Below are positions 1 through 64,000 of a stretch of 64,000 nt of DNA, one piece after another. Source of the stretch: Dendrobates tinctorius (lineage: Eukaryota); the NCBI RefSeq assembly GCF_039654945.1, contig NW_027361863.1:8308001-8372000 (forward strand). Reading direction: 5' to 3'. The notes beneath the pieces were generated by a model that had not been told where the DNA came from, did no database searches, and saw only the letters and a program-made list of their open reading frames with translations. The position numbers were made by a program, and so were the translations under genes. Within the stretch, counting starts at the first letter, position 1. The number at the start of each line of letters is the position of its first letter.

Positions 1-416
1 CTGGCGAATATAGAGGCTGTTAAATAGGTGTTATATGGGCATCGATGCTGGTACTCATCCAAGGTGCAGTAGGAATTCTGGTCTGTGTAGTTGGCCATAA
101 CAATGGTGGCAGCAATGTGCAAAATTGTGGCCAGGACATCATAGACGAGGTTGGTGAGCAGCCAGCGTTGACCCCCTAGGAGTGCCACTAAATCCTGCTT
201 GTCCAGCAGAGTGAGGAAGTACAAGAGCAGGGTGAGGAGCCAGAAGAAGACAGCCACAAACAGGGCGAAGTGGATCCCACCACTGTAAGAGCTGGAGGCG
301 ATGGTAATCCACAAGGCAGCCCCCATGACCAGTTGCAGAACTCTCAGCACCCCAGGGAAACTTTTCAGGAAAGTCTTGTTGGCACTCAAGGAGCTCCTGG
401 TCGCCTGGGCAGACAT
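1..416 (-). CDS. MARVELD1: MARVEL domain-containing protein 1, partial (3' end beyond left edge of window)
   Basis: Manual translation of the minus strand from ATG at 416 has no stop before base 1: MSAQATRSSLSANKTFLKSFPGVLRVLQLVMGAALWITIASSSYSGGIHFALFVAVFFWLLTLLLYFLTLLDKQDLVALLGGQRWLLTNLVYDVLATILHIAATIVMANYTDQNSYCTLDEYQHRCPYNTYLTASIFA. It matches recalled vertebrate MARVELD1 motifs (GVLRxLQL, WITIA, HFALFVxVxFWLLTL, RWL..N..DVLA, SYC...C.Y) and has hydrophobic TM segments. Synteny with AVPI1 and PI4K2A agrees. Confidence 0.93.
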   Translation of the reverse strand, partial: MSAQATRSSLSANKTFLKSFPGVLRVLQLVMGAALWITIASSSYSGGIHFALFVAVFFWLLTLLLYFLTLLDKQDLVALLGGQRWLLTNLVYDVLATILHIAATIVMANYTDQNSYCTLDEYQHRCPYNTYLTASIFA

Positions 417-816
417 TGCAGCTGTGGACTGGGCACAAGCCTTTTTTTTTTAATCCCAGGAGCAGCTATGCAGAATCAGTGCCCCAGTGTGTGCCAGAGA
501 GGAGCCTTGTCTGGTGTGCAGCTTGTTCAGATGTGGGGTGTGGGCAGTCCCATCATGTAACCTAATGCCTCTTCTTCCTCTGCTGACATCACCGTACATG
601 CAACTTCCCCTGGACTTCAACATCTGGATGCAGTGGTTGTAGAGTGTTACACACCCTTTCCTCACCATGCGGATGTGGGATGAGAATCAGTGCTATTCAC
701 TGCTACACAGGAGGCACAATTTTGCTTTAAAGCTGTCAAGTTACCAAATAATGATTTTTTTTTTTTTTGGCCTCCCCTAAAGAGTAGCTGCAATTATTTC
801 AGAGATTGGACCTCTA

Positions 817-1169
817 GGCTGTGTGCACACGCTGCGGATTCTGCTGCGGTTCTGCAGTGGATTTGGCCGCTGAGGACCCGCAGCAGTTTTAGCTGCGGTG
901 TACAGTACCATTCAAATGAATGGGAAAAAAAAACGCTGGATTTTTCAGCGCGGTTTTCCTGCGGTTTTGAAACCGCAGAAAGAATTGACATGTCAATCCG
1001 CAGCGGTTTCCTATCTCCACCATTGTGGAGAAGGTGAAACCACAGGGGCAAAACCGCAGGCTAATCCGCAGATAAACCGCAGGTCTTTTGACCTGCGGAT
1101 TTATCTGCGGATTTTGCAAAACCCGCGCGGATGAATCCGCAGCGGATTCCGCAGCGTGTGCACATACCC
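817..1169. mobile_element. PIF/Harbinger-type MITE (GGCTGTGTGCACAC...GTGTGCACATACCC family)
   Basis: Terminal inverted repeats, internal CCGCAG/CTGCGG motifs, CTA/TAA flanks. The same family recurs at 10267, 12838, 13112, about 27453 and 57005. Confidence 0.75.
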
Positions 1170-1253
1170 TAACAGTTTGGGCAACATATGTCATAGATTG
1201 CATGTTGCAAAAATGCTTTCAAAGTAAAAAAAAAAAAAAGTCCACAGCGTTAA

Positions 1254-2545
1254 CCCCTTTACCAACTTGGGTTTTTCCGTTTTTGAGTTTTTGTTTTTTG
1301 CTTTCCTTCTTCCCAGAGCCCAAACTTTTTTATTTTTCTGTCCATACTGTCATGTGAGTGCTTGTTTTTTTTTTGTTTTTTTTTTGCAGAACGAGTTGTA
1401 ATTTTGAATGACACCATTGGTTTTATCATATAGTGTACTGGAAAGCAGGAAAAAATCCAAAGTGCGGTGAAACTGCAAAAAAAAAGTGTAATTCCACAAT
1501 TGTTTGTTGTTTTTTCATTTACCATATTCACTGAATTCTAAGGTAAGACTGACCTGCCATAATGATTCTCCAGGACATTACGAGTTTGTAGATACCAACA
1601 AGGTATAGTTAGGTTTTTGGTTTTTTTTATTTAAGTAGTGAAAAAAACCCCAAAGTTTGTAACCATTTTGGGATAGATATGATGTTCTGATCTCCTGTTA
1701 TTGCGTTTTGACCAACAAAAAAAAGTAATTCTGGCGGTTTGATTTTATATCTCTTTACGTCGTTTACTGATTGGATTAATTATTTTTATATATTGATAGA
1801 GAGGGCGTTTCTGAAGGCGGCGAGACCAAATATGTGTTTTTTTATTGTTTTATTTTGAATGATGGAGCAAAAGGGGGGTGATTTGCACTTGTATATTTTA
1901 AAAAAAAGTTCATATTTTTCAAAACTTTTTTTTACTTTTTACTGCCTTCAATTGTATCCATGGGAGACTAGAAGCTGCGATCATCCGATCGCCTGTGCTA
2001 CACATAGCAAGGCTTCGGCCCTGTTATGTGTAGCTAAAATCCTCATCTGTTATGAGTGCCGTCCACGGGGCGGCGCTGATAGCAGTTCGGCTATGACAAC
2101 CACAGCGGTCTCCTGCAGACCCCGGATTGTCATGACAACCCATCGGCGAACTGCTGTCATGTGGCGGAGCTAATGACGAGCTTCCAGCACGATTATGTTA
2201 AATGCTGCTGTCAGAGATTGACAGCTGCATTTAACATGTTATCAGCTGCGGGTGGATTGCGCATCCACCCGCAGCTATTAGGGGCACATGTCAGCTGATG
2301 AAATGTTAGGGGCACATGTCAGCTGATGAAATGTTAGGGGCACATGTCAGCTGATGAAATGTTAGGGGCACATGTCAGCTGATGAAATGTTAGGGGCACA
2401 TGTCAGCTGATGAAATGTTAGGGGCACATGTCAGCTGATGAAATCAACTGACATGCTGGAAAAGTTGCGGGCTCTTCATTGGAGCCTGCATCAAACAGGA
2501 GGAGGCAACCTATGACGTACCTATAAGTCATGGGTCATTAAGGGG
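1254..2545. mobile_element. piggyBac-like non-autonomous DNA element
   Basis: TTAA at 1250-1253 and 2546-2549 flank CCCCTT...AAGGGG termini. No ORF. Related internal fragments occur near 18750-18840, 22060 and 32400-33750. Confidence 0.65.
2278..2444. repeat. 28-bp tandem repeat, about 6 copies (TTAGGGGCACATGTCAGCTGATGAAATG)
   Basis: Direct reading, period 28; lies inside the piggyBac-like element. Confidence 0.9.
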
Positions 2546-2619
2546 TTAAAAGATTTATGCTGACAATTGAAAATCTCTATCATGCAAATTTATCAAGTAG
2601 AGGTAAGTGGCTAAGCTGC

Positions 2620-2790
2620 ACCAGTTTTTATGTTCTCCCAGTGTTTGCGTGGGTTTATTTTGGATTCTCCAGTTTCCTCCCACACTCCAAAAACATACTG
2701 ATAGGGAATTTAGATTGTGAACCCCAATGGGGACAGTGATGACCATGTCTTTTAACCACTGCTGAATATAATGGCGCTGTATAAATAAGC
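2620..2790 (+). mobile_element. 5'-truncated V-SINE
   Basis: TGTTCTCCCAGTGTTTGCGTGGGTTT...TTCCTCCCACACTCCAAA core plus an L2-like tail; homologous to the fuller copy at 14570-14840. Confidence 0.7.
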
Positions 2791-3769
2791 ATAATTTTTT
2801 AAAGAAGATGCACTTCAGATTTCCCTACAGTGTTTACAGAGCCAAAATGCTACATGGTAACTTTTCTGTATACATGTTATAATAATATAACAAAATAAAT
2901 ATATTGATTGAGATTAAGTGTTACAGAAGTTTTAATCGGTGGGGGGGTACTCAGAACCCTAATCTATGGGTATGGCCAGAGTCACACCTCTGTGTTTCAC
3001 AATCTGATTACAGACTTCGATGCCCAGATTAAGGCCGGAGTCAGACACAACGTATAATATACGGTCTGTATTTTACGGTCGTAATACGCAGGAATGTTCC
3101 CTGAACAGTGATCCATATGTCATCGGTTGGCAAGGCTAGGATGCGATTTTTGCACATGTAAGCATCCGTATGGCATCTGTATGCCGAGATTTTCTCGCCG
3201 GCTTGCAGAATGGACATATAATGGAGCCCAATGACAGGTTAAAACACAAACGAAAGAATAGATACTGTATATACACATAGAATGCATACATACAGTACAT
3301 TTCTATTTCTGAATATTAATTTCTCTCCTCCCTACTGAACACACTGCAAATATCATCAAATATCCTGTGCACCGAAAGTGGAGTTAATGAATAGCTGGTG
3401 GAATCCATGCTTCATTAATAAGTGACTCTGGGGGGAGGGTGGGAAAATGAAGTCCACTTTCCACATGTTTCATACTCTCAGTAGCATCCTATATCGATAT
3501 CAAGCCACAATTTTCTACTTTACTTATTACTGCTGAAAATGACAAGACAAGTGATTGACAGGATTACTGGTGAATTCCATTTTGAGTTCTGTTCATTGGC
3601 TCAATGCAAATGTAGTAGCTAATGTTTATATCATAGGCATCACTTATGGCCATGGGCGTACCCACCGTGGGGCAGGGGGGGCAGCTGCCCCCACTACCCC
3701 TAGAAGCAGGGGCGCACAATGAAAGAACACCTCCGGGCCGCGGTAGTGGAGAGCCACACACAGCTGACA

Positions 3770-4077
3770 GTGGGGCGGGACTCACTGCAGAGCAGGTTGA
3801 GACCGCGTGGTGCTGGGATTGGATCCGGCCGGGGTTCAGACAGGTTTCAGAGGCGTGTCATGTACAGCGTGCTACGTAAGGACGCCTCTGAACCCTCCGG
3901 GTTCACTGTGTGATCGCGGGTTTGTTCCCATCCTGGTAGCCACCGGCCGCCTGTGGAGCTGCGCATTATCTGCCCTGTATGGAGAGTGAAGATTGGCTCC
4001 TTTCCCGGACAAGGTGGATGTGGTTACCAGTCCGCACTGGCGGATGAAGCAGTCTGGTGGGGCGGTACTGTGATAAG
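3770..4077 (+). other. Candidate CpG-rich first exon (unknown transcript or alternative AVPI1 5' exon)
   Basis: GC box GGGGCGGGA at about 3772, CpG-rich unique sequence, and an AAG|GTAACT donor at 4077/4078 followed by a minisatellite. Confidence 0.35.
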
Positions 4078-4212
4078 GTAACTGTGGTATGAACTGGACA
4101 GAGACGGTGCGGCCCGGGCTGGGACTACTGCCCCCAACAGGACGGCACATAGTTTGCACGGAGCCTGTGCTAGGAGGAGGAGGTGTAGTGTTATATACAT
4201 TATTTAGTGTAA

Positions 4213-5913
4213 TATGGTGTATACAGGGTCATACACATTGTGTGCGGTATATAGAGTGTAGAGTATGGTGTATACAGGGTCATACACATTGTGTGCGGTA
4301 TATAGAGTGTAGAGTATGGTGTATACAGGGTCATACACATTGTGTGCGGTATATAGAGTGTAGCGTATGGTGTATACAGGGTCACACACATTGTGTGCGG
4401 TATATAGAGTGTAGAGTATGGTGTATACAGGGTCACACACATTGTGTGCGGTATATAGAGTGTAGTGTATGGTGTATACAGGGTCACACACATTGTGTGC
4501 GGTATATAGAGTGTAGAGTATGGTGTATACAGGGTCACACACATTGTGTGCGGTATATAGAGTGGAGTGTATGGTGTATACAGGGTCATACACATTGTGT
4601 GCGGTATATAGAGTGTAGTGTATGGTGTATACAGGGTCATACACATTGTGTGCGGTATATAGAGTGTAGTGTATGGTGTATACAGGGTCACACACATTGT
4701 GTGCGGTATATAGAGTGTAGAGTATGGTGTATACAGGGTCACACACATTGTGTGCGGTATATAGAGTGGAGTGTATGGTGTATACAGGGTCATACACATT
4801 GTGTGCGGTATATAGAGTGTAGTGTATGGTGTATACAGGGTCATACACATTGTGTGCGGTATATAGAGTGTAGTGTATGGTGTATACAGGGTCATACACA
4901 TTGTGTGCGGTATATAGAGTGTAGTGTATGGTGTATACAGGGTCATACACATTGTGTGCGGTATATAGAGTGTAGTGTATGGTGTATACAGGGTCATACA
5001 CATTGTGTGCAGTATATAGAGTGTAGGGTATGGTGTATACAGGGTCATACACATTGTGTGCGGTATATAGAGTGTAGTGTATGGTGTATACAGGGTCATA
5101 CACATTGTGTGCGGTATATAGAGTGTAGTGTATGGTGTATACAGGGTCATACACATTGTGTGCGGTATATAGAGTGTAGTGTATGGTGTATACAGGGTCA
5201 TACACATTGTGTGCAGTATATAGAGTGTAGGGTATGGTGTATACAGGGTCATACACATTGTGTGCGGTATATAGAGTGTAGTGTATGGTGTATACAGGGT
5301 CATACACATTGTGTGCGGTATATAGAGTGTAGTGTATGGTGTATACAGGGTCATACACATTGTGTGCGGTATATAGAGTGTAGTGTATGGTGTATACAGG
5401 GTCATACACATTGTGTGCGGTATATAGAGTGTAGTGTATGGTGTATACAGGGTCATACACATTGTGTGCGGTATATAGAGTGTAGTGTATGGTGTATACA
5501 GGGTCATACACATTGTGTGCAGTATATAGAGTGTAGGGTATGGTGTATACAGGGTCATACACATTGTGTGCGGTATATAGAGTGTAGTGTATGGTGTATA
5601 CAGGGTCATACACATTGTGTGCGGTATATAGAGTGTAGTGTATGGTGTATACAGGGTCATACACATTGTGTGCGGTATATAGAGTGTAGTGTATGGTGTA
5701 TACAGGGTCATACACATTGTGTGCGGTATATAGAGTGGAGTGTATGGTGTATACAGGGTCATACACATTGTGTGCGGTATATAGAGTGTAGTGTATGGTG
5801 TATACAGGGTCATACACATTGTGTGCGGTATATAGAGTGTAGGGTATGGTGTATACAGGGTCATACACATTGTGTGCGGTATATAGAGTGTAGTGTATGG
5901 TGTATACAGGGTC
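4213..5913. repeat. 51-bp minisatellite, about 33 copies
   Basis: Unit GTATGGTGTATACAGGGTCATACACATTGTGTGCGGTATATAGAGTGTAGT; explains the 17-aa-periodic ORFs of 577-620 aa. Confidence 0.97.
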
Positions 5914-5919
5914 TGACAC

Positions 5920-6131
5920 ATCCAAATATTCCAGCACATCTTCTTACTTGAAAATAGAATCTTTATTGAGAAATCTTCATTAAAAATCCAAAAGCGGGAT
6001 ACAGGTTAAAAAACCATGGTGTCTGTCTTCACCATGGTTTTTTAACCTGTATCCTGCTTTTGGATTTTTAATGAAGATTTCTCAATAAAGATTCTATTTT
6101 CAAGTAAGAATATGTGCTGGAATATTTGGAT
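5920..6131. repeat. Near-perfect inverted repeat, 102-bp arms, 8-nt spacer
   Basis: 5920-6021 is the reverse complement of 6030-6131 with 2 mismatches; spacer TCTGTCTT. Confidence 0.93.
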
Positions 6132-6279
6132 CCTTGTATTTATGTCAGCTTGTGACATTTCCTAGCACCTTCAGCAAAGAACTGCCTCCAACGTGACAAA
6201 TAAAAAAGGTGAGCTGAATATACCGTATATACTCGAGTATAAGTCGATCCGAGTATAAGTCGACCCCCCTAATTTTGTT

Positions 6280-7747
6280 CGTGACGCCAAAATTGGGTCT
6301 CCCCTCACACCCAGGGCAGTGGGGTACTCGGTACCGGGCCGGTGTCAGGGGGAATGTGTGTCACAGCAGCGGTGACCCGGTCCGTGGCCCTGGGCGCCCA
6401 ATATCAATGGCGGTGATGTTAATGGTGTAATAGTTTATTTGGATAGTTCGTGACGCCACCCATGGTGTTTGGCAAGTGAGATGTTGAGCCAACACTGCAT
6501 GCAGATCCACTGGGACTGATGGTGTGGTGCAGCAAAGATGGTGTAGCTCCCCACAGGTGGAGCTGTAGTCCCAGGGCAGTGCAGGTGCAATGGATGAGGA
6601 GAGGCGCAGAATGGTATGGATGCTGGTACCCAGGTGTAGCGGTGCTGGAATAACTGGAGGACACCAGAGTATGCAGTTCCAAAGCTTTACTGACTGTTTG
6701 CAGTTCACACACCTGCCTGCCTCCGCACTGTGTTCTTCAGGTCAGGGCCCCAGCCAACCTCCAGGCAGAATAGGATTCTCCCCTCCACACTCCGCCAATA
6801 TGTACCTTACTGAACGACTCCTCCAATGCGCCTTTAGGTGCGAAGCACTCCAGTACTTAGTTACCCTGGAATGCCTCTCTCTAGGTGTTCCTAGTCTCTA
6901 CTTGTATGACAGACAGCTATAGCCTGCTTCGGGGACTCCTCACTGCGTCCCGGCTCTCTATTCAGTTGCTGTTGTGTCCCAAGTCTATGATGGGAGTAAG
7001 GCGTTAGCGGCTCACTACTCCTCCGGTGTCTGTTGCCGGACATAAAGATCCAATCAACCTCGGGGACCGGGCCCCGGCCTTTGCGCTCTGGACTGGAAGG
7101 GTTCTCTCTCTTTCTTCAACCGGCTTCCCACCGTCCTTTTATTCTCCTTCGTTCCGATCTGTTCTATCTCTCTTATGGAATCTGTAGTCTCCAGTCTACG
7201 TCTTTCTTCTTCTCTTCTCTTCCTCTATCCCTCTTCCAGGGATCCTCACTCCTGTCTGAGTGACTTCCTTTCTCTGGGACTCACCCCAGACTGACCTTCT
7301 GTCAGACTGATCTGAAATCCTACACCTTCCCTCTCTTTTATAGCTAACTCCACCTGCCTCCCCAGCACCTCCCATGTTACGAAGCCAGGGACCACAAAAG
7401 GCACCCTATGACCTTTCCAGCATAAAGCATGGATGGGTCACCGCTGAACTATGATGTGTGTGGGGTGCAGGTGTTGGAATGTGAAAGGGAGTTCCACCCT
7501 ACCTGGATGGTGGGGTACCACACCTTAGGAGAAGGTGCAGTACCTTTGTGGCGACTGAAGCCTCAGGGGCGCCACATTGGCTTAACACCTCCCTTGCCGA
7601 ACACCACAGGTGGCGTCACGAACTATTCATTTAACTACCTTTCACATCTCTTTATTACTTGGGCGCCCAGGGCCACGATCCGGGTCACCGCCACTGTGAC
7701 ACATCCCACAGATACCGGCCCGGTACCGAGTACCCCGCAGCCCTGGG
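6280..7747. mobile_element. LTR-like repeat with an inverted partial copy of its 5' part (arms 6310-6492 and 7577-7747)
   Basis: CCCAGGGCAGTGGGGTACTCGGTACCGGGCCGGT... is mirrored by ...ACCGGCCCGGTACCGAGTACCCCGCAGCCCTGGG. A GGGGCGCCACA end at 7576 resembles an LTR 3' terminus. It interrupts a TcMar-type terminus at 6223-6277. Confidence 0.5.
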
Positions 7748-8449
7748 AAGGCCACCCATTTACATACGGCTGCCACTGATAGCATTTCTTGCAGATGCCG
7801 GACAGAGGAGACAATCGACGCGTTTTATGGACCATATTGGCGAAATTGTGCTCTTTTTCACCATTTTTACCTCACTTTCATCCCGTTTTTCTGTATGTTA
7901 TTTGTTGAAATGAATGGTGTCTTACAAAACCACAGAAAACAAGCCCTCGTGTGGCATTGACGCCGGGAAAATCAAAACGTTATGGCTCTTATGGAAGTTG
8001 GGGAGGTAAAAAACAAAAAGCTGGTTGTGATGGTGAGGGGTGACATTTTTTATCCGCATACAGGTGAAATGCGTTGTTTCTTCATCGGTCGTTGCTGATA
8101 GGACACATCGGTGACATCGCGACTCACGTGACCGCTGCTGTCAATCACAGGGCTCAGCGGTTATGCTAATGTAGTCGTGATGTCACCGATGCGTCCTGTC
8201 CTGTCATTTTCTTATTATTACCTCGTCCTCGAGCACGTATATGACATAAAAAAATGGGTGCAGCGTATCACTGACAGACATGTTTATTTTTGAGGTAATT
8301 ATTGCTGTGTGCTGATGATGGTGGGAGTGAGTACACTTTATGACACTTGGGTATTTCTGTGCAGTGATTAGCACACAGTACAGACAGCCTGCGGTTACTG
8401 AACAGGGAGACCGTCCTCCAGTCAGGCTCACACAATCTCCTCAGCTCTC

Positions 8450-8580
8450 TGCCTCATGACGTCAATGGCGCGCGCAGAAGCCACGTCTCCCGCCATTACC
8501 TACACCACGCCCCTAAGAGCGCTGATTGGCTGATCCGTGTGTTTGCGTCAACTACCTGGAGCGGGGCGTGGTTACGTCCC
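8450..8580 (+). promoter_or_regulatory. Probable AVPI1 proximal promoter (CRE, CCAAT, GC box)
   Basis: Full CRE TGACGTCA at 8457-8464, reverse CCAAT (ATTGG) at about 8525, TGCGTCA half-CRE at about 8544, GGGGCGTGG at about 8563; CpG-rich. Confidence 0.6.
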
Positions 8581-8678
8581 TCACGGCCGGGGCCTGAGAG
8601 AGAGAGAGTCGGACGAGACAGGACGGTGTGTCCCGGGCTGCGGCCTCCTGATCCGCGGGTTTCCGTATGTCTGCACAG
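8580..8678 (+). other. AVPI1: Probable non-coding exon 1 of AVPI1 (start approximate)
   Basis: Strong CAG|GTAGGT donor at 8678/8679 downstream of the promoter motifs. The ATG-bearing exon has an acceptor 21 nt upstream of its ATG, so an upstream exon is expected. Confidence 0.55.
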
Positions 8679-10266
8679 GTAGGTGCTGCTTTATAGTGCG
8701 ATAGGCCGTGTCACGTACGCTCCATGAAACACATTTAAAGGGATTGTTCATTTTGCCAACTTAAGAGCTTTCTCCAGCTAGAACTACAGCTCCCAGCATG
8801 CAATGCGCCTCCTACTTTCCCTATTGGGGCACTGTTTACATTGATTGCAGACCCTACCCCCCCCCCCCCCCCTTCAATGTAACCACTGCAGCCAGTCACT
8901 GGTCTCTGGTCTGGCTGCAGTGGTTAGGTGGGTTTAACTGTTTACCAGCAGGGAGCATCGGCTGCAGTGCTAGAAGCCAGGGGAGTAGATAAGTATATAG
9001 CGATGGGGGTATGTCTGATTTATGGTCAGCATTGGACAACGCCCCTTTAAGAACCGAAAAGCTTATGGAGGGAGATGAAATATCCCCGCCATGTTATAAA
9101 ACTTGTGCATGCTTGGATAAACTGAGCGTGCATGTGTTTTGGAGGGACGGCTGATGGTAAAACGAGTGTTTGGCATGCAAGTAGTTGTGGTCGCCCTTAA
9201 AGGGTACGTTATTTTTCGGCAATCCCATAGATAAAAGATGACGTTGAGAATGTGCTACCGCTTCTTCTTTGATTCCAGAGCCCCAAACTTGGGATCACTG
9301 GGGGGAGGGACTCCCCTTTAAGATCCCACTAGTGGCCTGTAGACCAGGTATACATTCAACATTTGTGACACTACAACCCCCAGCATTCCCTGACAAGTTG
9401 CCGTTTGGTGTCATAGACTTACTCTGGATTTCACAGGTGATGTGAATAAAGTCCTAAAGGGGGACCGTCCTCGAATGAAATGATACGATCTATAGGGGTC
9501 CTGAAACGCCCCCTGATCAGTGTCGGGCTCAATAGTAAGTCTAGGGGGGTCCGTGCTCTGCTCAGTTAGGGCAGGAGCTGGAGGAGGTGCTTTAACCGAA
9601 CAGTAGGCGGTCTCAGGACCTGGACTCCACCAATCAGTAGCTGCCCCTGAAATATATTGAATTTATAGTTACCTTTTTAAGAAAGGTTACAAGCCGGACA
9701 TGTTACTGGAAGCCGATCGCCAAGCTGCGACTCTCCTACTGTGGACACATCGTAAGAAGAGAGCAATCACTGGAGGAGGACCTCATGGTTGGAAGAATAG
9801 AAGCAACACAGCGAAGAGGAAGACCAGCAACCCGATGGCTTTATGCTATCAAGATAATGGCGGAGAAGACCCTGGTGGACCTATCTAGGCCTGCACAAGA
9901 TCGATCTTCATACAGAACGCTCATCCATCAAGTCATCATGGCTCAAGATTGTCTCAAACGCCTTAAAAGAAAAAAAAAAAATAATAGTAGTGTGCATTTC
10001 ACCTTTATGGCTTTCACACTTCTGCAGCGTTTCGTGTGAGTGAATGGAGCAGAACTAGGTGCAGCCTCTTATCTGTGGCGCTGACGTCCGCACATCAGTC
10101 ACCGGGGGATATTATGGCCCCATGGGATTCTTCACTGACACAAATCTGAAAAGTCGGAGCTCAGACGATGGATGGATGCGTTATGCTAAGGATTTATGCT
10201 GCAGGAGCACAAGCAGGATCTGTAGGTAGGGGTGTCCTCCTTTACCAAAATTGGAGACCCCTTTAA

Positions 10267-10632
10267 GGCTGAGTGCAGACGTACTTTTTGGCCCTGTGGA
10301 TTTTTCCGTGCAGAATGGAAGAAATCCGCAGGTCAAATGACCTGCATTTTTCATGCGGATTTCTTCCATTTTTCACGCGGTTTTCTTGCGGTTTTCCCCC
10401 TGCGGATTTGGAGACAGGGGAGATGGAAAACCGCACAAATGAAGTAACATGTTGCGGATTTTGTACCGCAGGAAAACCGCGCGGAAAAATCTGCAGCGTC
10501 TGCACAGCGTTTTTTTTTTTTTTTTTTCATTGATTTTAAGGCTACTGTACATCACAATGCGGATATGCAACGTTTCTGCACGGTAAAATCCGCTGCGGAT
10601 CCGCTGCAAATCTGCATCATGTGCACATGGCC
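10267..10632. mobile_element. PIF/Harbinger-type MITE
   Basis: GGCTGAGTGCAGAC...TGTGCACATGGCC termini with TAA target duplication on both sides. Confidence 0.75.
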
Positions 10633-10754
10633 TAATACTTTTTTTGCAGTTGTTACAACTGTATCCAGTTTATTCAGTGGATTAGACACATTTCATGGGC
10701 GCTGATACAATGTAGCAAACAGCTGCTGCGATGGATTCAGCTAAGATGAGGCCA

Positions 10755-11117
10755 ATTGTAGCGAGCCCTGCATTGTAGCGAGCCCTCCATTGTAGCGAGC
10801 CCTCCATTGTAGCGAGCCCTCCATTGTAGCGAGCCCTCCATTGTAGCGAGCCCTCCATTGTAGCGAGCCCTGCATTGTAGCGAGCCCTGCATTGTAGCGA
10901 GCCCTGCATTGTAGCGAGCCCTGCATTGTAGCGAGCCCTCCATTGTAGCGAGCCCTGCATTGTAGCGAGCCCTGCATTGTAGCGAGCCCTCCATTGTAGC
11001 GAGCCCTCCATTGTAGCGAGCCCTGCATTGTAGCGAGCCCTCCATTGTAGCGAGCCCTCCATTGTAGCGAGCCCTGCATTGTAGCGAGCCCTGCATTGTA
11101 GCGAGCCCTCCATTGTA
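10755..11117. repeat. 17-bp minisatellite, about 21 copies (CATTGTAGCGAGCCCT[C/G])
   Basis: Direct reading; two unit variants are interspersed. Confidence 0.95.
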
Positions 11118-12507
11118 ACAGGTTAAAGGCAGTGTTCACCCAGTCTGGATTCTGTTTAGGAAAATCCCTGCAGAATAATCTATGGATTAGCCCCATTTAG
11201 GGCTAATCCGCTGGTCTGCAGACCAAATACTCGTCAAAGCCGAGGTTTTGCTTCAGTTGAATTCAGGCTGATACTTTGTTACAGTGTATCAGGACAGGGC
11301 TGAGGTTGCCGCTGCGGATCCTCTACGCTGGACTCGTGTAACAAACTCTTCCAGGTGTGAATAGTATTTTATTTCAACCTCTGATACAGAAAGTATCATC
11401 GAGCTGTAGAAACGGTACCGTGCATAAGTCTTCAGACCTTGGTGCGCGCCAGGCAAACACCTGGTTTTGCCAGAGGAAGCTTTAGTTGGGGTAGAATTTT
11501 CCCTGGAAAGGCCGCTGCAGGCGAAACAGTGTTCAATGGCAGCAATGCAGAAGAATGGTCATCGATGTGATACACAGTGGCCTGAACTGTTCTGGCTCAT
11601 ACAGGGGCGTCCCTGTATTTATGATGGCTGTGTACCCCAATAGGTCATAGACAGAAGTCATCTTCATGAGCCCACCCCCCTTATCCGCTCCTGCTGTGTT
11701 TGTCTGCAGAGTGCAGTCATTACATGACTCACATGGGCAGAGCTGGGCTGGCGCGGCTCCAGGGCAGGATGCCAGCTAATGACCGATAATGCAGGAAGTG
11801 TCAGCCGGGGTTTGTGCGGCTTGGCGTGTGCTGGCGATGCAGCCGTGGTAACGCGGTTGTGTGTCACCATCATAGCTACCCGAGCAGCGGCTCTTATTAC
11901 GTGGGTCGGGGAACATCCTCTACTGGTGGGAACCACAGATAAGAGATCAGCCTCCACTCCCTTCTTGGTGGCTTTTACTTTTAACGTCGTTACCTAAGTG
12001 AGTGTGATTCTTGTTGTTTTTTTCTCTTGGCTCCTCTATAGGACTCGAATGTACTAAATGTATAAACTAATGAGTGTTGTGAAAAATGCTTGAAACTTGG
12101 GTTATTTACGAGTATTTATCAATACTTAAATCAGTCGTGGTCCACCCCATATTTTTTCTAAATTAAAACTCAGGTTGGTCTATTAAAATTCAAAACTGTA
12201 TACTCTCCTGATTTCCCACCGCTCCTCTTCCAGGCAGGGTGGGCATGTGGCTTACACTACAGGGAAGTGGCAGGGGATCAGTAGCTAGATGTAGATTTTT
12301 TTTTTTTTTTTTTTTTCAAAGACCACACTGGGATTTATTTTGGAGAAAAATGAAGTAGATAATCCTATTAGCAAAGTGGGTTTGTGTGAAGGAAGGGCTT
12401 AGACCAGATCACACATGCCAGTGGGCACAACATTCAGACCCCTCACAGCTCTAAAAGTCTTAAGTTTGGGACTGTCATACCCAGCTTAACATGAGGCTGC
12501 AATCTAA

Positions 12508-14129
12508 GGCTGGGTGCGCACTCCTCAGATTCACCTGCGGATTTTGCAAAATGCATCATGTCACTTCTTTCAGTCTTTTTTTTTTTTTTTTTGCGTTTTT
12601 CACTCATTGAAAGCAATGGGTAACGCAAGAAAACGCAGGTATCAGGTTTTTTTAATTTTTTATGCACTAAACTTTAAGCATGCACAAAGACAAATATACC
12701 CTGACAAAAACGCAGTTAAAAAAGGCAGCAACAATGTGGAAAAACTGCTTTATTTACGTTGCTTCTTTACTGCCAAGAGAGCAGGTTTTGCATGCGGATA
12801 AAATGCAACAAAAGCACAATGCGTGAACATGGCCTAAGGGTGTGCGCACACGCTGCGGGTTCTGCTGCGGTGTACAGTACCTTTATTTTCAATGGAAAAC
12901 AAAAACCGCAGTGCAGACAGTGTGGATTTTTCCGCGCAGATTTGCTGCGGTTTCAAAACTGCAGCATGTCACTTCTTTGTGCGGAATCCGCAGCGGTTTT
13001 ACACCTGCTCCATTGTAGAGGTGTCAAACCACAGGCTAATCCGCAGATAAACCGCAGGTCTTTTGACCTGCGGATTTTGCAGAATCCGCAGCGTTTGCAC
13101 ACAGCCTCAAAGGCTGTGTGCACACGCTGCGGATTTTGCTGCGGTTCCGCAGCGGTTTTGGCCGCTGCGGACCCGCAGCAGTTTTTGCTGCGGTGTACAG
13201 TACCATGATTCCCTATGGGAATCAAAAACCGCAGTGCAGACGGTGCGGAATTTTCCGCGCGGATTATCTGCGGTTTTCAATCCGCAGAAAGAATTGACAT
13301 GTCTCCTCCATTGAGGAGATGAAAAACCGCAGGGCAAAACCGCAGAGCAATCCGCAGGTAAAACCGCAGGTCTTTTGACCTGCGGTTTCACCTGCGGATT
13401 TTACAAAATCCGCGCAGATGAATCCGCACATAATCCGCAGCGTGTGCACACAGCCAAAGGCTTCTTTTACACTTGCCGTGTTTTGCTGGACGTTTTTGCG
13501 GCCCCAATGCATTTCTATGGGGCCGCAAAAACGGCCTGCAAAAATTAGTAGGAAGGCCGTGCTCCATATGGCCGTGAGGGCCGTATTTGCGGTCGCAATG
13601 CACTTCAGTGGTACAGCAAAAACAACGTTAAGTTTTCGCGGTACACCTTATTTTGCGGATCGCTGATTTTTCCATGCTGTTTGTTATAACAGGGAAAAAT
13701 GGCGATCCGAGAAGGATTTATGCGGCCCGTTTTTGCGGAATACCGTGAAAATCACAGCAAAACGGCCTTGGGTTCTTTTACATTTTCCGTGTTTTTTCGC
13801 GGTCCCTTTTTGCGCTCCATATTGCCGTGATTTTCACGGTCTCCTGCAAAAACAAAAAACGGGCCACAAAAAACCTTCTCGGATTGCCGGTTTTCACAGT
13901 TTAGACAAATTGGGAAAAAATACGGCGTTCCGCAAATACTGTTGCTACTGTTGATTTTGCGGCACCATTGAAATGTATTGCGGCCGTGTCCGTAAGCCGT
14001 GAAAAATATCGAGGAAGCTCGATATTTTTTAACGGCCATACGGCGCTCCGATGAATTTTTGCAGGCCGTTTTTGTGGCCCCATAGAAATCTATGGGGGTC
14101 ACAAAAACACGGCAAGTGTAAAAGAACCC
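12508..14129. mobile_element. Cluster of four abutting Harbinger-type MITEs (12508-12834, 12838-13106, 13112-13455, 13459-14129)
   Basis: Each unit is bounded by GG(C/G)...(G/C)CC TIRs; units are separated only by TAA, TCAAA and AAA. Confidence 0.65.
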
Positions 14130-14569
14130 ACTGGTAACACACATGTAGATTTTGGGCCTAAGCCAAAAGTGGATCCAGTAGGAAGAAATGTCAGTCCTTT
14201 ATATTTCCCATTGCGGTCTCCTCTTAGCGGTTCAGGGTGCCAGTCAGTGGTGATTAATAAGTGATACTGGATCTATAAGATTTATATTATCCTGTTTAGA
14301 AGTATGCACGTAGGGGGAACCTAAGAACAGGGTGCAAGGAAAGAGAAAAGGTGACTAGAGGATATGGTCTGTGCCCCTCAGCTCTGTGTGCTAGGTACAC
14401 ATACCATACATTGGCGAGACACTCAAGCAAAGCCCATACATTGAGACTATAATGTACACTTATAGAGAAAGTGAAGGAACACTGATCCAGATATATAAAA
14501 AATATCAAATACATTTGTATTAAAATGAATAGAATGCAAAAAAGCAGTAAAGATTGCCCGTTCCTGAAA

Positions 14570-14840
14570 AGCTCCGTGGGCAGCACTGCAGCCTTGCAGC
14601 CTTGCAGCGCTGGAGTCCTGAGTTCGAATCCCACCAAGGAAAACATCTGCAAGGAGTTTGTATGTTCTCCCCGTGTTTGCGTGGGTTTCCTCCGCGTTCT
14701 CCGGTTTCCTCCCACATTCCAAAGACATACTGATAGGGAATTTAGATTGTGAGCCCCAATAGGGACAGAGATGATAATGTGTGCAAACTGTAAAACGCTG
14801 CGGAATATGTTAGCGCTATATAAAAATAAAGATGATTATT
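14570..14840 (+). mobile_element. tRNA-derived V-SINE, near full length
   Basis: B-box GAGTTCGAATCC, V-domain TGTTCTCCCCGTGTTTGCGTGGGTTTCCTCC...TTCCTCCCACA, and an L2-like tail GCTGCGGAATATGTTAGCGCTATATAAAAATAAA. Confidence 0.8.
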
Positions 14841-15814
14841 ACAGGAACATGCATGTTCCTGTTGACGTCAACACTCTCCTGCAGATGGCGCTCTTGGGTC
14901 CAAACTAGGTTAGAGATTCAAGGGTCATTTACTAGCCACGGTCATCATCCTTCTGTGAATCGGGTCTCTATGACAAATCCTGGGACCAGTTGTCCATTCC
15001 CAGCACAGCTGTGTCCTGTAATAAAACCATTGAGCACTTAGGAAAGGTATTTATGACACAGGCCTGGGGTCAGTTGTCCCTTCCAGGCGCAAGTGAGATA
15101 AGTGTCACCATTACAATGGATGCATAAACACTAAAGATCAACCAGTTAATCCGGTTATGATCCATACTAACTAGTTGGCAGTCTCTTAGATGTTCTAGAC
15201 TTTTGGAGTAATACAATTTAATCACTGAACTATGGATGTTCCAGGCATTGCCCACGTGGGCATCCAGGAATGTAGGTATGATTGTAGTGTAAAGCTGCAG
15301 TACCCGACGCCGTGCATGGATGAGAGCGGCGCTGTGTATGGCAAGTGCCACTGCCTATCCATGTTTAGCGAGGGTCTTTCTGGTCGGACATCACTAATTA
15401 TGTTTATTGTAAAGGACGGGTCTCCCAGCTATTGGTGAAACTACAATTCCCAGCATGCCCACACTGTAGATGGTTGTGTGATAACAAGTGAGTTAACCCC
15501 AGAATGTACAGACCCCTTTAATGCAGGGTTGCATTAAATGCTCCACACTAGAATGACTCTGGAGCAGAGCTGTGTACGGTGCGCAGATCCTCCGTAGTCA
15601 GATCAGACGCACCTGGCCTTGGCAAAAGCAGAACTATTCAGATCATAGAATTGAAACCTTTATGTGGGCGGTGGATAGATTATATAGAACAGCTTTCTTC
15701 TATTTATTGCACAACATCTGGATGCAAATCTTGTTTTTTCTTTTTTTTTTTTTTGTGCTACTCTCCTCTTATTTCTTTGTTTCTCCCTTGCAGTGTCTGC
15801 CAGACTATTCCATC

Positions 15815-16134
15815 ATGGGCACGCCAGCTTCTGTGATCAGTACTCCTGTATCGGCATGGCAGGCCCCTGAACCACGGAGCAGGAAAAAGGCCTCCGCCAA
15901 CATTTTTAAAGACATTGATCTCCTGCAGATTCAGACGCTGCTCCGCACTGGCGGGGACGAGTGTGCCGACGAGCGGGCTCAGATCATCTACAACTATGCC
16001 GGAGACAGACGCATCGCAGAAGCTTTGATCAAGCTCCAAAGGAGGAAGAGGAGCAAGTGCTTTCATTCATCGCATCTGAAATTGAGCGGGGATGGAATTG
16101 GAGGACTGTCCGTGCAGAATTTCAGTAAACTTTG
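15815..16134 (+). CDS. AVPI1: Arginine vasopressin-induced protein 1, first coding exon (exon starts at 15794)
   Basis: MGTPASVISTPVSAWQAPEPRSRKKASANIFKDIDLLQIQTLLRTGGDECADERAQIIYNYAGDRRIAEALIKLQRRKR matches recalled AVPI1/TCIM-family motifs (MGTPASV, RKxASANIF, ERAQII). Pyrimidine tract + CAG acceptor at 15793; TG|GTAAGG donor, phase 2. Confidence 0.93.
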
Positions 16135-16227
16135 GTAAGGCTTCATTGCTGCCCATTGTAGTCTATGGTGGAGAGTGTGATCGTAAAAGAGCAACCAAAC
16201 ACATTCATTATCTGGACTAGTGGGGGG

Positions 16228-16493
16228 TAGTGATGAGCGAGTATGCTCGGTTGATCTCCCGAGTATTTGAATGTGCTTGGAGATTGTTTGTGTTGACGCA
16301 GCTGCATGATTTACGGCTGCTAGACAGCCTGAATTACATGAGGGGATTCCTTAACAAACAGGCATTCCTCACATGTATTCAGACTGTCCAGCTGCCGTAA
16401 ATCATGCAGCTGCGTGTCGACACAAACTAAATCTTCGAGCATGCCAAAATACTCAGAGCTCACCAGAGCAACGAGTATACTCGCTCATCACTA
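16228..16493. mobile_element. hAT-type MITE
   Basis: TIRs TAGTGATGAGCGAGTAT / ATACTCGCTCATCACTA, exact 8-bp TSD GTGGGGGG on both sides, internally palindromic. Confidence 0.9.
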
Positions 16494-16821
16494 GTGGGGG
16501 GTTGTCACACTAGATCTGCCCCCTTGCTATAAGCCTTGTTAGGTTGTGTGGATTTCTTAGACGAGACTCGGTTTATCCCAGTATTGCATGGATGATATTG
16601 TATAGATGGGTGCAATATCTCCCTAATAATACAATCTGTTCTTGTAAACAGTGGCCTTATGGCAAGACTTGGAGGCAGAGAAGTGTTGTCATGAGGACTA
16701 TGTCCCGTCATTGTCAGCTTTCATTCTTTAACTTTTTTTTGCCCCCTTCTTTCAATAGTCATAACCTTATCCATTCTACATTCACATACTTTTGCCATAC
16801 ATGTGCTTTATTTGTTGCAAG

Positions 16822-18706
16822 TAGAGTTGAGCGATACCGTCCGATACTTCAAAGTATCGTATCGGATGGTATCGGCCGATCTTTAAAAAAAGTATCGGTA
16901 TCGCCGATTCCGATACCGGAAGTCCCATTCAAGTCTATGGGACTTCCGGTATCGGAATAAGAAAAACCCTTTCCTGCCCTTGTACAGCCTCTCTGGGGTC
17001 TGTACGGGCCTTTCGGGGGGCTGTGCCGGCCTGCCAGGGGGTCTGTGCAGGCTCCGGTGGTCTGTGCCGGCCTGCCGGTGGTCTGTGCCGGCCTGCCGGG
17101 GGGCTGTGCCGGCCTGCCGGGGGGCTGTGCCGGCCTGCCGGGGGGCTGTGCAGGCTCCGGGGGGCTGTGCCGGCCTGCGGGGAATTTCCCACGCAGCAAT
17201 GGCATAAAGTGAGACTAGGGACTTTTTTTTTTTTTAAGTGGCGGAGGAATACAGTGCGGAAGGATACCTACCTTCCGTCATTGGATTCCTGCAGCCCGTA
17301 GAGAACGGCAGCAACAGCTGATGCTGCAGTTCTCTACCCAAGATCGTCGTGGGACACACTCGTGGACTGCTTCGGATCGTGGGTGAGTATTTTTGTGGTT
17401 TGTTATGTTAATATTTATTCCGGAAAAGACAATGGCTTCGGGGAACAATGTGACAAGTATTGGTAAGTATGTTACTCTATGTTATATGTACTGTATGTCT
17501 ATGTATGTATTGTATGAATGTATTGTATGTATGTAGTATATATGTGGTATGTATGTAGCATGTAGTATGTATGTGGTATATATGTGGTATGCATGTAGCA
17601 TGTAGCATGCATGTAGCATGCAGTATGTATGTAGCATGCATGTAGTATATATGTAGTATGTATGTAGCATGTAGTATGTATGTAGCATGCATGTAGTATA
17701 TATGTAGTATGTATGTGGTATGTATGTGGCATGTAGTATGTATGTAGCATGCATGTAGTATGTATGTATGTAGTATGTATGTATGTATGTAGCATGTATG
17801 TAGCATGTATGTAGTATGTATGTAGTATGTAGCATGCATGTAGTATATATGTAGTATGTATGTAGTATGTATGTGGTATGTATGTAGCATGTAGTATGTA
17901 TGTAGCATGCATGTAGTATGTATGTAGCATGCATGTAGTATGTATGTAGCATGCAGTATGTAGTATATATGTAGTATGTATGTAGCATGTAGTATGTATG
18001 TAGCATGCATGTAGTATGTATGTAGTATTTTTTTTTTTTTTTTTTAACATTTAACACATTAGCCGGATGATGGGACTACTACTGTCCCATCATTGGCTAA
18101 TGTGTCAATCACTGTCATGGTAGCAGGCATCGCCCGATGGGACTTGTAGTCCCATCGGACGATGCTTGCACAGACCCCCGGCAGGCCGGCACAGCCCCCC
18201 GGCAGGCCGGTACAGACCCCCACAGGGTGCACAGACCACCGGCAGGCCAGCACAGCCCCCCGGCAGGCCGGTACAGACCCCCACAGGGTGCACAGACCAC
18301 CGGCAGGCCGGCACAGCCCCCCGGCAGGCCGGTACAGACCCCCACAGGGTGCACAGACCACCGGCAGGCCGGCACAGCCCCCCGGCAGGCCGGTACAGAC
18401 CCCCACAGGGTGCACAGACCACCGGCAGGCCGGCACAGCCCCCCGGCAGGCCGGTACAGACCCCGGGCAGGCCGGCACAGCCCCCCGGCAGGCCGGCAGA
18501 GACCCCCGGAAGGCCCGAAATGACGGCGCATCATGATGCGCACACACCGCGCATCATGATGACGTCAGTCTGTCAATCAACTTTGAACTTCCGATTCCGA
18601 TGCCGAATTCCGATTATTGAAAAATATCGGAAGTCGGTATCGGAATTCCGATACAGCAAGTATCGGCCGATACCCGATACTTGCGGTATCGGAATGCTCA
18701 ACACTA
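16822..18706. mobile_element. Non-autonomous hAT element (copy A; one-armed relative of 59639-62880)
   Basis: TIRs TAGAGTTGAGC / GCTCAACACTA, exact 8-bp TSD GTTGCAAG, subterminal GTATCGG/CCGATAC repeats, internal 21-bp GC repeats and a TAGYATG-like microsatellite (about 17490-18026). Confidence 0.92.
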
Positions 18707-18839
18707 GTTGCAAGATGAGTATTACAAATAAATTGCAAGATTGTCTTTGTAAAAAAAAAATGGTTTCGTTTCCCCATTTTCTGAGACTTGCAACTTCTTT
18801 ATTTTATCTTTCCAATCATAGACCTGTGTGAGGGCTTGT

Positions 18840-21800
18840 TTTCTCCTACGCCTCATTGGGGGACACAGAGACAGTGGGTGTTATGCTGCTGCCACTAGGA
18901 GGGCACTAAGCAAACCAGAAAAAAAGTTAGCTCCTCCCCTGCAGTATACACCCCGTCGCTGGATGAGATATCTCCAGTTCATGCTTAGTGTCTGTAGGAG
19001 GCACTTGGGTCCGGTTTCAGACCTCACAGGTTTTATTTTATTTTTGAGTTTTTCTGTAAATTTTTATTTTTTAATTAATGGAGTGAAGGGGGTGACGGTT
19101 TCTTTCTACAGCCTTTCTCCCCCGAACCAACAACAGGCAAGCACGTGGAGTAACCCTTCACGTACACTTTCCTGCGACGTTTGGGGCTGATTCCTCTAGC
19201 ATTGGCGATGATGCTTGCGTCCGGAGTCCGGTAATCCACGAATATGAGGGCAGGCGCACATAACGGAGAAGATTGGACAGCGCTTACGTAGGCCCTGAAT
19301 CAGCCCCATAGCTCTCCATCCCCCTATCATAGGGAGGATCGATTGAGCATGGCCCCTTTAAGAACTCCTCCAGCTCTGCTACATCAGCCCTGGAGAATGA
19401 GAGCCTGCATGGATGGCTGGACAGCGCTGAGCACTGGAGTAGAGGTATGGGGTCGGGTCCTGTCCCCCGGGAGAAGCGCTGATGTAGCATCAGCGGCGGT
19501 GCACCCCCTCCCTGGGCGCTACCACGGGTAGCCCAAAAAATTTAGTCCCCGGCTTTCCGGCCTGCTAGGCCGCAATTTAGCGCCTCCCCAGCCCGCCACC
19601 GGTGCCTTCCTCGGGTAGGCTCAAAAATCTAGCTCCCGGCTTTTCCAGCCTACTTGGCGGCAATTTGAATAGCGCCGCCCGCGCTATTGGCGCCTCTCAT
19701 CCTGCCGAGACGCGCAATCCTAGTCTCGGGGGCCATATCCTTTTACCTCAGCCTGCTCTGGATACGAGCAGTGAGGGGAGCATTCTGCCAGATACCGGGT
19801 GACACCGCAGGGCCACCGCCATTCCTCCCGGGGGGCACAGCATAGGACCGGGTAAGCTGCATCTGCCCTCAGATTAAAGCTTAACCCCTTCCCGGCACGT
19901 TACATGCAGCAGACTGCCGTTAACCCTTTCAGGAGCACTATGTCTCAATCTAAGGAAGCAAAACGGGCTGCTAAAAAGCACACTGCGTTTTTTACCGTGT
20001 GTACCTCTTGCAAGTCTTCCTAGTGCACAGACTAATCCGTTATGCACTGACTGCGACCCGGCCTGCGCCCAATCGCCCCTCGCCACCGCTGCTGACGGGT
20101 CTCCTGCTTTTAATACCCCTGAGTGGGCTGTGTCCCTGTCACGGTCGGTGGAGTCTCTGACCGAGGCTATATTCTTCCTCCGGGAGGGCTCTTTAAGTCA
20201 GAAGGCATCCTTACCCCCCGAGGAAGGCTCTGGCGTCGAACGGGAACCATCCACCAGCAGGGGCCATACTCGTTCAAGGGATGGTTGGGGCTCTAGAAAG
20301 CGGACCCATGACGCTTCCCCCTAGCCCCGTTCGCGCCTTTGTATCTGCGACTCCTGTCTCTCCCTCTCCCTCTCCTGGAGTTCTCAGCGAGCACAACTTT
20401 GAATTTGATTCTGACACGTCTGCCCCTCAGAATCCCCCAACTGATCAAGAGTCGCTTGATTCTCTTATAGAATCAGTTAACAGGATTCTGAAGTTGGATG
20501 AGGATAATGTTCCTGCTCCAGCACATCCTATTTCACTTAAGAAAACCAAGCGAATGCGCAGGTTATTTACCAGCCATCCAGACTTTAAGGAAGTTGTCCA
20601 GCAACATAGGGATCGTCCGCATAAGCGGTTCACAGGGCAAAAGTCTACTCAGGCTAAATTCCCTTTTGATCCAGACCTAATGAATGGTTACAGTCGCCTC
20701 CGGTGGACCGCCTGTATCGCGTCTGGCTTCAAAAACGCTTCTGTCCATGTCTGAGGGTTCCTCGATCCGAAACCCCTCCGATCGTCAGATTGACTACCTT
20801 GCCCGTTTCGTTTTTGAAGCTTCAGGAGCAGCGCTTTTTCCATCTTTCGCGGCAGTTTGGGTCATGAAAGCAATGGCCGCTTGGGCATAGGTCTTGATTA
20901 CTTCCTTCCAGGGCACTAATCTTCCTCCGGAAGCCACCACGGTCGCCAGGCAGATAATTCACGCAGCGGACTTCGTAGTGGACGCCTCTTTGGACGCCAC
21001 CAATTGCGCTGCTCAAACTGCCGCTAACGCGATCTCCATTAGAAGAGCCCTATGGCTCCACGACTGGCGGGCGGATGCCGGATCTAAAAGATCCTTGACT
21101 TCTCTCCCCTTTCAAACAGGTCGTCTTTTTGGAGAGAAACTAGATAAGCCCATTTCTGATGCAACCGGGGGGAAAAGTAAATTCCTCCCTCAACAAAAAG
21201 CTGCTCGGCCGTTTCGCAACCAACAGGCGACGTGCTTTCGTTCCTTTCGCAACCAACAGGCGACGTGCTTTCGTTCCTTTCGCAACAACTCCGGTTGGTC
21301 ATCCTCTACCTTCTCTAACGGATCAGGTCCGTCTCCGCGCGGAGACCGAGGCTCCCAGGTCTCGTACAGACCTAACCGCCCTTGGAAACCCAGACCTAGG
21401 GCTTCTGGTTCCAAGGAAGCCAGGTCTCATAGATCTATCCAATGACTTGTTGCGGTATCCAGCGGACGCCGACAAAGTAGGCGGTCGCCTACTTTCCTTC
21501 AGCCACACCTGGCTCGCGGTCGTCCACGGCAAATGGGTCAGAGAGCTGGTGTCCTCCGGATACAAAATAGAGGTCTTCGCTCCCCCCTCCAACTCGCTTT
21601 TTCCCTTCCTTTCCGCCCAAGGGAATGACAAGAGCCTTCCTTCGGGCTGTTCAGGCCCTCTTAAGGGACGGAGTCATCATTCCGATCCCGCATCACGAGA
21701 GGTTCACAGGATTTTATTCAAACCTTTTTGTGGTTCCAAAGGACGGCACGATGCGTCCATTCTGGATCTCAAACTGTTAAATCAGTTTGTCACGATTCGG

Positions 21801-22056
21801 CGATTCCGAATGGAATCTCTCCGGTCAGTGGTCTCTTCCATGGAAAAAGGAGAGTTCCTAGCATCCATTGACATCAAGGACGCTTACCTTCACATTCTGA
21901 TCTGCCCGTCTCACCAGCAGTTCCTGCGTTTTGCAATTCACGAGGAACACTTCCAGTTCGTGGCCTTGCCCTTCGGACTCGCCACTGCCCCCAGGGTCTT
22001 AACCAAGGTCATGGCGGCAGTCATGGCCATTCTCCACTCTCGGGGAGTTGTGGTGG
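18840..22056 (+). mobile_element. DIRS-type (tyrosine recombinase) retrotransposon, 3'-truncated and decayed
   Basis: Terminus TTTCTCCTACG..CATTGGGGGACACAG; frameshifted gag-like ORF1 from ATG 19940 with CxxC...CxxC; overlapping RT frame VGGRL..F...W and ILDLK.LN.F....FRMESL...SIDIKDAYLHI...QFVALPFGLATAPRV, which stops just before the YLDD motif. Confidence 0.88.
21445..22056 (+). pseudogene. DIRS reverse transcriptase fragment
   Basis: The C-terminal half of ORF 21159..22112 has RT motifs (DIKDAY, LPFGLATAP). It has a frameshift near 21590-21750 and is truncated before YLDD. Confidence 0.85.
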
Positions 22057-22301
22057 TGGCCAAAAAACAGCAATTCTGTCTGTTTTGTTTTTACATACAT
22101 TTACCTCTCTGAGTTCTTAATTTCATATTTGGATATTGTAGATTTTTTTTTCCCCCAATGTGGTAAAACAGAATACATCAACACTTTTATTCTTTTGAAT
22201 TTCGGATTGAGAAAAGGGCAGGGATTCCAACTTTTATTTACATTTTTACTTTAGAAAAAAAAAGCCTCCCCTTTGAGCCCTTGTACCTATGATTTAGGTC
22301 T

Positions 22302-23878
22302 CAGACCAAAAGTTTGGACACACCTCATTCAAAGAGTTTTCTTAATTCATGAAAATAAACACATGTGGAATTATATAATTAACAAAAAAGTGTGAAACAA
22401 CTGAAAATGTCTTATATTCTAGGTTCTTCAAAGTAACCACCTTTTGCTTTGATTACTGCTTTGCACACTCTTGGCATTCTCTTGATGAGCTCTTGAAGGT
22501 AGTCACCGGAAATGGTTTTCACTTCACATGTATGCCCTGTCAGGTTTAATAAGTGGGATTTCTTGCCTTATAAATGGGATTGGGACCATCAGTTGTGTTA
22601 TGCAGAAGTCTGGTGGATACACAGCTGATAGTCCTACTGAATAGACTGTTAGTTGCTTTTTTCTTGCCATAATACAAATTCTAAGTAAAGAAAAACGAGT
22701 GGCCATCATTACTTTAAGAAATGAAGTTGTCAGTCAGAAAAATTGGGAAAACTTTGAAAGTGTCCCCAAATGCAGTGGCAAAAACCATCAAGCGCTACAA
22801 AGAAACTGGCTCACATGAGGACCGCCCCAGGAAAGGAATACCAAGAGTCACCTCTGCTGCGGAGGATAAGTTCATCTGAGTCACCAGCATCAGAAATCGC
22901 AGGTTAACAGCAGCTCAGATTAGAGACCAGGTCAATGCCACACAGAGTTCTAGCAGCAGACACATCTCTGTAACAACTGTTAAGAGGAGACTTTGTGCAG
23001 CAGGCCTTCATGGTAAAATAGCTGCTAGGAAACCACTGCTAAGAACAGGCAACAAGCAGAAGAGACTTGTTTGGGCTAGAGAACACAAGGAATGGACATT
23101 AGACCAGGGGAAATCTGTGCTTTGGTCTGATGAGTCCAAATTTGAGATCTTTGGTTCCAACCACCGTGTCTTTGTGCGACGCAGAAAAGGTGAACAGATG
23201 GACTCTACATGCCTGGTTCCCACCGTGAAGCATGGAGGAGGAGGTGTGATGGTGTGTGGGGGGGGGGGGGGGGGGGGCTTTGCTGGTGACACTGTTGGGG
23301 ATTTATTCAAAATTGAAGGCATACTGCACCAACATGGCTACCACAGCATCTTGCAGCGGCATGCTATTCCACCCGGTTTGCGTTTAGTTGGACCATCATT
23401 TATTTTTCAACAGGACAATGACCCCAAACACACCTCCAGGCTGTGTAAGGGCTATTTGACCAAGAAGGAGAGTGATGGGGTGCTACGCCAGATGACCTGG
23501 CCATCACAGTCACCAGACCTGAACCCAATCGAGATGGTTTGGGGTGAGCTGGACCGCAGAGTGAAGGCAAAAGGGCCAACAAGTGCTAAGCATCTCTGGG
23601 AACTCCTTCAAGACTGTTGGAAGACCATTTCCGGTGACTACCTCTTGAAGCTCATCAAGAGTGTGCAAAGCAGTAATCAAAGCAAAAGGTGGCTACTTTG
23701 ATGAACCTAGAATATAAGACATTTTCAGTTGTTTCACACTTTTTTGTTAATTATATAATTCCACATGTGTTGGTTCATAGTTTTGATGCCTTCAGAGTGA
23801 ATCTACAATTTTCATAGTCATGAAAATAAAGAAAACTCTTCGAATGAGGTGGTGTGGCCAAACTTTTGGTTTGTACTG
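22302..23878 (+). mobile_element. Tc1-like transposon, DD38E type, defective
   Basis: Long TIRs (about 22302-22471 and 23657-23878), TA at the right end, transposase motifs WSDESKF, FQQDNDPKH and WPSQSPDLNPIE. It has a frameshift at about 22735, an in-frame TGA at about 22878 and a poly-G expansion at about 23258-23277. Confidence 0.92.
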
Positions 23879-24102
23879 TACTTCAATACTTTAGTATTGT
23901 ATTGCATTATATAATAAAAAGAACAACCATCTCCCATGAAGCCCAATCACACCATCCAATATGGGACCCCCATTTCTTATGATCTATAAGGGTAGGACCC
24001 CTAAGGATCAGACATTTAATCCTGTGGATTAGTGATAAATGTACTTCACCATCTATGTGAGGGTCTCTTTGTGACCATAATTTTTCTTTAATTTCTTGAC
24101 AG

Positions 24103-24280
24103 CATCAAGGAAGATGCGTCTTCTGGAGAGGAGGCTCCTGCCCAGCCCATCGCTGATACTGAAGACCGGCCAGCACTGTGCGGGACTAAGAAAACATCCG
24201 GTATTCAGAGAACAAAGAATAAACTAGGACGGCACCAGGAAAGGTCAATCTCCAGCTACTTGCACCAAATAAAACGATGA
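24103..24280 (+). CDS. AVPI1: AVPI1 last coding exon
   Basis: TTTCTTGACAG acceptor at 24102, phase-compatible with the previous exon. It reads (C)IKEDASSGEE...ERSISSYLHQIKR* and matches the recalled AVPI1 C-terminal SYLHQI motif. Total CDS 498 nt, 165 aa. Candidate AATAAA at 24766. Confidence 0.9.
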
Positions 24281-25676
24281 ACGGTGCAAAGTCCGGGACC
24301 ATGTATAATATCATCTGCTGCTCATTCACAATCCAGAAAACTGCTATGCAAGAAAAAGCAGCCGACTTTCCCCGGCTGCCTCTTGTGAAATTGTGCACTA
24401 CCGACACTATATCCTCATATATGGGACCCACCAAAACCTGCGTGTGTGTAGCGTAATGTCACATTCTGACCATTAGATATACCATTTATTACATGCCGCT
24501 GTAGAAGAGAAACACTAGAGATCATGGATAACGTTCATAGTCAGACTGGCTGCTGCAGGCTACAGTATTGTATCCAGCCCCCTGATACAAGGATATCACT
24601 GTGGGGGTATGTACACCCCCTTTAGACTATTAACAGACTTTAGTCATCAGTGATTGAGGAGATATAGGGCCGGCCCGGCAGAACAATCTTGGGTCCATGA
24701 GAGACCTAACATACGTTTGTGTAAGAAATAGGTCATGCAAATAATGTCGGGAGAATCTGATCTTCAATAAAAGCAGTTGTGTGTGAATTACATGTCGCTG
24801 CAGAAAAGTTCTTATTTTTCTATTACACTTTTTGCAGGCAGTGCTCTGGGGTATATATTGTTGCAGCACAGATATTTAGTCCTTAACCATTCGTATCTAT
24901 TGGGCCACATCGACACAATGTGAGCAAGAAAAGTGTCCTACTGGAAAATTAAGAGACTAGGACGCAATTGCACTTTTATTTTTACCCTTAAGTGTCCACA
25001 ATATGGAATTGTGTAGCCATTTCCTGCAAAGAAGAAAAAAAAAACCCATACCAGATGTTGCTCTTACTATTTCTGTGCAGTGGCACGGTATAAACCTTGC
25101 TCTGCGTTTCATTGCATGCATTGTACACCAATATTTATTTTACAGCGGTATCTATTGGGCTGTGACTTCTCCGCACCGTGTGAACACACCTTAATCGTTG
25201 CATATTGTTTTGTTGGTTTGCAGAAAGCCAATGTGTCAATCAGACACATCTGAATGAAATTGGGCCGCAGACCGGACCAGCCGGTGGCTCTACCACCCCG
25301 CACACGATGGCTGCATTGGAATATGTGAAGCTGTCGCGCTTTGTGCGGGAGAGGCTCCAGCCAGTCTGTGCACTGCTTTCCGATCTTGCGCCATCTGACG
25401 CCACCATTATATCCACATTGTACACCGATAGGGGGTAAGTTAAACTCTTTATTAGTAGTGGAGGAGATAAATTATCCATCACCAAGGATCTAACTACTGC
25501 AAGGATCCCAAGAATGGGACTGCTGGAAACAGCCAAGGACGCTGCTCCGCTTTCTCTGTTAGTCTCATGAACAATGAGTGAAGGTCATCATCTTCGCATT
25601 GTGATGCATAAACTGACACATCCGGCCTGGCATCACTAGTGGAATAATTTACAACAAATGAAAGTCAGTCCCTGCT

Positions 25677-26005
25677 TAAAGGGAACCTGTCACCTCGTTT
25701 TGCTGCTGTGAGATGCGGACACTGCATTTCAGGGCTTATCTACAGCATTACACCCGATCCGATGGGTGTCACAGGTCTGGCGCCTCCCATCTTCATGCTA
25801 TGTCATCATGCTTGCTTTGTGCCGCGCTCCTGCGCAGGCGTACTGATCTGCCCTGTTGAGGGCCGAGTAGAGTACTGCAGTGTGCAGGTGTCGGGAAAGG
25901 TCAGAGAGGTCCAGTGCCTGCGCACTGCAGTACTTTGCTCTGCCCTCAACAGGGCCAATCAGTACACCTGCGCAGGAGCTCGGCACAAAGCAAGCAGGGT
26001 GACGA
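25677..26005. mobile_element. Kolobok/T2-type MITE fragment with internal hairpin
   Basis: TTAAAGGGAACCTGTCA terminus; imperfect inverted arms of about 80 bp across about 25810-25997. Confidence 0.5.
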
Positions 26006-28710
26006 CATGAGAATTGGGTCCAGGAGCTTTCCCATCAGACTGGTATGTGCACTCTTGTAGGGGATGAGGTCAAAAATACCATGCCTTTCCAGTGATTTTG
26101 TTTGAAATGTCATGCTCACTTCAATGGCAGACTTTCATCACAAAATGACTGTAGAAACCAAGCACAGACGCTCGGTGCACCTTCCTGATCTGGTTTCCAT
26201 CCATCTCCACCTCCCAGTGACAGCTCTGGTTTAACATGAGATAGAAGAAAAACCACAAGATGGGAAGTAGCACTTTACAGCAAGTGCCTTTGCATGGTTT
26301 GTACAGTATATAAATGGGAGAAGCAGAATAAAACCATTTATAGCAAGTCTGGCCTTCCCTTCTTGAAAGCACAGTGGTCAGCAATAATGGTTTATGCAAA
26401 TATACAAAATGCAAAGGCCAGAAGTGATAACTAGACATGGCTGACACATACCTTCTGTGGCTCCTGCCCTCTGCGAGTCTGATATGTACTTTAAGGGTTA
26501 AGTACAGTCACCCCCTGAATTTGGATGAACAATAACCACCTACTTTGCTCTTCAAACACGCTCGCAATGGAAAACCATTCAATTCTTATGTCCTTCACTA
26601 TGTATAGGGCTCTATGGTGACTCTTAAAGGAACTAAACTGCAATACCAGGCCCCCGCCATAAACAAGGGTGGCGCTGTGTAATATTGAATTTGCACGTAT
26701 GAACGCTGGCTATGTGCCATTTTACTCTTCCCATTACAACACAAGGAACTAACTATCCATTTTCTGGAATTGCAAAGGAGTCAGAACTCATTTGCCCTAA
26801 AATGTGCATTTTTTTTTTCTTTAACACTTCACAAGGCAGCTTAGATGTAGTAAAAAGATGAGGGAGGATTTTAGAATTTTTTTGTTTTTAGTTAAAGGGG
26901 GTTCTCACAATGAAGCGGATGTGACGATCCCTGGTCCTGCAGATCAAAGACATTCAGTAGGACAGCTCATCTAACCTTAGAGCAGTCCGCAGGCTGTGGC
27001 ACATGAGCAGGCCCTGGGGTGCCATGTTAGGGCATGCTGGGGGTTGTAGTTTCACAGCAGGTGCTGTACCAAGGGTTGCTGACTTCTGCATATTATATTG
27101 TTACAAAAAAGAAATAAAAAGAGATTTAAACCTACGCTACCAAACATCTGCTGAAGTGTCTTAGAATAAAGCCCTGACGTGGATGAGTGCCTGGGAGCTG
27201 GAGCAGTGCACCCACTTCTTTAGTGATGTCTGTACCTTGTGCCATCACTGGACGGGCTGCATTCCTAGTAATTAACTTGTCCTGGATATTTCTCCTTTAT
27301 GAGAAGAGACCTAGGAGCCAATAAACTTATGCACAGAGCAGCGGGCAGGGCAGGCACCAAACTGCAAAACACGCTTCAAGAAAAACAAACCGTGGTTCAT
27401 TAGTTCTTTTCACCAATGAAAAGGGGGGGGGGGGGGGGGATGGCACTCTTAAGGGTGAATGCACACGTTGCAGATTTTGCTAAATCCGCAGGTCAAATGA
27501 CCTGCGTTTTGACACCTGGTGATAGAGCAGGTGTCAAACTGCTGCGGAATCCGCACAAAGAATTGACATGCTGTGGATTTAAAACCGCAGCTAATCCGCG
27601 TGGAAAAATCCACAGCATGTGCACTGCGTTTTTCAATTTCTATAGACTATAAAAGGTACTGTACAACGCAGCAGAAAATGCTGCGGATCCGCAACATGTG
27701 CACATACCCTCAGGACTGCTACTTCCAGAAGGTGACACTAGCGTTCCAGTCCTCTTCCTCTCCTGTTTTCAGGGTCCAGGACAAGAAGTCATCCCCCTGG
27801 CGGCCATTAGTCAAGAAGGAGACATCGTTAGCGTGCCCGGAAAAAAAAAAAAAAAAAACTGCACAGGTTATCAGTGATTTGCTTTTGCGTGGAAGTTGCA
27901 AGAAAGTCAGTCGCATTGTTCTTACGGTCCACAACAGGAAAGTTGTGCAAATTGCAACCAGAACACAGTCGGTTTGGATTTTTGGTCAAAGCCGTGCCGC
28001 ACTTTATGTTGCGTGCTACATTGATGATTATTATTGCACGTAAAGTCACTCTGCTAAATGACTAATGGTAATGGCCAACGACAAAGCCAAACCCTTTCAT
28101 AAAAGTTCATCTGATTAGCAACGATTACCCAGAATTGGTAGAAAAAAAAAAAAAAAAACAATGCTAACGTCATCGATCCATTATGGTTCCCATTCCGTTG
28201 CTGCTCATTTTCCTGCCGCTGTCACTTAGATGGAAACTACACAATGTAATGTCAAAGAGGCTTGTCTCCCGACAGTAGGTAGGAAAGAAATCGGGGATGA
28301 TTTTTTTTTTTTTTTTTTGCAGATTTTTTTTTTTAGCAGCTGAACAACCCGTTTAATGAGAAGCTATCACTGGGACAAAAGTAGCTCATTTTATTGTATT
28401 TCCTTTGCTCCTGAGTATTACATTCGGTTCCAGAAATAAAGACTTTATAATGCTAGTTTTTTATGGGCATGGATCACAGGATCCTCTGGGGCAGGTCTTT
28501 AGATTTTCCTGCATAATTAGCTTGTAAGCCACTCCCCCTTGTAAAGTACCATTAAAAAATTAACACTAAATTAAAAAAAAAAAAAGGCCCATATCTCTGG
28601 ACACGTATGGCGGATTATTCACGTGAGCAGCGGGAATAAAAGGACAGACACTGGCCACCATTGGTCATGATCAATAAACACACGACACCTTGACCTTTTA
28701 CCGGTTAACA

Positions 28711-28716
28711 TTTATT
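28711..28716 (-). terminator. Candidate PI4K2A polyadenylation signal (AATAAA on - strand)
   Basis: TTTATT about 800 nt downstream of the stop codon, after unique 3'UTR-like sequence. Confidence 0.4.
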
Positions 28717-29512
28717 AAATCTGCCATAGGGTTCATGTTAAAAAGGACATCGCTTTAGCAGTAGCCTCTCTCCTTTCTTTTCACAAAAGATTTGCAGAAA
28801 CTAGAACAAATTTTATGGAGAAAGCTAAAAACAAACAAAAGAAAAAAAAAAAAACTGTCCTATCAGTTGCTTAAAAATATATATAATACAACCCTCATTG
28901 AGGGTTTAGAAACAAACTTTGGAATAAGTGCAGGGATCATGAGCGTGTCGCTCGGCATCCATCAGGTGGCAGTCTGTACAATGCGCGGATTAGCACTCTA
29001 GAACATGCACACGTTAAAATTATCACCGATGTGGCACCGCTGTTTCCAGCTATTTTCTTGCAAGGCTAGCGTGCGTAACTAGGTTCTTTCAAGTTTAGTT
29101 TATGGAAGAGACTTGTGCCCTGTGGACTTTCACACCCAGTGGAACTAGAAGTTCCAGCAATCAGTTGTAAGAGAAGGGGCCCCAGGTGCTGGCTGTAATA
29201 CGGTGTCGGGTAGTGTGGACGGTTCCCTGTGTTTAGGCATTTCTTGGATGGATTTGGTACTAGGACAATTAAAGGGAAACTTTTCCCGGGTTTTGGAAGT
29301 GGGGATTGCGCACTGGTCTCCCCGATGCCAGGTGCATGTACCCGCTATACACTCCGTGGCAGTGACTTCATTTATACTAGCGCCCCAACATCCACTTGTC
29401 AGTTCCCATCACATTTCTTTTTTTTTTTTTGTCTTGTGACATATCCGAGAAGCGGCTTTACAGCAGCACGCTGGCACCGTTGTGGCCTTCCCATACAGAG
29501 CGCCGGCGGGGA

Positions 29513-29707
<195 letters not shown>

Positions 29708-30055
29708 TCACTGCAATCCAGGCATCAGGGGATGACTCCCATCATCTTACTACTGGAAGGGGAGCCGACTCCTGTGCTCAGTGTCGCCCCCTGCCTGACT
29801 AATGCACTTTTTTTGCAGCACCATAATCAGATGAGTGCACGGGTCAGTCAGGGAGCTTATAACATGCTTGATCTAGATTCCTTCAGTATTCGCCATGGGC
29901 GACATATTCAGCCCTTTTCCACCATAATTATCTCCTGTTCGAGCAAGTTACAGCCATTGACCACTTTACAGCCATGTTTTACAATGCCCTAAAACCCTCA
30001 TGTGCTCGTAGAAAATGATCTATTCTTCCAATCATATTTGTATGTTAAATATATA

Positions 30056-30865
30056 CCGTATTTTGCGGTTTATAAGACGCATCGGATTATAAAATGCACC
30101 CCAAATTTTGAGGAGACAAATAGGAAACAATCCAAACTTTTTTTTAATAAAATGGTAGTGCTTCAATCCATGCGTCTTATTGCTTACAGGGGGTGGTGGC
30201 TGCAGTGAAGCCGGAGTGGGGCAATTCTGCGGACCCCAAACTGGGAGAAAAGGGTGTTCGGATGTGCGACGCTGTGGGTGTTAGGTGGTGCGGGCCGTGG
30301 TGGAGCAGGGTCGCTGCTGGAGGCGGCAAGAGCAGAGCGTTGCAGGCCGCAGGGTGGGATGAAGGGGTGTACGGATGTGCGACACTGCGGTGTTCGGTGG
30401 TGCGGGGGCTCCGCCGACATTTTACGAGAGCCTGGAGCCACAGTACTTCCATGATTTAATATGCGGTGGACTCCAGAAAAATGGGTGCCGGGGCGGCGCA
30501 TGCACAGATGGAGATCTCAGCACCAACATCTCGGGAGATGAGATCTTCATCTGCGCATGCGCCGCCCCGGGCAGCCATTTTCCTGGAGTCAACCGCCTAG
30601 TAAATCATGGAAGTGCTGGGGCTCCGGGCTTTCACAAAATGTCAGCGGAGCCCCCACACCACCGAACACCGCAGTGTCGTACCTCCAAACACCCCTTCAT
30701 CCCAGCCTGCGGCCAGCAACAATGCTCCACTCTTGCCTCCTCCAGCAGCGACCCTGGGACCCAGCTCCACTGCGCGGGGTAAAGTATATTCGCATTATAA
30801 GACACTCCCATTTTCCCCCCCATATTTTGGGGAAAAAAGTGCATCTTATAATCTGAAAAATACGG
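30056..30865. mobile_element. TcMar (Tc2/pogo-like) non-autonomous element with palindromic interior
   Basis: TA TSD on both sides, TIRs CCGTATTTT...AAAATACGG, internal inverted arms centred at about 30525. Confidence 0.75.
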
Positions 30866-30957
30866 TATACATATTTTTGTTATATGAAAAAAAATATATA
30901 TATTTTACCAAGAGGTTACACAGAAGAAACCATGTCACAGCTCGCTGATTTTTCTCT

Positions 30958-31275
30958 TTATATTATGTTAACCGTGGACAAAGGAACATAAAGATCTCTG
31001 GAGATGGAATTGTAACCTTGAGGTTGTTGATGTTTTTCAACAATTTTAGTTCTCCTGTCCTCAGACAGTTCACTTCTCCTCTTTCTGTTTTCCATGCTTA
31101 GTGTGACACACACAGACACACAGTGCAAAGACTGAGCCAACTTCTCCCCTTTTTACCTGGCTTCAGGTGTGATTTTCATATTGCTCACACCTGTTACTTG
31201 CCACAGGTGAGGTTGAACGAGCATCACATGCTTGAAACAAAGTTGTTTACCCACAATTTTTGAAAGGTATCAACA
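30958..31275 (-). mobile_element. Tc1 transposase N-terminal (HTH) relic
   Basis: MENRKRRSELSEDRRTKIVEKHQQPQGYNSISRDLYVPLSTV resembles the Tc1/Sleeping Beauty PAI subdomain; truncated. Confidence 0.7.
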
Positions 31276-31350
31276 ATTTTATGTTTCCTCTGTGCAACCC
31301 ACTTAGAGGTCATGGTCGCTATTGGCTGAAGCGCCTAAGGGGTTAATCTA

Positions 31351-31440
<90 letters not shown>

Positions 31441-32773
31441 CTATAGAAAACAGACATTAATATTACAATATCACAGTGATGGCAGCAAGGGGTTAATGTC
31501 ACACCCATAAATACAGTGAGGAATATCCCCCCCCCCCCTCAAAAAAATGGGTCTAGACAGGGGGGGGGGTAGAGTCAGACACCCCAACAAAATATTAGGT
31601 AGGCATTATCCGCCACTCCGCACATGACTTGTGCCCACACACCGGATGTACATTGATCGTTTAGTATAAAACATGGCGGATCCGTCTCTACCGATTTCCG
31701 CCAGCTCTTCTTTTCCCAGGATGCCAATCACATTGTCAATGGGTGCCCCAAATAAAGGGGTAACCGCGAGTATCCAATGCGTGGCAATGGTGAGGAAATG
31801 TCCCAACAGGCCTTTCTTGCCCAAGTGAATGGACCATTCCCCAATGTTCATCCTGAGCATCCTGGCTCATAAACAGAGAAACTAGATCTGCTTTGGCACA
31901 TGGGTAAAGTAGGAGAGAGGATAGGAAATCAAATTATATTTAGGGACCAGGAATAGCTGGGTGATAACAGAGGCGCAGACCTCGATCATAATGAATGCCG
32001 GGTGGTGTCCCACCATGGGGAGAATCATCTAGTCTTACAGATTTGTTTTAGTGCTGATTCTCGGCTACAAAGTCTTTTTTTTTTTTTCTTGCTGAAGAAC
32101 AGCAATCTCTAAATGAGATGAACGTTCACTGTAAACTTTACAGAAATGTACGAAGCGTGGGAAGGAATGTGACCGGCAGGGAACAGAGGGTCGCATTGTG
32201 CGCTGCGGCCGGACAAACGCTTTCCTCTAAGCGGCTGATGAGATTACATTCCTGCAGTAGGTTTCATAATACATGTTGGTGCGTTTGGGTTCTCCATCCT
32301 CTATGTGTCACTGTACATAGACTGCAGAACGAGTTACCAGTGAATCTGTCAGCAAGCGCGTCTATTGGTCCCGTCTTCTCCTAAACTATCTTCTAAGTTG
32401 TTTTTTGACCACATCAAATATTTACTTTGATGCAATCAAAGAACTGCAACTTTCTGGGATTACATAATTTATTGATTAAACTTTATTATTTTAGTAAAAT
32501 AGGGGAAAAAAAAAATAGCAATTCCGCCATTGTTACCAGCAGTGATTTTCTATTCTAGACCGTACCATGTGAATATCATGTCGACTTTACGACCACAATG
32601 ATACCAATTTTGTAGATTTTAGTACTTTCGGGGGAAATAATAATAATAATATATAATTTTTTTTTTTTTCTGAGCATTTCCGGATCTGTAACTTTTTGTG
32701 TATCTTGCTAGTACGTCCATCGAAGCTGACGTATGGGGGCTCATTTTACACAGTTTATAAGTCTTTTATTTTA

Positions 32774-33118
<345 letters not shown>

Positions 33119-34070
33119 CTAGAATACACCTGAACCCCATTATTATTATTGCTTTTATGCTTTTTCCTCCACTTTTTTCCCCAACAGCCGTTTCTGTTGA
33201 CATCATCGTATGGGAGCCTGAGTTTTACGGGTCGAGTTGCAGTTTCCATTGACGCCATTCACATTACATTATAAATTTTACAGAAAAATGTGGAAAAAAA
33301 GGCAATTCCACTGTTGCTTTTTGTTTTACACGGAGTTCATGGTGCGTTAAAATGACCCAGAAACATGAGTCCCCGGGTCAGTGCTTGTGTAGTTTTGTTG
33401 TTCTTTTTTATTATTATTTTAGTGGCTTAAAACAAATTCTGAAGATTGTAAAAAAAAAAAAAAAAAAAGTTGGTTTGCATCACTGTTTCCTGACGCTTCT
33501 AACTTTTTTATTTTCTCACTGGTGGACCTGTGTGACGGCTCGTTTTTGGGTCGCCACCAGCTGCAATGGTGAGCTATCGGCACTCTGCATTCACATTGCG
33601 AGGGGGCTGATGGGAACTCGAGAAACCCACCACCGGGATTGTGCTACTTATATATACCATAGTCAGACGCTGACGGCAGAATTTAAGTGGTTGAAATGCA
33701 GCGATGGGAGTTAGCGCTGATCGCTGCTGTTAGAGTCCGGTGTCGACTGTATAACTCCCCTCCTTAGCCCGATTCATACAATATAAGGTTTGATGGATAA
33801 GTGATAAACACTAGACGGGTGAGGGTTCAACCACTAGGACCTTCTTTAATAACAGACTCTAGTATCCTCTTCTGCTCCATTCAAACTCCATCTAGCCTCG
33901 GTCCACAGTAGGAGGACACTGATGGACGGACTGGAGCCACCCCAGTCCTGGCAATCAGTAGAGTTCCTAGCACTTGGACACCCACCGATACAGCATTAAT
34001 CACTCCAGAATAGTCCATGAAAGGATTAAAAGCCATTACTTTAGGGTGTTAAAATTTATGCAGCTACTTA

Positions 34071-34205
<135 letters not shown>

Positions 34206-34291
34206 CTACGGAGAAGAGAATGGTTACGAAAACCTAATCCAATCTTTAGTAAATGGCTGCAAACATCCATACAAACCCCTGACGTACGGAC

Positions 34292-34353
34292 CCTGGCCGC
34301 TGCGTTCTCCATGGGATAGTCGTACTTTATCAGCCAGTTGTCATTACCTCGAT
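34292..34353 (-). CDS. PI4K2A: PI4K2A exon 5
   Basis: (D)RGNDNWLIKYDYPMENAAAR (catalytic DRxxxN); 62 nt; weak GTCCGT donor followed by an 86-nt intron. Confidence 0.93.
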
Positions 34354-35262
34354 CTAAGGAGAAAGCAAATGCAATCACATGAGCGAGTCGTGCAATCATC
34401 GCCGACCATGTGTCTGCGCACAGTTTATGCATTTGTGTTCTTTTTCTCCCTCTTTCTTTACTGGAGATACTTTTGGGGCTATGGATAGGATTTGGCTGTG
34501 TCTGTGTTCCCTTTGGACTTCACTGAATAGTGATTGCACAATCTATTGCCAGGGACGGGGCGCTCCGGTTTCGGGTGTCAGTGATCAGACCCTCAACCTA
34601 ACAGACATTTATGCCATCCTCAATCTCTGAAGTCAAAAGTAGAAACGTTGCCATATGAGAGCTAAGATGAGGGGCCCACCGTGGTGCTGGAGGACTAACC
34701 GTAGACCCTGAAATTAAAGGGGTATTCCATAAATATATTGGAGATATGGGGTCCCACCAATGGCATCTGCATAGATTTTGAGAGTAGAGCCGCATCAAGC
34801 ACTGCTGTCAGCAGAGAAGTGGTCCGAATTCCCATAAAAATGAAGAGGAATAATGACCACCACTCCACTGACATCGGCGCACGTCAGGTCCCCACTGGTT
34901 GGATTTGCATCTACTCTACGTTCATGGCATATCTCGTACGTATGCTCTAAACATACAAGATCAGAATACCCCTCTAATGGACGTTCACCAATTCTAATGC
35001 TATGCTTTATTGAGTTAGCATAAGAGTCAACAAGTAGTGGCTAAGTCGTATGCAGAATGGTCACCTCACAGTGAGTGAAGATACTGAAGGTCATTGGAGG
35101 AATCTCCAATCCAGAGAACAGAGCTCTGAAATGTCAGAGCAAAATGGAACGGTAGCCCCCACGTGTACACTCTTTGTGGTATAGTGGGGCTTCTACGGCA
35201 CTAGCAGACAATGAATGGAGCGATGGACCACATGGGCAGCCACGTTCACACACGGAATTTCA

Positions 35263-35610
<348 letters not shown>

Positions 35611-36435
35611 TCACAATAAACCATTAATCAAAGATCTGGACATGATTTCAACTCTATTCAAAAAATGGAAGCGATTCACTCAAAGCTTCCTTTCACTTTT
35701 CGGTGGTCAGTATGGAAGCCTGAGAAATGTCCGAAAAGGAAATGTCGGGAGCATCCTAATGGTGCGGAGGAAAAGCCTCGATCTCTATTAGTCCAGAATG
35801 TTTTTGCGTTCGTCTGACTCTGATCCGGGATCTAAATTTTCTGTATTGTTCAGATGACAAATTGAAGGTTGTGTATTTTAATATATACACTGTGAGGGCT
35901 TGGCTCACTCAGCTGCTTGCAAAGGTAGACATAGGAATGCTTCTTGTGTAAATCACCTGAAGGTTTATTATAGCTCAGCATAAACCATGGCCTCTCTTGC
36001 AAAACGGCAAAACAAAAGATAAAGTAGAGCAAAGTCCTTGCATTGGTGGAACTCGCCCGGAGAGGACAACACAAGTCCTCAGCTCCTCCTGGAGCCACGT
36101 CTGGAGTCCTTCCTCTCCAAACACACAACACAGAGGGAAAAAAAAACCGTGGCTGAACATTTAACTCCCCAGCCATACCCTAGAGATACGCATGGCATCC
36201 ATCTCTTACCTACTCACCAAAAACCAGTCCCTTATCATGGCTGGTTAACCCCTTCAGCACACAGCATGATGGAGAGAAACTTATGGGTTTTAAGATCATG
36301 GATGAAAGCAATCTTCGTGACACATATCTCCCGTCACAAACGGTGCCAGTGACCCGGTCGCTACACATTAATATTTGAATTAATTTTCATTTAAAAATAA
36401 AATATTCTGCTGCAGTGTTTATTATGTTTCTTTTA

Positions 36436-36955
36436 GGCTATTTTCAGACATCAGTTTTTTAGCATCAGGCGCGATGCGGCGAAAAATGTAAAAGCCGGAT
36501 CCGGCGCCGGTTGCCACCGGATCCGGCTTTTATCCCAAAGACTAGCATTATCGCCGCATTGCGCCTGATAATGCCTGTCCGGCGTCTGCAAAAAACGTTC
36601 CCTGCAACGTTTTTTTTTGCAGCGCCGGAACAGCTTTTTACACAGCGCATGCCCGGACACTGAGTGTTAACCCCACAAGTGCCCGGCAAGAGAGATCTCT
36701 CTCTCTGTCGCCCGGACACTGAGTGTTAACCCCACGTGTCTCTCGCTCTCTAACCGCCACCCCTCCCCCCCATACCCTTCGGCGGCTGTCTCTCTCGTCC
36801 CCGATGTATCTTCCTCCTGCGGCTCCTTTAAATCCTGTCCGAGCCGTATCAGACGCCGCATACACATCCGGTGTCACCGCTACAGGCCGGATCCGGCGGC
36901 TCGGCTTTTCGCCGCACGCCGCCGGACCCCACACACCGGATGTCTGAAAGTAGCC
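36436..36955. mobile_element. Harbinger-type MITE (second family)
   Basis: TIRs GGCTATTTTCAGACATC / GATGTCTGAAAGTAGCC; CCGGA-rich interior. Confidence 0.65.
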
Positions 36956-37225
36956 GTACACACCGGTCATGAATACTTGATGCTAGAAATTAATTTAAGT
37001 TGAGACACTTGTCATAATACCAGAATGTGCGCTTCCTCCATGATTCAGGACTTCTGTTATTCCCATCATGAGACATAATGGCGCCTCACTAGGATCACCG
37101 GTCCCTTCCATCGCAGAATCCTCTGGGTCTCAGTGGTCAGATCCCCACAATTTGATATGAATTATGAATCCCTTTAATCCGATCCCGTCCCCACCGGGCA
37201 GCGAGACAAGTCCCCGCTTTTCCTA

Positions 37226-37516
<291 letters not shown>

Positions 37517-37545
37517 TCATGTATTAGAGCAAAGTTTATTACACA

Positions 37546-38040
37546 ACGATTCTGTGCCGTGCCAGCAGCGAGACTACGGATTCTGTGCCGTGCCAGCAGC
37601 GAGACTACGGATTCTGTGCCGTGCCAGCAGCGAGACTACGGATTCTGTGCCGTGCCAGCAGCGAGACTACGGATTCTGTGCCGTGCAAGCAGCGAGACTA
37701 CGGATTCTGTGCCGTGCAAGCAGCGAGACTACGGATTCTGTGCCGTGCAAGCAGCGAGACTATGGATTCTTTACTGTACAAGCAGCGAGACTATGGATTC
37801 TTTACTGTACAAGCAGCGAGACTATGGATTCTTTACTGTACAAGCAGCGAGACTATGGATTCTTTACTGTACAAGCAGCGAGACTATGGATTCTTTACCG
37901 TACAATACAAGCAGCGAGACTATGGATTCTTTACTGTACAAGCAGCGAGACTATGGATTCTTTACTGTACAAGCAGCGAGACTATGGATTCTTTACTGTA
38001 CAAGCAGCGAGACTATGGATTCTTTACTGTAAGAGCAGTG
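37546..38040. repeat. 31-bp minisatellite, about 16 copies, polar variant gradient
   Basis: Units change from GCAGCGAGACTACGGATTCTGTGCCGTGCCA to GCAGCGAGACTATGGATTCTTTACTGTACAA. Confidence 0.93.
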
Positions 38041-38252
38041 AAACTATGGCACCCTGTCACATGATTTTGCAATGGGTGATTCACTACAGATGTACAAAGA
38101 GGGCTTGGAAGCCTTTCTTTAAAAATATATTACAGGTTATGGGCACTAGATTGGGATTTACTGATTCAGGGAACAGGTCTGATTGCCATATGAGTCAGAA
38201 AGGATTTTTTCCCCTAATATGGAGCTTTTGGTGTCAGCCAAATGGGGATTAC

Positions 38253-39092
38253 TGTTGTGAATTCTCTTTCTGGCCTCCCTCTGGTGGTTACTGGTGGTAG
38301 TGGAGCTGGTCAGATTGACAGAGGCTTGCCACCTGATAATGATGATGACGATTGGACATCTGGGGTTTCTGACTGGTGTATTTAAGACAGCTGACTTCCT
38401 TCAATCCCTGCTGGTGATTTTCTTCCTGTGCCTTCTGAGGTCTGATGTCTCCTGCTCTGTTCCTGCATGGTTCAGCTAAGTGTTCATTTGCTAATCTTTT
38501 TGCATTTGATCTGGTTTTGTCTATCTCTGCTTTGTGCGGGTCAGCTTGCTCCTGCTGGGGCTGTGCTGGATCACCGCCCATATGTTACTGCTTGTGTCAG
38601 TTTGTTCTGTCCCCTTTTTATTGGTCTCTTTTTGCTTTGCTTTCAGTATATACCAGAGTGCTGATATAGTGGGGGGGCGAAGTCATGTGACTTCAGTGTT
38701 TTTTGTGCATCAGACATGTTGGTTTTTTCAGGGTTTTTGCATGATTGCAGACAGTGTCTTTCCTTTCCTGTCTAGTCAGTTTGGGCCCCATCATTTGCTC
38801 AGTCTATTTTTCTGCCTGTGTTTGGCTTTTCATCTTGTCTCACCGACAATATATGTTTGGGGGCTATCTATTCCTTTGGGGTCTGCTGCGGGGCAGATTA
38901 GTTTTCACCTTTCTTGCTTTAGGCTGAGTTAGTTCTCCGGCTGTGCCGAGGCGTCTAGGGCATCGTAGGTACACTCCACGGCTACTGCTAGTTGTGTGGA
39001 CAGGATCAGTTACCAACTTCGTTACCAACCTCTCTGGTTTTCTGGTGGCGTAGTCTGGTCCTGCTATCCTCCTCGGTGACCCATTCATAACA
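38253..39092. mobile_element. Solo LTR, 840 bp
   Basis: TGTTGTGAA...TTCATAACA termini (TG..CA with a short inverted repeat) and an exact GATTAC direct repeat at 38247-38252 and 39093-39098. Confidence 0.82.
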
Positions 39093-39531
39093 GATTACGC
39101 CTTCTTCTGGATCAACATGTTAGGTTATAGGTTGAATTTGTTGGACTTAAGTCTACCTTCAACATTTACAAAACCATGACACTACTGATTTAATGCACAC
39201 CTGTGTAATACTTCATTTTCCCTGTGGTGGCGCTGCAGGGAAATATTAAACATGTGCCCGGGTTTCCCCACAGATTACAGCTGGGTGCCATGTGAACCTT
39301 TACATGAAAGGAGGTTTTCCAAACCCCATTAAGGTTACATCTGACAGACAATAATTTTCTGCTGCTTGGGCATTTTCCTGGCGTCCAAACGCTTAGCCCA
39401 TTCCTACGTGATATGAGCGAGCAAAGGTGGGCTTAGCTTGGGAGCACAGGCGTTTTTGCAGCAGCATCGGATGACAAGATTGTACTGCACCCACCAAAAA
39501 GAGGCCACCATAAAGTGGCAAGAGGGGCTCA

Positions 39532-39894
<363 letters not shown>

Positions 39895-40179
39895 TCAATC
39901 ATATTACCCCTTATATCACTACGTATTTATGTGGCACCATCATCTTCCGTGAGGCTCAGCAGATTCTGAAAACATATACATTAAAAGAGAAGTAGAAAAT
40001 ATGTATTAGTGCCCTGTAAAAAAGTGCTTACAATCAAAAAGTATTGGACCACGGAGACATGAGGGGGGTGATGTCGTCTGCATGGGAGATTTGGGCCTTT
40101 ATAATTTTCTACCCATGGATGAGCAATCATTTCACATATTAGAGGGTATGTGATGAGCACTTCCATCAGGATGATCGAG

Positions 40180-41465
40180 CAATGAAAGTCCTGCTGCTCG
40201 GCTCTACACCGTACCCGCCCACACAATGAAAGTCCTGCTGCTCGGCTCTGCACCGCACCCACCCAAACAATGAAAGTCCCGCTGCTCGGATCTACACCGT
40301 ACCCACCAGAACAATGAAAGTCCCGCTGCTCGGATCTACACCGTACCCACCAGAACAATGAAAGTCCTGCTGCTCGGCTCTACACCGTACCCGCCCACAC
40401 AATGAAAGTCCTGCTGCTCGGCTCTACACCATACCCACCCAAACAATGAAAGTCCTGCTGCTCGGCTCTGCACCGCACCCACCCAAACAATGAAAGTCCC
40501 GCTGCTCGGATCTACACCGTACCCACCAGAACAATGAAAGTCCTGCTGCTCGGCTCTACACCGTACCCACCAGAACAATGAAAGTCCTGCTGCTCGGCTC
40601 TACACCGTACCCGCCCACACAATGAAAGTCCTGCTGCTCGGCTCTACACCGTACCCGCCCACACAATGAAAGTCCTGCTGCTCGGCTCTGCACCGCACCC
40701 ACCCAAACAATGAAAGTCCCGCTGCTCGGATCTACACTGTACTCACCAGAACAATGAAAGTCCCGCTGCTCGGCTCTACACCATACCCGCCCACACAATG
40801 AAAGTCCTGCTGCTCGGCTCTACACCGTACCCGCCCACACAATGAAAGTCCTGCTGCTCGGCTCTGCACCGCACCCACCCAAACAATGAAAGTCCCGCTG
40901 CTCGGATCTACACTGTACTCACCCGAACAATGAAAGTCCCGCTGCTCGGATCTACACCGTACCCACCAGAACAATGAAAGTCCTGCTGCTCGGCTCTACA
41001 CCGTACCCGCCCACACAATGAAAGTCCTGCTGCTCGGCTCTACACCATACCCACCCAAACAATGAAAGTCCTGCTGCTCGGATCTACACCGTACCCACCT
41101 GAACAATGAAAGTCCCGCTGCTCGGATCTACACTGTACTCACCCGAACAATGAAAGTCCTGCTGCTTGGTTCTACACCGTGCCCACCCACATAATGAAAA
41201 CCCTGCTGCTCGGCTCTACACCGCACCCACCCAAACAATAAAACTCCTCCTGCTTGGCTCTACACCGTACCCGCCCGAACAATGAAAGTCCTGCTGCTCA
41301 GCTCTACATTGTACCCACGCATACAATGAAAGTCCTGCTGCTAGGCTCTACACCGTACCCACCCAAACAATGAATGTCCTGTTGCTCGGCTCTACACCAT
41401 ACCCACCAGAACAATGATAGTCCTGCTGCTTGGCTCTACACCGTACCCGCCCATACAATGAAAGT
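40180..41465. repeat. 44-bp minisatellite, about 29 copies
   Basis: Unit ACAATGAAAGTCCTGCTGCTCGGCTCTACACCGTACCCGCCCAC with recurring variant blocks. Confidence 0.95.
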
Positions 41466-42166
41466 GGGAGGAATAGGGCTAAGCAACAGCACATGTTAAA
41501 AAGACTTGGGCATACTAATATATCATAAACTGAACATGAGTCAACAGTGTGATGCAGCAGCAAAAAAGACAAATACAATTCTAGGATGTATTAACGGAAG
41601 CATACAGTCTCGATCATGTGAAGTCATTATTGCCCTCTATTCCTCTTTGGTCAGACCTCATCTGGAATATTGTGTCCAGTTTTGGGCACCACATTTTAAA
41701 AAAACACATCAACAAACTGCAGCAAGTTCAGAAAAGAGCGACCAGAATGGTGACCGGTCTGCAAACCCTGTCTTATGAGGAAAGGTTGCAGGATTTGGGA
41801 ATGTTTAGCTTGCAGAAGAGAAGACTGAGAGGAGACTTAATAGCTGTCTACAAATATCTCAAGGGCTGTCACATTGTAGAAGGATCAACTTTATTCTCAT
41901 TTGCACAAGGAAAGACTAGAAGCAATGGGATGAAACTGAATGGGAGGAGACACAGATTAGATATTAGAAAAAACTTTTTTTACAGAGTGATCAATGAGTG
42001 GAACAGGCTGCCACGAGAGGTGGTGAGTTCTCCTTCCATGGAAGTCTTCAGACAGAGGCTGGACAGACATCAGTCTGGGATGATTTAGTGAATTCTGCTT
42101 TGAGCAGGGGGTTGGACCAGATGGCCCAGGAGGTCCCTTCCAACTCTACGATTCTATGATTCTATG
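41466..42166 (+). mobile_element. CR1 LINE, 5'-truncated 3' end
   Basis: ORF2 C-terminal motifs LVRPHLEYCVQFWAP, RRLRGDLIAVYKY and WNRLP (frameshifted), ending in the diagnostic (ATTCTATG)2 tail. Confidence 0.92.
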
Positions 42167-42619
42167 CTGCTGCTTGGCTCTGCACCGTATCCAAAAATTC
42201 AATCACATAGATTTACGCTGGGTCTGACAAGGTTCTGCGATTTTTGGTAAGAGGAGTAACACTGGGCATATTCTCGTCACCAAAAATCCCATAAATCCTG
42301 AAAAAAGCAAAAGCCGACACGTAGAGTGTGCTCTGTCCTTACACGTTAGCAACTTACTAAATACTCATAGTCAACGCTTAACACGTGCGAGATTTCTCAT
42401 AAGCCTCCGAGGTAGGTGATGAAATCCACCCGGAAAATGCGACTTCCAATATTCCCATTCACAATATTAAGATTACATGAAGAATTATAGGGGGCTCAGA
42501 AAATCAACCAAGCAAACTAATAACACAAAGGATTTATTATTAAGTGAATGCCGGTTTCTTGGGGGTAAAAGCGTCGGAGCTTTGGATCCAAAATACAATA
42601 TTACTCAAGAAGCTGAACC

Positions 42620-43090
42620 TGCACAATCTGGACCAAAAGTAGTAATGGGATTTCCATGTGCGAGTTTGTCACAGTTTGCTGGCTATGGGGCATCAGACCG
42701 GTCAGAGAGGGCCCATGTTGACCCCTGTCCACTGCAAAAGTGTCTACAATTGCAATATGAACACCAGAGCTGGACCACGGAGCAATGGAAGAAGGCAGCT
42801 TGGTCTCAGGAATCATGTTTTACACGACCGGCTGCGTCACCGACCTGGAGAGAAGATGGCCCTAGGATGAACTGTAGGAGGCAGTGTGATGGGGACATGT
42901 TCTGCTGGAAACCTCAGGTCCTGGCATCATGTGGATGTGACACGTACCATCTGTCCAACACCGTGCAGACCAAGTGCGTGACCACAGGAAACAAGTCTGA
43001 TCCATGGAGGCCACAGCTTATGACTTACAGGACTAGATGGCTAGGTTGGTATGGAGGTTTTATTACAAGTAAAAAATATTTAGGACATGG
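42620..43090 (+). mobile_element. Highly decayed Tc1-like transposase relic
   Basis: WTTEQWKKAAWSQESCF resembles the WT.EQWK.V.WSDES.F motif. Confidence 0.5.
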
Positions 43091-43309
43091 AGTCATGCTC
43101 TATACCCCAGCGTGCCGTCCTCTACTTGAAAATCCTCGCTGATTGCATTCCGCGCATTTTACACAAAATTTTACAAGAAAAATTAAAGTATAACATGTAA
43201 TAAATCCCTGAGACAAGCTTCCTATTGTGCACGGAGGCAGCGCGAGACTCTCAGCTGAAGAATGAGCAGCCGGACCCGTGATGGATTAGTCAGTGCGACA
43301 TAATGCATA

Positions 43310-44530
43310 ATATGGACAAAAGTACTAGGACACGCCACCAAGGAATTCTGGTTTATCATTCAGCCCCATCGCCCCCCGTTGTATAACCGCTGCCCCTTGG
43401 TATATAATCTGCAGTCACTTGCCCCCAGTGTGTAACCTCCGGCCCCCTCGCCCCCAGTGTGTAACCTCCGGCCCCCTCGCCCCCAGTGTGTAACATCCGG
43501 CCCCCCGCCATGCCGTTTGCCTTTACTAATATGTGACAGAACGGCTGGTGGGGCAGAGCTCCCTGATACCAGCACGGTCCTGTAATCGGGGACACCAGGG
43601 GAACAAGTCCGTTCAAGACATTTCTTCCCCCCCCCATCACCTGGAAGTGATATTATTTAGAAGTGGAAGTTATCGCAGTAACTCAGCCACGGAGTGGAGA
43701 CCCCTTACCGTAACAGAGAGGGGTTAGTACTGAGGAGCAAAGGGCAGAAGAGTCACCAATGCTTTGCAGACCCCATAATTGCAGAGTCCAGACCTCCTCT
43801 GGTATAACACCAGCACAAACACTGTGCCCTCACCGGGAGCTTCATGGCCGAGCAGCTGCATGCAGCCGTACATCACCAAGCACAATGTTGAGCGTCGGAT
43901 GGAGTGGTGTAAAGCCTGGACTCTGGAGGAGACGTGTCCTGTGCAGTGACAGATCACACTTCTCCATCTGTGTCTGATGGAGGAGTCTGGGTTTGGTGCT
44001 TCCAGAAGAACGTTACCCCCTGTCTGCATTGTGTCCCCTGTACAGATGGTGGAGGATGATGATAATGCTATGGGCTGTTATCAGGGGGCGGCCTCAGTTC
44101 CTTAGTTCCAGTGAAGGCAAATATTAATTTTTCATTACAAGATATTGTGGACAATTGTGGCTTCAGCTTTGTGGGAACAGTTTGGGGTTCGCCTTTTTCT
44201 GTTCCCCATGACTGTGCCCAGTGCACAAGGTCCATACAGACATGGAGGGGGGGGGGGGGGAATGACCGGCCGCACAGAGCCCGGACCTCAGCCCCATCCA
44301 ACAACAATAATTGAGATTGTGAGCCCGGACCACCCAACATCAAGGTCTGTCCTCACAAATGCTCTCCTGGATGAAGGGGCAAAAATTCCCAGACGCCTCC
44401 AAAATCTTCTAGAAATCCTTCCCAGAAGAGCAGGAGCCTTTATATCTGCAGAGGGGCGACTCCATATTAATGTCTATGGATGTAGATTAGGAGGCCATAA
44501 ATGCTCCCATGGGTATCCTGAATGGTAGGT
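43310..44530 (+). mobile_element. Decayed Tc1-like element
   Basis: TATGGACAAAAGTACTAGGACAC TIR-like start; remnants of HDCAPVHK and WPAQSPDLNPI at about 44205-44300. Confidence 0.6.
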
Positions 44531-47500
44531 CTAGGACCTGCCATTTTACACATGCACCACTGTCCCTCTCGGACTATGTAGAAAGCTGCAACTTATTCCA
44601 ATCGGAGCCCGAGAGACCACTTTGCCTTTAAGCACAATACTCCCTTGCACCAAGCAATTATGTAGGATGTGGTCATCTCAGATCTTGGAGAACAGAGAAA
44701 ATGCCAAAATCTTCTGATGATCAAAAAGATCAGAGCACAAAGAGTGAAAACGCAACATCCAGTGGGCCATAGAGGAGAGGAACACACCCAAGAGAATCAA
44801 GGTTAATGCGCCCATCACCTGGCAAATGGCTCCTGGAGATCGAGAGGTCTATCTCCAAAGGGTGGACGTCTCGAATCATTGTAGGCCACATGTTCATCAA
44901 TGTGTGAAATCATTATCAAACTGGCACATAAAATATGGTTGTCACCTGTCATCTCAAAAATAAAGATCGAGTGAATGGAAAGAACATGGAATGAAATCTA
45001 ACCCGACGGCATCAGTAAAGTGCAGAAACAGCGGCTCCACTTCCAAATTCAGAGTTTCCTTTACTTAAACATGAACGGCTGTTTTGTTATTCTAAATAAG
45101 AGCTGTAGATAGCGGAGGATCGATTCCGACTGAGGCGATGGGCGCCGATCCAAAAATCAATAACCAGTGACCGAAGGGCCGCATAAAAGAAAGGAAAATA
45201 GGAGCTCAGCAGATCCAGAACAGTGATAACGCAGCGACGCAGGCAACCAACAACATTACACGGGGCGATAACCAAGGAAAGGCGAAACGGGAGCTTGGGT
45301 AAGGTGAGAAAGCGGGCGATAGAAAGCCGAGACACTCGACACTTTCACTCCGCAATTTGAAGCCACCAAAGCGAGACAGAAAGGGAAAGTCGCTCGGCTG
45401 CTCTGGTTTCATGGTGCGGCGCAAACAAAACGGCTCCGCAGCTCGACATACAAAAGACGCGAGAAGAAGGGACATCTGCGAGTAAAATGCCAGATCAGAA
45501 ATTATACTTCACCAGGAATAATGGAGCCGGATCCTGAAACCATCAGCGAGCTCCACCAACAATCTAATGTCTATCGGAAGTCCTGAGGCGGTGGGGCGAT
45601 AATGCAGGAATATGCTTTCTAAAAGAGTAGCTTTTCTATATCAAGCCTGATGTGAAAAAAGAACCCCCAAACTAACACCCCTACCACTGAGGGGATGGCA
45701 AAATTAAAGGGAATCAGTAGGATCAACCCTCCTAAGGCATGTAGGTCATAGGAAGCTGAACAAAGTGACACCTTGGTGCCTGTGATCCCATGTTTTATTC
45801 CAGAACAATCCACATTATTCTTAACATGTAAATGAGCTGTTAAGATCTATGGGCTGGACATAGATCTCCCTGAGAATCTGCCCGCAAAGCTTATTTTAAA
45901 TAAAGGGGGACTTTACTAGTGTGAGACATGTAATGACTGACAGTCTGTTCTCATAATCACACACAGTTCTGCAGGGCACAGCAGAAGTGAACTTTGTCTC
46001 ATTATAAACATTTATGGCAGCACTTGTCCTCTTAGTGCTGGCAGTTCTGTTGCAGAGCTGTGCATGATTATAACTAACACAGCACACCAGAGGTGAACCT
46101 TGCCTTATTACAAATACAAAAAGCACATTTGCAGTTGTCTTCTTAAACAGGTGTCAGCTTAATTCCCTATAATAAGACATCGCATCACAGATATCAAGTA
46201 TAATTTTACTAAACTTTCTATGACCTATGTTCCCATATAAATGGCTTAAGAGGGTTCATCCTTCTGACAGATACTCTTTTAGGGATGTCATCTATAGGTC
46301 TGGAAAATGAGAGTTTGCAGATCTTCACTTGATAGCTTTGCTCGAAGTCACTGGCAGATCTTCAGTTAAGGGCCTTCAAAAAAAAAGTTCTAGTAGCAGA
46401 ACCTGATTAGAAGAATTACATCTAAGGAGCTGGCCACCCATCACTCACAGCTTTAGACCCACCCTTAAAAACTTTCATCTAAGAGGCTGGTAGGATTTTA
46501 CGCTAAGGCCTTTAAGAGACTGTTCCAGGACTTCACAATGAGCTGTCACAAGAGGGTCTTCACATAAACATTTTTATCTAAGGGTCTGCTAGACCAGCAT
46601 GGTAACAATTGGGTTGCCCAACCTTCAGCATCACCCTTACTAGTTGGGGGCTGTTGGATGTTTTTACAGAGGTTTTCATCTAAGGGGTTTAAGACCCTCA
46701 ATTAGAGTCTATCATCTGAGCTGCCAGAAACTTGCAAATGAACGGCAGGCGCTTGACACGCTCTCCTCCATAAAACATGCCACTTTGGTTCTCCGTGGCA
46801 TCTGGACCAGGGTAATGCGACCTTCCTCGGCTGACACTAGAATACCGGCATCCTGACCACCTTGTTATTAGTTGGCTCCCGCAATGTCATGACTTCACAA
46901 TATGTCCTGATAACATGGGGGCCTAGTTATCACAAGCGCTCAGGATGGCTGAGGGGGTCCACACTGCCCAAATTTGACTGCCACAGAATTTCGAAGAGGA
47001 CACAAAATGTTTTGCTCATCTCTACTAGTCAAGGCACAACCAACTAATGAGATCATTACCAAGCTCTTCTAGATATTTTACAGAAGGGACCCGTGGTTAC
47101 CAGGGGTTTTTGTAGACACCCTTTTGGCAATGTACAGCACTCCTATAAATGGTGAGGGGATCCTATGTTGGTCTGGCACACGGACATGAAAGAGTGGACT
47201 AAAATGTGAAAGTCACATGATTTTTGCAGCCATGTTTGCACATTACAATGAGGGAATAAAAATGCAAGAATCCGCAACCTCTCAGCCAGACGGCTCCTAT
47301 TACTGCTCCGTAAACTAAAAGTCACAAGTCTTAAAAATATAGGGAGCTATTCATCTGACGATACCGGGGGCCATGTAACAGGCAGTTCTGGATGACCAGG
47401 GAGCTTGGGACCACGCACCCTACTGTCTATGGAAAGTCCTGACTTTCCCCTCTGTCCTAGTTCACTTGCAGCCTTGAATAATTGAGAATGAGACATTGGA

Positions 47501-49539
47501 GCGACCGATCCGTCAATGACAGACGGGGAGCAAGCATGAAGGTATGTGCAAAAATCCTGGGAATGTCAAACAGGCATGAGGCGACTGGGTCTCCGCACTC
47601 ACTGCGCACACACTCACGTCAAGTGCATTGCAAGGAGATGACGCAAAGGATGGATGCATGATCTGTCATCAATTACCATTAAGGACCCCGGCTCCTATGC
47701 AGCCAACTCCCACCTGGATCTTTTACGACCGGCCCAAGTAGCACATACAGATGTTGGTATCTCTGCCCTCATGTAACTGTGGCCTTAGGAGATTGGCTCC
47801 AAATGTTAGCATAAATCTATGCCAGGGCACAGCTCCTGTAGACTTAAAGGGGTATTCTGGTTGAAATTAGTTATCACTAGAGATGAGCGAACCGGATGGT
47901 TAGTGTCTAGGGTAAAAGCTGAACACAGATATCTCCCAGAAGTCCATTGCAATGTTCGGAGCTCCGGGGAAGTGACAGTGAAAGAGAGCAAAAGAGAGAG
48001 AAAGTGTTGCTTTGGTGACAATTATATTTTAGTCCTGCCAATAAAGCCTATTTGATTTGAAAGAGGCCAAAAAATGGACCAAAGAAAAGGAGGAGGAAAA
48101 AAAAGGGAGGACAAAAAAAAAAAAAAAAAGGAGGAATAAAAAAAGAAAAAATTTTACAGCTCAAAAGTTCGGGTAAAAGTTCTGGTGCCCAAACCAAACT
48201 TTGGAATAAAGTTTGGGTGGGGTACAAGAACCCAAACTTCCATGGGTCCACTCAGCCACAGTTATCACCTATCGACACCTTACCAGAACAGCGTACTTTC
48301 AACCAAATTAGTAGTGTTTGTCGCAATATAGACGCACAACCACCGCGCCATTCATTCCCCATGGGACGGTTGCTGCACTGTACTTGGCTTTCTCCAGCAG
48401 TTTTCCATTGAATCTCTGCAGAAAACCAGCACCTCTCTCAGTTATTGGACTTTCCAATACTATCAGACTGTGGCAAAACTAGCGATCGCTGATCACAAAC
48501 AGCAGAGATCCAGCCGTAGGACTTCAAATCCCCAGTCGGCGTTCGGCACGACCATCTGTCCACAGACCTGCAAAGTGATATCCTGCTGTTGGGTAATTGC
48601 TGGTTATGAAAATCCCAGGTATAGTAATCTACCATTCAGACAATTCCTAGCACTCGGCGATAAGCCGGTGTGAGACGTAGATGCACAGTGACAAGTACTG
48701 CTGCTGTGGTTTTGGTGGCATTTATACCATTTATCAGTGTCATGTAGACGTGCTCGCCTCATGCAAAAGCACCCAACACAGCCGACGTCATCGGGATAAT
48801 TCTCTCATTATGGAGTAATTCTAATGATACCGGGATCAACACTAAAGGGCTGAGGAGCCAGAATGACATCAGTCCAGAATCTGTCTGCAGAAAGGGATCC
48901 AACGTGACACTCAGGCAGTGCGGGAACCTGAAGTTCATGGGCCCCGATGTACAATCTCCTACAGGGCCCCCCAGCTAGCACAGGTCATTAATAGTATTGG
49001 TCTTTCATATAGGCCAAAGGGACCGCACGGTCCAGACCCAGGAGTTGTGGGCACCATCAGGTAATGGGCATCCAGAACAGAAGGGTTTGAAATTAAAGGA
49101 GAAACATCATCTGTGCCACCAGCTAAAGGGGAATCTAGGAGGTCCATATGCCCCAAACTAATGTGGAACCAAGTATCCATCTATGCTGCCACCTACCATA
49201 AATGTGAGCTAAGGACCTCTGTGCGCTGTCCGCTAAAGAGCAACCCAGCAGTCATGTGTGCAGTCAGCTAATGATGAATCCAGATCAGCACCTTGTCACC
49301 AAGTTAAAGGGGGACCAGAGTCCTGTGTGCCATCAGGCAAAGGGAATGCAAGGACCCCTGTATGCTGCCTGCCGAGCATGAACTCAAGACTCTCGTGTGC
49401 CACCACCTACAGGAAAACCGAGGAGCCCCCGATGCTGCAACGATGAATCAAACTCGGCACTGCACTGACAGATACAGGAGAATCAAGGAGCCCGTGTTTC
49501 ACCAGACAGCCGGGATCCTAGTAGTCGTTTTTGTGACAC

Positions 49540-50560
49540 CAGCTACAGGAGAACCCAAGAGACCCCAATGCCGCCAGCTACAAGAGAACCCTGGAGCCCC
49601 CTGTACCACCAGATAAATAGGAACCAAGGAGACCTGTGTGCCGCCAGCTAATTATGTATCCAGATCAGCAATGTGCTACCAGCAGCAGGAGAACCCAGAA
49701 GGCCCCTGCACCACCAGGTAGATGGGAACCTTGGAATCTTGTGCGCCACCAGCTACAAAGAGAACCCAGAACCCTCCCCCCTGTGCTGCCAGCTAATGAT
49801 GAATCCTGATCAGCACTGCCAGCTACAGGAGAACCAAGGAGTCCTGTGTGCCGCCAGCTACAGGAGAACCCAGGAGCCCCCTGCACCAGCGGGTAGACTG
49901 GAGCCCAAGGGCCCCCGGCGCTGCTAGTTACAGGAGAACCCAGAAGGCTCCTGCACCACCAGGTAGATGGGAACCTTGGAATCTTGTGCGCCACCAGCTA
50001 CAAAGAGAACCCAGAACCCTCCCCCCCGTGCTGCCAGCTAATGATGAATCCTGATCAGCACTGCCAGCTACAGGAGAACCAAGGAGTCCTGTGTGCCGCC
50101 AGCTACAGGAGAACCCAGGAGCCCCCTGCACCAGCGGGTAGACTGGAGCCCAAGGGCCCCCGGCGCTGCTAGTTACAGGAGAACCCAGAAGGCTCCTGCA
50201 CCACCAGGTAGATGGGAACCTTGGAGTCTTGTGTGCCCCCAGCAACAGGAGAACCCATGAGCTCCCGATGCCACCAGATAGATGGGAACTAAGAAGTCCT
50301 GTGTGCCGCCAGCTACAGGAGAACTCAGGAGCCCCCTGTACCACCAGGCAAATGGGAACCTAAGAGCCCCCCCATTTCGCCAGCTAATGATGAATCCACA
50401 CCAGCACTGTGCTGCCAGCGACAAGGAGAATCCAGGAGCCCCAGATGCCTCCAGATAAATGGGAACCGAGGAGCCAGAGTGCCGCCAGCTAATGGAGGAT
50501 GCAGATCAGCCCTGCGCTGCCAGTTAATTTAACTCCCAGGAGCCCCCTGTACCGCTAGAA
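49540..50560. repeat. Complex tandem repeat: 245-bp recent duplication (about 2.3 copies) built on GCCAGCTACAGGAGAACCC subunits
   Basis: Equivalent blocks start at 49741, 49986 and 50231. Confidence 0.8.
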
Positions 50561-51054
50561 GTCTTGTATGTGGACGCCCGATGAACTTAATCCAGATGAT
50601 CCTTATCGAACAGGCTCGTATAAAGGGGGAACCAGGGGCCCGAGCAGTGACAACAGGAACTTCATTAACCCCTTCATAGCAAAATCATGACACATCCTTC
50701 CCACAGTGTGAGACTCAGCAGACGCGGATGTGCAGCCGGATCACAGGGCGATCGTGTGACTCAGGACACATGATACAACCAAGGCGTGAAGACTCAGACT
50801 GTCCTCAGCGGGGTCGCTCTACAATAGCAGGGGGGGGGGTCGCTCTACAATGGCATTGGGGGGGTCACTCTGTAATAACAGTCGCTCTATAATAGCGGAG
50901 TCACTCTATAGCAACACTTTCTGCAGTTTTCTAACCTTCTTGCTACATTAATGCACATTCTCTGCTTGCTGCCAGTGACTGGAGACGCCATAGATCCTTG
51001 TGGATGTGACTGGAGCAGCCCGCCTGCTCTGATGCAGCTGGGGCCAATCACTGA

Positions 51055-53579
<2,525 letters not shown>

Positions 53580-53580
<1 letters not shown>

Positions 53581-53667
53581 CGGGGGAGGGGGGTGAAGGA
53601 GACAGGAGCAGAGCCAGGACTGAGCGGCGAGGTGTATGGAGAGCCCCGAGGGCCACAAGCCGGAACT
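53580..53667 (+). other. Candidate first exon of a divergent gene (MORN4 by synteny; unconfirmed)
   Basis: ACT|GTAAGT consensus donor at 53667/53668 after a CpG-rich promoter. It contains an ATG at 53636 (MESPEGHKPEL..). No further recognisable exon lies in the window. Confidence 0.5.
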
Positions 53668-53726
53668 GTAAGTGTCCAACACCCTGCCTGCCCCTAGTGG
53701 GAGATTCACCGACGTGTGAGCGTCAC

Positions 53727-56440
53727 CTGCTGCCGCCCTAGTGTCTGTGCCGCTGCTGCTGCCGCCCTAGTGTCTGTGCCGCTGCTGCTGCCGCCCTAGT
53801 GTCTTTGCCGCTGCTGCTGCCGCCCTAGTGTCTGTGCCGCTGCTGCTGCCGCCCTAGTGTCTGTGCCGCTGCTGCTGCCGCCCTAGTGTCTGTGCCGCTG
53901 CTGCTGCCGCCCTAGTGTCTGTGCCGCTGCTGCTGCCGCCCTAGTGTCTGTGCCGCTGCTGCTGCCGCCCTAGTGTCTGTGCCGCTGCTGCTGCCGCCCT
54001 AGTGTCTGTGCCGCTGCTGCTGCCGTCCTAGTGTCTGTGCCGCTGCTGCTGCCGCCCTAGTGTCTGTGCCGCTGCTGCTGCCGCCCTAGTGTCTGTGCCG
54101 CTGCTGCTGCCGCCCTAGTGTCTGTGCCGCTGCTGCTGCCGCCCTAGTGTCTGTGCCGCTGCTGCTGCCGCCCTAGTGTCTGTGCCGCTGCTGCTGCCGC
54201 CCTAGTGTCTGTGCCGCTGCTGCTGCCGCCCTAGTGTCTGTGCCGCTGCTGCTGCCGCCCTAGTGTCTGTGCCGCTGCTGCTGCCGCCCTAGTGTCTGTG
54301 CCGCTGCTGCTGCCGCCCTAGTGTCTGTGCCGCTGCTGCTGCCCTAGTGTCTGTGCCGCTGCTGCTGCCCTAGTGTCTGTGCCGCTGCTGCTGCCCTAGT
54401 GTCTGTGCCGCTGCCGTCCTAGTGTCTGTGCCGCTGCTGCTGCCCTAGTGTCTGTGCCGCTGCCGTCCTAGTGTCTGTGCCGCTGCTGCTGCCCTAGTGT
54501 CTGTGCCGCTGCTGCCCTAGTGTCTGTGCCGCTGCTGCCCTAGTGTCTGTGCCGCTGCTGCCCTAGTGTCTGTGCCGCTGCCGTCCTAGTGTCTGTGCCG
54601 CTGCTGCTGCCCTAGTGTCTGTGCCGCTGCCCTAGTGTCTGTGCCGCTGCTGCTGCCCTAGTGTCTGTGCCGCTGCTGCTGCCGCCCTAGTGTCTGTGCC
54701 GCTGCTGCTGCCGCCCTAGTGTCTGTGCCGCTGCCCTAGTGTCTGTGCCGCTGCTGCCGCCCTAGTGTCTGTGCCGCTGCTGCTGCCGCCCTAGTGTCTG
54801 TGCCGCTGCTGCTGCCGCCCTAGTGTCTGTGCCGCTGCTGCTGCCGCCCTAGTGTCTGTGCCGCTGCTGCTGCCGCCCTAGTGTCTGTGCCGCTGCTGCT
54901 GCCGCCCTAGTGTCTGTGCCGCTGCTGCTGCCGCCCTAGTGTCTGTGCCGCTGCTGCTGCCGCCCTAGTGTCTGTGCCGCTGCTGCTGCCGCCCTAGTGT
55001 CTGTGCCGCTGCTGCTGCCGCCCTAGTGTCTGTGCCGCTGCTGCTGCCGCCCTAGTGTCTGTGCCGCTGCTGCTGCCGCCCTAGTGTCTGTGCCGCTGCT
55101 GCTGCCGCCCTAGTGTCTGTGCCGCTGCTGCTGCCGCCCTAGTGTCTGTGCCGCTGCTGCTGCCCTAGTGTCTGTGCCGCTGCTGCTGCCCTAGTGTCTG
55201 TGCCGCTGCTGCTGCCCTAGTGTCTGTGCCGCTGCTGCTGCCCTAGTGTCTGTGCCGCTGCCGTCCTAGTGTCTGTGCCGCTGCTGCTGCCCTAGTGTCT
55301 GTGCCGCTGCCGTCCTAGTGTCTGTGCCGCTGCTGCTGCCCTAGTGTCTGTGCCGCTGCTGCCCTAGTGTCTGTGCCGCTGCTGCCCTAGTGTCTGTGCC
55401 GCTGCTGCCCTAGTGTCTGTGCCGCTGCTGCCCTAGTGTCTGTGCCGCTGCCGTCCTAGTGTCTGTGCCGCTGCTGCTGCCCTAGTGTCTGTGCCGCTGC
55501 CCTAGTGTCTGTGCCGCTGCTGCTGCCCTAGTGTCTGTGCCGCTGCTGCTGCCCTAGTGTCTGTGCCGCTGCTGCTGCCCTAGTGTCTGTGCCGCTGCTG
55601 CTGCCCTAGTGTCTGTGCCGCTGCTGCTGCCCTAGTGTCTGTGCCGCTGCTGCTGCCCTAGTGTCTGTGCCGCTGCCGTCCTAGTGTCTGTGCCGCTGCT
55701 GCTGCCGCCCTAGTGTCTGTGCCGCTGCTGCTGCTGCCCTAGTGTCTGTGCCGCTGCTGCTGCCCTAGTGTCTGTGCCGCTGCTGCTGCCCTAGTGTCTG
55801 TGCCGCTGCTGCTGCCCTAGTGTCTGTGCCGCTGCTGCTGCCCTAGTGTCTGTGCCGCTGCTGCTGCCCTAGTGTCTGTGCCGCTGCTGCTGCCCTAGTG
55901 TCTGTGCCGCTGCTGCCGCCCTAGTGTCTGTGCCGCTGCTGCCGCCCTAGTGTCTGTGCCGCTGCCGCCGCCCTAGTGTCTGTGCCGCTGCCGCCGCCCT
56001 AGTGTCTGTGCCGCTGCCGCCGCCCTAGTGTCTGTGCCGCCGCCCTAGTGTCTGTGCCGCCGCCCTAGTGTCTGTGCCGCCGCCCTAGTGTCTGTGCCGC
56101 CGCCCTAGTGTCTGTGCTGCCGCCCTAGTGTCTGTGCCGCTGCTGCCGCCCTAGTGTCTGTGCCGCTGCTGCCGCCCTAGTGTCTGTGCCGCTGCTGCCG
56201 CCCTAGTGTCTGTGCCGCTGCTGCCGCCCTAGTGTCTGTGCCGCTGCTGCCGCCCTAGTGTCTGTGCCGCTGCTGCCGCCCTAGTGTCTGTGCCGCTGCC
56301 GCCGCCCTAGTGTCTGTGCCGCCGCCCTAGTGTCTGTGCCGCCGCCCTAGTGTCTGTGCTGCCGCCCTAGTGTCTGTGCCGCTGCTGCCGCCCTAGTGTC
56401 TGTGCCGCTGCTGCCTGTGTGTCTGTGCTGCCGCTGCCCA
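53727..56440. repeat. About 2.7-kb minisatellite, 20-32-bp units CCTAGTGTCTGTGCC(GCT)n(GCC)m, about 100 copies
   Basis: Direct reading; unit length varies in 3-bp steps. Confidence 0.96.
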
Positions 56441-57004
56441 GGTCTTTGGCTGCCTGCACTCGCTCTGGGGAGGGGTGACGTGGCCGCCTGCGCTTGTTCT
56501 TATTGCCTTTTTAACACAATAAGTTGCATGTTCCATTAACAAGTCACAAAACTTGTGTTACAGATAAAAAGTGAACACATAAAAGAGACTTAAGATAAAT
56601 AGATGCAAATGAAAAAAACACACCCCCCCCACCCCGTTCCAGCTCATTATATTATGCAGTTGTTGATGTTGTGCTCCGTCCCCAGGGGATACTTTGTTGG
56701 AATAATTTCGGGCTTTGTGGTTTTGCTTTACCTGCTGTTTCGCTGTCCACACAAGAGCTGCGTTTTGTATTTATGGGCCGCGGTTCTACACTTAGCCGTA
56801 AGAGAATGTTCACACTGCGTATTTTTCTGCCATTTATATGAGCAGGTCCACCAAAAAAATGGCAGAAAAAGCGCTAACAAAACTATCAAAAGAGCGGTGC
56901 TATTAATACCAATGTGAAAACGACTCGCTGGTCACAGTCAAATAGTCAGAATTGAGAGTCCTCAGTGGTTGATACCTTTTAATGGCGAACTGAAAAGATG
57001 GTAA

Positions 57005-57288
57005 GGGTGTGAGCACACGCGGATCCACAGCGGATTTGGCCCTACAGTACCATTAAAATCTATGAAAAACCAAAAACGCTGTGCACATGCTGCAGATTTT
57101 TCTGCGGTTTCTAATCCGCAGCATGTCAATTCTTTGTGCGGATTCCGCAGCGGTTTTACACCTGCTCCATAATCAGGTGTGAAACCGCAGGCTAATCCGC
57201 AGATAAAGCGCGGGTCTTTTGACCTGCGGATTTTGCAAAATCCACGTGGAAAACTCCGCAGCAGATTCCACAACGTGTGCACGCACCC
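57005..57288. mobile_element. PIF/Harbinger-type MITE
   Basis: GGGTGTGAGCACACG...CGTGTGCACGCACCC TIRs, TAA TSD on both sides. Confidence 0.78.
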
Positions 57289-59269
57289 TAACACATTGCA
57301 AGCTTCCGAGACTCCTCGGGTCTCTTCTTCAGGCTTACAGACTAATACAACGTCTGAAGAGTCACATATTTATACCTCTTTATCACGCTCAGGCTTTTGA
57401 ACATATTTTAAACACTTCAGGTTTGTAAGGCGAAAAACGTTTTAAGAGTATCGACCCGGCCGTTGTTCTGGTGTCTCCTGCTAGGAACTCTCAGTACGTC
57501 AGGAAACGCTCTTGTCACGGTTTAATGGCTTTTTTTTAAAACATCCAATTAAAAGATACAAAACGCATTCAAGAGCAAAACAAGGCAAAAAAAACCCCAC
57601 TTCTGGTTTACAAAACTACAAAGAAGCGATTCCTGATTCCTGACGCATCGTCTGCTTGGAAAATAGATGAGTTTTTTGTAGATGAAAGGCGCGGCGTCGT
57701 TTTTTTCGCCCTTAGTGACCCGTGCGTGGATGAGATCTAAAGAAAGAGCGCTGCCGCGTGGTGAGCCGTCCCGGAGCAGGGGACGGTCTGTGTTACAGGG
57801 GCGGGCTGGGTGGCTCTTCTTATTCTTTACTGTTATTAAGACAAGTGGTGTTCTGGGAATTGTGACATCGCCCCTGAGGAGGGGGCCGCACCGTCCATTA
57901 CATGATTACACCATCCCACCCGCCCTCTAGACTGAATGACATCGAGTGCCCGCGTGCGGCCGCCGGATACTTTTAGGGCTTCAGGAAAGAAAATTGCTGC
58001 TGGTGTCCGGTGTATTTAGGACTAGATCCACAATCTGACGTTTAAATAAATAGATAAATAAAATGTATTTGAGATTAAGATGACACTTGCCGCTTATACG
58101 AGTCCGTGGGTCCCGTCTATTTTAGCGGGTACGTTGCAATTCCTTAACCTATGAAACTGTGTTTTGGTCTTGTAAATTCTAATAATTGCCGATGATGATG
58201 TCTGTAAAGCGCAGTGGAATTAAAGGCGCAATATAAATGAGTAAACTAAATAAAATGTGTACAAATGGATTGCCTATGGATCACAATCATCCGTTTTTTT
58301 TTTTCTGGGTGAGATTCCAGATGAGATGAATCTGGATGAAAATCGTGCCAAATTTATTTATTTTTATTTTTTTTATACGGTCGTGTGACTTTGGCCTCGA
58401 TGTGGTTCTCACTGAGGCTGGAACGTGATGGTTAAGTGTCATCGGTAGCGCTACTGTCTCCATGTAGTGTCGCGGTTACAGGCTAGGTTTGATAGGAGAC
58501 CATTATCTTCCCTATATATTACAAAACAGCAGGATTGAGATATATATATATATATATATATATATACAGTTTTGTTTTTTTTCACTTGCTTATATGGCGC
58601 CATTTAAGTGTGCAGCGCCGTGCAGACCTCATCATCTCTGTCCCCATTGGGGCTCACAATCTAAATTCCCTGTATATAGAACAAGGGATCCAACGATCCC
58701 AGGTTAGATTCCCTAGGGAAGGAAAAAAAATAAAGTAAAATATTTTACTTATTTATTTTTATATATATAAACATTTGCAGCACCAACCTTTTTCCAGTAA
58801 AAAAAAAAAAAAAAAAAAGAGAGAAGTAGACCCATGCTGCATTGACTCCTCCGTAAGAGTCTGATCTGTCCTAATATAACGTTATTTAACCCTCACCGTA
58901 AAACCCCGTAAAGAGGGGGGGGGGGTTCGACTCGTCCTATCAAATATTAAATAATATATAAAGCTCAAAGTGTGTGTGTGTGTGTATGTCCGGGATTGGC
59001 ATCCGCACCATCGCAGCTACAGCCACTAAATTTGGCACAGTCACACGTCTGGACCCCGAGAGCGTCATAGGCTATGTTGTGAGGCGAAATTTTAACCCCA
59101 CGCATTCCAATTCACCAAACAATTTTGCCCCTATCTACATACTGGGGGAAAAAGTGTGTGTGTGTATCAAGCCCCGCCCCTCATTAGATGTCACAATAGT
59201 TGCCATAGCGACGCTGATGTCATCATACGTTGCAAGCCCTGCCGCCGCTCAATATGATGTCATAATGGT

Positions 59270-62200
59270 TGACTATGGAATGGAGGATATGTATGATGAG
59301 TATATGGGCACCGGACTATGGGATGGAGGATATGTACGATGGGTATATGGGCACGGGACTATGGGATGGAGGATGTATGATGGGTATATGGGAACGGGAC
59401 TATGGGATGGAGGATATGTATGATGGGTATATGGGCAAGGGACTATGGGATGGAGGATATGTATGACGGGTATATGGGAACGGGACTATGGGATGGAGGA
59501 TATGTATGATGGGTATATGGGAACGGGACTATGGAATGGAGGATGTGTATGATGGGTATATGGGAACGGGACTATGGAATGGAGGATGTATGACGGGTAT
59601 ATGGGAACGGGACTATGGGATGGAGGATGTGTGATGGGTAGAGTTGAGCGATACCGTCCGATACTTCAAAGTATCGTATCGGATGGTATCGGCCGATCTT
59701 TAAAAAAAGTATCGGTATCGCCGATTCCGATACCGGAAGTCCCATTCAAGTCTATGGGACTTCCGGTATCGGAATAAGAAAAACCCTTTCCTGCCCTTGT
59801 ACAGCCTCTCTGGGGTCTGTACGGGCCTTTCGGGGGGCTGTGCCGGCCTGCCAGGGGGTCTGTGCAGCCTCCGGTGGTCTGTGCCGGCCTGCCGGGGGGC
59901 TGTGCCGGCCTGCCGGGGGGCTGTGCCGGCTCCGGGGGGCTGTGCCGGCCTGCCGGGGGGCTGTGCCGGCCTGCCGGTGGTCTGTGCAGGCTCCGGGGGT
60001 CTGTGCAGGCATCGTCCGATGGGACTACAAGTCCCATCGGGCGATGCCTGCTACCATGACAGTGATTGACACATTAGCCAATGATGGGACAGTAGTAGTC
60101 CCATCATCCGGCTAATGTGTTAAATGTAAAAAAAAAAAAAAAAAAAATTACATGCTGCATACTACATACATGCTACATTCATACTACATACTACATACAT
60201 GCTACATTCATACTACATGCAACATACATACTACATATATACTACATGCATGCTACATACATACTGCATGCTACATACATACCACATATATACTACATAC
60301 ATGCTACATGCATGCTACATGCTACATACATAACACATATATACTACATGCATGCTACATACATACTACATGCTACATACTACATATATACTACATGCAT
60401 GCTACATACTACATGCTACATACATACTACATATATACTACATGCATGCTACATACATACTGCATGCTACATGCATGCTACATACATACTACATACATAC
60501 TACATACATACTACATGCTACATACATTCTACATATATACTACATACATACTACATGCATGCTACATGCATGCTACATACATACCACATACATAACACAT
60601 ATATACTACATGCATGCTACATACATACTACATGCTACATACATACCATATACATACTACATGCATGCTACATACATACTACATGCATACTACATGCTAC
60701 ATACATACTACATATACTACATGCATGCTACATACATGCTACATACATACTACATGCATGCTACATACATACTACATGCTACATACATACTACATATATA
60801 CTACATGCATGCTACATACATACTGCATGCTACATGCATGCTACATACATACTACATACATACTACATGCTACATACATACCACATATATACTACATACA
60901 TACAATACATACATAGACATACAGTACATATAACATAGAGTAACATACTTACCAATACTTGTCACATTGTTCCCCGAAGCCATTGTCTTTCCGGAATAAA
61001 TATTAACATAACAAACCACAAAAATACTCACCCACGATCCGAAGCAGTCCACGAGTGTGTCCCACGACGATCTTGGGTAGAGAACGGCAGCATCAGATGA
61101 TGCTGCCGTTCTCTACGGGCTGCAGGAATCCAATGACGGAAGGTAGGTATCCTTCCGCACTGTATTCCTCCGCCACTTAAAAAAAAAAAAAAAAGTCCCT
61201 AGTCTCACTTTATGCCATTGCTGTGTGGGAAATTCCCACGCAGCAATGGCATAAAGTGAGACTAGGGACTTTTTTTTTTTTAAGTGGCGGAGGAATACAG
61301 TGCGGAAGGATACCTACCTTCCGTCATTGGATTCCTGCAGCCCGTAGAGAACGGCAGCAACAGCTGATGCTGCAGTTCTCTACCCAAGATCGTCGTGGGA
61401 CACACTCGTGGACTGCTTCGGATCGTGGGTGAGTATTTTTGTGGTTTGTTATGTTAATATTTATTCCGGAAAGACAATGGCTTCGGGGAACAATGTGACA
61501 AGTATTGGTAAGTATGTTACTCTATGTTATATGTACTGTATGTCTATGTATGTATTGTATGAATGTATTGTATGTATGTAGTATATATGTGGTATGTATG
61601 TAGCATGTAGTATGTATGTAGTATGTATGTAGCATGCATGTAGCATGTATGTAGCATGCATGTAGTATATATGTAGTATGTATGTAGCATGCATGTAGTA
61701 TATATGTAGCATGTATGTAGTATGTATGTGGTATGTATGTAGCATGTAGTATGTATGTAGCATGTATGTAGCATGTAGTATGTATGTAGCATTCATGTAG
61801 TATGTATGTAGTATGTATGTAGCATGTAGTATGTATATAGTATGTATGTGGTATGTATGTAGCATGTAGTATGTATGTAGCATGCATGTAGTATATATGT
61901 AGTATGTATGTGGTATGTATGTAGCATGTAGTATGTATGTAGCATGCATGTAGTATATATGTAGTATGTAGTATGTATGGTATGTATGTAGCATGTAGTA
62001 TGCATGTAGTATGTATGTAGCATGCATGTAGTATGTATGTAGTATGTATGTAGTATGTATGTAGCATGCAGTATGTATGTAGCATGTATGTAGTATGTAT
62101 GTAGTATATATGTAGTATGTATGTAGCATGTAGTATGTATGTAGCATGCATGTAGTATGTATGTAGTATGTATGTAGCATGTATGTAGTATGTATGTAGC

Positions 62201-63416
62201 ATGCATGTAGTATGTATGTAGCATGTAGTATGTATGTAGCATGTATGTAGTATATATGTAGTATGTATGTAGCATGTAGCATGCATGTAGTATGTATGTA
62301 GTATTTTTTTTTTTTTTTTTTTAACATTTAACACATTAGCCGGATGATGGGACTACTACTGTCCCATCATTGGCTAATGTGTCAATCACTGTCATGGTAG
62401 CAGGCATCGCCCGATGGGACTTGTAGTCCCATCGGACGATGCTTGCACAGACCCCCGGACATCAGCACAGCCCCCCGGCAGGCCGGCACAGCCCCCCGGC
62501 AGGCCGGCACAGCCCCCCGGCAGGCCGGTACAGACCCCCACAGGGTGCACAGACCACCGGCAGGCCGGCACAGCCCCCCGGCAGGCCGGCAGAGACCCCG
62601 GGCAGTCCACACAGCCCCCCGGCAGGCCGGCACAGCCCCCCGGCAGGCCGGCACAGCCCCCCGGCAGGCCGGCAGAGACCCCCGGAAGGCCCGAAATGAC
62701 GGCGCATCATGATGCGCACACACCGCGCATCATGATGACGTCAGGCCGTCAATCAACTGAACTTCCGATTCCGATGCCGAATTCCGATATTGAAAAAATA
62801 TCGGAAGTCGGTATCGGAATTCCGATACAGCAAGTATCGGCCGATACCCGATACTTGCGGTATCGGAATGCTCAACACTAGTGATGGGTATATGGGCACT
62901 CGACTATGGGATGGCGAATATGTATGATGGTTATATGGGCATGGGACTATGGGATGGCGAATATGTATGATGGTTATATGGGCATGGGACTATGGGATGG
63001 AGCATGTGTGATGGGTATATGGGCACGGGTCTATGGGATGGAGGATGTGTGATGGGTATATGGGCACTCCACTATGGGATGGAGGATATGTATGATGGGT
63101 GTATGGGCACGGGCCTATGGGATGGAGGATGTGTGATAGGTATATGGGCATGGGACTATGGGATGGAGGATGGGTATATGGGCACGGGACTATGAGATGA
63201 AGGATGTGTGATGGGTATATGGGCACTGGACTATGGGATGGCGGATATGTATGATGGGTATATGGGCACTCGACTATGGGATGGCGAATATGTATGATGG
63301 GTATATGGGCACTCGACTATGGGATGGAGGATGTGTGATGGGTATATGGGCACGGGACTATGGGATGGTGGATATGTATGATGGGTATATGGGCACAGGA
63401 CTATGGGATGGAGGAT
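59270..63416. repeat. 41-43-bp G-rich minisatellite (59270-59638 and 62881-63416), split by the hAT insertion
   Basis: Unit ATGGGTATATGGGCACGGGACTATGGGATGGAGGATATGTATG occurs on both sides of the insertion. Confidence 0.93.
59639..62880. mobile_element. Non-autonomous hAT element (copy B) with giant internal palindrome
   Basis: Same TIRs and subterminal sequence as 16822-18706; exact 8-bp TSD GTGATGGG; inverted arms centred on base 61232. Confidence 0.93.
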
Positions 63417-63765
63417 AATTAGTTACTATGCCCGGGCAGCGCCGGGCTCTTCAGCTAGTATTATATAAAAAGCGAGCAAAATATGGAAAAACGCCCTAAA
63501 ATATTATCAATAAAAACGACACTATTTTTTTTAACAAATTAAATTCTTTTCATTACTTAAAAATAATATACAAGTACGGTATCATCGTAACCGTTAACAA
63601 CCTGTAGAATCGTGTTGTCAGATCATATTCACTGCCCCCCCCCCATAAAATCAGAACCCAAAAAACAATTATGAATTGATATTTTGAGGGTTCTGTTTTG
63701 TTTTAGACATTTTACTGCAATACATCATGTGACTGCCCTCACCACCCCAATCAGCAAAAATAAAC

Positions 63766-63838
63766 GGGGGATTAGCTCAAATGGTAGAGCGCTCGCTTAG
63801 CATGCGAGAGGTAGCGGGATCGATGCCCGCATCCTCCA
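63766..63838 (+). tRNA. tRNA-Ala (anticodon AGC)
   Basis: 73-nt cloverleaf GGGGGATTAGCTCAAATGGTAGAGCGCTCGCTTAGCATGCGAGAGGTAGCGGGATCGATGCCCGCATCCTCCA; G3:U70 alanine identity pair; AGC at 63799-63801; Pol III TTTTT terminator at about 63842. Confidence 0.97.
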
Positions 63839-64000
63839 TTATTTTTCTGTGTATTCGTGCTTAATATTTTGATTCTAAGTTTTACTTTCATTTAATTATA
63901 ATTCGATTTCTCAATTTTTGCTATTGTTAAAAAAAAAAAAAAAAAAACACTTTATTTTCACTGCTTTCTGTTTCTCTCATCCACCCTGTGAAATGTTATA

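Follow-up and report, generated by a model that had tools for sequence, protein, structure and literature searches.

Two related questions are raised by the element at positions 59639-62880 of the 64-kb stretch of Dendrobates tinctorius DNA analyzed here (the window): was the large palindrome inside it built at this site or brought in by the element, and are such palindromes being gained or lost in the family to which it belongs? Our answer to the first is that this segment, 3242 bp long and without a gene, is very likely a non-autonomous hAT-type cut-and-paste element carrying an internal palindrome that it inherited. What is new here is a one-armed sibling in the same window as the two-armed copy, and both answers draw on the comparison between them. 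Stranded features are given on the + strand throughout.

The two-armed copy is flanked by a perfect 8-bp target-site duplication (TSD), GTGATGGG, at 59631-59638 and 62881-62888, and is embedded in a 43-bp satellite. Because this host satellite comes back into phase once the element and one TSD are cut out in silico, the GTGATGGG duplication is genuine and not an effect of the satellite. The left terminal inverted repeat (TIR), TAGAGTTGAGC (59639-59649), and the right one, TAGTGTTGAGC (the reverse complement of 62870-62880), agree at 10 of 11 positions and start with TAGAG and TAGTG, respectively; within the 64-kb window, the TIR pattern is confined to the ends of the two copies, where it is identical in both. 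Besides its TIR, the left end (59639-59811) has six TATCGG/CCGATA motifs and a hairpin with a 22-bp stem (59724-59775), and the right end (62692-62880) has eight of these motifs, hairpins, and its TIR. Of the 34 TATCGG/CCGATA hexamers in the window, 27 fall in the four element ends of the two copies, which together measure about 730 bp. A blastn search for a mirror match between the 173-bp left end and the 189-bp right end returned none beyond the TIR and short motifs.

Membership in the hAT superfamily rests on the TSD, the ends, and the motifs, each of which has the form that would be expected. An 8-bp TSD is found at both insertions, GTGATGGG here and GTTGCAAG at the one-armed copy; hAT elements prefer nTnnnnAn, and the two duplications have T at position 2 in both cases and A at position 7 in one. 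The 11-bp ends begin TAG(A/T)G, in keeping with the short hAT TIRs that start (C/T)AG(A/T)G. In Ac/Ds, Tol2, and other elements, repeated subterminal motifs are bound by the transposase, and the TATCGG/CCGATA hexamers, which are likewise subterminal and present in both orientations, have a putative role of this kind. No Pfam family was found on the 7 ORFs of the element, and no hAT domain in these 7 and 10 of the window's longer ORFs. The element would be mobilized only in trans, by a transposase that presumably recognizes the 11-bp TIRs and the TATCGG-rich subterminal regions. An Rfam scan of the element gave sub-threshold matches only, and miRNA precursors at the center and in the nested hairpins were rejected as candidates on that ground, given that any perfect hairpin scores likewise. 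The first-pass annotation had described a non-coding, hAT-type element with a clean TSD, and we concur; it had also placed the element in a host intron, which finds no support, as the surroundings are satellite and the sole gene-like ORF found in the window, a TCIM-like one, lies 43 kb away.

Between these ends, the internal palindrome of 2.4-2.9 kb takes up about 90% of the length of the two-armed element. Blastn aligns 59812-61231 with 62640-61233 at 88.5% identity over 1447 columns, and the center of symmetry is a single base, A, at 61232, with 49 bp on each side symmetric except for one mismatch at ±8. The left arm begins with a GC-rich array of 21-mers (59812-60004, about 9.7 units), followed by a block of two nested hairpins with ATGGGAC/GTCCCAT arms that closes with poly(A) (block 60005-60147, poly(A) 60128-60147), a microsatellite with an 11-nt base unit, CATACTACATA, and a higher-order 29/51 periodicity (60149-60924), and a unique core (60925-61231) that includes a perfect hairpin with an 18-bp stem (61077-61116). 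The right arm mirrors this order, with a unique core (61233-61540), a microsatellite (61541-62304), poly(T) (62304-62322) with a hairpin block that mirrors the left one (together 62304-62446), and a GC-rich 21-mer array of about 11 units (62447-62691). The unique cores of the two arms differ by 4 substitutions and a 4-nt difference in poly(A/T) length, and the hairpin block with its poly(A) is about 99% identical between arms. The microsatellite tracts (776 bp on the left, 764 bp on the right) are 83% identical with a different unit order, and the left 21-mer array is 71-72% identical to the inverted right array. A large palindrome with a single-base spacer, the same modules in order within each arm, and arms near-identical in their unique parts with microsatellites diverged in unit order had all been proposed earlier, and the arm-on-arm alignment bears this out. 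The earlier extent of about 60005-62450 needs one correction, since symmetry continues across the 21-mer arrays and brings the palindrome to about 2.9 kb, the upper figure of the first-pass annotation. The palindrome is internal cargo, not a pair of long TIRs.

As single-stranded DNA, the central 616 nt fold at −388 kcal/mol, against −70 ± 5 kcal/mol for shuffled sequence (z = −63). For the whole element, the predicted folding energy is −2603 kcal/mol, and 1311 of the 1465 pairs cross the center. A single strand of the two-armed form, whether DNA or RNA, is computed to form a hairpin of about 1.3 kb, in line with the kilobase-long hairpin anticipated before.

The second copy of the family lies 43 kb from the first, at 16822-18706 (1885 bp), between perfect 8-bp TSDs of its own (GTTGCAAG, 16814-16821 and 18707-18714), as expected of the mobile family that had been postulated; counting two-armed against one-armed copies, as had been suggested, proved the informative test and gave one of each in the window (59639-62880 and 16822-18706, respectively). 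The one-armed copy has both ends in common with the two-armed copy and the right arm only. Its outer left part (16822-17182) consists of the left end, which matches that of the two-armed copy at 173 of 173 positions, and the left 21-mer array (16995-17182), which is collinear with that of the two-armed copy and 90% identical to it. The arm follows at 17186-18169 (core 17186-17495, microsatellite, poly(T), and hairpin block 18043-18169), and then the outer right part (18170-18706), made up of the right 21-mer array (18170-18515) and a right end (18516-18706) that is 97% identical to its counterpart. About 1.23 kb of the two-armed layout is absent. At the junction (17173-17196), the final 21-mer unit gives way to CTGCG-GGGAA / T / TTCCC-A-CGCAG, a mirror remnant of 10 bp that contains one bulge and is located where the center of the two-armed copy sits. 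One breakpoint is 2-12 bp from the center of symmetry and the other falls within the 21-mer unit nearest the hairpin block, with 3-5 nt of microhomology at the junction. A 118-aa ORF across this junction had no match in a collection of 5.8 billion proteins that apparently does not include frog repeat ORFs.

Sequencing runs provide a view of the wider family. We examined 24 runs as contigs, none of them recorded as RNA, and such contigs report on the family and not on the structure of one locus. The family is present in runs of 9 studies of the same species; one run (X1) has 10,996 contigs on 0.68 kb of element, and the summed word depth is 0.4-3 million on the element versus 0-4.65 on the flank. 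The family is very abundant in D. tinctorius. The ratio of core to left-end summed depth is about 1, although a depth ratio of this sort is unfit as a copy ratio. Two runs that we guess to be RNA (X15 and X16) contain 37-50% of the element's sampled words. A metagenome scan with a 36-nt pattern covering the center and the right core gave 0 matches. For alleles, contigs of 65-490 nt in four runs were compared over 16500-17500, a stretch chosen to avoid the long microsatellites.

Whether the palindrome was made in place can be addressed by comparing the three arms of the two copies in the core and hairpin block, which together give about 433 bases of unique sequence. Here no substitution separates the right arm from the sibling's single arm, the only differences being two homopolymer lengths, and the cores alone (61233-61540 and 17186-17495) likewise show 0 substitutions. 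The left arm differs from both of the others by 6 substitutions, at 61224, 61100, 61097, 61086, 60128, and 60008. Had the right arm served as template for the left arm once the two elements had separated, this 6:0 division between equally old branches would have a one-sided binomial p of about 0.016. Because the single arm equals the right arm while the left arm departs from it at six sites, the left arm does not appear to be a fresh copy made at the 59639-62880 locus, and the element would already have been two-armed when it inserted into the 43-bp satellite. The element had been called young; if that is taken to mean a palindrome newly formed at this locus, the three-way comparison speaks against it, placing the distinction between the arms before the split of the two-armed copy from its sibling.

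The family contigs point the same way. At 61100 (sibling position 17314), the left-arm allele, T, accounts for 73% of summed depth in X1 and 55% in X5, with the right-arm allele, A, at 27% and 45%; since the family majority carries T, the left-arm allele was not newly mutated in that arm. The other left-arm differences within reach of the contigs (sibling positions 17193, 17317, and 17328, three of the four covered) occur at less than 10% in the family and may be private changes as opposed to old arm-specific ones. In X15, from a separate study, two contigs show the pairing seen at the two-armed copy: in one, a hairpin block carrying G, the left-arm allele, is linked to the left end and its 21-mer units, and in the other, a block carrying A, the right-arm allele, is linked to the right end and its 21-mer units. 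De Bruijn assembly across 21-mer arrays could conceivably have collapsed paths in such contigs. The microsatellites of the three arms are mutually rearranged, sharing scattered exact blocks of up to 100 nt in different order; because this applies to all three tracts, one copy is not simply the parent of the other, and the tracts were rejected as a marker of relatedness, being uninformative as to direction. Taken together, these observations suggest an inherited family architecture that is liable to collapse.

Judged from the sequences, the one-armed copy is likely an internal-deletion derivative of a two-armed element. Three observations favor this direction: the sibling retains the outer left arm, with its collinear 21-mer array; a 10-nt mirror remnant adjoins the position of the center in the sibling; and the two copies agree in having the minority allele at 17314 and in both alleles at the polymorphic sites of the left end. 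About 1.23 kb, from the last 21-mer unit to near the center, would have been deleted, with the ends joined at the 3-5 nt of microhomology. Two routes may be envisaged. If a hairpin or cruciform was extruded, its tip may have broken, and one-sided resection with end joining may have followed. Alternatively, gap repair after excision may have been abortive, with the two new strands stalling at the palindrome center and the hairpin block. Internally rearranged non-autonomous hAT derivatives are generally accepted to arise by faulty gap repair. The abortive form has reportedly been discussed for hAT MITEs in one paper (PMC7385995).

The main alternative reverses the direction, making the one-armed form ancestral, the palindrome a product of snap-back synthesis, and the sibling a surviving one-armed lineage. 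During gap repair or replication, a nascent strand would have copied the right arm as far as the short inverted repeat GGGAA/TTCCC, turned back to serve as its own template in the outward direction, and annealed again to the left 21-mer array, already the inverse of the right one. Both presumed deletion breakpoints coincide with module boundaries, and a one-armed ancestor with snap-back accounts for this equally well: the extra 1.23 kb is bounded by just the features needed, namely a short inverted repeat spanning 17180-17190 at the junction and 21-mer arrays that are homologous and inverted. The palindrome must once have arisen by some such event, and the three left-arm differences that are rare in the family could fit error-prone synthesis. 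Against this, the single arm has 0 substitutions from the right arm and the left arm has its 6, so that the sibling falls within the right-arm lineage at a point later than the divergence of the arms. The left arm also carries the majority allele at 61100 and, at 60008, the allele tied to the left end in X15, and the right-arm A at 17314 makes up less than half of summed depth, which argues against a majority with the right arm only. Snap-back would further be expected to leave T as the central base on the + strand, where A is observed. The central base itself (A in the two-armed copy, T in the one-armed copy) was nonetheless rejected as a marker of direction, as neither model predicts the difference without an extra change. 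We regard an ancestral one-armed form as unlikely and retain deletion from a two-armed element as the preferred reading.

It is also conceivable that the palindrome is kept for a function, a view compatible with the main reading: extrusion might pair the ends and favor MITE-like transposition, or hairpin RNA might feed small RNAs directed against the family. In favor of a function, the family reaches its great abundance despite the instability of long palindromes, the predicted fold of the whole element pairs one arm with the other, and the two guessed-RNA runs contain a good part of its words; in addition, inverted duplications of Ac and MuDR sequences in maize yield silencing double-stranded RNA (dsRNA) (bioRxiv 10.1101/2020.01.07.897926). 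However, the palindrome is not obviously required, because a one-armed copy with intact ends and TSD exists, and the arms of the two-armed copy, with their 6 substitutions, are not maintained identical. We consider a retained function decidedly improbable. A broader proposal, speculative and quite unlikely as a whole, is that this is a hAT lineage with a kilobase-scale spacerless palindrome as a propagated design, in which extrusion would join the ends for MITE-like efficiency, hairpin-directed breakage and snap-back synthesis in gap repair would convert one- and two-armed forms into each other, and read-through would feed a silencing loop of hairpin RNA.

Long-read libraries are known to produce palindromic chimeras as artefacts, and all runs examined were contigs, so the left arm could be suspected of being a fold-back chimeric read or a mis-join. 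This is extremely improbable: the palindrome is flanked by two unlike, non-mirrored ends and a perfect TSD, a fold-back read would yield identical arms in place of 6 substitutions and a changed microsatellite unit order, and the X15 contig from another study links the left end to the left-type hairpin block. Head-to-head family copies can imitate a palindrome, but insertion of one copy inverted inside another, like maize double-Ds, deserves next to no credence and is refuted by the absence of internal ends, since the TIR pattern occurs at the outer ends only, with no internal TIR, end region, or TSD, and the center of symmetry is a single base within unique core.

Inheritance of the palindrome within a non-autonomous hAT family remains our reading, and it invites comparison with known systems. 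Like Ds-type derivatives and hAT MITEs, the family combines an 8-bp TSD, short TIRs, subterminal motifs, and high copy number with no transposase. It is non-coding, high-copy, and TSD-flanked as MITEs are; however, at 3242 bp, or 1885 bp in the one-armed form, it exceeds their usual size of less than 800 bp, and unlike theirs, some 90% of its 3.2 kb is a near-spacerless palindrome with a 21-mer array, hairpins, and microsatellite. No description of such a palindromic hAT build was found in the literature searched, and the D. tinctorius genome paper (PMC11152451) makes no mention of such an element. It is a real, unusual variant of the non-autonomous hAT element.

Closer in build are the Foldback elements (Drosophila FB; Galileo, of the P superfamily; and Tm1 Mutator/Foldback), which reportedly have long inverted arms rich in tandem repeats, little or no spacer, and many gene-less copies (PMC4168063, PMC3688188, PMC3169594). 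The arms here are likewise largely tandem repeats (the 21-mer array and the 0.77-kb microsatellite), with a spacer of 1 nt, but the long repeats of Foldback elements are TIRs that reach the termini, while here the palindrome is internal (59812 to about 62691) and the TIR is 11 bp. The TSDs differ as well, being 8 bp in both copies here as opposed to 9 bp for FB and 7 bp for Galileo.

A second parallel is with maize inverted duplications of Ac and MuDR sequences, which produce silencing dsRNA (bioRxiv 10.1101/2020.01.07.897926). Mu killer and the maize "Ac killer" are 2-4 kb inverted duplications of DNA-transposon sequence, the Ac case belonging to the hAT superfamily, and they can be transcribed into long hairpin RNA, with silencing demonstrated. 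Unlike the element here, they are single immobile rearranged loci with transposase-gene sequence; the palindrome here is the non-coding cargo of a mobile high-copy element. A third parallel is the center-break revision of mammalian palindromes, in which long spacerless palindromes reportedly break at or near the center and are stabilized by asymmetric deletions (Cunningham et al. 2003, cited in PMC3300023). The breakpoint of the one-armed copy 2-12 bp from the center resembles this, although here a whole arm would have been lost and not a central segment, and abortive gap repair explains it equally well.

The finding concerns a very abundant family of mobile elements in a vertebrate, in which a palindrome of 2.4-2.9 kb with a one-base spacer seems to be the standard form. 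In bacteria, yeast, and mammalian cells, a perfect palindrome a few hundred bases long is fragile. If the broader proposal above, of a propagated palindromic design, is true, the family would be a natural high-copy vertebrate system for the survival and breakage of palindromes in the germline. About 39% of the D. tinctorius assembly is unclassified repeat (PMC11152451), and the element bears on the annotation of repeats in this species and on whether such elements seed long dsRNA. The pairing of an intact copy with one that has probably lost an arm opens the origin, tolerance, and collapse of palindromes, and the onward transposition of collapsed forms, to census.

The hAT-type element at 59639-62880 (3242 bp), the two-armed copy, lies between the two copies of a perfect 8-bp direct repeat, GTGATGGG (59631-59638 and 62881-62888), and ends in the short terminal inverted repeats (TIRs) TAGAGTTGAGC and, on the opposite strand, TAGTGTTGAGC. 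Its host is a 43-bp satellite with a higher-order period of 127 (59271-59640 and 62881-63417), whose phase is regained when the element and one copy of the repeat are removed in silico. The duplication was thus produced by insertion and is not a satellite by-product, and the target-site duplication (TSD) and hAT TIRs claimed in the first-pass annotation are borne out. TATCGG/CCGATA hexamers crowd the first 173 bp and the last 189 bp, and apart from these and the TIR, blastn found no mirror symmetry between the left and right end regions. No open reading frame (ORF) of the element matched a Pfam family, in agreement with its earlier description as noncoding, and Rfam returned hairpin look-alikes only, all subthreshold. 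The satellite unit holds GGGACTATGGGA, similar to the arms (ATGGGAC/GTCCCAT) of the three nested hairpins in the element. At 62736-62743, the right end has a perfect TGACGTCA (a CRE-like palindrome) beside two copies of GCGCATCATGATG.

Within the element, 59812-61231 is mirrored by 62640-61233 at 88.5% identity over 1447 columns (blastn), around the single spacer base 61232. Each arm runs, from the outside to the centre, through a GC-rich 21-mer array, two nested hairpins, poly(A/T), an 11-nt-based microsatellite of ~0.77 kb, and a unique core of 307 bp. The unique parts differ by 6 substitutions per ~433 bp between arms, the microsatellites are 83% identical with a different unit order, and the 21-mer arrays are ~71% identical. 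The feature is genuine, and its spacer, its module order, and its pairing of near-identical unique parts with diverged microsatellites had been described correctly. Computed single-strand folding energies are -388 kcal/mol for the central 616 nt (shuffles, -70 ± 5; z = -63) and -2603 kcal/mol for the whole element, in which 1311 of the 1465 pairs cross the centre. The core includes a small hairpin whose 18-bp stem is perfectly paired in the left arm (61077-61116; -22.0 kcal/mol) and has two mismatches in the right arm (61344-61383) and in the sibling described below (17298-17337; -15.2 kcal/mol); one rare left-arm change re-forms a G-C pair in it.

When the element's modules were blasted against the window, a second family copy was found at 16822-18706 (1885 bp), so that both two-armed and one-armed copies, of which the annotation had proposed a genome-wide count, occur within the window. 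This one-armed sibling shares the termini of the two-armed copy and carries a separate perfect 8-bp TSD, GTTGCAAG, as expected of the mobile element that had been claimed. The left ends of both copies are identical at 173/173 positions and the right ends are 97% identical, and 27 of the 34 TATCGG/CCGATA hexamers in the 64-kb window fall in these four ends; TGACGTCA is present in the sibling too. It begins with the left end and left 21-mer array, which are followed directly by core, microsatellite, poly(T), hairpin block, the right array, and the right end. Its sole arm is thus the right one, to which the outermost left-arm module, the 21-mer array, is added. At the junction (17173-17196), the final 21-mer unit passes into CTGCG-GGGAA, T, TTCCC-A-CGCAG; this 10-bp remnant of mirror symmetry, with a single bulge, occupies exactly the position of the two-armed copy's centre. 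The absent stretch extends, in two-armed coordinates, from ~59996 to 61220-61229. The sibling's right 21-mer array (18170-18515) measures 346 bp, against 245 bp in the two-armed copy, owing to expansion of a 61-bp higher-order unit (5.7 copies, 95% identity). The right ends (62692-62880 and 18516-18706) differ at ~6 of 190 positions, and the left ends (173 bp) and the unique parts of the right arm (433 bp) at none by substitution; such a mosaic suggests that family members recombined or that templates were switched between them.

Over the core and hairpin block, the two-armed copy's right arm and the sibling's arm differ in two homopolymer lengths and nothing else, and the left arm differs from both by six substitutions. 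Had the left arm been copied from the right after the elements separated, the arms would be equally old branches, and a 6:0 split would then have a one-sided binomial p of ~0.016. Two of these sites also carry information about the wider family. At one, sibling position 17314 (left-arm 61100), the left-arm allele makes up 73% of summed depth in sequencing run X1 and 55% in X5 (contigs), so the common allele lies on the left arm and the rarer one is common to the right arm and the sibling. In X15, a run of another study, one contig links the left end, 21-mer units, and a hairpin block carrying the left-arm allele (G); in a second X15 contig, the hairpin block that is continuous with 21-mer units and the right end carries the right-arm allele (A). 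This linkage matches the left/right allele pairing at 60008 and 62443. The left-arm differences at sibling positions 17193, 17317, and 17328, each below 10% in family depth, may be private to the left arm. From these comparisons we conclude that the palindrome did not form at the 59639-62880 locus, that the element inserted already two-armed, and that the sibling's arm is a member of the right-arm lineage. The element's supposed youth, in the sense of a palindrome newly formed at this locus, is not supported by this pattern of shared and unshared sites. Relatedly, the same arm is more alike across the two elements than are the two arms within one, so this pair gives no sign of arm-to-arm homogenisation.

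The sibling is probably a deletion derivative. This reading is favoured because the sibling retains outer and innermost left-arm remnants, because its arm clusters with right arms, and because it has in common with the two-armed copy the polymorphic alleles of the left end and, at 17314, the minority allele; the right-arm allele, at less than half of family depth, also speaks against a right-arm-only majority. The breakpoint lies 2-12 bp off the centre of symmetry, as expected from centre-break revision, in which a spacerless inverted repeat extrudes a hairpin or cruciform, cutting takes place at its tip or close by, and asymmetric deletion stabilises the repeat (PMC3300023). The left arm could have been lost by this very route of extrusion, tip cutting, and asymmetric deletion. 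Alternatively, the arm could have been lost when gap repair following excision was aborted, which is how internally deleted DNA transposons usually arise: the right-copied strand would stall at the centre and the left-copied strand at the first hairpin, and the two would join at GGG or CTGC microhomology. It is rather unlikely that change ran the other way, from a one-armed ancestor in which a strand snapped back at GGGAA/TTCCC and re-annealed within the inverted 21-mer arrays, although both boundaries lie at module borders, which snap-back accounts for as well as deletion does, and the palindrome must once have originated through some event of this kind. The central base (A in the two-armed copy, T in the sibling) fits neither deletion nor snap-back without an extra change, and the microsatellites are too rearranged to indicate direction. 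An assembly or sequencing artefact is an unlikely source of the two-armed structure because the arms are not identical, the two distinct ends are each properly placed, and an independent contig has the left-side linkage.

The element or part of it is present in 20 of 24 listed runs (9 studies). Sixteen of the 20 carry one species label, and the other 4, from three other coded species, hold 7-11% of sampled words; in a contig of another species, 21-mer units are joined to the hairpin block. X1 yielded 10,996 contigs on 0.68 kb of the element and a summed word depth of 0.4-3 million, versus 0-4.65 on the flank; such depth is not copy number, but with the contig count it shows a very abundant, diverse family. 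Contig identity to the one-armed copy ranges from 90% to >99%. The D. tinctorius genome paper assigns 3.9% of the assembly to hAT and 39% to unclassified repeats, with palindromic or foldback elements unmentioned (PMC11152451).

The host intron supposed by the annotation is not supported: the element lies in satellite, and the sole gene-like ORF found in the window, 43 kb off at 15572-16138 on the plus strand, is TCIM-like (Pfam PF15063, "Thyroid cancer protein 1" [TCIM/C8orf4-like]; E 4.5e-23, full domain). The one-armed sibling begins ~0.7 kb 3' of its stop codon, possibly within or just past its 3' UTR, and an AATAAA follows the insertion at ~18727. No run is recorded as RNA; in the two that were guessed to be RNA, 37-50% of the element's words are present. 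Two very GC-rich arrays, of 47-mers (51055-52302; x27, 99% identity) and 29-mers (53727-56415; x103), explain the 58-64% GC at 48-56 kb, which is therefore repeat and not a CpG island; GTCTGTGCCG is common to the 29-mer array and the element's 21-mer. Other homogeneous tandem arrays comprise 51-mers (4213-5921; x33, 98%), 17-mers (10755-11117; x21), 31-mers (37548-38049; x16), and 44-mers (40180-41465; x29). Fragments of other mobile elements lie at 20894-21445 (an ORF containing a LAP2alpha-like domain), 21159-22112 (reverse transcriptase, under the Pfam cut-off), and 23117-23701 (Tc1-type DDE_3).

By TSD length, termini, and subterminal motifs, all of which fit, the element passes as a non-autonomous hAT; no transposase partner was found among the ORFs scanned. 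A MITE is ruled out by length and a double-Ds by the lack of internal ends. The label "foldback-like" holds for the tandem-repeat arms and near-zero spacer, which foldback elements also have, but not for the ends: unlike in FB and Galileo, the long repeats stop short of the termini and the TSD is 8 bp. Maize Ac-killer and Mu-killer likewise link a kilobase-scale inverted duplication to a DNA transposon, but they are single immobile loci with proven silencing (bioRxiv 10.1101/2020.01.07.897926). No description of a hAT family with such an architecture was found in the papers searched. What this window adds is a natural pair, one palindrome intact and one collapsed, which shows the palindrome to have been inherited and offers a concrete, testable model of palindrome breakage.
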